Assembly: GCA_043728995.1 (NCBI GenBank)
Contig: JAYTLZ010000023.1
Location: 1 to 35,431 of the forward strand
DNA length: 35,431 nucleotides
Source of the DNA: Minisyncoccota bacterium
GTDB taxonomy: Bacteria > Patescibacteriota > Minisyncoccia > Phycocordibacterales > JAACPR01
Direction of reading: 5' to 3'
Shown: in pieces, positions 1-35,431 of the stretch
Position numbering within the stretch: position 1 is the first letter of the stretch
Layout: each line of letters begins with the position of its first letter
Made by a program: the position numbers and the translations under genes
The notes under the pieces: generated by a model
Database searches by the model: none
The model's input: the letters and a program-made list of their open reading frames with translations, nothing else
Told to the model about the DNA's origin: nothing

Positions 1-1
1 A

Positions 2-343
2 TTTCTAAAGCCTGATCCAAAGGCGGAGACGCTCGTATCCGGACGTGAGGGAGTCGCAGGAAGCCTAGCCAGCAAGGATGCGCAGATAATCGGTTCCCAG
101 ATCTCACAGGCACTCCTCAATATCGAGCAGATTACTCTTAAGCGTGCTCTCTTCGAGAATCCGTTGTTTACGTCACTTAAGGATCGAAGCGAGCCGATCG
201 TGGACGAGCCAATCGGACGATCAAACCCGTTCGCACCCCTTGGAGACACGAGCGTCAACTCAGGTTCCAGAACCAGTCTAAATCTGAGCGCCACCAGCAC
301 CGCCTCAACAACCAGGTCTACCGCGACGTCGACTCCTAACTAA
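2..343 (+). CDS. 5'-truncated protein of the type IV pilus cluster (GRxNPF motif, PilP-like/CPR pilus accessory)
   Basis: Frame 2 is open from the window start (FLKPDPKAET...DEPIGRSNPFAPLG...) to TAA at 341-343, directly upstream of pilB; not in the ORF track because it has no start. Confidence 0.6.
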   Translation, partial: FLKPDPKAETLVSGREGVAGSLASKDAQIIGSQISQALLNIEQITLKRALFENPLFTSLKDRSEPIVDEPIGRSNPFAPLGDTSVNSGSRTSLNLSATSTASTTRSTATSTPN

Positions 344-351
344 CATACGCC

Positions 352-2073
352 ATGAGTTTCTTAAATTTTCTTGCGACTAAAAACATCATATCGCCGGAGC
401 AAGTTCCCTTGCTCAAGGAGCAGGCTAAGTCGGGCGAAAAAGCCCTTGATGCTATTTTGTATGAGACAGGAGTAACCAAAAACGACCTGTTGCAGACCAA
501 GGGTGAGTATTTTGGCGTACCATATCGCGACCTTGAGGGACTGAGCGTACCGTTCGAAGTTCTCAAGTACATACCTGAAGAGTCGGCAGTTCACTACAAG
601 TTCGTGCCGCTTGGAGTCGCTGACGGTTTTCTTGAGGTAGGAATCGTAAATCCTGAAAGTATCGAGGCTCGTGACGCTCTTAACTTCATCGCGACCAAGA
701 ACGACCTGCCGTTCAAGCTTTTTCTCATCTCCCAGGATGACTTCGACAAGGTGCTCGATATCTACAAGGGACTCTCAGGACAGGTGAACCAGGCGCTGAC
801 CGAGCTAGAATCCGAACTCTCCGAGGAGGAAAAGGAAATTAAGAAGCAACTTGAGGCTGTTTCGCACGGAAACGGTGACGATACTCATTTGGTCGAGGAT
901 GCTCCTGTGACAAAGATTGTGGCAACAATTCTCCGCTACGCCGTTGAGTACGGTGCATCTGACGTCCATGTCGAGCCACTTTCTGACAAAGTACGCGTGC
1001 GATTTCGAGTTGACGGAGTGCTTGCTACAAGTATTGTTCTGCCTCCCAAAGTAGAGAGTGCCGTCGTTGCTCGAATCAAGATCCTTGCCCAAATGAAGCT
1101 CGATGAGAAACGAAAGCCCCAGGACGGACGATTCCAGGCGCGTATCGACGGTCGCAAGATTGACTTCCGAGTGTCGACATTTCCTGTGTATTTTGGTGAA
1201 AAGGTCGTAATGCGAATCCTTGATCAGTATAAGGGTGTGAAGAAGATGGCAGAGGTTGGACTTTCGGACAGGTATCTCAAGATGCTCAAAGAGGCGATTG
1301 CAGAGCCATACGGAATGATCCTTATCTCGGGACCGACAGGGTCCGGAAAGTCCACGACACTGTACTCGATTCTAGGTGAGCTTGATACCAATTCTAAGAA
1401 CGTGCTCTCATTGGAGGATCCTGTCGAATATACCGTTGATGGAGTGAGTCAGTCGCAGGTGCGTGCGGACATTGGATATACCTTTGCAACCGGACTGCGA
1501 ACTACTCTTCGACAAGATCCTGATATTATCATGGTGGGAGAGATCCGAGATGGTGAGACGGCCAAGCTTGCGATACAAGCCGCGCTTACGGGTCACCTTG
1601 TGCTTTCTACCATTCACACCAATACAGCTTGTGGAATCGTGCCCCGACTGATAGACATGGGTGTCGATCCCTACCTTATTCCTCCTACGTTGATACTTGG
1701 AATCGGTCAGCGACTTGTCCGGAAGCTGTGTCCATCAAGTGGAGAGGCTGTCCCTGTGGAAGGAAGCGTGAAGACTATGATCGACAACCAGTTTGCAGAC
1801 CTGCCCGAGGAGTTTCGTCATGAGATTCCTCAAGCCGCTGAGATTATGAAGATCAAAGCGACTCCCGAGTGTCCGAACGGAACAAAGGGTCGGGAAGCTG
1901 TGTTCGAGATGTTCAAGATGTCCAAGGAGATCGAGGCGGTCATTCTCAAGAATCCAGTGGAGTCAGAGATCTATAAGGTCGCACGATCTCAGGGGTTGAT
2001 TACTATGAAAGAGGATGCGATCCGAAAGATGATGCTCAAGACTATCCCATTCGAAGAGATTAACGAACTATAA
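352..2073 (+). CDS. pilB: Type IV pilus assembly ATPase PilB/GspE family
   Basis: ASDVHVEP, RFRVDG, Walker A GPTGSGKSTT, LEDPVE, LRQDPDIIMVGEIRD, TGHLVLSTIHTN; MshEN-like N-terminus. Confidence 0.95.
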   Translation: MSFLNFLATKNIISPEQVPLLKEQAKSGEKALDAILYETGVTKNDLLQTKGEYFGVPYRDLEGLSVPFEVLKYIPEESAVHYKFVPLGVADGFLEVGIVNPESIEARDALNFIATKNDLPFKLFLISQDDFDKVLDIYKGLSGQVNQALTELESELSEEEKEIKKQLEAVSHGNGDDTHLVEDAPVTKIVATILRYAVEYGASDVHVEPLSDKVRVRFRVDGVLATSIVLPPKVESAVVARIKILAQMKLDEKRKPQDGRFQARIDGRKIDFRVSTFPVYFGEKVVMRILDQYKGVKKMAEVGLSDRYLKMLKEAIAEPYGMILISGPTGSGKSTTLYSILGELDTNSKNVLSLEDPVEYTVDGVSQSQVRADIGYTFATGLRTTLRQDPDIIMVGEIRDGETAKLAIQAALTGHLVLSTIHTNTACGIVPRLIDMGVDPYLIPPTLILGIGQRLVRKLCPSSGEAVPVEGSVKTMIDNQFADLPEEFRHEIPQAAEIMKIKATPECPNGTKGREAVFEMFKMSKEIEAVILKNPVESEIYKVARSQGLITMKEDAIRKMMLKTIPFEEINEL

Positions 2074-2147
2074 AAGCGCTGGGATTATTCCCCAACCGTG
2101 CTTTATTTACTAATAATAAAAAGTACTCTTGTGGTATACTTTTTCAT

Positions 2148-2525
2148 ATGACAGACACACCAAAAAAAGTAGTTTTTATTGATGATGATAAGTTCCTTCT
2201 CGATATGTATGTGACCAAGTTCAAGACTGCCGGATTCGAGGTGACCGCGTTCTCTTCCGCACAAGAAGCGCTCGACAGGATCAAGGAGGGAAACAAATAC
2301 GACGCTGTCGTGTTCGACATCATCATGCCGAATATGGACGGATGGGAGTTTGCCGCACAGTTTCGTGGTGCCAATCTTCTTCCCAAGGCAAAGTTCGTCG
2401 TCCTGAGCAACCAGAACCAGGGAGACGATCTCAAGAAGGCCAAGGAGTTCAAGGCAGACCTGTTTATCGTGAAGGCGCTCAAGACACCTTCAGAAGTAGT
2501 ACAAGAAATTAACAAAATTTTATAA
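2148..2525 (+). CDS. Single-domain response regulator (receiver)
   Basis: FIDDD acidic pocket, phosphoacceptor FDIIMPNMDG, LSN, conserved K in IVKA. Confidence 0.92.
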   Translation: MTDTPKKVVFIDDDKFLLDMYVTKFKTAGFEVTAFSSAQEALDRIKEGNKYDAVVFDIIMPNMDGWEFAAQFRGANLLPKAKFVVLSNQNQGDDLKKAKEFKADLFIVKALKTPSEVVQEINKIL

Positions 2526-2528
2526 CAC

Positions 2529-3590
2529 ATGGAATACAAGCACTTTTTAGACCAGTTACTTGACGCGGTTGTCGCGCAAACAGCATCAGACCTTCACTTT
2601 TCAGAAGGAAGATATCCGAGCCTTCGCGTAAACGGAGACCTTATTCCGCTGATGGACACCAAGATTTTGGAAAAGGGTGACACGGCTGGTCTACTAAAGC
2701 ATCTTGTATCCAAGGAGCTGATCGAACGGTTCGAGCAGGAGCTTGAGCTCGACTTTGCATTCGAACACACGCAGGGGAATCGCTTCCGAGGAAGCGCATT
2801 TGTACAACAGGGCAAGGTTGGTGTAGTGCTTCGACTTATTTCCAACAGAATTCCTACGCTTGAGGAGTTGAACCTGCCGGAGGTGCTCTATGACTTTGCA
2901 CGCAAGAAGCAGGGATTCTTTATTTTGGTAGGTCCGGTTGGACAGGGTAAGACAACAACGCTTGCATCCATGATCGAACGCATCAACCAGGAGCGCGCCG
3001 ATCACATCATCACGATCGAGCGACCGATCGAGTACATCTATACCCAGAAGAAGTCGATCATCGACCAGCGTGAGGTGCCTCTTGATACGAAGGACTTTTA
3101 CACAGGACTGATCGGAACACTGCGTCAGGACGTCGATACGATTTTGGTAGGAGAGATGCGTGACAAGGATACGATCATGGCTGCCGTGACTGCTGCCGAG
3201 ACGGGACACCTCGTGTTCTCGACGCTTCACACTAACAACGCTTCTCAGACCATCGACCGAATCATCGACTCGTTTCCAGCGGAGCAGCAGGACCAGATCA
3301 GAACGCAACTCTCGACTTCCCTGCTTGGAATATTCTCACAGCGCCTGATCCCCCGCATTTCCGGCGGAATGATTCCTGCATACGAGCTTTTAATTAACAA
3401 CAACGCAGTTGCCAACCTGATCCGCGAGAAGCGAACGCATGAGATCGACACAGTCATCGAGACCGGGCGCGATGTCGGCATGATTGACATGAACCGAACA
3501 CTCGCCGACCTGGTCCGCCGAGGGGAAATTACTGCAGAGGACGCGTTTGCATACTCAGTCAAGCCGCAGGTTCTAGAAAAACTAATGTAA
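2529..3590 (+). CDS. pilT: Type IV pilus retraction ATPase PilT
   Basis: ASDLHF, Walker A GPVGQGKTTT, LVGEMRD, AAETGHLVFSTLHT, AVANLIRE (AIRNLIRE-like). Confidence 0.93.
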   Translation: MEYKHFLDQLLDAVVAQTASDLHFSEGRYPSLRVNGDLIPLMDTKILEKGDTAGLLKHLVSKELIERFEQELELDFAFEHTQGNRFRGSAFVQQGKVGVVLRLISNRIPTLEELNLPEVLYDFARKKQGFFILVGPVGQGKTTTLASMIERINQERADHIITIERPIEYIYTQKKSIIDQREVPLDTKDFYTGLIGTLRQDVDTILVGEMRDKDTIMAAVTAAETGHLVFSTLHTNNASQTIDRIIDSFPAEQQDQIRTQLSTSLLGIFSQRLIPRISGGMIPAYELLINNNAVANLIREKRTHEIDTVIETGRDVGMIDMNRTLADLVRRGEITAEDAFAYSVKPQVLEKLM

Positions 3591-3593
3591 CAT

Positions 3594-4805
3594 ATGCCAC
3601 TTTTCATATACAAAGCAATAGACAAGGAGGGACAGCCGAAATCGGGAACGGTTGAGGCGGTGAACGTAGACGTGGCAATCGGATCGCTGCAGCGACGAGG
3701 TTTCATCATCTCTGCAATCAATGAGGCCAACGAGCAGAAGTCGCTTCTCGGTAAGAACTTGACCTTTTTCGAGCGCATCAGTAACAAGGAGATCGTGATC
3801 CTGTCGCGCCAGCTGGCGACACTCTTCAGCGCGCAGGTTTCTGCCCTGCGAATTTTCCGTCTACTTGGATCGGAAACCGAAAACCCGAAGCTATCGCGTA
3901 AGCTCAACGATATTGCGGAGGCACTTCAGGGAGGAAACTCGATCTCGGCATCAATGGAACGGCACAAGGACGTCTTCAACTCGTTCTACGTATCCATGGT
4001 GAAGGCCGGTGAGGAGACGGGTAAGCTGGACGAGACGTTCGTCTTCCTTGCAGATTATCTGGATCGCTCATATGAGGTGACTCAGAAGGCCAAGAATGCG
4101 CTGATCTATCCTGCCTTCATCGTCTTTACCTTCGTAACGGTTATGGTGCTCATGCTTACCATGGTTATCCCGAAGATTTCCTCGATCCTGGTCGAGTCTG
4201 GGCAGGAGATTCCGACGTATACCAAGGTCGTGATTGCCGTATCGGAGCTTCTGACCAACTACGGAGTGTTCGTGCTAATCGGTCTGGCTATCGGAGCGTT
4301 CTTCATGTTCAAGTTCCTTAGGACGGAGACTGGAAAGTCAGCGTTCGATGGGGTTAAGCTCGAGGTGCCGTATCTGGGTAACCTGTATTCCAAACTCTAT
4401 TTGTCGAGAATCGCCGACAACCTCAATACTATGCTCGCTTCCGGTATCCCGATGGTCAAGGCACTTGAGCTGACACGTGACGTGGTGGACAACCGCGTGT
4501 TCCTGGCAGCTATCAATCAGAGCTTGGAGGACGTGAAGGGTGGATCGCCAGTATCTGCAGCCTTTGCCAAGCATGAGCAGTTTCCAAACATTCTTATTCA
4601 GATGATGAAGGTGGGAGAGGAAACAGGTAATCTGGGCGAGATTCTTTCTACTCTAGCAAAGTTCTATCAGCGTGAGGTGACGAACGCTGTGGACACGCTT
4701 GTGGACATGATTGAGCCGATCATGATCATCCTGCTTGCCGTCGGTGTGGGTACGCTTTTGGCATCAGTTCTTATTCCGATTTACAACATTAGTTCGACGT
4801 TCTAA
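3594..4805 (+). CDS. pilC: Type IV pilus platform protein PilC/GspF family
   Basis: RQLATL, two T2SSF repeats with GEETGKL/GEETGNL, ALIYP, IEP...IPIY C-terminus. Confidence 0.95.
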   Translation: MPLFIYKAIDKEGQPKSGTVEAVNVDVAIGSLQRRGFIISAINEANEQKSLLGKNLTFFERISNKEIVILSRQLATLFSAQVSALRIFRLLGSETENPKLSRKLNDIAEALQGGNSISASMERHKDVFNSFYVSMVKAGEETGKLDETFVFLADYLDRSYEVTQKAKNALIYPAFIVFTFVTVMVLMLTMVIPKISSILVESGQEIPTYTKVVIAVSELLTNYGVFVLIGLAIGAFFMFKFLRTETGKSAFDGVKLEVPYLGNLYSKLYLSRIADNLNTMLASGIPMVKALELTRDVVDNRVFLAAINQSLEDVKGGSPVSAAFAKHEQFPNILIQMMKVGEETGNLGEILSTLAKFYQREVTNAVDTLVDMIEPIMIILLAVGVGTLLASVLIPIYNISSTF

Positions 4806-4835
4806 TTAGGGTGAAGTAATCCCCAGAATCAGTAA

Positions 4836-4862
4836 GAAAAAAGGCCCGAAAAGGGCCTTTTT
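4836..4862 (+). terminator. Intrinsic terminator after pilC
   Basis: AAAAAAGGCCC-GAAAA-GGGCCTTTTT hairpin, immediately followed by an extended -10 TGTTATAAT. Confidence 0.75.
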
Positions 4863-4879
4863 AGTGTTATAATTCCAAG

Positions 4880-7800
4880 GTGATGTATCTGCACCTGCCT
4901 TTTTGTAAATGTAAAAAAGTTCAGTCCCTCATTGGGACAATCGCGCTTGCGATTGTGCTTTGCGTATCGATACCTGCATCTGCCTCTGCGACGACATTTT
5001 TGGGAATGGAAGTTTCGGGTAAAAGTGCCCAGGCGAACATCTCAGGATTTTTTAATACGCTTTCGATCAGGGTGTTCTGTGGACTGACGGGACTGTTTGC
5101 TAATACGTGTGAGGAGCAAGGAATCGGACAGAGTGGGACCACTTCACCACAGAATGTTGTTACGGTACAAAATACTTCAGTAGTCGCCGTGCCAGCGCAG
5201 CCAGTAGTGACACCTGCAGTTCAGGTAACAGGGGCTGACGTGCGACAAACAGTTGTGGAACGAATCATTGAGCGCGTCGTGAGTCCTGTCGGGATTGCGG
5301 GCGTATCTCAGGAATATGTTGACGGGCGGCTCGCTGCGCTCGCCGCTGAACTGCGGGACGAGATGACCGACAGGACTATCACAGTCAGGACATCGTCCGG
5401 ATCATCAGGTGACAACTTCTCACGACAGGTCGACAGTATCTATGATGACATGAGCGAAAATATCAATGAGGCAATCGAGGGGCTGCAGACCGAGGATCAG
5501 GTCCTTACTCTGATCGCGGCTAACAGCACGGCCCTGCCGGTGGGTACCGCTGGCTACATACTGCAAGCGACAGGAACGACAACGCAGTGGGTCGCGACGA
5601 GCACGCTCGGGTTTGCGTCGGCGGGTGGGGACTGGACCGGAACCTTTGATGGGCAAGCAAGCTCGTTCTACCTCGCTCGTGCTAACCACAGCGGAACGCA
5701 GACCGCATCTACCATCTCTGACTTCTCGTCAACTGCGAGGGGACTCTTCTCATCTTCGGTAACAGGACTGACATACACGTCAGGAACGGGCACGTTTTCC
5801 CTTACCTCCGGTTACGAGATCCCAACAACCGCATCTACCACCGAGTGGACGAGCAAGGTCTCGAGCCAGTGGACGACGAGCGGCTCGAATATTTCATACA
5901 CAGCTGGTAATGTCGGAATCGGAACCACCACACCTGGTGCAAAACTGCATGCTTTGGCGACCACCGAGCAGTTGCGGCTCGGGTATAGCGCGTCCAACTA
6001 TCTATCAATGACGGTAGGTTCTACGGGATTAGTCACACTCAATGCTGTGGGAACGGGATCGGCTTTCACGTTCTCTGGCGACGTTTCCGCCCCTAACATA
6101 TCTATCGGCAGTTTCAATATAAACGGAACAACTGGTTTATTCAATGGAACTGCACAAACCGCAAACAGCGCATATTTAGGAGCAACTTCTGGTGCAGTTT
6201 TGGCGGTCAATAACGGCTCAAACTACGTGTATGATGACAATGCCAATGCACTGTCTGCCGTCTATGCCAACAATGCGGGCAGTGCGAGCTACGCGACTTA
6301 CGGCGCTAGCTCTAGCCTCACTCTTGCGGTCAACAACGGGGGATACGTGTACGATGATCTTGGCACTGCCTTGTCTGCCGCTTATGCAGACAACGCAGGT
6401 GTCGCGACCAATGCCTCGTCTGCGAACACTGCTAACGCAAGCTGGGGACAATTCTTCGTTGGAGGAGGATTTTTTCTCGACGCTGACAACAACCCGGTCA
6501 CTGGGATAAGCCTCGGTTCCGCATCTGTCCCCTCCGTTTCCTTCACGAGTGACACGAATACAGGAATCTGGTCACCCGCGGCCGATACCCTCGCGTTCTC
6601 AACCGCGGGCAGCGAAAGATTGCGTATCACTAGTGGAGGGAATGTCGGAATTGGAACGACAACTCCTGCAGCAAAACTTGCCATCACTGGAACCGCTGGA
6701 ACCGGCGATATCTTTGCAATCGCGTCTTCTACAAACGCTCGTTTACTTACTGTGACAAGCGCGGGGAATATTGGAATCGGAACATCCAATCCTGAAGGAA
6801 TTCTTTCTATAAATTCTGGTAACGCAGTTAACGATTGGATCCAAATGGGAAATGAATCAGCAACAGCCTCTAAATATATTGGATTAGCCACAGGAGCTTC
6901 TTTTGGCGCTAATCTCGGATTTTCTGGTATAGAGTTTGGCCCTCCCGCAGGAACCGGTGAAGGCTATCTTGCTTTTCATACTCACGATGCAGGTGTCAGT
7001 TCTGGTGAGAAGATGAGAATAGACAAGAGTGGAAACGTTGGAATTGGGACCACGACACCGGTGGCCAAGCTTGCGATCACGGGAACCGCTGGAACTGGCG
7101 ACATCTTCGCCATCGCCTCGTCGACCAACGCGCGGCTCCTGACGGTGTCAAGCCTAGGAAATGTAGGAATTGGTACCGATGCTCCAGCTCATAAATTACA
7201 CCTGAGCGATAGTGTCAATAACTTTCAGATGAGAATCGGAGGAACCTCCACCTTTAACTATGACATGGGAAGAAGCAACTTTGACGGCTACTTTAATTTT
7301 TATGGAAACAGGACGGCAGCAGTAGGGTATGTTTTTGGAGGAGTTGACGGTGAGAGAATGAGGTTGACATTTGCTGGAGATCTTGGAATTGGAACAACAA
7401 CACCCGGTGCTCGACTTAATGTTGTTTCCAGATCCGTTGCATCAACGACTGCAATGTTTGCAGGATTTAGCTCAGGTCAGACGGCTGATATATTGCAGCT
7501 TGCAAAGAACCCCGGAGCAACTCCAGGTCTTATATTCAGTGCCGGTGGAAGTCTTGGAATCGGGACAACGACGCCGACAGCACAGCTGCATACGACGGGA
7601 ACTGTTCGATTCTCAAATTTTGCAGCAGGTACGCTTATGACTGACGCGGATGGAAACGTGACCGCATCATCCGATGAGCGACTCAAGAACATCGAGGGCA
7701 ACTTTGACAGGGGACTCGAGGATCTTCTCAAGATCCAGACCATTTCATACAAGTGGAAGACCGAAACTGGATACGATACTGACTCAAGCTATGCTGGATT

Positions 7801-8416
7801 CTCGGCACAAAACGTTCAACTTGCGATCCCTGAAGCAATTTCAACGAACACAAAGGGCATGCTTTCCCTATCTGATCGTCCGATTCTCGCAACGGTGGTA
7901 AATGCCATCCGGGACCTGTCAGTAAAGTTTGAATCAATGGCCGCATGGTTTACTGGTGGCAGGTTCAACGTGCAGAGCGACATCTGTGTGGACGACGTCT
8001 GCGTGACCAAAGAAGAGTTCAAGGACATCCTCAGGGGCGGAGGGGGTAATCGGCTGTCGCCAACACTCGCACCGATGGATGATCCGGATCCTGTTCCAGA
8101 GGGTGACTCGTCAGGTGGTACTGAAGGGGGTAGTGAACCGGTGATTGACGGGTCGACAGGCAATGACGGAGCTGAGCCTCCGATCGTACCAGTTCCGGAT
8201 ATCGCTGTACCGGATGAAGGTTCCGAAACGCCTTCTCCGCCCGAGACGGGCGGTGACGCGCCGAATCTGGGATCTTCAGAGACATCCGATACTGAAGACT
8301 CTTCCGACGAGGGCGCTCCGGCAGATTCGGGCGACTCATCTTCGGGCGGTAACTCATCTTCGAGCAGCGACTCCAGCGGAAGTTCTGACAGTGGTTCTTC
8401 GGACGGTGGTGAGTAA
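4880..8416 (+). CDS. Large secreted/anchored fibre-like protein with GNVGIGT repeats and a C-terminal peptidase S74-type intramolecular chaperone domain
   Basis: N-terminal hydrophobic signal; about 7 G(N/D/S)(V/I/L)GIGT motifs; SSDERLKNI...YAGFSAQNVQLAIPEAI chaperone motif; acidic Pro/Ser/Gly-rich tail. Confidence 0.8.
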   Translation: MMYLHLPFCKCKKVQSLIGTIALAIVLCVSIPASASATTFLGMEVSGKSAQANISGFFNTLSIRVFCGLTGLFANTCEEQGIGQSGTTSPQNVVTVQNTSVVAVPAQPVVTPAVQVTGADVRQTVVERIIERVVSPVGIAGVSQEYVDGRLAALAAELRDEMTDRTITVRTSSGSSGDNFSRQVDSIYDDMSENINEAIEGLQTEDQVLTLIAANSTALPVGTAGYILQATGTTTQWVATSTLGFASAGGDWTGTFDGQASSFYLARANHSGTQTASTISDFSSTARGLFSSSVTGLTYTSGTGTFSLTSGYEIPTTASTTEWTSKVSSQWTTSGSNISYTAGNVGIGTTTPGAKLHALATTEQLRLGYSASNYLSMTVGSTGLVTLNAVGTGSAFTFSGDVSAPNISIGSFNINGTTGLFNGTAQTANSAYLGATSGAVLAVNNGSNYVYDDNANALSAVYANNAGSASYATYGASSSLTLAVNNGGYVYDDLGTALSAAYADNAGVATNASSANTANASWGQFFVGGGFFLDADNNPVTGISLGSASVPSVSFTSDTNTGIWSPAADTLAFSTAGSERLRITSGGNVGIGTTTPAAKLAITGTAGTGDIFAIASSTNARLLTVTSAGNIGIGTSNPEGILSINSGNAVNDWIQMGNESATASKYIGLATGASFGANLGFSGIEFGPPAGTGEGYLAFHTHDAGVSSGEKMRIDKSGNVGIGTTTPVAKLAITGTAGTGDIFAIASSTNARLLTVSSLGNVGIGTDAPAHKLHLSDSVNNFQMRIGGTSTFNYDMGRSNFDGYFNFYGNRTAAVGYVFGGVDGERMRLTFAGDLGIGTTTPGARLNVVSRSVASTTAMFAGFSSGQTADILQLAKNPGATPGLIFSAGGSLGIGTTTPTAQLHTTGTVRFSNFAAGTLMTDADGNVTASSDERLKNIEGNFDRGLEDLLKIQTISYKWKTETGYDTDSSYAGFSAQNVQLAIPEAISTNTKGMLSLSDRPILATVVNAIRDLSVKFESMAAWFTGGRFNVQSDICVDDVCVTKEEFKDILRGGGGNRLSPTLAPMDDPDPVPEGDSSGGTEGGSEPVIDGSTGNDGAEPPIVPVPDIAVPDEGSETPSPPETGGDAPNLGSSETSDTEDSSDEGAPADSGDSSSGGNSSSSSDSSGSSDSGSSDGGE
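6160..6425 (+). repeat. Two tandem ~40-aa repeats (LAVNNG..YVYDD...ALSA.YA.NAG)
   Basis: TTGGCGGTCAATAACGGC / CTTGCGGTCAACAACGGG and TACGTGTATGATGAC / TACGTGTACGATGAT duplications. Confidence 0.8.
6638..7177 (+). repeat. Dispersed 49-codon duplication (6638-6784 and 7031-7177)
   Basis: GNVGIGTTTP(A/V)AKLAITGTAGTGDIFAIASSTNARLLTV(T/S)S(A/L)GN(I/V)GIGT occurs twice. Confidence 0.9.
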
Positions 8417-8439
8417 AAGGGGCTTCGCCCCCTTTTTTT
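8415..8439 (+). terminator. Intrinsic terminator
   Basis: GGGGC-TTC-GCCCC stem followed by a T7 tract. Confidence 0.8.
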
Positions 8440-8467
8440 AACCCTGCCAACCTGATACTATAGGCCT

Positions 8468-9910
8468 ATGTCAGCAATTACGAGCCCGAGCGGCAAAGTG
8501 TATTACCCAGTGATCGGGCTTGAGATTCATGCCGAACTCAAGACGGAGTCCAAGATGTTTTCGTCATCCAAGAATGATCCGGACGAGGTTGGTCCGAACG
8601 TGAACATCAATCCGATTGATCTCGGTCATCCCGGAACGCTTCCTACTATTAATAAGAAAGCCATTGAGCACATGATCAAGGTCGGTCTTGCCGTGGACGG
8701 AACGATTGCGAACTTTACCGAGTTCGACCGCAAGAACTATTTTTATCCAGACATTCCAAAGGGATATCAGATCAGCCAGTTCAAGTATCCGATCGTATCG
8801 GGTGGACATCTTGCGGGCGTCGACATTACACGCATTCACTTGGAGGAGGATACCGGACTTTCCAAGCATGATCGCGGCGACTTCTCACTCGTAGACTTTA
8901 ATCGTGCAGGACTTCCGCTGATGGAGCTGGTGACAGAACCTGTGATTTCTTCTGCAGAGCAGGCTGTTCGATTTGCAAAGGAATTGCAGCTTGTGTTGCG
9001 GTATCTTGGAATTGCGGAAGCGAATATGGAAAAGGGAGAGATGCGCGTCGAGGCGAATATTTCCGTCTCTGATGTTGAGGGATTTTTCGGAACAAAGGTT
9101 GAGGTCAAGAACCTGAACTCGTTCAAGTCGGTAGAAAAGGCAATCGAGTTCGAGCTCGAGCGCATGATCATGCTCAACGAGGCAGGCAAGAAGGACGAGA
9201 TCGTCCAGGAGACGCGCGGATGGGACGAGAACAATCAGAAAACGTTCTCACAGAGAAAGAAGGAATCGTCCGATGACTACCGATACTTCCCAGAGCCTGA
9301 TTTGCCAAAGCTATATCTGCACGAGTTATTTAATTTGGATGAAATAAAGGGTGGATTGCCCGAGATCCCAGCCGGAATGCGAACGCGATTTGCCGAGCAG
9401 TATGGACTGAGTACGAAGGAGATTGAGATATATGTGCAGAACAAGCACCTTGCGGAGCTGTTCGAGGCGGTCGCACTGCAATCGCAAAGTCCCGCCGCAT
9501 TGCAGAAGGCGTCCAACCTGATTCTCTCTGACGTTGTCTACTTTTTGGATACTGAGCCTGGCGCAATCCTGCCGAGAGCAGAGACGTTCGCATCGATCGT
9601 GCGACTATTCGCAGACGACCAGATCACGTCACGAGGCGTAAAGGATTTGCTGCGACTCTCGATGACCAGCATGACCGAGATCGAACCAGAATCATTTGCC
9701 AAGGAACATGGCATGATCCAGCAGAGCAACGCGGACGACCTCCGACCGCTGGTTGAAAAGATTATTGCGGACAATCCGGGTCCAGTTGCCGAGTACCGAG
9801 CCGGCAAGGAGTCGGTACTGCAGTTCTTCCTCGGGCAGATCATGAAGGAGACGAAGGGGAGCGCAAATCCTAAGCTGACGACCCAGCTCCTACAGGAATT
9901 GCTGAAATAG
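8468..9910 (+). CDS. gatB: Asp-tRNA(Asn)/Glu-tRNA(Gln) amidotransferase subunit B
   Basis: IGLEIHAEL, FDRKNYFYPDIPKGYQISQ, IHLEED, DFNRAG, KVEVKNLNS, DYRYFPEPDL, C-terminal YqeY-like tail. Confidence 0.98.
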   Translation: MSAITSPSGKVYYPVIGLEIHAELKTESKMFSSSKNDPDEVGPNVNINPIDLGHPGTLPTINKKAIEHMIKVGLAVDGTIANFTEFDRKNYFYPDIPKGYQISQFKYPIVSGGHLAGVDITRIHLEEDTGLSKHDRGDFSLVDFNRAGLPLMELVTEPVISSAEQAVRFAKELQLVLRYLGIAEANMEKGEMRVEANISVSDVEGFFGTKVEVKNLNSFKSVEKAIEFELERMIMLNEAGKKDEIVQETRGWDENNQKTFSQRKKESSDDYRYFPEPDLPKLYLHELFNLDEIKGGLPEIPAGMRTRFAEQYGLSTKEIEIYVQNKHLAELFEAVALQSQSPAALQKASNLILSDVVYFLDTEPGAILPRAETFASIVRLFADDQITSRGVKDLLRLSMTSMTEIEPESFAKEHGMIQQSNADDLRPLVEKIIADNPGPVAEYRAGKESVLQFFLGQIMKETKGSANPKLTTQLLQELLK

Positions 9911-10005
9911 TTTTTTCGCAGTGGACACATGCCACTTTTATCAAGTGCTATTTATTCCAGTAAAAATCTTTACAGAACGCAGGACCGCACGTACACTAGA
10001 TACAT

Positions 10006-11205
10006 ATGCAAGATATACAAACGGGCGAAAAGATTCGCGTGGCAATTAATGGATTTGGTCGAATAGGGCGAGCGTTTCTCAAACTTTCCTATAACAGGAG
10101 CGATATCGAAGTGGTAGCGATTAACGATCTTACAGATCCTGACAACATGGCATACCTGCTCAAGTACGACAGCGTGTACGGCAGAAGCGAGTTCGACGTA
10201 CGGATGCATACTGAAGAAAAGGAGCCGTTCCTGATTCTCGGAGGATTCCAGAAGGTGCTCATCTTCTCAGAAAAGGAACCTAAGAAATTGCCCTGGAAGG
10301 AACTAGCGATCGACATCGTGGTAGAGTCGACGGGATTCTTTACTGACTTTGAGGATGCGCGGGCGCACATCAAGGCAGGAGCAAAGCGCGTTGTGATATC
10401 AGCACCTGCCAAAGGTGAAGAGAACGACCAGCAGGGAACTATCTTGCTCGGTGTAAACGACGCGAAGTTCCTGACGACTGACGTTACCTCGAATGCGTCA
10501 TGTACGACTAACTCCGCGACTCCTGTAATTTCAATTCTGGATCAGACTATCGGAATCGAGAAGGCACTCCTCAATACTGTGCACGCATATACGGCGACGC
10601 AGTCAATCGTGGACGGTCCGGGTAAAAAGGACTTCCGCAACGGACGAGCGGCAGCGATGAACATCATTCCCGCATCAACGGGTGCTGCAAAGGCAACGAC
10701 ACTTGCAGTTACATCACTCACTGACAAGTTCGACGGAATCTCCCTACGAGTTCCTGTTCCTGCCGGATCTATCGCAGACATTACGTTTATCTCAAAGCGT
10801 GACACAACTGCCGAGGAGGTGAACGACATCCTGCGAAAGGCCGCACTCGATGACAACTGGAAAAATATCTTTACCGTAGTAGAGGAGGACGTGGTCTCGC
10901 AGGACATCGTTGGCAATCATCACGCATCAATCGCAGATCTTGCGCTGACACGAGTGGTCGGAGGCAACCTGGTTAAGGTGCTCGCGTGGTATGACAACGA
11001 GATCGGCTACACGAACTCCCTTGTCGAGCACGTAGCACGAGCCGGCATGCATCTGGGAGAAAAGGACAAGCCGAAGGCAAAGAAGGCGAAGAAGAAGGTA
11101 GTGAAAAAGGCAGAGGAAGCAGTAGTGGCAACACCTGCGGAGCCAGTAGCTAAGGAGGAACCTGCAAAGGAAAAGTCTGACGGCTTCTCATCGTACGGGC
11201 TGTAG
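10006..11205 (+). CDS. gap: Type I glyceraldehyde-3-phosphate dehydrogenase with Lys/Glu-rich C-terminal extension
   Basis: INGFGRIGR, ESTG, catalytic SNASCTTN, RVP, WYDNE. Confidence 0.97.
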   Translation: MQDIQTGEKIRVAINGFGRIGRAFLKLSYNRSDIEVVAINDLTDPDNMAYLLKYDSVYGRSEFDVRMHTEEKEPFLILGGFQKVLIFSEKEPKKLPWKELAIDIVVESTGFFTDFEDARAHIKAGAKRVVISAPAKGEENDQQGTILLGVNDAKFLTTDVTSNASCTTNSATPVISILDQTIGIEKALLNTVHAYTATQSIVDGPGKKDFRNGRAAAMNIIPASTGAAKATTLAVTSLTDKFDGISLRVPVPAGSIADITFISKRDTTAEEVNDILRKAALDDNWKNIFTVVEEDVVSQDIVGNHHASIADLALTRVVGGNLVKVLAWYDNEIGYTNSLVEHVARAGMHLGEKDKPKAKKAKKKVVKKAEEAVVATPAEPVAKEEPAKEKSDGFSSYGL

Positions 11206-11253
11206 TTTAGTCAGGCGCTGGTTCAAACGGTCTTTTTTGGATATAGTACAGAT

Positions 11254-11736
11254 ATGGATGACATTCGAACAATACACATAGGAAGCGATCACGCGGGATT
11301 TGAGATGAAGGAGGAGATTATCAGGTTCCTCGAGCAGAAACATTACGAGGTTATTGACCATGGCGCGTATGAACTGGATCCTGAGGACGACTACCCTGAC
11401 TTTATCCTGCCGGTTGCAGTTGCCGTATCAGAGGACCCTGCGTCCCGCGGAATTATCCTGGGAGGATCTGGTCAGGGTGAGGCTATTGTCGCAAACCGAG
11501 TTATGGGCATCCGCGCAGCTGTGTTCTATGGCGAGCCGATTGGATCTGACCAAAGTATCATCGAGCTCTCTCGATTTCATAATGACGCGAACGTACTCTC
11601 TCTGGGTGCGAGATTTCTCAAGGATGACGAGGCGCTTGAGGCGATTGACTTGTGGCTTGAGACTGCGTTCTCGGGTGAGGAGCGTCACGCTCGCAGGATT
11701 CAGAAGATAGACCAGATTGATTCTTTTAACGAATAA
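11254..11736 (+). CDS. rpiB: Ribose-5-phosphate isomerase B (GGSGxGE type)
   Basis: GSDHAG, DDYPD, GGSGQGE, HNDANVLSLG, RHARR. Confidence 0.95.
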   Translation: MDDIRTIHIGSDHAGFEMKEEIIRFLEQKHYEVIDHGAYELDPEDDYPDFILPVAVAVSEDPASRGIILGGSGQGEAIVANRVMGIRAAVFYGEPIGSDQSIIELSRFHNDANVLSLGARFLKDDEALEAIDLWLETAFSGEERHARRIQKIDQIDSFNE

Positions 11737-11739
11737 CAT

Positions 11740-12423
11740 ATGACCAAAAAGATTATCCCGGCAATCCTGCCCGCAGACTACTTTGAGCTTGAGAAGCACC
11801 TTGAGCGCGTAAAGGGCGTGACCGATTTCGTGCAGATAGATATCTGCAACGGGACTTATACTCCATCCAAGACTTGGCCGTTTACGCATACTCCCGATAT
11901 CTATTTTGACAAGATGGTCTCGCAGGAGGAGGGCATGCCGTTCTGGGAGGACATAGATTTCGAGATCGACCTCATGGTCATGAATCCCGAGGAGGTGTAT
12001 GAGGAGTTTATACAGATCGGTCCGTCTCGGATCATCTTTCACTTTGAGACGATGAAGGATCCTCTTGCATTTATTACCAAGCTAAAAGAGGAACAGCAGC
12101 TGATCGAGATCGGTATCGCGTTCTCAAATGACACGCGAGCCATGGATCACAGGGACGTGATAGAAATCGCTGACGTTGTACAGTTCATGGGAATTTCCAA
12201 GATCGGATTCCAGGGACAACCGTTTGATGAAAGGGTACTGGAGCAAGTACGTGAGATTCGAGAAGCGTTTCCAGAAAAGATTATCGCAGTGGATGGATCC
12301 GTGAACGACGATACGCTTTCGGAACTGTCTGATGCCGGCGTAAATCACTTCGTGACCGGAAGCGCCTTTTTCAATACGAATAATCTGATCGAGACGCTGG
12401 AGGATTTTGAGAGCATGATCTAG
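11740..12423 (+). CDS. rpe: Ribulose-phosphate 3-epimerase (divergent)
   Basis: IIPAIL, QIDICNG, DLMV, HFE, MG...GFQGQPF, AVDG, VTGSA; lies between rpiB and tkt. Confidence 0.85.
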   Translation: MTKKIIPAILPADYFELEKHLERVKGVTDFVQIDICNGTYTPSKTWPFTHTPDIYFDKMVSQEEGMPFWEDIDFEIDLMVMNPEEVYEEFIQIGPSRIIFHFETMKDPLAFITKLKEEQQLIEIGIAFSNDTRAMDHRDVIEIADVVQFMGISKIGFQGQPFDERVLEQVREIREAFPEKIIAVDGSVNDDTLSELSDAGVNHFVTGSAFFNTNNLIETLEDFESMI

Positions 12424-12489
12424 AGGGTAATCCGAGCGACGGAACCGTGCGTATAAAAAGTTTGGGAACTCATGTTATACTTTTTACAT

Positions 12490-13359
12490 ATGGGGAACAT
12501 CTCTGACAAAAAGGTACGAGAGTTGCAGAAGGAGGCGAACGGGATTCGTCAGTCTATTATCGAAATGCTCATGGAGGCAGGGTCCGGACACACTGCGGGA
12601 CCGCTTGGCATGACGGATATTTTTACATACCTGTATTTTTACGGACTCAAGCATGATGCGGACAAGCCGGATTGGGAGGAGCGCGATAGGCTCGTGCTTT
12701 CGAATGGACACATCTGTCCGGTGCTGTATGCGACACTTGCACATGCGGGATATTTTGAAAAGGCGGAATTGAAAACATTGCGCAAACTGGGATCTCGTCT
12801 GCAGGGACATCCGCACCGGGAATTTTTGCCATACGTTGAGAACAGTTCGGGACCGCTTGGGTCTGGGTTATCACAAGCTGTCGGCATGTGCCTTGCTGAT
12901 CGTATGGATGTCGGACTGACTTCGGCAAAACATTTCTACTGCATGCTTGGAGACGGCGAACTGCAGGAAGGGCAGAACTGGGAGGCGATGTTTCTTGCTG
13001 GAAAGGAAAAGCTGCACAACCTGATTGCCATCGTCGACCGGAACAACATCCAGATCGACGGATACACGGAGGACGTCATGCCGCTTAATCCTCTTGGAGA
13101 CAAGTGGCGATCCTTCAATTGGCACGTGCAGGAAATAGACGGACATAACTTTGAGGCAATCGATACCGCGATCGAGGCGGCCAAGACCGCGTTCGGACGA
13201 CCGTCTGTAATCATTGCGCACACGATTCCTGGAAAGGGAGTGCCAGAATTTGAACGATTGCCGGTGTGGCACGGCAAGGCCCCCAACAAGGAGGAGGGAG
13301 CTCGAGCACTCAAGGCGCTCCGTACGCTTGGCGGACAGATAACAGGAGAACACGAATAA
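12490..13359 (+). CDS. Transketolase, N-terminal (TPP-binding) subunit
   Basis: GSGH, DRLVLSNGH, LQGHP, GDGELQEG...N TPP motif; ATG 12490 preferred (8 nt after TGTTATACT). Confidence 0.95.
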   Translation: MGNISDKKVRELQKEANGIRQSIIEMLMEAGSGHTAGPLGMTDIFTYLYFYGLKHDADKPDWEERDRLVLSNGHICPVLYATLAHAGYFEKAELKTLRKLGSRLQGHPHREFLPYVENSSGPLGSGLSQAVGMCLADRMDVGLTSAKHFYCMLGDGELQEGQNWEAMFLAGKEKLHNLIAIVDRNNIQIDGYTEDVMPLNPLGDKWRSFNWHVQEIDGHNFEAIDTAIEAAKTAFGRPSVIIAHTIPGKGVPEFERLPVWHGKAPNKEEGARALKALRTLGGQITGEHE

Positions 13360-13360
13360 T

Positions 13361-14356
13361 ATGCTGAACGAAAAACTACATTTGAATGAGAACATGTTCG
13401 ACGCTGATGTCGAGAAGGTTCCGCTGCGCGCAGGATTCGGCGACGGACTTGTCGAGGCTGCAGAAAAAAACAAGAACGTGGTCGGGCTTTGTGCCGACCT
13501 GACCGAGTCGACACGCATGGAGGATTTTTCCAAGAAGTTCCCTGAGCGATTTATCGAGATCGGTATCAGTGAGCAGAACCTGGCATCAGTCGCGTCCGGA
13601 ATGGCACGCATGGGCAAGATTCCGTTTATCTCAAGTTATGCGATGTTTTCTCCTGGAAGAAATTGGGAGCAGATCAGAACGACCATCGCGTACAACGACG
13701 TGCCAGTCAAGATCATCGGATCTCATGCAGGTGTGTCAGTTGGTCCTGACGGAGGAACACACCAGGCACTTGAGGACATCGCTCTGATGCGAATTATTCC
13801 GCGCATGCAGGTGATCTGTCCATGCGACGTACACGAGGCGCGTAAGGCGACACTGCTTGCTGCGGCGAACAGCCATCCCACGTATATCCGCCTTGCGCGC
13901 GAGAAGACTCCTGTCATCACGACACCGGACACGCCGTTTGAGATCGGGAAGGCGCAGATATTCTTCCAATCTAAGGGTGATACAATGGATGTAGGAATAG
14001 TGGCCTGCGGGCCGCTTGTGCACGAGGCGCTCAAGGCCGCACAGGAACTGGATGACCAGGGGATAAAGGTGGCAGTACTCAACATGGCAACTATCAAGCC
14101 ACTCGACGTGGATGCGTTGAAGTCACTGATCCGAAACTCGCGAGCACTCGTGACAGTAGAGGAGCATCAGGCGGCCGGAGGACTTGGGAGCGCGGTTGCG
14201 GAATTTGCTGCGGCAAACGTCCCTGTGCCGATCGAGTTTGTCGCGGTGCAAGATCAGTTCGGACAGTCAGGCAAGCCGGACGAGCTGCTTGATTTGTACC
14301 GATTAACTCAGAACGCGATCGAGGAAGCAGTGATGAAAGTAATCTCACGCAAATAA
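13361..14356 (+). CDS. Transketolase, C-terminal subunit
   Basis: ADL..ST, EIGISEQN, DGGTHQALED, TVEEH..GGLGS. Confidence 0.95.
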   Translation: MLNEKLHLNENMFDADVEKVPLRAGFGDGLVEAAEKNKNVVGLCADLTESTRMEDFSKKFPERFIEIGISEQNLASVASGMARMGKIPFISSYAMFSPGRNWEQIRTTIAYNDVPVKIIGSHAGVSVGPDGGTHQALEDIALMRIIPRMQVICPCDVHEARKATLLAAANSHPTYIRLAREKTPVITTPDTPFEIGKAQIFFQSKGDTMDVGIVACGPLVHEALKAAQELDDQGIKVAVLNMATIKPLDVDALKSLIRNSRALVTVEEHQAAGGLGSAVAEFAAANVPVPIEFVAVQDQFGQSGKPDELLDLYRLTQNAIEEAVMKVISRK

Positions 14357-14357
14357 T

Positions 14358-15650
14358 ATGAATGGAATTCAAAAAATTTTAATACTGACGTGTGTGTTCG
14401 TTTTTTCAACGATAGTAATTCCCTCTGTTCATGCGCAGGAATTTCCGCCGCTTGCAAAACTGGCCCAGGAATATCTTACGCGACTTAACGCTCAGGAGGG
14501 CAGAAACGTTTTGGCCCAGAACGTCGTCAATCCTGAGCAGTTTGAGAAGGTAGCCCTGGCAGAATCAATCGAGACGGTTAACAAGTCGATCGAGGAGTTG
14601 CGGATCGAAAAGCAGAAGGCGATAACTGAGATCCAGGAAGCGGCCAAGAAGGACATCGATGCGGCGATCATCTCAATCCGTAAGGCGACCCAGAAGCCCG
14701 CGTACGAACTACAGCGTGCGATAGATGGCGAGCGAACGTTCCTTTTTGAAAATGTTACGGGAACGATTGACACGGTTGAGCCAGGTGATACTGAATTGAT
14801 TCAGACACTGCTGGCAGATGTCATCAAGTCACTCGGAAAGATCGAGCAGAGTCTCGAAGAAGAATCTGGACAAAGTGTGGACTTTCAGTTGTCACAACGT
14901 GACGTACGAACTACCTTGCTGCGACTCGAACAGCTGCTAGTCCAAAAGAAGCAGGTGATAGACTCGCGTGCTGGAGGTCTTGTCTTTGAGGATACTGACT
15001 TGGACGGACTTTCTGACTACGACGAGACATACATATATATGACTAATGCACTGGATGCAAGAACCCAGGGAGAGGGGATGTCCGACGGAGAAAAGGTGCG
15101 CGACGGAATAAACCCACTAAGCGAGTCACAGGAGAAGATGACGTATGAGGACCCGCGAGTGGATTCGACCGTGCACATCACATCAACCTATACCGTGCAG
15201 AAGGTCCAGCTGATCAAGGAGGGCGAGACATCCGAGCTCTTGTTCGAGGGAGTCGCGCTGCCCAACAGCTATGTAACGCTTTTCATATACAGTACGCCGA
15301 TCGTCGCGATGGTCAAGACCGACTCGGACGGATCATGGACCTACGAGCTTGATCAGGAGATCGAGAACGGGGAGCACCAGATGTACGTGGCAACCGTGGA
15401 TGGCTCAGGTAAGTTGCTCGCAAAATCTAATCCTATTTTGTTTACCAAGTCCGCTGAGGCTGCGACTATTGGAATCGCAGGATCACTTGAGCAGTCGGTG
15501 AACGCGCAGACTTTTCTCAAGGATAACTTTATATTGATTACGCTCGCCCTGTTGATTGCCGTCGTTATTCTGACCATGATGTTTGTTGGAAATCACAAGG
15601 ATGTTCGTTCTGCCGTCATGAATTTGCGTAACGAGCTGAATCAGCCATAG
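14358..15650 (+). CDS. Secreted, membrane-anchored protein with coiled coil, DxDxDG Ca-binding motif, Ig-like domain and C-terminal TM helix
   Basis: Signal peptide ending VHA-Q; DTDLDGLSDYDE; G.A.PNS.V.L...YS.P...DSDG.W Big-like motif; hydrophobic C-terminal helix. Confidence 0.7.
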   Translation: MNGIQKILILTCVFVFSTIVIPSVHAQEFPPLAKLAQEYLTRLNAQEGRNVLAQNVVNPEQFEKVALAESIETVNKSIEELRIEKQKAITEIQEAAKKDIDAAIISIRKATQKPAYELQRAIDGERTFLFENVTGTIDTVEPGDTELIQTLLADVIKSLGKIEQSLEEESGQSVDFQLSQRDVRTTLLRLEQLLVQKKQVIDSRAGGLVFEDTDLDGLSDYDETYIYMTNALDARTQGEGMSDGEKVRDGINPLSESQEKMTYEDPRVDSTVHITSTYTVQKVQLIKEGETSELLFEGVALPNSYVTLFIYSTPIVAMVKTDSDGSWTYELDQEIENGEHQMYVATVDGSGKLLAKSNPILFTKSAEAATIGIAGSLEQSVNAQTFLKDNFILITLALLIAVVILTMMFVGNHKDVRSAVMNLRNELNQP

Positions 15651-15669
15651 GAGGAAAGGGGTTGGACCA

Positions 15670-15697
15670 TTGACAATAATACCCAAAGTTGTATTAT
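15670..15697 (+). promoter_or_regulatory. Sigma70 promoter of the PEP-CTERM-like gene
   Basis: TTGACA-16 nt-TATTAT. Confidence 0.65.
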
Positions 15698-15749
15698 GAG
15701 TCCAATACTTCGCTCCTTTCAATGAGGACGAACAACCCCAAATAATGAA

Positions 15750-16487
15750 ATGAAGACGCTTATTGCGCTTTTTGTTGCCACATTCGCTTTGACGAATGTG
15801 CGCGGAGCTGTGACAGTGACTGAAATCACCCGAGCAGAGTACAATACTACCACTGCGGCACTGCCCGCATGGAACGTACATCTTCAGGCAGGGTTTCCCA
15901 GCTCAGTTCCTGAAATTTTTATTACCCGCGGAGGAGTAAGTGGTACTGTGACGGCCAACCATACATGGTTCCAGCCCGAACAGTTCGGTCTGTCGTACAC
16001 TGACGTTGGTGATCTGGTAACTCGGGTTGGCTCAACCCAGGTAACCGTACAGCCGATCATGTCGTTCAACTCGATCGCAGTTAAGATTCAGGACTTTGCA
16101 TTCTTCGGTCCAACCGGAATGCAGAACCTGAAGGTGAACGGCGAATCGTTCGGGAACTATATGGTCGATAATAACGATAGCGGTTTGCGAGCCTACAGAT
16201 ACTTGCTGATTTCGGGATTTGGAGATGAGGTTGATATCACCTCGGCCCTTAGCATGAGCGAGTGGTCGGGTTCTGACGATTCAACCTGGACATTTACGGG
16301 CGTGAATGTACCAGAGCCGTCGTCTCTCGTCCTTACAACCCTTGGAATGCTCTCAGTGCTTCTGAGACGCAAAAGACCTGCCGTTCGCGGCGGGTCTTTT
16401 CTTTATAATTTCACATCAGTCCATTACGTACTCGCATCTACGGTTACCAAAAAAGCCGGAGGATGTTGCTTCCTTAATGCACTTTGA
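15750..16487 (+). CDS. PEP-CTERM-type sorting-signal protein; no stop after the basic tail, reads through the terminator
   Basis: Signal peptide MKTLIALFVATFALTNVRG; VPEPSSLVLTTLGMLSVLLRRKR at 16308-16376. Confidence 0.75.
   Translation: MKTLIALFVATFALTNVRGAVTVTEITRAEYNTTTAALPAWNVHLQAGFPSSVPEIFITRGGVSGTVTANHTWFQPEQFGLSYTDVGDLVTRVGSTQVTVQPIMSFNSIAVKIQDFAFFGPTGMQNLKVNGESFGNYMVDNNDSGLRAYRYLLISGFGDEVDITSALSMSEWSGSDDSTWTFTGVNVPEPSSLVLTTLGMLSVLLRRKRPAVRGGSFLYNFTSVHYVLASTVTKKAGGCCFLNAL
16371..16404. terminator. Bidirectional terminator between the PEP-CTERM gene and the convergent pilin gene
   Basis: AAAAGACCTGCCG-TTCG-CGGCGGGTCTTTT. Confidence 0.8.
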
Positions 16488-17003
16488 ATTTGATCCCTTG
16501 AGCACCCATATTAGCTTATAATTATTGCAGGATGTATCTTCGTTCGGGTGGCAGTTATATGTTACTCCTCTGAAGTCCGAATTACTTATGAGAATTGAAT
16601 CACGAGAAGCAGGAGGTCCGGGGATATACGTGCTAAGTGAGGAATTTATTTGGTTGTCACCATCCTGGTTTAGATAACATTTTTCTGATTCCTCGTAACC
16701 GATACACCTTGCAATATTTTCTTCTCCTGCTCCTGCGTTTGGATAAGAGGAATTGTTTGACCTATATAATTCAAGGGCTTTTATGTATTCCAGTACCAAG
16801 TTGTTTTTTGCTGTATTAGTAGCCTTCGCCCTCGCGTCACTGAGTGCCGCCAATACAACAGTAGAAAGCAGCGCAATTATGGAAATGACGACCAATAACT
16901 CGATCAGGGTAAACCCTCCGGATTCATTTCGAGCGATTCTCACAGAGCGGCTTGGGGGAGTCGAAGGGCTGTCTGTATCAAATTCTCGATATGATGTGTT
17001 CAT
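16416..17003 (-). CDS. Type IV pilin/pseudopilin with prepilin N-methylation motif
   Basis: G|FTLIELLVVISIIALLSTVVLAAL..AR.KA, ALELY...YP; six Cys in the variable domain. Confidence 0.92.
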   Translation of the reverse strand: MNTSYREFDTDSPSTPPSRSVRIARNESGGFTLIELLVVISIIALLSTVVLAALSDARAKATNTAKNNLVLEYIKALELYRSNNSSYPNAGAGEENIARCIGYEESEKCYLNQDGDNQINSSLSTYIPGPPASRDSILISNSDFRGVTYNCHPNEDTSCNNYKLIWVLKGSNSKCIKEATSSGFFGNRRCEYVMD

Positions 17004-17007
17004 TATA

Positions 17008-17412
17008 TTATTGTAGGAGGGGGTCCTTGCCTTGTCGTACCAACTCTATGTATTCCTGGAACTGGTAGACGTTGCCGTCCTTGTCCACGACAACATCGTT
17101 CGCTGGTGCGGTGCGTGCAAGAATGATCCCGGCAGTAAGCCCGAGTGTGGCGAGTACGGTCGCAAGAAGCATGATCAGTGCCTGCTTCTCGTTCTTGGCG
17201 ATACCCGTCTTAAGGAGAAGGGAAATCATCGTCGGTGTAGTAGGCTCACCGAGCAGTCTTCGCGATTTTATGTGGAATTCGTTCTGTTCGATAAAGTCGA
17301 CTCTGTCCATTGCTTTAAGTGTAGCATTTTCGGGCCGGAACCATAATCTGACGGGTGTGTACAAGATTTTTCTGATGCTGTTTCTGGAGTTTCTGAGTCG
17401 GGAAAGGTACAT
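17008..17412 (-). CDS. Small membrane protein (true start may be the internal MDRVDF)
   Basis: LLLKTGIAKNEKQA followed by one TM helix; stop is 4 nt upstream of the pilin start. Confidence 0.6.
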   Translation of the reverse strand: MYLSRLRNSRNSIRKILYTPVRLWFRPENATLKAMDRVDFIEQNEFHIKSRRLLGEPTTPTMISLLLKTGIAKNEKQALIMLLATVLATLGLTAGIILARTAPANDVVVDKDGNVYQFQEYIELVRQGKDPLLQ

Positions 17413-17475
17413 GATAAGGAGTTGAAATAATAAACTAGACGTGTATAATGGTCAAACACTCAGGTGTTGAAAACT

Positions 17476-17549
17476 AGCGGGGTGGAGGAGAGGTACCTCG
17501 TGAGGCTCATAACCTCAAGGCTCTGGTTCGATTCCAGACCCCGCTACCA
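17476..17549 (+). tRNA. tRNA-Met(CAT), initiator type, CCA encoded
   Basis: AGCGGGG/CCCCGCT acceptor, GAGG/CCTC D stem (A11-U24), TGAGG-CTCATAA-CCTCA, TCTGG-TTCGATT-CCAGA, ACCA end; TATAAT at 17444-17449. Confidence 0.92.
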
Positions 17550-17552
17550 GGA

Positions 17553-17581
17553 GAAAAGGGCCGGCTTTGCCGGCCCTTTTC
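17553..17581 (+). terminator. Terminator after initiator tRNA
   Basis: GAAAAGGGCCGGC-TTT-GCCGGCCCTTTTC. Confidence 0.8.
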
Positions 17582-17613
17582 GTATAATATGAACATATGG
17601 TATTGTGTTGTAT

Positions 17614-18304
17614 ATGGCAAAAGGTGTTCAGAAATCAAAAGCTATCCTTTTGAGAAAGAAAGGAAAAAGTCTTTCTGAAATCGCACAGGAGCTTGGTGTT
17701 TCCAAAGGTTCGGTGAGTATCTGGGTTCGAGATATCGAATTATCTAAATCTGCACAGAAGAACCTTTCACTTAAGATACAAAGGGGGTTCATATATGCGA
17801 AGAATAAAGGGCTCGTTGACTAATAGAGATAAAAGGACTGCAGTACAAGAGAAGGTACGGCAAACAGCTGAAAAAGAGTTGGGTAAGATAAGTGAGCGAG
17901 ACCTCCTTATGATTGGTACGGCTTTATTCTGGGCAGAAGGAAACAAGAAAGGAAGCAGGTTTGTTTTTTCAAACTCAGATCCCGCCATGATTTCATTGAT
18001 GGCCTCATTTCTACAAAAGTGCATGGGCGTCACTCATGATGAAATGTATCTCAGCATACAAATTAATGAGAGTCATAAGAGTCGCTCAGACAAGGTCATA
18101 AAATTCTGGATGAAGCACCTTAATTTTGATAAAAGCCAAATCAGGGGACCATATTTCATTCGAAGCAAGACCGTTAAGGAATATGCAAATTCAGATAACT
18201 ATTTTGGTATCGCACGAATGCAAGTGCGAAGAAGTTCCGTTTTACAATACCGAATTTTAGGGTATATTAGAGGTCTTGCGGAGCGTTTTAACATGTCGGG
18301 GTAG
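17614..18304 (+). pseudogene. Frameshifted HTH + LAGLIDADG-like gene (ORFs 17605-17823 and 17795-18304); stop codon lies inside the tRNA-Met gene
   Basis: N part: LRKKGKSLSEIAQELGVSKGSVSIWVR (HTH). C part: IGTALFWAEG...FSNSDP (LAGLIDADG-like helix). Removing one base, e.g. from G5 at 17783-17787, fuses them. AT-rich. Confidence 0.7.
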
Positions 18305-18368
18305 CTCAGGTGGTTAGAGCGGTCGTTTCATAAGCGACAGGTCATGAGTTCAACTCTCATCCTCGGCA
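18295..18368 (+). tRNA. tRNA-Met(CAT), probably elongator (Ile2 not fully excluded)
   Basis: GTCGGGG/CCTCGGC acceptor, GCTC/GAGC D stem, GTCGT-TTCATAA-GCGAC, ATGAG-TTCAACT-CTCAT, discriminator A. Confidence 0.9.
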
Positions 18369-18455
18369 CAATTTACATGCGCACGGCATTTTCGTTTGTT
18401 GCTAAAAAAGCCTTGCACTGTATAATCCATCCATACTATTTAACGCATTATTATA

Positions 18456-19856
18456 ATGGAACGAACATATATCAAAGACCTGAAGGAACATGTCGGAAGC
18501 GAGGTAACCATCAAGGGGTGGATCGACGTCAGGCGTGACCAGGGCAAGCTCATCTTTCTGGACTTTCGGGACATGACCGGCAAGGTGCAGGGAGTTATTC
18601 TGCCTGGAGCAGACCAGGCACATGAGGTCGGATCACAGGTGCGACCCGAGTGGGTTGTCGAGGTGAAGGGAAAGGTAAACCCGCGACCGGAGCGAAACGT
18701 GCAGGCGGACAAAATGAACGGAGACATCGAGCTCGAGATTCTTTCCGTTGCAGTACTCAATACGGCAGAGACTCCTCCTTTTAATATAGACGAGGACGGA
18801 AAGGACATCGGAGAGGAGACACGACTCAAGTACCGATACGTCGACCTCAGGCGAGACCGCATGCAGAAGAACATTCGCATGAGGCACAAGGCGATGCAGT
18901 TCGTACGGGAATTCTTCACCAAGGAAATGTTCACCGAGATCGAGACTCCGTACATGACCAAGTCCACACCAGAAGGATCACGAGACTACGTCGTGCCTTC
19001 GCGAATTTACCAGGGGAAGTTCTACGCGCTTCCGCAGTCTCCGCAGCAGTACAAGCAGCTTCTGATGTCCGCAGGATTTGAGAAGTACTTCCAGATCGCG
19101 CGATGCTTCCGAGACGAGGACACGCGAGGGGACAGGCAGCCGGAGTTCACACAGGTCGACCTCGAGATGAGTTTCGTAACGCAGGAGGACGTGATGGCCG
19201 TGAACGAGAAGATGCTGATCGAGATGGTGCAGACTCTGTATCCGGAGAAAAGGATCCAGCAGATTCCTTTCCCGCGAATCTCATACGCGGAAGCGATGGA
19301 GAAGTACGGAAACGACAAGCCGGATATTCGAGAGGACAAGGAGGATGCGAATCTCTTGGCGTTCTGCTGGGTGATCGACTTTCCATTCTTTGAGAAGACT
19401 GATACCGGAGCATGGACGTTTACGCATAATCCGTTCTCCGCACCAAAGCCGGAGTTCATGGAGGACCTGCGTGCAGAAAGTAATATCGAGGGAATCGTAG
19501 CAGCGCAGTACGACATCGCGCTGAACGGATACGAGATCGGAGGAGGAGGAATCCGAAACCACAATCCTGAGGATCTCAAGAAGGTGTTTAAGATCATGGG
19601 ATACTCTGACGAGCGCATCGAGTCCAACTTCGGACACATGCTGACCGCGCTTGCGTCAGGTACGCCGCCACATGGAGGAATCGCGTTCGGGTTCGACCGA
19701 CTGATGATGCTTCTGCAGAACGAGCCGAACATCCGCGAGACGATTGCCTTCGCCAAGACAGGTGAGGGTAGGGATCCGATGATGGAATCTCCGTCCGAGA
19801 TTGCTGATACGCAGCTTCAGGAGCTCGGGATTATCATCAAGAAGCCGCTAAAATAG
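18456..19856 (+). CDS. aspS: Aspartate--tRNA ligase, bacterial type, lacking the GAD insertion domain
   Basis: OB fold RRDQGKLIFLDFRD, RLKYRYVDLRR, LPQSPQQYKQ, CFRDED..RQPEFTQVD, PPHGGIAFGFDR. Confidence 0.96.
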   Translation: MERTYIKDLKEHVGSEVTIKGWIDVRRDQGKLIFLDFRDMTGKVQGVILPGADQAHEVGSQVRPEWVVEVKGKVNPRPERNVQADKMNGDIELEILSVAVLNTAETPPFNIDEDGKDIGEETRLKYRYVDLRRDRMQKNIRMRHKAMQFVREFFTKEMFTEIETPYMTKSTPEGSRDYVVPSRIYQGKFYALPQSPQQYKQLLMSAGFEKYFQIARCFRDEDTRGDRQPEFTQVDLEMSFVTQEDVMAVNEKMLIEMVQTLYPEKRIQQIPFPRISYAEAMEKYGNDKPDIREDKEDANLLAFCWVIDFPFFEKTDTGAWTFTHNPFSAPKPEFMEDLRAESNIEGIVAAQYDIALNGYEIGGGGIRNHNPEDLKKVFKIMGYSDERIESNFGHMLTALASGTPPHGGIAFGFDRLMMLLQNEPNIRETIAFAKTGEGRDPMMESPSEIADTQLQELGIIIKKPLK

Positions 19857-19880
19857 CCTTATTCTAAAAGGCACGAAGAA

Positions 19881-19910
19881 CGGAGGGCCCATAGGCCCTC
19901 CGCCCTTTTG
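19881..19910 (+). terminator. Terminator after aspS
   Basis: CGGAGGGCC-CATA-GGCCCTCCG then CCCTTTT. Confidence 0.7.
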
Positions 19911-19912
19911 TA

Positions 19913-19941
19913 TTGACAAATATGTATAAATATGCTATTAT
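19913..19941 (+). promoter_or_regulatory. Near-consensus sigma70 promoter
   Basis: TTGACA-17 nt-TATTAT with TG extension. Confidence 0.8.
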
Positions 19942-20008
19942 ATCGCTCGAATGAGATTTGCCCTTTGACATCTCCTTCTCAAACCACAACAAAACGAAGA
20001 ACGAAAAC

Positions 20009-20836
20009 ATGAAACGCATCTTGAGCCTCCTCAGTCTTTTGCTCACCCTGTGCTGCGGCCTCACGGTCAACGCGCAGACACCCGCCGCCCTCGAGAGCGC
20101 AGCCGCGCTCTTGCAGGTCAGGCAGGTTGAAATCACAGCATACACCTTCGACAAGAAGGGACGGTACGTCGAACACGATCATCTCTATGGTGACGTGTTC
20201 AATCCGACGTCCGTCCAGGACGTAATCTATCAGATCCGGATGTTGGACAGTCTCCGCTTCAAGCTGAAGAACCCCGGTGCCACCGAGGTCTTCATCGAAG
20301 CGGTGCTGTCCGACGAGTCTGGCTGGGCACTGTTCCAATCGGACACGTCGTTCATGGCCGAGAAAAATGGAAAGAACTATGAGATCCCATGGCATGCCAC
20401 GGAACTCCACTTCACGTCCTACCCGGGCTGGAGCTACGGAGTCTATCCCATTGATGACAAGAAAAAGTTCGTCGCACCGGGGAAGCCGATCAATGTCGAA
20501 CTCACGTTCGACTGGATCACATTCGCCGACATTCGCGAAGTCCAACCGGACAATCACGGGTTCGTCGACTGCTGGCTTTCGCCCGAATGGGACAACAATC
20601 CCGCAATCGAAACGAGCATTCATGATGACGGCGAGGTCCAACTCTGGGCGCGTTCCGCTTATGGTTTTAAACCCGAGTCGGTTTACGTCTTCGAACTACA
20701 ATCTGACGGCGAGGGTGTCGTGATCGAACTGGAATACGTGGATGAAATGATTCTTACCGGAAATCCCGGCGATCAACTCATCATTTTCTTTGATTTCGAC
20801 ATGGACCTGCCGAGCTACGACGGTGGTAAGGGTTAA
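20009..20836 (+). CDS. Secreted orphan protein (acidic, beta-rich, ends GGKG)
   Basis: Signal peptide MKRILSLLSLLLTLCCGLTVNA-Q from ATG 20009; own promoter and terminator. Confidence 0.75.
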   Translation: MKRILSLLSLLLTLCCGLTVNAQTPAALESAAALLQVRQVEITAYTFDKKGRYVEHDHLYGDVFNPTSVQDVIYQIRMLDSLRFKLKNPGATEVFIEAVLSDESGWALFQSDTSFMAEKNGKNYEIPWHATELHFTSYPGWSYGVYPIDDKKKFVAPGKPINVELTFDWITFADIREVQPDNHGFVDCWLSPEWDNNPAIETSIHDDGEVQLWARSAYGFKPESVYVFELQSDGEGVVIELEYVDEMILTGNPGDQLIIFFDFDMDLPSYDGGKG

Positions 20837-20854
20837 CACCCAGAAGGAGATTTG

Positions 20855-20894
20855 GCCCCTGCTGCGCACACCACGTAGCAGGGGCTTTCTTTTT
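20855..20894 (+). terminator. Terminator
   Basis: GCCCCTGCTGCG-CACACCA-CGTAGCAGGGGC-TTTCTTTTT. Confidence 0.8.
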
Positions 20895-20955
20895 CCATAA
20901 GCAGGGCAGGGTAACTTGCTTTTTATACAAAATATGGTATGATATATACCAGAAC

Positions 20956-21228
20956 ATGAAACGCTCCAATCCATCACAGAGGGGTCTCCAGGACCTTCCA
21001 CTCTTTGCGCAATCAGCTACACGGACTCTGCCGAGGCCCATGGTCGTCGAGACTCCAGTTCAGGAAACCGAACAGGAATGTCCGCATGCGGACCTCGGCT
21101 ATCCGTGTCGGTGCAAGAAGCATCGCGCGCAGGAGTTGGACGCCCTCGGGCCTCCTTATCGGCACGTACGGAAACCAGTACTTTCCAGGCATGATATCCA
21201 CGATATCCTGTCTAGCGACAAGTACTGA
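20956..21228 (+). CDS. Small hypothetical protein with C-x-H...C-x-C-x-x-H cluster
   Basis: CPHADLGYPCRCKKH; TGGTATGAT upstream; hairpin 21239-21270 downstream. Confidence 0.5.
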   Translation: MKRSNPSQRGLQDLPLFAQSATRTLPRPMVVETPVQETEQECPHADLGYPCRCKKHRAQELDALGPPYRHVRKPVLSRHDIHDILSSDKY

Positions 21229-21324
21229 TTCCACCATCACACTCCCATTGAGCTTCGGCTCTGGGGGTGTTTGATTTTGGGTCGAACTTTGTGACCAGCT
21301 TAGGTTAGTATATAATACTGTCAC

Positions 21325-21996
21325 GTGCCAATCTATAAAAAGATTAACAAGGACTTCTTTAAGAAGTGGACCAAGGACATGTCCTATGTTCTGGGATTTC
21401 TATATGCGGATGGCAACATTATCAAAAACAAGAGAGGTGCACATTTTATATCACTGTACTCTGCCGACTTTGATTTGTTAGAAAAGATGCGTGACGCAAT
21501 GGGATCAGATCATAAGATCTCAAACAGAAAAGGTCTGGATTCTAATAATCATTCGATTCAGATAGGCAGTAAGGAAATGTATGAAGATCTGATAGTTCTG
21601 GAATTGAGGCAAAACAAAACTCTTAGAATGCAACTTCCTCTTATTCCTGATAAATTCTTCAGCTCCTTTCTCAGAGGATATTTTGATGGTGATGGGAACG
21701 TATGGGTGGGTCAGATACACAAGGAAAGAAAGACAAGTCATCTTGCAATACGGACGGTCTTTACCTCATGTTCCAAGGAATTTCTAATTTCTCTGAATGA
21801 AAATATTTATAAACTATCGGGACAAAAGGGATCTGTTACAAAAGGAAAGGGTAATTATTACAGGCTTACATTCAGCATAAAAGGCTCTTTCCAATTGTAT
21901 GAAATGATGTATAATGGCGTCCAGTCATCTTTGTTTTTGAACAGAAAAAAGACGAAGTTTGATGAGTATTTTACAGATAGACACATGCAGGTGTAG
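21325..21996 (+). CDS. Free-standing two-motif LAGLIDADG homing endonuclease; stop codon inside tRNA-Asp
   Basis: Motif 1 YVLGFLYADGN, motif 2 FLRGYFDGDGN; AT-rich; GTG start 8 nt after TATAAT (21311-21316). Confidence 0.9.
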   Translation: MPIYKKINKDFFKKWTKDMSYVLGFLYADGNIIKNKRGAHFISLYSADFDLLEKMRDAMGSDHKISNRKGLDSNNHSIQIGSKEMYEDLIVLELRQNKTLRMQLPLIPDKFFSSFLRGYFDGDGNVWVGQIHKERKTSHLAIRTVFTSCSKEFLISLNENIYKLSGQKGSVTKGKGNYYRLTFSIKGSFQLYEMMYNGVQSSLFLNRKKTKFDEYFTDRHMQV

Positions 21997-22295
21997 CTCA
22001 GCTGGTTAGAGCGTCCGCCTGTCGAGTGGCAGCTTCCGGTACGAAAGTCCGGTCGAACAATAAGGTGAATTGCTGGAAACCCTCCTCAAAAATGAAAGGG
22101 CAATCAGCAGCCAAGCTTCGGAGCGATCCGTTGAAGGTTCAGAGACTATCCCTTCGGGGAGTAGCCTGCGAAAGCAGTCGAAGCGCCTTACGCCTAAAGT
22201 CAGAAATGACCACGGTGATGATATAGTCCATACCATTATGTAAATTTTGGATTAATGCACGCGGAAGGTCGTGGGTTCGAGTCCCATCACTTGCG
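21987..22295 (+). tRNA. tRNA-Asp(GTC), intron-containing (exon 1 21987-22022, exon 2 22258-22295)
   Basis: GCAGGTG/CACTTGC acceptor, G73; spliced anticodon arm TCCGC-CTGT|CAC-GCGGA; GTGGG-TTCGAGT-CCCAT. Confidence 0.93.
22023..22257 (+). ncRNA. Group I self-splicing intron, 235 nt, ORF-less, IA-like (P7.1/P7.2), inserted at tRNA position 35/36
   Basis: Exon ends in U and intron ends in G; P1 CTGT|C:GGCAG with U.G wobble; P3 TAAGGTG/CGCCTTA; P AATTGCTGGAAA; Q AATCAGCAG; R TTCAGAGACTAT; S GATATAGTCC. Confidence 0.93.
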
Positions 22296-22299
22296 CAAC

Positions 22300-22342
22300 A
22301 AAAGGAAAGACCCAATAGCGAAAGCGTTGGGTCTTTCCTTTT
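22300..22342 (+). terminator. Terminator after tRNA-Asp
   Basis: AAAAGGAAAGACCCAA...TTGGGTCTTTCCTTTT with GC-GAAA-GC cap. Confidence 0.85.
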
Positions 22343-22367
22343 CCACCCTGTAGAGTACTATAAAACA

Positions 22368-23420
22368 ATGACCCAGCTATTCACCGAATATCCAAAGGCA
22401 TGGCAGGCAATGCTCGACGACTGCAAGGCTGCACAGGAATATATCTACTTCGAGCAGTTTATCTGGAAGAACTTTGACGAGGGGGAGATCGGCGCACGGT
22501 TCCTGGAGGTCTTCAAGCAGAAGGTCGCAGAAGGCGTAAAGGTCCGACTGATTATCGACACGGTCGGAAGTATCGGTCTCTACACGAGCCCACTTAAGCA
22601 GAAGGAAATTACTGATACGGGAATCGAGCTGCAGTTCTTCGGACTTGTGCCGCGATGGAGGTCACTCTTCCCGTTCAATCTCATTCATCGGGACCATCGC
22701 AAGATCCTTATCATCGATGACAAGATTTCGCATGTCGGAGGTGTGATTGTTAGTCAGGAGGCGAGCGACTGGGAAGACATCAACGCGCGGATCACTGATG
22801 TCGAGTACGTCCATGACATCAAAGGGGCATTCCTGCGCATGTGGGATGAGGTTGCTGGAACCAAGGATAACGAAGGATCCTACGATCTAAACACCGACTA
22901 CCTGCTCAAGAACAACCCCGAGCACAACGACTTGTACAACGAAATTCTGCACCGCATCAGGCATGCGCAAAAGAAGATCAGCATCGTCACGCCCTACATT
23001 TCTCCTGACTGGAAGATCATGCGAGCTCTCAAGAAGGCGCGCAAGCGAGGACTGCTCGTTGAGATCATTCTTCCGGAAAAGTGCGACTCTAAACTGACCG
23101 CCATGGTAGCGCAGTCATACTTGCGGCAGCTCTACCGCTACAAGATTGACGTATACCATTACCAGAACTGTATGAACCATGGCAAGATGGTCATTATCGA
23201 CGACTGGGTGACGCTGGGCAGCATGAACTTTGATCGCCTGAGCTTTTTCTACAACAGGGAACTGAACGTCGTGTTCCAAAAGGACCAACAGCAGTACGAG
23301 GAGCTGGTAAGCAAGCTCAAATCCTGCAGCAACAAGGTTGACCGCTCGTACTTCACAGGCAAGGGCCTCATGTTCGAACTCCAGTCACTCATCGGAAGAC
23401 TGCTGAGACCGATTGCGTAG
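22368..23420 (+). CDS. Phospholipase D / cardiolipin synthase-like protein (ClsB-like, no N-terminal TM)
   Basis: Two HKD motifs HRKILIIDD and HGKMVIIDD, TPY, GSMNFD. Confidence 0.9.
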   Translation: MTQLFTEYPKAWQAMLDDCKAAQEYIYFEQFIWKNFDEGEIGARFLEVFKQKVAEGVKVRLIIDTVGSIGLYTSPLKQKEITDTGIELQFFGLVPRWRSLFPFNLIHRDHRKILIIDDKISHVGGVIVSQEASDWEDINARITDVEYVHDIKGAFLRMWDEVAGTKDNEGSYDLNTDYLLKNNPEHNDLYNEILHRIRHAQKKISIVTPYISPDWKIMRALKKARKRGLLVEIILPEKCDSKLTAMVAQSYLRQLYRYKIDVYHYQNCMNHGKMVIIDDWVTLGSMNFDRLSFFYNRELNVVFQKDQQQYEELVSKLKSCSNKVDRSYFTGKGLMFELQSLIGRLLRPIA

Positions 23421-23492
23421 CTTCTCACGATGGGCATATTGGAAGGATGTTGGCGGCCTACGACAGTGATATACTTATCCCATATCAATAAT

Positions 23493-24284
23493 ATGACAAA
23501 ACGTATGGCACAGAGACTTGCTTTTAAAAAAATTCTGACAGTATTGTTTTTACTCAGTCTATCCGTCGGAGTGCGGCCTGCGGACGCATGTAGCGTCATG
23601 GAGGGATATCCAGGAACTCCACAAGAGAACTATAATCGCAATGATGTGGTATTTGTCGGGAAGGTTACTTCGTTTATGGAAGACGAAGGTGACGATTTTG
23701 AGGGTCCCAAAATTCAGTTCGAGCTATCCAAGGTATACAAGGGAGATTTTGACAATGCGGTTGTCGTGACGACTGCGGGTAGCTCAGCGGCATGCGGATA
23801 CGATGACGTGGCGGGAACCTTTACGAAGGGAAGTGTCTGGGCGATCTATGCGGACAAAGAACTGAGGACCTCGAGCATTGTTGCCAACAAGAAGTATGCA
23901 ACAGAGAAGGAGGCACTTGCCGAGCTGGACGCACTTGAGGGTCCAAAGTACTGCACGATGCAGTACGCTCCCGTCTGCGGACGAAAGGACACGGGCGTTC
24001 GCTGCGTGACGACTCCCTGCGATTCAAGTGACGACGTTACCTACGGAAACCTTTGTGCCATGAATGTCGACAAGGCGGAGTTCCTATATGACGGGGAATG
24101 TCGAGAAGAGGGTTCTGGAACAGTGACCCCTCCTGGCACTAATCCGGGATCAGGTACGGTCGTTCTGCCTACTGCTACGTCAGTGGACGAGGTGATAATC
24201 GACGTGCCTACCTCCGAGGAGTTTGCCTCAGGATGGAAGAGGTTTTGGGAAGGACTCAAGAAGGTGATATTTTTCTGGAGGTAG
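23493..24284 (+). CDS. Secreted TIMP/NTR-like + Kazal-type domain protein
   Basis: Signal peptide ending ADA-CS; VVFVGKV...VYKG...GSSAACG; Kazal CTMQYAPVCG...TYGNLC...GEC; start at 23493 or 23505. Confidence 0.75.
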   Translation: MTKRMAQRLAFKKILTVLFLLSLSVGVRPADACSVMEGYPGTPQENYNRNDVVFVGKVTSFMEDEGDDFEGPKIQFELSKVYKGDFDNAVVVTTAGSSAACGYDDVAGTFTKGSVWAIYADKELRTSSIVANKKYATEKEALAELDALEGPKYCTMQYAPVCGRKDTGVRCVTTPCDSSDDVTYGNLCAMNVDKAEFLYDGECREEGSGTVTPPGTNPGSGTVVLPTATSVDEVIIDVPTSEEFASGWKRFWEGLKKVIFFWR

Positions 24285-24302
24285 ATACACTAACACATTC
24301 GG

Positions 24303-25316
24303 ATGAAAAAACATTTTAAAAAATATCTCGTCCCACATGAGGACAACGACCACCAACCGCACTTGCTGCGGGATAATTCGACACGCAAGCTGATTGCGAC
24401 CATCTGCGCGATTGAGCTCGTGATCCTGGTTCTGATACTGCCCACGCGTCCTGACGTTCTGACAGAGAAGATCAATAACTTGGCAGCTATCTTTCCTTCC
24501 GTTCTGGTGGAAAAGGCGAACAAGACGCGAACGAGCGTTGCCATGAGCGAGCTTGCGATCAGTGACGAGCTCGTGTACGCTGCGCAGCTCAAGGCGAACG
24601 ACATGGCCCAAAAGGGTTACTTTGCACACAACAGTCCGGACGGGAAGACTCCCTGGGACTGGCTGAACGCTGCAGGATACAAGTATCAGACTGCCGGAGA
24701 GAACCTGGCGGTAAATTTTGTCGATTCGACCGACGTTCATAACGCATGGCTCAACAGCCCGACTCACCGTGCGAACATCGTGCGTGACGGATTTACCGAG
24801 ATCGGAATCGCGACTGCCGAGGGAACGTACAAGGGAGAGAGGGCTGTGTTTGTCGCGCAGTTTTTCGGAACACCATCCGCCAGAATCGACAGGTTCGCTG
24901 AGGGAGGCACGACGCAGGGATCGGTCGCGGTCACGGATCTGACACCTGCGATTTCACAATCAACTAGCACCGCGTCTACGACGACTGAAGTTCTTGGAGC
25001 TGAGATAGAGACTGTCGAACAGAGTTTCGCTACCACTTCTATTGCCGAGCCAGCAATTCCAGTCGTTCCTGACAATATGGTGACAAGCACAACGACATTG
25101 ATTGCCAAAGTACTGTCGTCACCCAAGACCATGCTCGGACTCGTGCTTCTTGCTCTGGGTGGCTTGATTACGCTCGCGATTATTCTAAAGGTGTGCGTGA
25201 GGCGAAACATCCAATATCCGAAACTTGTCGCGAATGGAATTATCGTGCTGCTGCTTATCCTGTTGTTTACCGTCCTTAATCAGTACGTGATCACGCTGTT
25301 TGCGGAGATCACCTAG
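24303..25316 (+). CDS. CAP (SCP) domain membrane protein
   Basis: AAQLKANDM..KGYFAHNSP, AGENLA, WLNSPTHRANI, EIGIA; two C-terminal TM helices. Confidence 0.92.
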   Translation: MKKHFKKYLVPHEDNDHQPHLLRDNSTRKLIATICAIELVILVLILPTRPDVLTEKINNLAAIFPSVLVEKANKTRTSVAMSELAISDELVYAAQLKANDMAQKGYFAHNSPDGKTPWDWLNAAGYKYQTAGENLAVNFVDSTDVHNAWLNSPTHRANIVRDGFTEIGIATAEGTYKGERAVFVAQFFGTPSARIDRFAEGGTTQGSVAVTDLTPAISQSTSTASTTTEVLGAEIETVEQSFATTSIAEPAIPVVPDNMVTSTTTLIAKVLSSPKTMLGLVLLALGGLITLAIILKVCVRRNIQYPKLVANGIIVLLLILLFTVLNQYVITLFAEIT

Positions 25317-25330
25317 TGAGCGTGGAGTAC

Positions 25331-25368
25331 AAAAAGAAAGGGCCGCGCTTTGCGCGGCCCTTTCTTTT
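25331..25368. terminator. Bidirectional terminator
   Basis: AAAAGAAAGGGCCGCGC-TTT-GCGCGGCCCTTTCTTTT between convergent genes. Confidence 0.85.
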
Positions 25369-25585
25369 ACAATTTCTCGATTTCCTTTAGGTCTCCATCC
25401 GGCACATAGAGCAGTATCAGTCCAATAATAATTCCAAGGAGGGCGGTCTCAATGTGCGAGTTTGCGAACACGAGCGCGTCAACCTCATCAAGCACGTACC
25501 AGACACCTCGCCAGATCATGACGAGTGCCACGACGACGGTTATGTTTTTTGCAAAGTACTGGAGTACGTTTTTTCTTTTCTTCAT
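25367..25585 (-). CDS. Small two-TM membrane protein (WRGVW motif)
   Basis: VMIWRGVWYVLD; TGCTACAAT 7 nt before ATG on the minus strand. Confidence 0.75.
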   Translation of the reverse strand: MKKRKNVLQYFAKNITVVVALVMIWRGVWYVLDEVDALVFANSHIETALLGIIIGLILLYVPDGDLKEIEKL

Positions 25586-25608
25586 CCGTGTTATTGTAGC
25601 ATGTGATT

Positions 25609-26694
25609 ATGATAAAGAAACTCACATACCTTATCTTGCTTGCGTGTATGTTCATTCCTACTTTTGCGCACGCGCAGTCCGAAGCTTCCAAGGCAAAGGT
25701 AATTGACGTGATCACGTCGGAGCAGGTAGAGCTGGAGGGACTTTCTATTACCACTACCGTTCAGACGATCAACGTACTTTTTGTTGACGGACCACATGCC
25801 GGGACGCAGAAAACATTCGTGCAGGACAAGTTTGTCGTCGAGGAAGGAGAAACAGTGTTCGTGCAGGAAACGGAAGACGGTAAGTTCCAGCTGTTGGAAA
25901 AGGACAGAACCCAGATGATCCTCTGGACGCTTGCTCTCTTTCTTGCACTGATCGTGCTTCTTAACGGAAAGCAGGGGGTAAAGTCCATCCTCGGACTCGC
26001 CCTCAGCTTTGCCGTAATCATCTTTATCATGCTTCCTCTGGTACTCAAGGGATTCAACCCGCTCATTGTCTCCGTATTTGTGGGTGCGGCGGTGCTTTCG
26101 GCTGTACTCTTTTTGTCCCACGGATATAACAGGGGATCCGTCATTGCGCTCCTGGGAACTCTCGGGGCGATCGTATGCGCCGGGGCACTGTCATTTGCCG
26201 TCTCATACTGGATGAAACTGACCGGGCTCGGAAGTGACGAGGCACTGAGCGCGATGGTCGCTACTAAGGGTGTGATCGATTTCTCTGATTTGCTGCTGGC
26301 AGGAATAATAGTCGGAATGCTTGGGGTGCTGGACGACATTGCCATCACGCAGGTCGCGGTCGTCGGCGAGATAAAGAGAGCCGACCCAACGCTGCCGGTT
26401 CGCGAGATATTTACGCGGGCGTTACGAGTGGGGAAGGAGCACGTCAGCGCGCTCGTGAACACGCTTGTCCTCGCATATACCGGAGCATCGTTTCCACTTC
26501 TGATTCTGCTCTACAACTCCGATGTTCGATTTGATCTGCTGGTGAGCCAGGAGATTGTTTCTGCCGAAATAGTACGGACCCTTGTCGGCTCGATCGGCTT
26601 GATTGTTGCCGTGCCACTCACGACATATCTCGCCGCCAAGTATCTTTCCAAAGATGACCACGTGCACGGAGCGCATTGCGGACACTCGCATTGA
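25609..26694 (+). CDS. YibE/F family membrane protein
   Basis: GVLDDIAITQ, VNTLVLAYTG, EIVRTLVGSIGL..AVPLTT; His-rich tail; start 25609 (track GTG 25603). Confidence 0.9.
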   Translation: MIKKLTYLILLACMFIPTFAHAQSEASKAKVIDVITSEQVELEGLSITTTVQTINVLFVDGPHAGTQKTFVQDKFVVEEGETVFVQETEDGKFQLLEKDRTQMILWTLALFLALIVLLNGKQGVKSILGLALSFAVIIFIMLPLVLKGFNPLIVSVFVGAAVLSAVLFLSHGYNRGSVIALLGTLGAIVCAGALSFAVSYWMKLTGLGSDEALSAMVATKGVIDFSDLLLAGIIVGMLGVLDDIAITQVAVVGEIKRADPTLPVREIFTRALRVGKEHVSALVNTLVLAYTGASFPLLILLYNSDVRFDLLVSQEIVSAEIVRTLVGSIGLIVAVPLTTYLAAKYLSKDDHVHGAHCGHSH

Positions 26695-26716
26695 TGCGTG
26701 ATGTACAATATATGGC

Positions 26717-27607
26717 ATGAACTATTCCGACAAAAAAGTAATCTTGGTAGGTGGGTCCGGTTTTATCGGAACGCAACTGTCACTCAAGCTGTTGTCGCTT
26801 GGTGCACGTGTCGTGGTGATTGATCCGAGACCAAGTCCTTTAAAGGAAGTGGCATATGTGAAAAGTGATCTCACCTCGTATCCGGACAACGAACTTCTAG
26901 AAAATCCTTTTGCTATTTTCAACCTGGCTGGCGTTCCGATCTTTGGCAGATGGACGAAATCGTATAAGCAATTGGTGCGTTCAAGCAGGATCGACACGAC
27001 GCATGTTCTGGTTGAGGCGTTCCAAAACGTAACGTACCGACCAGAATACCTTGTCAGCACTTCCGCGATTGGCGTGTACGGCGACAGGGGAAATGACATG
27101 CTGGATGAGAATTCGAAGACAGTTGCCAATACATATCTTGCGCAAGTCGCGTCCGACTGGGAGACGGAGGCAAGGCAGGCGAACAAGTATGGGGTCAACG
27201 TTCGAATCATTCGTAATGCACACGTGCTCGGCAAGGGCGGCATCCTTGGTACGTTGCGAAAAACTTTCATGACAGGACTCGGGGGATCGCTTGGAAGCGG
27301 CAGACAATACATGTCATTTGTCTCAATGGATAGATGCCTAAATGCATATGTCTCAGCGCCCTTTGAGGAAGAGACAATCAAGAATGCCGTGAGTATCGAA
27401 CCAATTACCAATCGAGACTTTTCACACATGCTTGCGCGACTGATGGGTAGGCCATGCATGTTCAGGATTCCGGTGTGGGCCATGGCGATAGTATATGGAG
27501 AATTCGCCCAAGAGATCGTCACAAGCCAGAGAGTCTTTACTGCTTTTGAGCCGCGACGTGAGGAGTTGGAAGACGTTTTGAAAACCTTACTAAAGGAAAA
27601 GAAGTAG
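26717..27607 (+). CDS. NAD-dependent epimerase, TIGR01777/YfcH-like
   Basis: GGSGFIG, NLAG.PI..RW, SRI.TT, SAIGVYG, GSGRQYM. Confidence 0.88.
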   Translation: MNYSDKKVILVGGSGFIGTQLSLKLLSLGARVVVIDPRPSPLKEVAYVKSDLTSYPDNELLENPFAIFNLAGVPIFGRWTKSYKQLVRSSRIDTTHVLVEAFQNVTYRPEYLVSTSAIGVYGDRGNDMLDENSKTVANTYLAQVASDWETEARQANKYGVNVRIIRNAHVLGKGGILGTLRKTFMTGLGGSLGSGRQYMSFVSMDRCLNAYVSAPFEEETIKNAVSIEPITNRDFSHMLARLMGRPCMFRIPVWAMAIVYGEFAQEIVTSQRVFTAFEPRREELEDVLKTLLKEKK

Positions 27608-27662
27608 GCGGCCGGCAGGGTATATGACCGCCAGGGCTTGACACCTTTGTTATACTGTAAAG

Positions 27663-28472
27663 ATGGAACTATACATAACAGCGGGCCTCATAATGCTCGC
27701 ATCCCTTTCAGGGCTTGTTTTCTTGGCTAAAAACCTGTCCGGCTGGCTTAATACCAACGGTAAATTTATTATCGCCTTCTCGGCAGGAATCTTCGCAGTC
27801 GTGACATACGACCTCCTCCTGGAGTCCTTTGAGTTTAGTGACAGCATGCTGACGGCGTTGCTTGCGATTGTCGGGGGATTCCTCATATTCCACGTTGCCG
27901 AAAAGCTCTTCCCGGAAATGCACCATCATGAGGAAGATGAGGCTCACTGCTTGCACTCCAGCAGGAAGGTTATCTGGGGAGACGCCCTGCACAATGTCGG
28001 TGACGGAATTCTGCTCGCAATCGCGTTCTTTGTCGACGTGAAGGTCGGACTCGTGGCCGCACTCGGAATATTTATCCACGAGTTCGTGCAGGAGATCAGC
28101 GAGTTCTCGATTCTCAAACTGTCCGGCATGTCCACCAAGCGCGCCTTGCTCATAAACTTCCTTGTGTCTGCAACAATTATTCCCGGAGTGATCCTCGGAA
28201 CATACATCGCGCAGATAGAGTCAGTCGTGGGCATCTTGTTCGGACTTGCAGCAGGAGCATTCCTTCACCTTGTATTTGCAGACCTTATTCCTCAATCAAT
28301 ACAGCACTCACGTACGGACAAGAAATATTTCGCATACATCTTCCTTCTGATCGCAGGAGCATTCACTATCCTTGCCGTAAACCAGATCGGAGGTGGCCAT
28401 GGCCATGAAAATGAGACTCCCGAGGAGCATGCTGAGCATGCGGATGAGGAGAATCACCTCGAATCTGAGTAA
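27663..28472 (+). CDS. ZIP family metal transporter
   Basis: HHH loop, GDALHNVGDG, HEFVQEISEF. Confidence 0.92.
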   Translation: MELYITAGLIMLASLSGLVFLAKNLSGWLNTNGKFIIAFSAGIFAVVTYDLLLESFEFSDSMLTALLAIVGGFLIFHVAEKLFPEMHHHEEDEAHCLHSSRKVIWGDALHNVGDGILLAIAFFVDVKVGLVAALGIFIHEFVQEISEFSILKLSGMSTKRALLINFLVSATIIPGVILGTYIAQIESVVGILFGLAAGAFLHLVFADLIPQSIQHSRTDKKYFAYIFLLIAGAFTILAVNQIGGGHGHENETPEEHAEHADEENHLESE

Positions 28473-28584
28473 TTCTTTTCTCAAAAAGCATTGTCAGATA
28501 TCCCAACATCAACAATGGACAATCTGGACAATGGGTCTATGATTAAATAGAGAGGGGATACATAACGCCCCCTCGAAATAACGT

Positions 28585-28959
28585 ATGGCAAAAAAACTGG
28601 TTACCATTTTGGGTGTCGTATTTGTACTTCTCGGAGTGCTTGGATTTATTCCGGGTCTAACTCCTGATGGGCACGTGCTAGGAATCCTTGCTGTAGATGG
28701 AATACATAACGTAGTCCACCTGCTCTCTGGAATCCTTGCGCTCGTATTTGCAAACAAGGGCGAGGCTTCTGCAAAGTCGTTCGCGAAGGTCTTTGGAATC
28801 GTATACGGTCTCGTGGCCGTGCTCGGTATCATCGCACCTGGAACGGTTAACATGATCATGCATTTGAACGGAGCAGGCAACATTCTGCACGTCTTCCTTG
28901 CAGTCGTGTTCCTTGTAATCGGTTACGGCGGACGATCGGATTCGCGACCGATGATGTAG
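28585..28959 (+). CDS. DUF4383-like four-TM membrane protein
   Basis: LGVLGFIPG, HNVVHLLSG, NILH. Confidence 0.8.
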   Translation: MAKKLVTILGVVFVLLGVLGFIPGLTPDGHVLGILAVDGIHNVVHLLSGILALVFANKGEASAKSFAKVFGIVYGLVAVLGIIAPGTVNMIMHLNGAGNILHVFLAVVFLVIGYGGRSDSRPMM

Positions 28960-28985
28960 GGTTTGGTTTATGTGTGGAGACGATA

Positions 28986-29013
28986 GAAAGGGCGGCCTAT
29001 CGGCCGCCCTTTC
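28986..29013 (+). terminator. Terminator-like hairpin
   Basis: GAAAGGGCGGCC-TATC-GGCCGCCCTTTC. Confidence 0.75.
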
Positions 29014-29088
29014 GCCATTTTTATCTTATATAAAGGCACTTTTAGACAGTTCAAAAACCCCTCAAAATATGCTATTGTAATGGTCAAA

Positions 29089-29161
29089 GCCGACGTAGCT
29101 CAGCTGGTAGAGCACTCCATTGGTAATGGGGAGGTCATGGGTTCAAATCCCATCGTTGGCT
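29089..29161 (+). tRNA. tRNA-Thr(GGT)
   Basis: GCCGACG/CGTTGGC acceptor, CTCCA-TTGGTAA-TGGGG, ATGGG-TTCAAAT-CCCAT. Confidence 0.95.
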
Positions 29162-29171
29162 CAAAATATAC

Positions 29172-30062
29172 ATGAACAGCATGAACAAATCAGACATCCA
29201 GCAGAGGATCGAGATGCTCGAGCAGGACATGCTCTCGCCGACCTTTTGGAGTAATCCCAAGGAGGCGCAGGCCAAGATAAAGGAGGTGCAGGATCTCAAG
29301 ATCCAACTCGAGGGAGGCAGCAAGTACGACGCAGGTGGTGCGATCGTGAACATGTTTGCCGGAGTGGGTGGTGATGATGCGGAGGATTTCGTGCGCATGC
29401 TGCTCGACATGTATATGAAGTTTGCCGAAACAAAAAAGTGGTCGATCAGTTTCATCGACGAGAACCAGAATCCAAACGGTGGATACCGGTCGATCACACT
29501 TGAGATCGCGGGCAAGAACGTGTACAAGACACTTCTCTTGGAGTCCGGTGTGCACCGTCTGGTGCGCATCTCTCCGTTCAATTCCGCAGGCAAGAGGCAG
29601 ACGTCCTTTGCCATGGTGGAGGTGATGCCGATTATTCATGTCGAAGACTTCGTCGTACCCGAGTCGGATCTCGAAATAGAATTTACCAAAGGGTCTGGTC
29701 CAGGAGGACAGAACGTCAACAAACGTGAGACCGCTGTGCGCATCACGCACAAGGCAACCGGAATCTCCGTATGTGCATCCGAGGAGCGGAGCCAATTGGC
29801 CAATCGGGAAAGGGCCATGAGTATCATTCAGGCCAAGCTGTTCCGTCTCAAGAAGGAGCAGGACCAGTCGAATGCTGACAGCTTCGCCATCTCCAAGGTC
29901 CAGGAGATAGCCTGGGGCAACCAGATCCGCTCCTATGTCCTCAACCCGTACAAGATGGTCAAGGACCACCGGTCAAACTGGGAGACCCAGCAGGTCGAAA
30001 AGGTACTGGGCGGGGAGATTGACGATGTGATAGCAAGTGTGCAACAATTAAGCTCAAACTAG
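29172..30062 (+). CDS. prfB: Peptide chain release factor 2, shortened domain 1, no programmed frameshift
   Basis: ESGVHRLVRISPF (SPF), GPGGQNVNK, RSQLANR, WGNQIRSY. Confidence 0.95.
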   Translation: MNSMNKSDIQQRIEMLEQDMLSPTFWSNPKEAQAKIKEVQDLKIQLEGGSKYDAGGAIVNMFAGVGGDDAEDFVRMLLDMYMKFAETKKWSISFIDENQNPNGGYRSITLEIAGKNVYKTLLLESGVHRLVRISPFNSAGKRQTSFAMVEVMPIIHVEDFVVPESDLEIEFTKGSGPGGQNVNKRETAVRITHKATGISVCASEERSQLANRERAMSIIQAKLFRLKKEQDQSNADSFAISKVQEIAWGNQIRSYVLNPYKMVKDHRSNWETQQVEKVLGGEIDDVIASVQQLSSN

Positions 30063-30063
30063 T

Positions 30064-30744
30064 ATGATTTACTTCGAAAACGTCACAAAGATATACGACG
30101 ACGAAACTGTCGCGCTGCATGATATTAATCTGCGGATTGATCCTCATGAATTCGTGTCCATCGTGGGTCACTCGGGAGCCGGCAAGTCTACCCTACTCAA
30201 GTTACTCTTGGCAGAAGAACTCCCGACCGAGGGAAGTGTCTTCTTCGAGTCCGAGGATGTCCACATGCTCAAACCGTCCGAGATCACCCAGCTCAGGCAG
30301 AAGGTCGGTTCAATTTTCCAGGACTTCAGACTTATCCCAAACAAGACTGTCTACGAGAACGTGGCCTTTGCCATGGAGGTGGCGGGACGACTGGATGAGG
30401 ACATCATCCAGGACGTGCCGTATGTACTGCAGCTTGTAGACCTTGAGCGCAAGGCACAGAATTTTCCGTCTGAACTATCCGGAGGAGAGAAACAGCGAGT
30501 CGCGATCGCACGTGCACTCGTGAACCAACCAGAGGTACTGATTGCCGACGAGCCGACAGGTAACCTGGATCCTGCAAACACCTACGACATCGTGCAGATT
30601 TTGAAAAAGATCAACGACCTCGGGACGACAATCATTTTGACCACCCACAACAAGGGTGTGATCGATGAGCTTGGACGACGCGTGGTCACGCTTCAGAACG
30701 GACGCGTGGTAAACGACGATCCGACAGGTCGATCATCATTTTAA
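30064..30744 (+). CDS. ftsE: Cell division ATP-binding protein FtsE
   Basis: GHSGAGKST, FQDFRL, LSGGEKQR, ADEPTGNLD; upstream of ftsX. Confidence 0.93.
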   Translation: MIYFENVTKIYDDETVALHDINLRIDPHEFVSIVGHSGAGKSTLLKLLLAEELPTEGSVFFESEDVHMLKPSEITQLRQKVGSIFQDFRLIPNKTVYENVAFAMEVAGRLDEDIIQDVPYVLQLVDLERKAQNFPSELSGGEKQRVAIARALVNQPEVLIADEPTGNLDPANTYDIVQILKKINDLGTTIILTTHNKGVIDELGRRVVTLQNGRVVNDDPTGRSSF

Positions 30745-30762
30745 TAGGTAATCATTTCGACA

Positions 30763-31701
30763 ATGCTCTCACTCAATCTCAAAAGAATCATAAAATCAGG
30801 AGGACAGAACTTTTCGCGTAACGCATTCGTGTCACTCGCTGCCGTTCTGATCATGACGATTACACTTATCGTGTTCTCGACGATTCTTTTTGCGAGCGCG
30901 CTTCTTAACCAGTCGCTTGTCGAGATCCAGAAGAAGGTGGACGTGAACGTGTACTTCTCTCCGGTTGCGACTGAGGATGTAGTAAAGAACATACAGATCG
31001 ATCTTGAGAAGCGAGATGACGTGGAGAGCGTTGAATACGTGTCACGCGAGCAGGCACTTGAGAACTTCAAGTACCGATACCGAAAGGACACGGATGTTCT
31101 TGAGGCGCTCTTTGAGCTTGAGGACAATCCATTGGGAGCAGTACTGAACGTAAAGGCAGTGAACTCATCACAGTATGAGGGGATTGCGACGTACCTCGAA
31201 TCAACGTACCCAAGCGGAACCGAGGACGCAATCATTAACAAGATAAACTTTAACGAGAACAAGGAGATCATCGACCGACTCACGCGATTTATCGATGCAG
31301 GACAAAAGCTCGGTGGAATTATCACGATTCTCTTCATCGCGATCTCAATCATCATTACCTTCAATACGATCAGGCTCGCTCTGTACATCTCACGAGACGA
31401 GATCAAGGTTATGCGAATGGTCGGAGCAACGTCGACCTACATCTCTGGTCCGTTCATCGTGACGGGAATCCTGTACGGAATCGTTTCGTCTCTTCTGACA
31501 CTGCTCGCTTTGTATCCACTGACTCTGTGGACTGGTAGGGTGACTGCGGACTTCTTCTCGGGTATCAACATCGCGGACTACTATGTTGCCCACATCGGTC
31601 AGTTCTTCCTCATGATCTTCTTCTCGGCTATCTTTATCGGTGCGGTATCAAGCTTCATTGCGGTCAAGAAGTATCTCCGGGAGGCGCGAAAGAGGGGGTA
31701 A
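30763..31701 (+). CDS. ftsX: Cell division permease FtsX
   Basis: TM1, extracellular domain with NPL, NTIRL...EI.VM..VGA....I..PF. Confidence 0.92.
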   Translation: MLSLNLKRIIKSGGQNFSRNAFVSLAAVLIMTITLIVFSTILFASALLNQSLVEIQKKVDVNVYFSPVATEDVVKNIQIDLEKRDDVESVEYVSREQALENFKYRYRKDTDVLEALFELEDNPLGAVLNVKAVNSSQYEGIATYLESTYPSGTEDAIINKINFNENKEIIDRLTRFIDAGQKLGGIITILFIAISIIITFNTIRLALYISRDEIKVMRMVGATSTYISGPFIVTGILYGIVSSLLTLLALYPLTLWTGRVTADFFSGINIADYYVAHIGQFFLMIFFSAIFIGAVSSFIAVKKYLREARKRG

Positions 31702-31751
31702 ATCTCAATGTGTTATAATTGACCAGATTTAACAGGTAACGATATTTTGAT

Positions 31752-32441
31752 ATGAAAAACGTGATTATGAGCATACTGGGCCTTGCTATCCTGATCGGAT
31801 TGGCAATCGGCGCTTACGTAACCATTGGTAACCAGAAGAACGCCGAGGAACTTTCTGGAGTTGAGGAATCACAGTTCGTTGACTCGAATGACGAGAAGAA
31901 CGATGCAGTTGTTGTTTCGGAAATTAATCTGTCTCGAGCGGGAGGAGCATGGAGCGTGACAAGCACAGGGGATTATACGATTGACCCTGCAACACTGAAG
32001 TTCGAGTTCACCGGATACAAGCCAGGTGGCCAGCATATCGGAACATTCCAGAACCTGACAGGAAGCGTCGCGCTGGATGCTGCAGGAAAGGCGATCGGAG
32101 CGATGCTCAAGCTTGATCCTACGTCCATCAAGACTGACTCTGAGGCGCTGGACAAGCACCTGCAGGCTGACGTGTTCTTTGACACCGCAAACCATCCTGA
32201 GATAAAGGTCGCGATCAAGAGCATTGAGAACGTAAGCGATACTTCGGCGAAGGCGATCACTGACATCACGATCAAGGGAAACACCAAGACGCTTTCTATT
32301 CCTGTACGGATCGAGAAGACCGCGACAGGAATGAAGTTCTGGGTTGATACCAAGATCAAAATATCCGAGTACCAGATGGCGTACGGTCCCGTGCAGGACG
32401 ACGTGCGAGTCGTGGCATCGGGAGAGCTGAAGAAGAAATAA
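31752..32441 (+). CDS. YceI family protein with N-terminal anchor
   Basis: YTID, SIKTD..LDKHL...FFD...HP, TIKG.TK. Confidence 0.88.
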   Translation: MKNVIMSILGLAILIGLAIGAYVTIGNQKNAEELSGVEESQFVDSNDEKNDAVVVSEINLSRAGGAWSVTSTGDYTIDPATLKFEFTGYKPGGQHIGTFQNLTGSVALDAAGKAIGAMLKLDPTSIKTDSEALDKHLQADVFFDTANHPEIKVAIKSIENVSDTSAKAITDITIKGNTKTLSIPVRIEKTATGMKFWVDTKIKISEYQMAYGPVQDDVRVVASGELKKK

Positions 32442-32461
32442 TTCAGTTTTAGGATGGAGAA

Positions 32462-32499
32462 CAAAGAAGGGGGGGGCGCCGCAGGCGCCCCCTTCTTTG
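32462..32499 (+). terminator. Terminator
   Basis: CAAAGAAGGGGG...CCCCCTTCTTTG hairpin. Confidence 0.75.
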
Positions 32500-32535
32500 T
32501 TGGACTTTTCCGCCAGTAGCGTATAGATTTAAGAT

Positions 32536-33219
32536 ATGAAAAAACTATTGGCTCACACGCCCCTCTACGTGACATGGATACTGCTCCTGGGCGCGCTGAT
32601 ACTGGCACTCATAGAAGGGCAGTGGCATACCGCCGGCATGGCAGTCGTGACGCTTATCCTGACATTTGTTCCGATTCTCTTTCAGCAAAGATTCAACGTC
32701 TACATTCCTCCGTTTCTGATATCATCGATCGCGTTCTTCGCGTATGCGACGATCTTTCTCGGGGAGGTATCCAACTTCTACCAGAGGTTCTGGTGGTGGG
32801 ATCTTGCGTTGCACCTGATATCCGCAATCGGATTCGGGCTTGTGGGCGTGGTTGTGTTGCTCCTTCTCTTTGGCAAAAAGCGTAACGAGTCGCATCCGTT
32901 TATCTTTGCACTTCTCTCATTCTGTTTCGCGGTAACTATCGGCGTTATCTGGGAAATCTACGAGTTCGGCATGGACCAGTTCTTCGGGTTTAACATGCAG
33001 AAGTCCGGACTTGTTGATACTATGGCTGATCTGATTATCGACTCAATAGGAGGCTGCATAGCGGCTCTGGCGGGATATCTGTACGTGATTGAGTTCGAGA
33101 AGAACCCGTTCCACCAGCTGATCGAACGAGGGTATCTGATCAACAAGTTCTTGGCCAAGAGAGCTCAAAAGGAGGAAGGGGAAGAGGCAAAATCCGAGGA
33201 TTCTCCTGAAACTATTTAA
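32536..33219 (+). CDS. Integral membrane protein (WWD...H / WEIYEF / DTMADL motifs, DUF2238-like)
   Basis: Multiple TM helices with conserved-looking His/Glu/Asp motifs. Confidence 0.75.
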   Translation: MKKLLAHTPLYVTWILLLGALILALIEGQWHTAGMAVVTLILTFVPILFQQRFNVYIPPFLISSIAFFAYATIFLGEVSNFYQRFWWWDLALHLISAIGFGLVGVVVLLLLFGKKRNESHPFIFALLSFCFAVTIGVIWEIYEFGMDQFFGFNMQKSGLVDTMADLIIDSIGGCIAALAGYLYVIEFEKNPFHQLIERGYLINKFLAKRAQKEEGEEAKSEDSPETI

Positions 33220-33222
33220 AAT

Positions 33223-33250
33223 TTGACAAAGTTGACAACGAGTCTACAAT
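33223..33250 (+). promoter_or_regulatory. Sigma70 promoter of the umuD'C-like operon
   Basis: TTGACA-16 nt-TACAAT, 6 nt before ATG; second TTGACA at 33232. Confidence 0.65.
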
Positions 33251-33256
33251 GGAAGC

Positions 33257-33550
33257 ATGTCCATCCTGTTTCATTCCATCCAAAACCGCACCAAGCGCCC
33301 CTTGGATCTGCACGAGTTACTTGTGCGGGATGAGACTGCGACCTTTTTTATACGAATCGCGGGCAACACGTTTGAGCATTTCGGAATATGCGCAGGTGAC
33401 ATCCTGGTAGTGGATCGGTCTGCGATTGGCGATATGCACAAGTTCTACGTTGCGGTCGTGGACGGGGAGTTTGCGCTCGTTGAGCACGGTCTTGCTCCTG
33501 ATTCATGCGAGCTCTGGGGTGCCGTAACGTACGTAATTCACAAGTCATAA
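33257..33550 (+). CDS. umuD: UmuD'-like peptidase S24-fold protein, catalytically degenerate
   Basis: LDL..LL....ATFFIR..G, GDILVVDRS, VAVVDGEF, LWGAVTYVIH; directly upstream of umuC. Confidence 0.8.
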   Translation: MSILFHSIQNRTKRPLDLHELLVRDETATFFIRIAGNTFEHFGICAGDILVVDRSAIGDMHKFYVAVVDGEFALVEHGLAPDSCELWGAVTYVIHKS

Positions 33551-33551
33551 G

Positions 33552-34814
33552 ATGATTGCCCTGATCGACTGCAATAATTTCTTCGTCTCATGCGAGCGTA
33601 CATTCCAGCCAAGGCTGCAGGGCAGGCCGACGATCGTGATGTCATGCAACGACGGATGCGTGATCGCACGCTCGCAGGAGGTCAAGGACATCGGCATACC
33701 CATGGGCATTCCCATGTTCAAGATAAGAGACTGGATCACGCAGTACGACATCCAATTGCGCTCCACTAACTTTCCGCTGTACCGCGACATGTCCCGGCGC
33801 GTGATGGAGATTATCAAGTCCATGACGGACACGTGCCAGGTGTACTCGATCGACGAGGCATTCTTTGAGATTCCGGATACCGAGAACGCATTTCTTTTTT
33901 CAAAAAAAATCCAAGAGAAGATATTCAGCGCAACCGGCATACCCACGTCGATCGGCGTTGCGCAGACCAAGACGCTCGCCAAGCTCGCCAACAAGCGTGC
34001 CAAGAAGTCCGCTTCACATATACATATCATTTCCTCCGATCGCAAGAGGAAGGCGTTACTCAAGAAAACTTCTGTCGGTGAGATCTGGGGAATTGGTCGC
34101 GGTTTTTCGGAACGGTTGTTGGAGGAGGGGATCAGGGATGCATATCAGCTCACGACGACCAGTGACATGCGGATCAGGTCCATCTTTGGCATACATGGCC
34201 TGCACAGCGCGTACGAGTTGCGTGGCGTGGTGTGTCTGGATATCGAGCCGGACGCAGAGCCACGCAAGTCCATGATCAGCTCGCGATCGTTTGGCAAGGC
34301 GATATCCGTGAGAAAGGAATTGTGGAACTCGGTCGCATATCATGTGAATGCGCTAGCCGAGGAGTTGCGCGAGGAGGGACAGATCGCCCAGCGCATTCAT
34401 GTTGGACTGTACGTCCATAGGTTCAAGGACGACAGACGCAATTCCTCGAGCGACGAGCGGTTCATGCTGCATCCGACATCCGATACAAGGATGCTCCTCA
34501 GACAGGCAGAGGACATCTTCGATCAGATATACGTTCCTGGTCGAAAGTACAGCAAGTCTGGTGTGACCCTAACCGCGCTGGTGTCCGAGGAAGTCCCTGT
34601 TCAGGAGTCACTTTTTATAATTGAAAAGCAGCCTGAGAAGGGTGAGGGTCTCGACACGCTGATGGATTCCCTAAATGAGAAACATGGCAGAGGACGAGTG
34701 ATGCTCGCCCAGATGCTGGATCCCTCGCGGGATGAGTCATGGAGACCCAAGTCCACCATGCGCTCCCAGGAATACACGACTTCATGGGACGATATTTTGT
34801 GCATGGGGGCCTGA
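33552..34814 (+). CDS. umuC: Y-family DNA polymerase V catalytic subunit
   Basis: LIDCNNFFVSCER, NDGCVIARS, YSIDEAF, TKTLAKLAN, SRSFG, QESLF clamp motif, W......S..YTT.W tail. Confidence 0.93.
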   Translation: MIALIDCNNFFVSCERTFQPRLQGRPTIVMSCNDGCVIARSQEVKDIGIPMGIPMFKIRDWITQYDIQLRSTNFPLYRDMSRRVMEIIKSMTDTCQVYSIDEAFFEIPDTENAFLFSKKIQEKIFSATGIPTSIGVAQTKTLAKLANKRAKKSASHIHIISSDRKRKALLKKTSVGEIWGIGRGFSERLLEEGIRDAYQLTTTSDMRIRSIFGIHGLHSAYELRGVVCLDIEPDAEPRKSMISSRSFGKAISVRKELWNSVAYHVNALAEELREEGQIAQRIHVGLYVHRFKDDRRNSSSDERFMLHPTSDTRMLLRQAEDIFDQIYVPGRKYSKSGVTLTALVSEEVPVQESLFIIEKQPEKGEGLDTLMDSLNEKHGRGRVMLAQMLDPSRDESWRPKSTMRSQEYTTSWDDILCMGA

Positions 34815-34890
34815 TGTCATAAAACGGGAGCATGAACGTCTCAGATATATGTAAGCAAACGCTTGCATTTTAGCAACATAAAACATATTT

Positions 34891-35154
34891 ATGCACGATA
34901 ACAATAGCAACGGAGTAGCATGGACAGCCTTGATTGTGGCTATTTTAGCACTTATTTTGGGATGGTCAGCCTTTAACAGAGCAGGAGCAGACATTGGAGA
35001 CATCGTAGAGCAGGAGGTGCGAGAGGCAACTCAGGAGATTGAGCAGAACTACCAGGAGGCAGAGGTACGAGCTCGAGGCGAAGTATCTGAGGAGCTTAAT
35101 GAGGCCGCGCAGGACGCAGCAACTGACTCAGATCCGAACAACGCAGGTGAATAG
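34891..35154 (+). CDS. Small single-TM acidic protein
   Basis: TM helix followed by an acidic coiled-coil-like tail. Confidence 0.65.
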   Translation: MHDNNSNGVAWTALIVAILALILGWSAFNRAGADIGDIVEQEVREATQEIEQNYQEAEVRARGEVSEELNEAAQDAATDSDPNNAGE

Positions 35155-35190
35155 GAACTGAACGTGTTACCAAACTAACTTATACATACT

Positions 35191-35431
35191 ATGAACAAAG
35201 AACAAATGGACGCACGCCAGGCACAATATGAGGCATGGCTGGATGAGCTTGACGCAGATACCAGACAGCTCGAAGCCAAGGAGCGCGAGGAGTTCGAAGA
35301 CGAGCGAGACAACTTTAGGGGTCAGCTCTCAGCCTGGAAGGACAATGCCGAGGCCCAGTGGGACGAGCTTGAGGCAAACGTCTCCCAGAAATGGAACGAG
35401 ATGAAAGAACGGTGGCATGCACAGAAGAACG
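35191..35431 (+). CDS. 3'-truncated coiled-coil protein (MNKEQMDARQAQYEAW...), possibly a stress-protein type
   Basis: Open from ATG 35191 to the window end; Trp/Glu-rich amphipathic helices. Confidence 0.6.
   Translation, partial: MNKEQMDARQAQYEAWLDELDADTRQLEAKEREEFEDERDNFRGQLSAWKDNAEAQWDELEANVSQKWNEMKERWHAQKN

Follow-up and report, generated by a model that had tools for sequence, protein, structure and literature searches.

Introns of the group I subclass IC3 have a compact periphery and carry no P7.1 or P7.2 hairpins between P7 and P3', and introns between positions 35 and 36 have recently been described in the tRNA-Asn and tRNA-Asp genes of Patescibacteria. A tRNA-Asp gene split at 35/36 is thus plausibly rare rather than new. 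The four classical bacterial settings (that is, Leu.3Ug, Arg.5Ug, fMet.2Ug and Ile2.5Ug) all hold IC3 introns, and the list of bacterial tRNA settings has since grown to 21, of which 17 were new (Williams 2020, bioRxiv 10.1101/2020.01.27.920355). Group I introns are also reported in some tRNAs of the CPR genomes of Lui et al. (2021), in the part of that work available to us, and the accessible portion of PMC3984707 counts elements such as P7.1 and P7.2 among the features that separate group I classes.

Here we describe a tRNA-Asp(GUC) gene on the forward strand of the window (the whole 35,431-nt stretch of DNA analysed), at 21987–22296, whose anticodon loop is split after U35 by a 235-nt intron. 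Whereas the classical introns of tRNA-Leu(UAA), fMet, Ile(CAU) and Arg(CCU) sit at 34/35, 33/34 and 36/37, this one sits at 35/36 and in a tRNA of different isotype. With tRNA-Asp as host, position 4 of the anticodon loop as site, U as the -1 base and g as the omega base, the setting corresponds to Asp.4Ug in the nomenclature of Williams 2020. We consider it very probable, judging from sequence comparison, that this is a working gene whose transcript must shed the intron between U35 and C36; the most likely source of the intron is an intron of tRNA-Asn. The features of the locus are collected in Table 1.

Table 1. Features of the split tRNA-Asp locus and its surroundings (positions in the window)
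Feature	Position	Strand	Basis
Free-standing double-motif LAGLIDADG homing-endonuclease-like gene, 223 aa	21325..21996	+	Pfam PF14528, motifs
Promoter-like site 72 nt 5' of the tRNA, within the last part of the LAGLIDADG gene	21888..21915	+	Consensus scan, 10/12 matches
tRNA-Asp(GUC) 5' exon, nt 1-35, ending at U35 (-1 base)	21987..22022	+	ARAGORN, spliced and unspliced
Group I intron, 235 nt, without ORF	22023..22257	+	Rfam RF00028, helix pairing, covariation in 20 relatives
Internal guide GUG-GCAG: GUG, P10 strand for CAC 22258-60; GCAG, P1 strand for CUGU 22019-22	22026..22032	+	Pairing check
P2 hairpin, GAAA loop	22036..22052	+	95.6% of cells paired; compensatory change in 6/6 pairs
P3: 22061-67 with 22184-90	22061..22190	+	99.3% of cells paired
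P4 (inside P3)	22071-76/22104-09	+	90-100% of cells paired
P5 (inside P3)	22080-83/22097-100	+	87.3% of cells paired
P6; P6a/b (inside P3)	22110-11/22137-38; 22116-22136	+	P6a aligns poorly, 51.3% paired
P7 pseudoknot helix: 22142, 22144-48 with 22224-29, A22143 bulged	22142..22229	+	Pairing check
P7.1, UUCG loop: 22149-52 with 22157-60	22149..22160	+	Compensatory change in 2 pairs; 94.7% of cells paired
P7.2, GAAA loop: 22166-69 with 22174-77	22166..22177	+	79.7% paired, 4/4 pairs compensatory
P8/P8a, GAAA loop	22191..22217	+	98.8% and 83.1% of cells paired
P9, GUAA loop; this copy has two U.U mismatches	22233..22250	+	6/7 pairs compensatory in relatives
Terminal (omega) G	22257	+	Sequence; G also the last base in all 14 first relatives
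tRNA-Asp 3' exon, C36 to discriminator G, without encoded CCA	22258..22296	+	Sequence, ARAGORN, relatives
Terminator-like hairpin followed by a U-run, directly 3' of the tRNA	22300..22342	+	Folding energy

The split tRNA-Asp gene

The source assembly (G000; 636 kb in 52 contigs, 92% complete) falls in the size range expected for a Patescibacteria (CPR) genome. When 22023–22257 is excised, which joins ...CCTGT to CACGCGG..., ARAGORN calls a canonical 75-nt tRNA-Asp(gtc), and with introns enabled it calls a tRNA-Asp at 21987–22296 with an intron of 235 nt. A first-pass annotation, made from the letters of the window, had read the isotype as Asp(GTC) and the site as 35/36, with which the calls on both spliced and unspliced sequence agree, the former being a check of the kind that it had proposed. 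It had also foreseen that standard tRNA finders might pass over the gene, as indeed they do: ARAGORN in its default mode did not report it, and the Rfam tRNA model scores the split gene at 24 bits, below the cut-off of 29. In two genomes of the same genus (G003 and G005), the 5' half of an intronless tRNA-Asp matches the 5' exon at 100% identity. Downstream, the terminator-like hairpin has a folding energy of -27.8 kcal/mol (z -7.45), which none of 200 shuffles equalled; upstream, the promoter-like site is weak, given that the region holds four such sites against 2.6 expected by chance.

Intron anatomy and conservation

The intron matches Rfam RF00028 (Intron_gpI) with 69.5 bits against a cut-off of 50 (E 7.8e-16), and with 67 bits on a short stretch; a search with group I covariance models had been suggested in the first-pass annotation, and its outcome supports the intron class given there. 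Only one other group I match occurs in the source assembly, inside the 23S rRNA gene. Each of the helices named in that annotation pairs in the sequence, and the terminal G that it claimed is present as G22257. Its account of P1 needs one correction: the U.G wobble and the 3-bp P10 stand, but the guide, given as GGCAG at 22028–22032, is GCAG at 22029–32, as G22028 belongs to P10. P1 is formed by 22019–22022 with 22029–22032 (three Watson–Crick pairs and U22022.G22029) and P10 by 22026–28 with 22258–60. The guide GUG-GCAG is thus complementary to the entire anticodon loop, CUGU-CAC, save for one U.G wobble (at the 5' splice site), and can therefore hold both exons (that is, through P1 and P10). 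That U.G is invariant in all 20 rows of the alignment of class-1 introns (A2; the class is defined below).

The same 20 class-1 introns provide the comparative evidence for the fold. Across them, 88.6% of 1303 cells are paired, compared with 34–42% when the partners are slid, and compensatory change is seen in 37 of 68 pairs, the observed score being reached by 0 of 500 shuffles. P7.1 and P7.2, two covarying hairpins, make up a 33-nt insert between P7 and the 3' strand of P3. P7 itself, by analogy the guanosine-binding helix, has all six pairs invariant in 20/20 sequences, and because it never varies, covariation is uninformative here, speaking neither for nor against it. The minimum-energy fold of the intron is not set apart from shuffled sequences (z -1.19; 21 of 200 shuffles equally stable); the case for the intron is made by the covariance model and by covariation and comparison among relatives. 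The core from P3 to P8, with its P3/P7 pseudoknot, is kept by compensatory change, and at the level of sequence we regard the identification of 21987–22296 as a tRNA-Asp(GUC) gene with a group I intron at 35/36 as confirmed.

Could the intron nevertheless be a dead relic and the gene a tRNA pseudogene, with aspartate decoded through a gene missing from the assembly? The source assembly is only 92% complete and shows 24 tRNA genes, so that an additional tRNA-Asp might lie on a missing contig in this genome, and P9 of this copy contains two U.U mismatches. However, no second tRNA-Asp was found in this assembly, and none other was matched in two relatives that share the split gene with the same intron and are 100% (G001) and 99% (G004) complete. 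Furthermore, the intact core passes the Rfam cut-off, compensatory changes keep the helices paired in the 20 copies, intronless genes of the genus have identical exons, and a terminator hairpin follows the gene. We therefore regard the relic explanation as highly improbable and favour a functional gene; as no other tRNA-Asp was matched in any of the three genomes, removal of the intron would be needed to read aspartate codons.

Proposed splicing route

For this removal, the standard two-step, guanosine-initiated pathway fits every feature seen, and we infer both its chemistry and its independence of protein. In the proposed route, GUG-GCAG (22026–32) in the 5' part of the intron would pair with both halves of the anticodon loop, and a free guanosine bound in P7 would attack the bond after U35, the U of the wobble pair in P1. 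The guanosine site would next be occupied by the terminal G22257, and the freed 3'-OH of U35 would attack the bond after G22257, so that CUGU and CAC are ligated and the anticodon loop is re-formed. A search for RNA runs that contain the locus gave none, and a literature search found no published demonstration of its splicing. Separately, contigs assembled from DNA runs contain a 22022/22258 joint that skips the 235 nt (depth ~35–38, in 3 of 4 runs). We considered these as a sign of splicing and rejected that reading: their exons differ from those in the window by 2–4 letters, and they represent intronless tRNA-Asp genes of other community members.

Distribution among relatives

A search with the split gene covered 61 genomes (G000 and 60 relatives), and the loci subsequently fetched gave a tRNA-Asp locus in 42 of them, 10 with an intron at 35/36 and 32 intronless. 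Within the genus (g1), four of eight genomes bear the intron (G000, G001, G004 and G007), and four do not (G002, G003, G005 and G006); in the intronless alleles precisely these 235 nt are missing, to within one base (a C is found on each side), and the exons of the two kinds of allele are identical or near-identical. Class-wide, the intron occurs in at most 3 of 151 sampled genomes, one match of which (in G502) comes from a genome that also has an intronless tRNA-Asp and is probably due to chance, because a reversed control pattern hit four genomes. The distribution of the intron is patchy. In a phage collection, matches were limited to parts of the core, and none of 30 records reached 80% coverage of the query. 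An apparent intron-bearing tRNA-His, called by ARAGORN at another locus (L071), proved to be a tRNA-Thr(GGU) with an intron at 36/37 and gives no evidence for tRNA-His as a host.

Two intron lineages and the probable origin of the window copy

Related introns occupy the same position in tRNA-Asn(GUU). In four genomes of the family, the tRNA-Asn intron is 561–601 nt long and holds, in the P1 loop, a 108–110-aa HNH endonuclease gene that extends at its 3' end across the guide sequence and P2. In one of these introns (L009), the 108-aa ORF matches Pfam HNH with 22.1 bits against a cut-off of 21.4. We aligned 56 unique 35/36 introns (43 from tRNA-Asp and 13 from tRNA-Asn) and built a tree from them; in the larger intron sets, the splice-site bases were in part a requirement of the search. 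The introns fall into two classes that share little beyond the universal core and that the tree separates with support of 100/100. Class 1, which has P7.1 and P7.2, comprises all 13 tRNA-Asn introns and 7 of the 43 tRNA-Asp introns, including the window copy, and class 2 comprises the other 36 tRNA-Asp introns, which are compact (194–253 nt) and have no P7.1 or P7.2. On alignment and tree, then, two evidently unrelated intron lineages occupy position 35/36 of tRNA-Asp, and the window copy belongs to the rarer one, otherwise a lineage of tRNA-Asn.

Within class 1, the window intron lies in a clade of six tRNA-Asp introns (98/97) that is nested with three HNH-bearing tRNA-Asn introns from its own genus or family (95/93), its nearest tRNA-Asn relative being the intron of a genome of its own genus (G004). 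The seventh class-1 tRNA-Asp intron (L067) is sister to a different tRNA-Asn intron (97/88). The P2 sequence is near-identical between the window intron and the tRNA-Asn introns, both tRNAs have the P1 target CUGU in common, and the P10 part of the guide differs just as the new 3' exon requires: GUG opposite CAC in tRNA-Asp, UUA opposite UAA in tRNA-Asn. On the basis of these observations, transfer from tRNA-Asn to tRNA-Asp is the most likely origin of the window intron, in that a resident tRNA-Asn intron would have moved to the same position of tRNA-Asp within the genus or its near kin, the HNH gene of the tRNA-Asn copies being lost. The move may have been mediated by reverse splicing or by the HNH enzyme. 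It would have been recent, given that the genus is polymorphic, that a sister genus has the other class and that the closest relatives are tRNA-Asn introns of the genus.

The direction of the transfer is not formally secured. The intron could instead be ancestral in the tRNA-Asp of the genus and have been lost from the four intronless genomes, its likeness to the tRNA-Asn introns reflecting a transfer from tRNA-Asp to tRNA-Asn or shared ancient descent. Precise intron loss is a known process, and a tree that forces all tRNA-Asp introns apart from all tRNA-Asn introns, although 42.7 log-likelihood units worse, has a p-AU of 0.058, which leaves a tree with the tRNA-Asn introns as one group unrejected (the AU tests of alternative groupings gave p values of 0.058 and 0.131, none rejected at 5%, for groups that were named after the tree had been seen). 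Yet the tRNA-Asn lineage is broad, with 13 introns that span several families and are all of class 1, whereas class-1 introns of tRNA-Asp form two small clades at the tips; a genome of another genus of the same family (G028) carries a class-2 intron in its tRNA-Asp; and the nearest tRNA-Asn relative is found within the genus. We thus consider an ancestral tRNA-Asp intron unlikely, and retain the transfer from tRNA-Asn as our working explanation.

The abutting LAGLIDADG gene

The gene immediately 5' of the tRNA, whose stop codon lies 8–10 nt within tRNA-Asp, encodes a protein that matches Pfam PF14528 with 33.1 bits (cut-off 22.5). Both LAGLIDADG motifs are invariant in the protein alignment (A1), the aspartates D29 and D123 included, and weak sequence matches are found to I-MsoI, to a putative homing endonuclease (2dch) and to I-AniI. 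A profile search of one genome per species recovered at least 470 relatives, of which the best 80 were assessed, 6 of them being cut by contig ends. In all 74 assessable loci (among the best 80 of at least 470), tRNA-Asp(GUC) lies directly 3' of the orthologue, with a 35/36 intron of either class in 34 cases and without one in 40. More than half of the orthologues adjoin an intronless tRNA-Asp, so the nuclease gene can persist without the intron.

In the order sample, 5 of the 10 intron-bearing loci have the LAGLIDADG gene (plus one C-terminal remnant), and none of the 32 genomes whose locus is intronless has it, one remnant excepted; in the class sample of 151 genomes, 6 have an orthologue adjacent to tRNA-Asp, 2 of which (G000 and G300) have the intron, compared with at most one intron match (that in G502) among the other 145. 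These counts are given without a p-value, as related genomes are not independent. The nuclease gene and the intron each occur without the other, yet they coincide far more often than not. When the locus is compared with that of one of the intronless genomes of the genus (G006), the nuclease gene falls within an indel whose end lies 12–14 nt 5' of the tRNA. A leftover copy of the tRNA 5' half was sought upstream of the nuclease gene and not found (alignment score 15; mean of shuffles 15.6). Distant paralogues likewise lie against tRNA genes, namely tRNA-Cys (3 loci), tRNA-Leu (10), tRNA-Phe (3) and tRNA-Pro (1), all of them intronless, and two further paralogue loci have no such tRNA downstream. 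Our literature search found no paper on free-standing LAGLIDADG genes beside bacterial tRNA genes; in the accessible portion of a study of CPR rRNA insertions (PMC11270868), the word tRNA does not appear.

The position of the gene against the split tRNA, and its presence beside half of the intron-bearing and none of the intronless tRNA-Asp genes of the order, could be taken to mean that splicing needs a protein helper and that the LAGLIDADG protein acts as a maturase, besides or instead of being a nuclease. LAGLIDADG maturases are known from organelles. However, the other five intron-bearing loci have no LAGLIDADG gene, among them that of G001, which belongs to the same genus and carries the same intron; 40 of the 74 orthologues adjoin an intronless tRNA-Asp; paralogues adjoin intronless tRNA-Cys, tRNA-Leu, tRNA-Phe and tRNA-Pro genes; and the aspartates of both catalytic motifs are invariant, as would be expected of a nuclease. 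A maturase role is therefore very unlikely.

A more speculative possibility, which we put forward tentatively and think less likely than not, is that the ORF-less intron travels together with the LAGLIDADG gene as a pair, the intron having moved from tRNA-Asn by way of CUGU, with tRNAs of GUN anticodon as interchangeable landing sites. Such a pair might travel by hitch-hiking, in which case the nuclease would cut tRNA-Asp loci that are free of its gene and repair would copy in that gene together with the intron 36 nt away. Alternatively, it might travel by collaborative homing, in which case the intron would shield the anticodon region from cutting by the nuclease.

Discussion

As default tRNA finders miss the gene, a genome of this kind would seem to have no tRNA-Asp, and estimates of its completeness and coding capacity would be off accordingly. 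Beyond this practical point, a single anticodon site of tRNA-Asp holds two unrelated ribozyme lineages, and the apparent move from tRNA-Asn to tRNA-Asp in a single genus would represent a fairly recent, datable change of host gene by a group I intron. With the tight LAGLIDADG link, the phage 'collaborative homing' model of the origin of mobile introns gains a bacterial counterpart that can be put to the test, and if the nuclease is specific for tRNA-Asp DNA, it would add a family of natural, compact and sequence-specific enzymes. Novelty may lie in three aspects: the presence of two lineages at a single site, the probable move from tRNA-Asn to tRNA-Asp and the LAGLIDADG link. The catalogue of Williams 2020 sorts introns by tRNA and site and would not part two lineages at the same site, and its main text makes no mention of neighbouring nuclease genes.

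In its architecture, the window copy differs from the classical IC3 introns of tRNA genes in having P7.1 and P7.2 between P7 and P3', and given this 33-nt insert with its two covarying hairpins, we do not file it as a typical IC3 intron. Group IA introns (for example, that of the phage T4 td gene) have P7.1 and P7.2. The two extra hairpins of the window copy stand in the same place and are both supported by covariation, a likeness in this one feature. The arrangement of intron and nuclease gene, seen here as co-occurrence, likewise resembles that of phage collaborative homing, in which an ORF-less intron and a free-standing endonuclease gene are found at one conserved gene; here the two are 36 nt apart and, in contrast to the phage systems, the setting is a bacterial chromosome, the conserved gene is that of a tRNA and the enzyme is of the LAGLIDADG type.

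LAGLIDADG genes beside tRNA genes and their possible decay

Beyond the LAGLIDADG gene that abuts tRNA-Asp, paralogous subfamilies lie directly 5′ of particular intronless tRNA genes (loci L143-L162), with one isotype per subfamily: tRNA-Leu(GAG/CAG/TAG) at ten loci, tRNA-Cys(GCA) and tRNA-Phe(GAA) at three each and tRNA-Pro(UGG) at one. Directly before tRNA-Asp, two related genomes retain C-terminal remnants (see table), which suggests that the nuclease gene decays and is lost; neither genome has a full LAGLIDADG gene, and tRNA-Asp is intron-bearing in one and intronless in the other.

Other split tRNA genes and putative mobile elements

Further intron-split tRNA genes occur close to tRNA-Asp in related genomes, including tRNA-Thr(GGU), in which the intron is inserted after nucleotide 36 (one such gene, at L071, was called tRNA-His by ARAGORN, a mislabel), several tRNA-Met(CAU) genes with inserts of 206-273 nt and one tRNA-Leu(CAA) call with a 281-nt insert. 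In tRNA-Asn(GUU), introns of the same family as the window's tRNA-Asp intron carry an HNH endonuclease ORF of 108-110 aa in the P1 loop, the final codons of which are the guide sequence and P2, so that coding overlaps ribozyme sequence. At two of these loci (L009 and L007), the intron-bearing tRNA-Asn gene faces a large serine-recombinase-like ORF that converges on its 3′ end, an arrangement that looks as if the tRNA gene were the attachment site of an integrated element.

The assembly that contains the window (G000) has a second group I intron, hosted by its 23S rRNA gene. With introns allowed, ARAGORN called only 24 tRNA genes across the whole assembly, one of them a putative tRNA-Thr(agt) with an insert, near the 23S gene on contig C16, and none for Asn, Ala, Ile, Phe, Pro or Trp; the uncalled genes may belong to parts of the genome missing from the assembly, or may be interrupted in a manner that escapes ARAGORN.

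Gene order upstream of tRNA-Asp

The order tRNA-Met, tRNA-Met, (LAGLIDADG gene), tRNA-Asp is kept in many related genomes; in the window, aspS, 2.1 kb upstream of tRNA-Asp, and two more ORFs are interposed after the second tRNA-Met. The 292-aa ORF had no family match in Pfam or NCBIfam. The aspartate-tRNA ligase, at 466 aa, aligns to its model in two stretches and is far shorter than that 590-position bacterial model.

Features of the window, its assembly and related loci
Feature	Location	Strand	Size or match
LAGLIDADG C-terminal remnant	L015: about 1172-1307
LAGLIDADG C-terminal remnant	L141: about 1141-1236
Other split tRNA genes	L071: 3305-3570
	L081: 2379-2644	-
	L078: 829-1184	-
	L073, L075, L079, L084, L095, L118
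HNH ORF in tRNA-Asn(GUU) intron	L007: 1714-2040	-
	L009: 1726-2052	-
	L010: 1736-2068	-
	L034
Serine-recombinase-like ORF	L009: 29-1501	+	490 aa
	L007: 15-1598	+	527 aa
Group I intron, 23S rRNA gene	C16: 10609-10844; L002: about 1500-1740	-	62.7 bits
tRNA-Met, first	window 17476-17549
tRNA-Met, second	window 18295-18369
tRNA-Asp	window 21987-22296
aspS (aspartate-tRNA ligase)	window 18456-19856	+	NF001750, 621 bits
ORF between aspS and LAGLIDADG gene	window 19958-20836	+	292 aa

Follow-up and report, generated by a model that had tools for sequence, protein, structure and literature searches.

The window, by which we mean the whole analysed stretch of 35,431 nt, contains a tRNA-Asp gene that is split by a group I intron and preceded by a gene for a putative LAGLIDADG endonuclease. 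The following features were assigned at this locus:

21289..21316, + strand: promoter-like site (TTGTGA, 16 nt, TATAAT) with 10/12 consensus matches
21325..21996, + strand: predicted free-standing, single-chain LAGLIDADG endonuclease gene, 223 aa, GTG start
21385..21414, + strand: LAGLIDADG motif 1, residues 21-30, YVLGFLYADG, with the catalytic D29 at 21409-21411
21667..21696, + strand: LAGLIDADG motif 2, residues 115-124, FLRGYFDGDG, with D121 and D123 (D123 at 21691-21693)
21888..21915, + strand: second promoter-like site, in the 3′ part of the endonuclease ORF (consensus match only, 10/12)
21987..22022, + strand: 5′ exon of tRNA-Asp(GUC), positions 1-35, ending in CCUGU, with U8-A9-G10 at 21994-21996
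22023..22257, + strand: group I intron without ORF (RF00028), 235 nt, between the anticodon bases U35 and C36
22258..22296, + strand: 3′ exon of tRNA-Asp, from CACG through the acceptor and discriminator; CCA is not encoded
22304..22338, + strand: inverted repeat downstream of the tRNA that may act as terminator of the unit, as read from the sequence

The ORF at 21325..21996 is predicted to encode an intact two-motif LAGLIDADG endonuclease. It matches the Pfam family LAGLIDADG_3 (PF14528) with 33.1 bits at a cut-off of 22.5, and the GTG is its genuine start codon, as the N-terminus MPIYKK is kept in 29 homologues, some of which have V as the first residue. Each of the two motifs is closed by an acidic catalytic residue, as the initial annotation had read. 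This was confirmed by alignment of 30 sequences, where G24, F25, A28, D29 and G30 form invariant columns of motif 1 and D29, D121 and D123 are invariant in 30/30, and by a larger set in which these three residues are kept in 97/97. The AlphaFold2 model (pLDDT 91, pTM 0.88) contains an alpha-beta-beta-alpha-beta-beta-alpha unit twice. In a Foldseek search with this model LAGLIDADG enzymes ranked highest, led by I-Tsp061I (E 4e-11) and followed by I-AniI and I-HjeMI; 145 PDB matches were obtained at E <= 0.001, of which the best 50 are LAGLIDADG enzymes, engineered variants, a maturase and intein endonuclease domains. The closest solved structure, I-Tsp061I (PDB 2dch), shares the single-chain two-domain LAGLIDADG fold of about 200 aa (TM 0.65/0.71; sequence E 1.1e-5), but it is only 20% identical in sequence and is encoded in an archaeal rRNA intron. 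A search of about 5.8 billion proteins delivered a best non-self match of 72% identity. The endonuclease gene has a GC content of 0.34-0.39, compared to about 0.51 in its flanks.

The intron matches the Rfam model RF00028 with 69.5 bits (gathering score 50) and with 67 bits in a second scan, and is a group I intron predicted to be self-splicing. Folding of the single intron sequence gave no signal (z -1.19), and the match to the family model was used as evidence. Its ends were set by the rules for group I introns, with U before the 5′ splice site and G as the last intron base, which leads to 22023-22257. The exon sequence CUGU can pair with GCAG near 22028-22031 of the intron, including the U-G pair at the 5′ splice site, and the base at 22257 is G. 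All related introns listed with both ends defined are preceded by T and end in G. The insertion point between U35 and C36 is common to 38/38 intron-bearing related loci, and the joined exons correspond base for base to the uninterrupted tRNA-Asp of the same-genus genomes G003 and G005. In intron mode, ARAGORN called tRNA-Asp(gtc) at 21987-22296 with a cloverleaf and a 235-nt intron, whereas the split gene was missed in default mode; a lineage with an unusual T-arm is missed in both modes, and its loci were inspected manually. Within the intron there are only mechanical ORFs of 57-76 aa, which agrees with its earlier description as ORF-less, and it is too short to encode an endonuclease. A literature search found no paper on a bacterial tRNA-Asp intron.

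The endonuclease ORF has no stop codon of its own. Its TAG at 21994-21996 is U8-A9-G10 of the tRNA, and what had been described as an ORF adjoining the split tRNA is indeed adjacent to it but overlaps it as well, since the stop codon lies at tRNA positions 8-10. The reported distance of 26 nt between the end of the ORF (last base 21996) and the 5′ splice site (intron from 22023) was found to be correct. We rejected the ORF as part of the intron, because it is entirely upstream of the splice site and, in most relatives, precedes an uninterrupted tRNA. Upstream, the -10 box of the first promoter-like site ends 8 nt before the start codon. A promoter scan found 4 sites versus 2.6 expected in shuffles, and the site is weak on its own; in relatives that lack the endonuclease, its counterpart is the promoter region of tRNA-Asp. 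Alleles of the same genus without the endonuclease (empty alleles) have the upstream block in common, as well as a TATAGT box that precedes ACTG, and the 5′ junction of the insertion in the genus lies right after the promoter -10 region. The second promoter-like site is located about 72 nt before the tRNA +1 and could allow tRNA transcription independent of the ORF. The inverted repeat at 22304..22338 is not called by the terminator scan, its T tail being too short.

The comparison with related loci showed that this arrangement is not peculiar to the window. tRNA-Asp lies downstream of the related endonuclease, within 302 nt, in 78/78 assessable genome loci, and in 73 of these 78 the distance between the end of the endonuclease match and the tRNA start is -9 to +34 nt. 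It follows directly in 76/80 metagenome loci and in 22/22 loci of an even class sample of 401 genomes; these locus sets overlap, with the same contigs in several collections, and the relatives are not independent. Of 80 distant viral relatives used as control, one is next to a tRNA, so that the adjacency in the related genome and metagenome loci is far from chance. The relatives therefore form a large family of Patescibacteria that is fixed to the 5′ side of tRNA-Asp. In this family the endonuclease begins a few bases downstream of a promoter-like -10 box or behind an upstream tRNA, and it stops at U8-A9-G10 of the tRNA or at a TAG of the D-loop; at 68/79 loci the stop codon lies inside the tRNA. 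The niche is often the spacer between tRNA-Met and tRNA-Asp, with a tRNA-Met on the same strand ending 2-141 nt before the start codon at 35/64 loci. Within the class sample, 30/401 genomes have an endonuclease match and 22/401 have the Asp type. A sister clade is found before intron-less tRNA-Cys (8 loci and one broken copy), and weaker LAGLIDADG matches before intron-less tRNA-Leu and tRNA-Tyr. Most ORFs of the family are of full length, and broken copies were seen at L034, L053, L064, G319, G200 and G039. Phage and viral collections contained only distant relatives with at most 39% identity, not next to tRNAs. The mean GC content is 0.346 for the endonucleases and 0.421 for the flanks of the 78 loci. 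Low GC as a proof of recent horizontal arrival was therefore rejected, because endonucleases are AT-richer than their flanks throughout the family.

The initial annotation had proposed collaborative homing, in which the intron protects the donor and both elements spread together. An intron is present beside the endonuclease at 38/78 genome loci, 31/76 metagenome loci and 5/22 loci of the class sample. Homologues beside intron-less tRNA-Asp, which the initial annotation itself had reckoned against its proposal, are frequent (40/78, 44/76 and 17/22, respectively), and its interpretation is only partly supported. Family-wide, 100/173 endonuclease-bearing loci have no intron. Beside intron-less genes the catalytic residues D29/D121/D123 are invariant (55/55). 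On an endonuclease tree with 76 tips the intron state requires 22 changes, compared to a mean of 25.6 in shuffles, and well-supported sister pairs have opposite intron states. Six exon types (28 nt, positions 8-35) occur next to the endonuclease both with and without the intron. Together with the intron-less sister clades, these results indicate that the intron is not generally required for protection of the donor, and that the two elements do not co-diverge across the family.

The pair is nevertheless enriched, and to this extent a common spread is supported. In the even class sample an intron occurs in 5/22 endonuclease-bearing loci and in 3/289 typed endonuclease-less genomes (odds ratio 28, Fisher p 5e-5, uncorrected for relatedness). 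The introns closest to that of the window (L007, L008, L005) accompany the endonucleases closest to its own. The correlation between endonuclease and intron distances is weak and confounded by host relatedness (Mantel r 0.27; 34/2000 shuffles as high). At tRNA-Asp genes with the canonical D-arm TGGTTAGAGC, the endonuclease is almost always accompanied by the intron: here, genes beside the endonuclease with and without an intron number 27 versus 3, 3 versus 0 and 18 versus 8, in total 48 versus 11, whereas at least 37 endonuclease-less genomes with this D-arm are intron-less, as counted by eye among the rows listed. Such a pattern is what protection by the intron predicts. Several of the 11 exceptions differ at positions 26-32, for example by a T at position 32 in L054, L208 and L209 or by a C at position 26, an observation made on these 11 genes. 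Escape mutations as the origin of the unusual D-arms in intron-less, endonuclease-bearing tRNA-Asp genes were rejected as a general rule, since genomes lacking the endonuclease often have these D-arm types too; the extra-base variants GGTTAGTAGC and GGTTAGCAGC were absent from endonuclease-less genomes among the 150 matches listed, with 232 more beyond these. In summary, the intron is strongly linked to the endonuclease, yet dispensable for it.

In the window's own clade (window, G007/L005, L007, L008, G004) all five members carry an intron, of a clade-specific type. Within the genus, 3/8 species have the endonuclease at the same locus and all three are intron-bearing; four other species have exon-identical or near-identical empty alleles, the leaders of which are not conserved. 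G001 has an intron-only allele and G039 an endonuclease remnant beside the intron. On identical exons the genus presents empty, intron-only and endonuclease plus intron states, and among its eight species none has the endonuclease without the intron. The identity within the genus amounts to 63-66% for the endonuclease, compared to 75-82% for GatB and 82-84% for a class II synthetase. Since the endonuclease is more diverged than these housekeeping genes (75-84%), nothing points to a recent transfer between the genomes sampled, and such a transfer within the genus is not supported; ancestral presence with repeated loss is possible. In the contigs we found no endonuclease-less or intron-less form of the same strain, and contigs cannot show absence. 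Short, deeper contigs have an intron-less junction or another intron type and most likely come from other community members. The pilus genes that the initial annotation had mentioned as a possible source of DNA uptake are present in the window, and the window's own genome also has 23S rRNA insertions of the kind reported from CPR bacteria.

With moderate confidence, we favour a selfish free-standing endonuclease in the leader of tRNA-Asp and regard the linked intron as a hitch-hiker. The endonuclease gene occupies the entire leader and extends into the tRNA. It is free-standing between host genes, outside any intron or intein, conserved in position and patchy among relatives. Presumably, its ORF is transcribed within the pre-tRNA; cleavage by RNase P at +1 would then detach the ORF from its stop codon and limit expression of the endonuclease. 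We suppose that at tRNA-Asp loci lacking the endonuclease gene, the enzyme cleaves within or close to the 5′ part of the tRNA gene; its own copy would be protected because the insertion replaces the leader half of the site. The intron, 26 nt downstream of the ORF, would be a second, separate selfish element, which most likely spreads as a hitch-hiker, through co-conversion during copying of the endonuclease gene into empty alleles. This would be a one-sided collaboration and not mutual protection. In the window's clade, the two elements would have travelled together, and the intron-only allele of G001 and the remnant of G039 look like later stages of the usual decay cycle of endonucleases. Indirect signs of homing are the patchy presence at one orthologous locus, the exon-identical empty alleles and the broken copies. 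There are observations that fit less well with a selfish gene in the leader, namely the near-constant intron at canonical D-arm genes beside the endonuclease, the intron in all three endonuclease-bearing species of the genus, the non-conserved leaders of empty alleles and the divergence within the genus, which shows no recent transfer. The low GC is a family-wide trait and no proof of recent arrival, and the promoter-like site within the ORF could make transcription of the tRNA independent of the ORF.

The first of these observations fit better with true collaborative homing, at least in the window's clade, which we consider possible but rather doubtful. Here, the enzyme would recognise the stretch from the D-arm to the anticodon loop and cut near position 35/36 of intron-less tRNA-Asp; the intron would split this site and protect the donor, and gene and intron would enter cut alleles together. 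The concept has been established in two phages (PMC3984707). It would account for the joint presence in 5/5 members of the window's clade with their own intron type, for exon-identical empty alleles in a genus without endonuclease-only species, for the odds ratio of 28, and for the canonical D-arm genes, which bear the intron in 48 versus 11 cases beside the endonuclease and are almost all intron-less, judged by eye, where the endonuclease is missing. The differences at positions 26-32 in several of the 11 exceptions may point in the same direction. Against a general role of the intron stand the 100/173 family members beside intron-less genes with intact catalytic residues, the six exon types with identical 28-nt ends that occur in both states, and the intron-less sister clades at tRNA-Cys, tRNA-Leu and tRNA-Tyr. 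Moreover, insertions that are 26-45 bp apart would be linked by co-conversion even if the intron had no protective role.

Position and sequence motifs are very strongly conserved throughout a whole bacterial class, which could also indicate a domesticated protein that serves the host as an intron maturase, a regulator of the tRNA operon or a nuclease against competing DNA, with homing lost. Some LAGLIDADG proteins are maturases, bI3 maturase and the bifunctional I-AniI are among the fold matches, and the divergence within the genus is compatible with vertical descent. We regard such a function as unlikely: the gene is present in only 22/401 genomes of the class and 3/8 species of the genus, several copies are broken, most loci have no intron to mature, and the catalytic acidic residues, which are often lost in maturases and regulators, are kept without exception. 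Very unlikely, in our opinion, is a passive relic, that is an old, vertically inherited insertion in slow decay, with intron and endonuclease as unrelated neighbours. The lack of near-identical copies across genomes (best non-self match 72% identity) and the genus copies being more diverged than housekeeping genes would suit it, but 97/97 copies keep the catalytic and motif residues and most ORFs are of full length, which indicates purifying selection on the endonuclease. Furthermore, the enrichment of introns beside the endonuclease is not expected of unrelated neighbours.

Several known systems resemble parts of this locus. Bacterial group I introns in tRNA genes are known from tRNA-Leu, fMet, Ile and Arg, and the tRNA-fMet intron encodes the endonuclease I-SspI. 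The present intron is likewise a small group I intron in the anticodon loop, and an endonuclease is tied to this intron of the anticodon region; here, however, the host tRNA is tRNA-Asp, and the endonuclease lies outside the intron and belongs to a different family than I-SspI. Examples of collaborative homing in phages are F-CphI/psbA and Aeh1 mobE. The arrangement of such a pair, an intact endonuclease outside and adjoining an ORF-less intron, is present at our locus. The phage systems differ in having HNH or Endo VII-like enzymes, where ours is of the LAGLIDADG type. Moreover, our pair resides on a cellular chromosome with a tRNA as target gene, an intron partner is absent from most members of the family, and the endonuclease gene has neither expression signals nor a stop codon of its own. 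The concept, with a free-standing endonuclease and a neighbouring ORF-less intron, is treated in section 12 of (PMC3984707). As in our case, SegB of phage T4 is a free-standing endonuclease gene embedded in a tRNA cluster; its 27-bp site is largely degenerate, with a core of only 11 conserved bases that come from a conserved motif of tRNA genes, and SegB drives the inheritance of itself and of neighbouring tRNA genes (PMC2330249). SegB is a GIY-YIG enzyme, phage-borne and not tied to one tRNA species (PMC2330249), whereas the present family is LAGLIDADG, chromosomal, strictly 5′ of tRNA-Asp and in translational overlap with it. From the same radiation, LAGLIDADG endonucleases in rRNA insertions of CPR bacteria were reported (PMC11270868). 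These share the superfamily with our endonuclease, and the general principle of target-specific homing into conserved RNA genes would apply to both, but they are encoded inside rRNA insertions or introns and differ in sequence family from the LAGLIDADG_3 gene in the tRNA leader; in the main text of this report, the word 'tRNA' does not occur (PMC11270868).

With regard to the wider family, we tentatively suggest that Patescibacteria harbour a radiation of LAGLIDADG endonucleases in which each clade has specialised on one tRNA gene (Asp, Cys and probably Leu and Tyr) and lives in the 5′ leader of that gene. These enzymes would be expressed from the pre-tRNA with U8-A9-G10 as stop codon, RNase P and translation would compete for the transcript, and the intron would be a dependent passenger and perhaps an immunity device in some clades, including that of the window. 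Default tRNA finders overlook the split tRNA-Asp, and such genomes therefore seem to lack an essential tRNA. The family also offers a large set of compact natural meganucleases (about 220 aa) that presumably recognise tRNA-gene sequences. The states of the locus (empty, endonuclease only, endonuclease plus intron, intron only) provide a natural series on the cooperation between an endonuclease and an ORF-less intron. If our reading is true, the leaders of cellular tRNA genes would be a new niche of homing endonucleases, with the stop codon supplied by the tRNA, and if the intron became an immunity device, a stage in the evolution of a mobile intron from a free-standing endonuclease would be caught here in cellular genomes.

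The genes and elements of the window that concern us here are listed below.

Features of the window (positions in nt)
352-4805: type IV pilus / type II secretion ATPases (PilB-like, PilT-like) and a PilC-like platform protein
4880-8416: ORF of 1178 aa with a C-terminal Peptidase_S74 (endosialidase chaperone) domain
8468-9910: GatB
18456-19856: class II aminoacyl-tRNA synthetase, Asp/Lys/Asn type, about 2 kb upstream of tRNA-Asp, with genus-wide synteny
20854-20886: terminator-like hairpin
20956-21228: ORF of 90 aa
21325-21996, plus strand: LAGLIDADG endonuclease ORF, 223 aa, GTG start
21987-22296: tRNA-Asp(gtc) with a 235-nt intron (ARAGORN, intron mode)
22023-22257: group I intron between U35 and C36, ends set by group I rules

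The ORF at 21325-21996 encodes a genuine LAGLIDADG protein: it matches Pfam LAGLIDADG_3 with 33.1 bits (cut-off 22.5) and carries two LAGLIDADG motifs, in which D29 and D121/D123 do not vary across an alignment of 30 homologues. The structure predicted by AlphaFold2 (pLDDT 91, pTM 0.88) contains two copies of an alpha-beta-beta-alpha-beta-beta-alpha unit. Its top Foldseek matches are I-Tsp061I (E 4e-11), I-AniI and I-HjeMI, and the nearest solved chain by sequence is 2dch (E 1.1e-5). A promoter-like TATAAT box lies 8 nt upstream of the GTG start, and the TAG stop (21994-21996) is formed by U8-A9-G10 of the tRNA. The downstream intron scored 69.5 bits with Rfam (gathering score 50). Default ARAGORN did not call the tRNA-Asp gene of the window; its joined exons equal, base for base, the uninterrupted tRNA-Asp found in two congeneric species. 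The Pfam and structure matches, the Rfam hit, the tRNA call and the splice-site placement by group I rules show that the initial annotation described the ORF and the ORF-less intron correctly, including the 26 nt between them. It had not noted that the stop codon belongs to the tRNA.

The locus is present in four DNA runs, all from one study, and the run search found no RNA run containing it. Contigs from the runs break at the tRNA exons; deeper short contigs with an intron-less junction or a different intron were also seen and probably belong to other community members. The 90-aa ORF and about 480 nt of sequence without other assignment separate the upstream gene's terminator-like hairpin from the endonuclease, and a stretch resembling this interval occurs in the congeneric genome G006 (L101). 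Elsewhere in the window's genome (G000:C16; L003 1460-1770 and 2462-3076, minus strand), domain V of the 23S rRNA gene contains another group I intron, also without an ORF (62.7 bits), and a different LAGLIDADG ORF of 204 aa is located further upstream in the 23S region. Peptidase_S74 domains are mostly known from phage tail fibres. A DNA-uptake role of the pilus genes is speculation.

Of 1690 candidates from a protein search with the endonuclease, 1538 qualified as relatives at E <= 1e-3, nearly all named sources being Parcubacteria/Paceibacterota and the closest non-self relative having 72% identity. Three sets of loci were examined.

Endonuclease loci and the downstream tRNA-Asp
Species genomes (top 80 of 523 relatives), 80 loci: tRNA-Asp directly downstream in 78 (other 2 at contig ends); intron in 38, none in 40
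Metagenome contigs, 80 loci: tRNA-Asp directly downstream in 76 (4 without call); intron in 31, none in 44, ambiguous in 1
Even class sample, Asp-type, 22 loci: tRNA-Asp directly downstream in 22; intron in 5, none in 17

The endonuclease family is associated with the tRNA rather than with the intron. As a control, distant viral relatives adjoin a tRNA in 1 of 80 cases. The ORF enters the tRNA in all three frames and ends at a TAG of the tRNA; in 68 of 79 loci the stop codon falls inside it. In 35 of 64 loci a tRNA-Met on the same strand precedes the start codon, its end lying 2-141 nt away. The intron insertion point is identical in every intron-bearing locus of the species-genome set. One lineage (L013, L015, L019, L028, L032, L041, L058, L069, L070, L075, L084) has an unusual T-arm in tRNA-Asp, GGGGTCAGCACCC where GGTTCGAnnCC is expected, and ARAGORN often misses such genes if they bear the intron. 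In intron mode it also predicted 190-nt insertions in tRNA-His(gtg) (L029, +1148 from the endonuclease end) and tRNA-Thr(ggt) (L038, +222); further tRNAs of these genomes may contain introns too.

In a census of 401 genomes taken evenly across the class, 30 had an endonuclease match (E <= 1e-45), giving 33 loci, of which all besides the window's own were retrieved. The 22 Asp-type loci, including the window, all lie directly 5' of tRNA-Asp, and 8 loci of a sister clade (29-35% identity) lie directly 5' of tRNA-Cys(GCA); of the remaining three, 2 follow a tRNA-Cys/tRNA-Leu pair and 1 stands at the end of its contig. A pattern joining the intron 3' end to the Asp 3' exon matched in 11 of the 401 genomes, 8 of them credibly: five adjoining an endonuclease, G265 and G273 (both confirmed by ARAGORN) and G311 (contig end). 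Four further places, one being a second match in G273, were rejected, as there are no tRNAs there. The uninterrupted tRNA-Asp pattern was found in 299 of 401 genomes, a count that includes 13 of the 17 with an endonuclease but no intron. The intron thus occurs in 5/22 endonuclease-bearing versus 3/289 typed endonuclease-less genomes (odds ratio 28, Fisher p 5e-5, uncorrected for relatedness), and the five genomes with both belong to five different families.

In the sister clade, the tRNA-Cys(GCA) directly downstream of the endonuclease is followed by tRNA-Leu(TAA) in 8 genomes (L152, L153, L155-L160), and genome G017 has a broken copy at the same position (L088, listed with this clade). No intron was found in tRNA-Cys at any of these loci. 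Weaker, more distant LAGLIDADG paralogues, found in relatives just upstream of tRNA-Leu(TAG), tRNA-Leu(GAG) and tRNA-Tyr(GTA) (L089, L090, L092, L096), suggest a wider radiation of tRNA-leader endonucleases.

Within the genus, eight species were compared at the orthologous locus, which follows the same class II synthetase gene, and three states were observed: endonuclease plus intron (G000, the window's genome, G004, G007), intron only (G001) and neither (G002, G003, G005, G006). The tRNA-Asp exons are identical in all eight, save two acceptor bases in G006. Empty alleles show a promoter-like -10 box and then a 25-45-nt leader, which is substituted by the ORF in occupied alleles. Endonucleases share 63-66% identity versus 75-84% for GatB and the synthetase, and this comparison gave no sign of recent endonuclease transfer among the sampled genus genomes. 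In G039, of the same order, a 36-aa endonuclease remnant abuts an intron-bearing tRNA-Asp. The first 10-13 bases of tRNA-Asp are partly duplicated upstream of the real gene in L097 (G001), L086 (G004) and L022; the former two have a common 60-90-nt spacer before the real gene, and in L022 the copies stand in tandem. Breakpoints recur near tRNA position 10-13, which might point to a hot spot of break repair.

The initial annotation had proposed collaborative homing (defined in PMC3984707, section 12), in which endonuclease and intron spread together and the intron shields the donor. Family-wide, several findings speak against such a shield. The intron is absent in 100 of 173 endonuclease-bearing loci (three sets pooled, overlap possible), D29, D121, D123 and Q79 are invariant in 97/97 sequences, 55 of which adjoin intron-less genes, and six 28-nt exon ends (positions 8-35) are found both with and without intron. 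On a 76-tip endonuclease tree, which excludes five rows (two contig ends, three broken ORFs), intron state changes 22 times (shuffled mean 25.6; 51 of 500 shuffles as low), and in three well-supported sister pairs one member has the intron and the other lacks it. Other findings speak for it. Every member of the window's clade bears an intron of the clade's own type. Among the related loci as a whole, canonical D-arm tRNA-Asp genes beside an endonuclease have the intron in 48 loci versus 11 without, and at least 37 endonuclease-less canonical genes, counted among 150 census rows listed, are intron-less. For the window's clade strict collaborative homing is a live rival. Two insertions 26-45 bp apart would be co-converted and linked anyway, so that linkage alone is no proof of protection.

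The literature searches turned up neither LAGLIDADG genes in the leaders of bacterial tRNAs nor a group I intron in a bacterial tRNA-Asp, and the main text of a study on rRNA insertions in CPR bacteria (PMC11270868) does not mention tRNA. The closest counterpart in function is SegB of phage T4 (PMC2330249). On the most parsimonious reading, the endonuclease is a selfish, free-standing element with the tRNA-Asp leader as its niche, and the intron is a passenger linked to it. The enzyme would be expressed from the pre-tRNA, RNase P would compete with this expression, and insertion of the endonuclease gene itself would give immunity.
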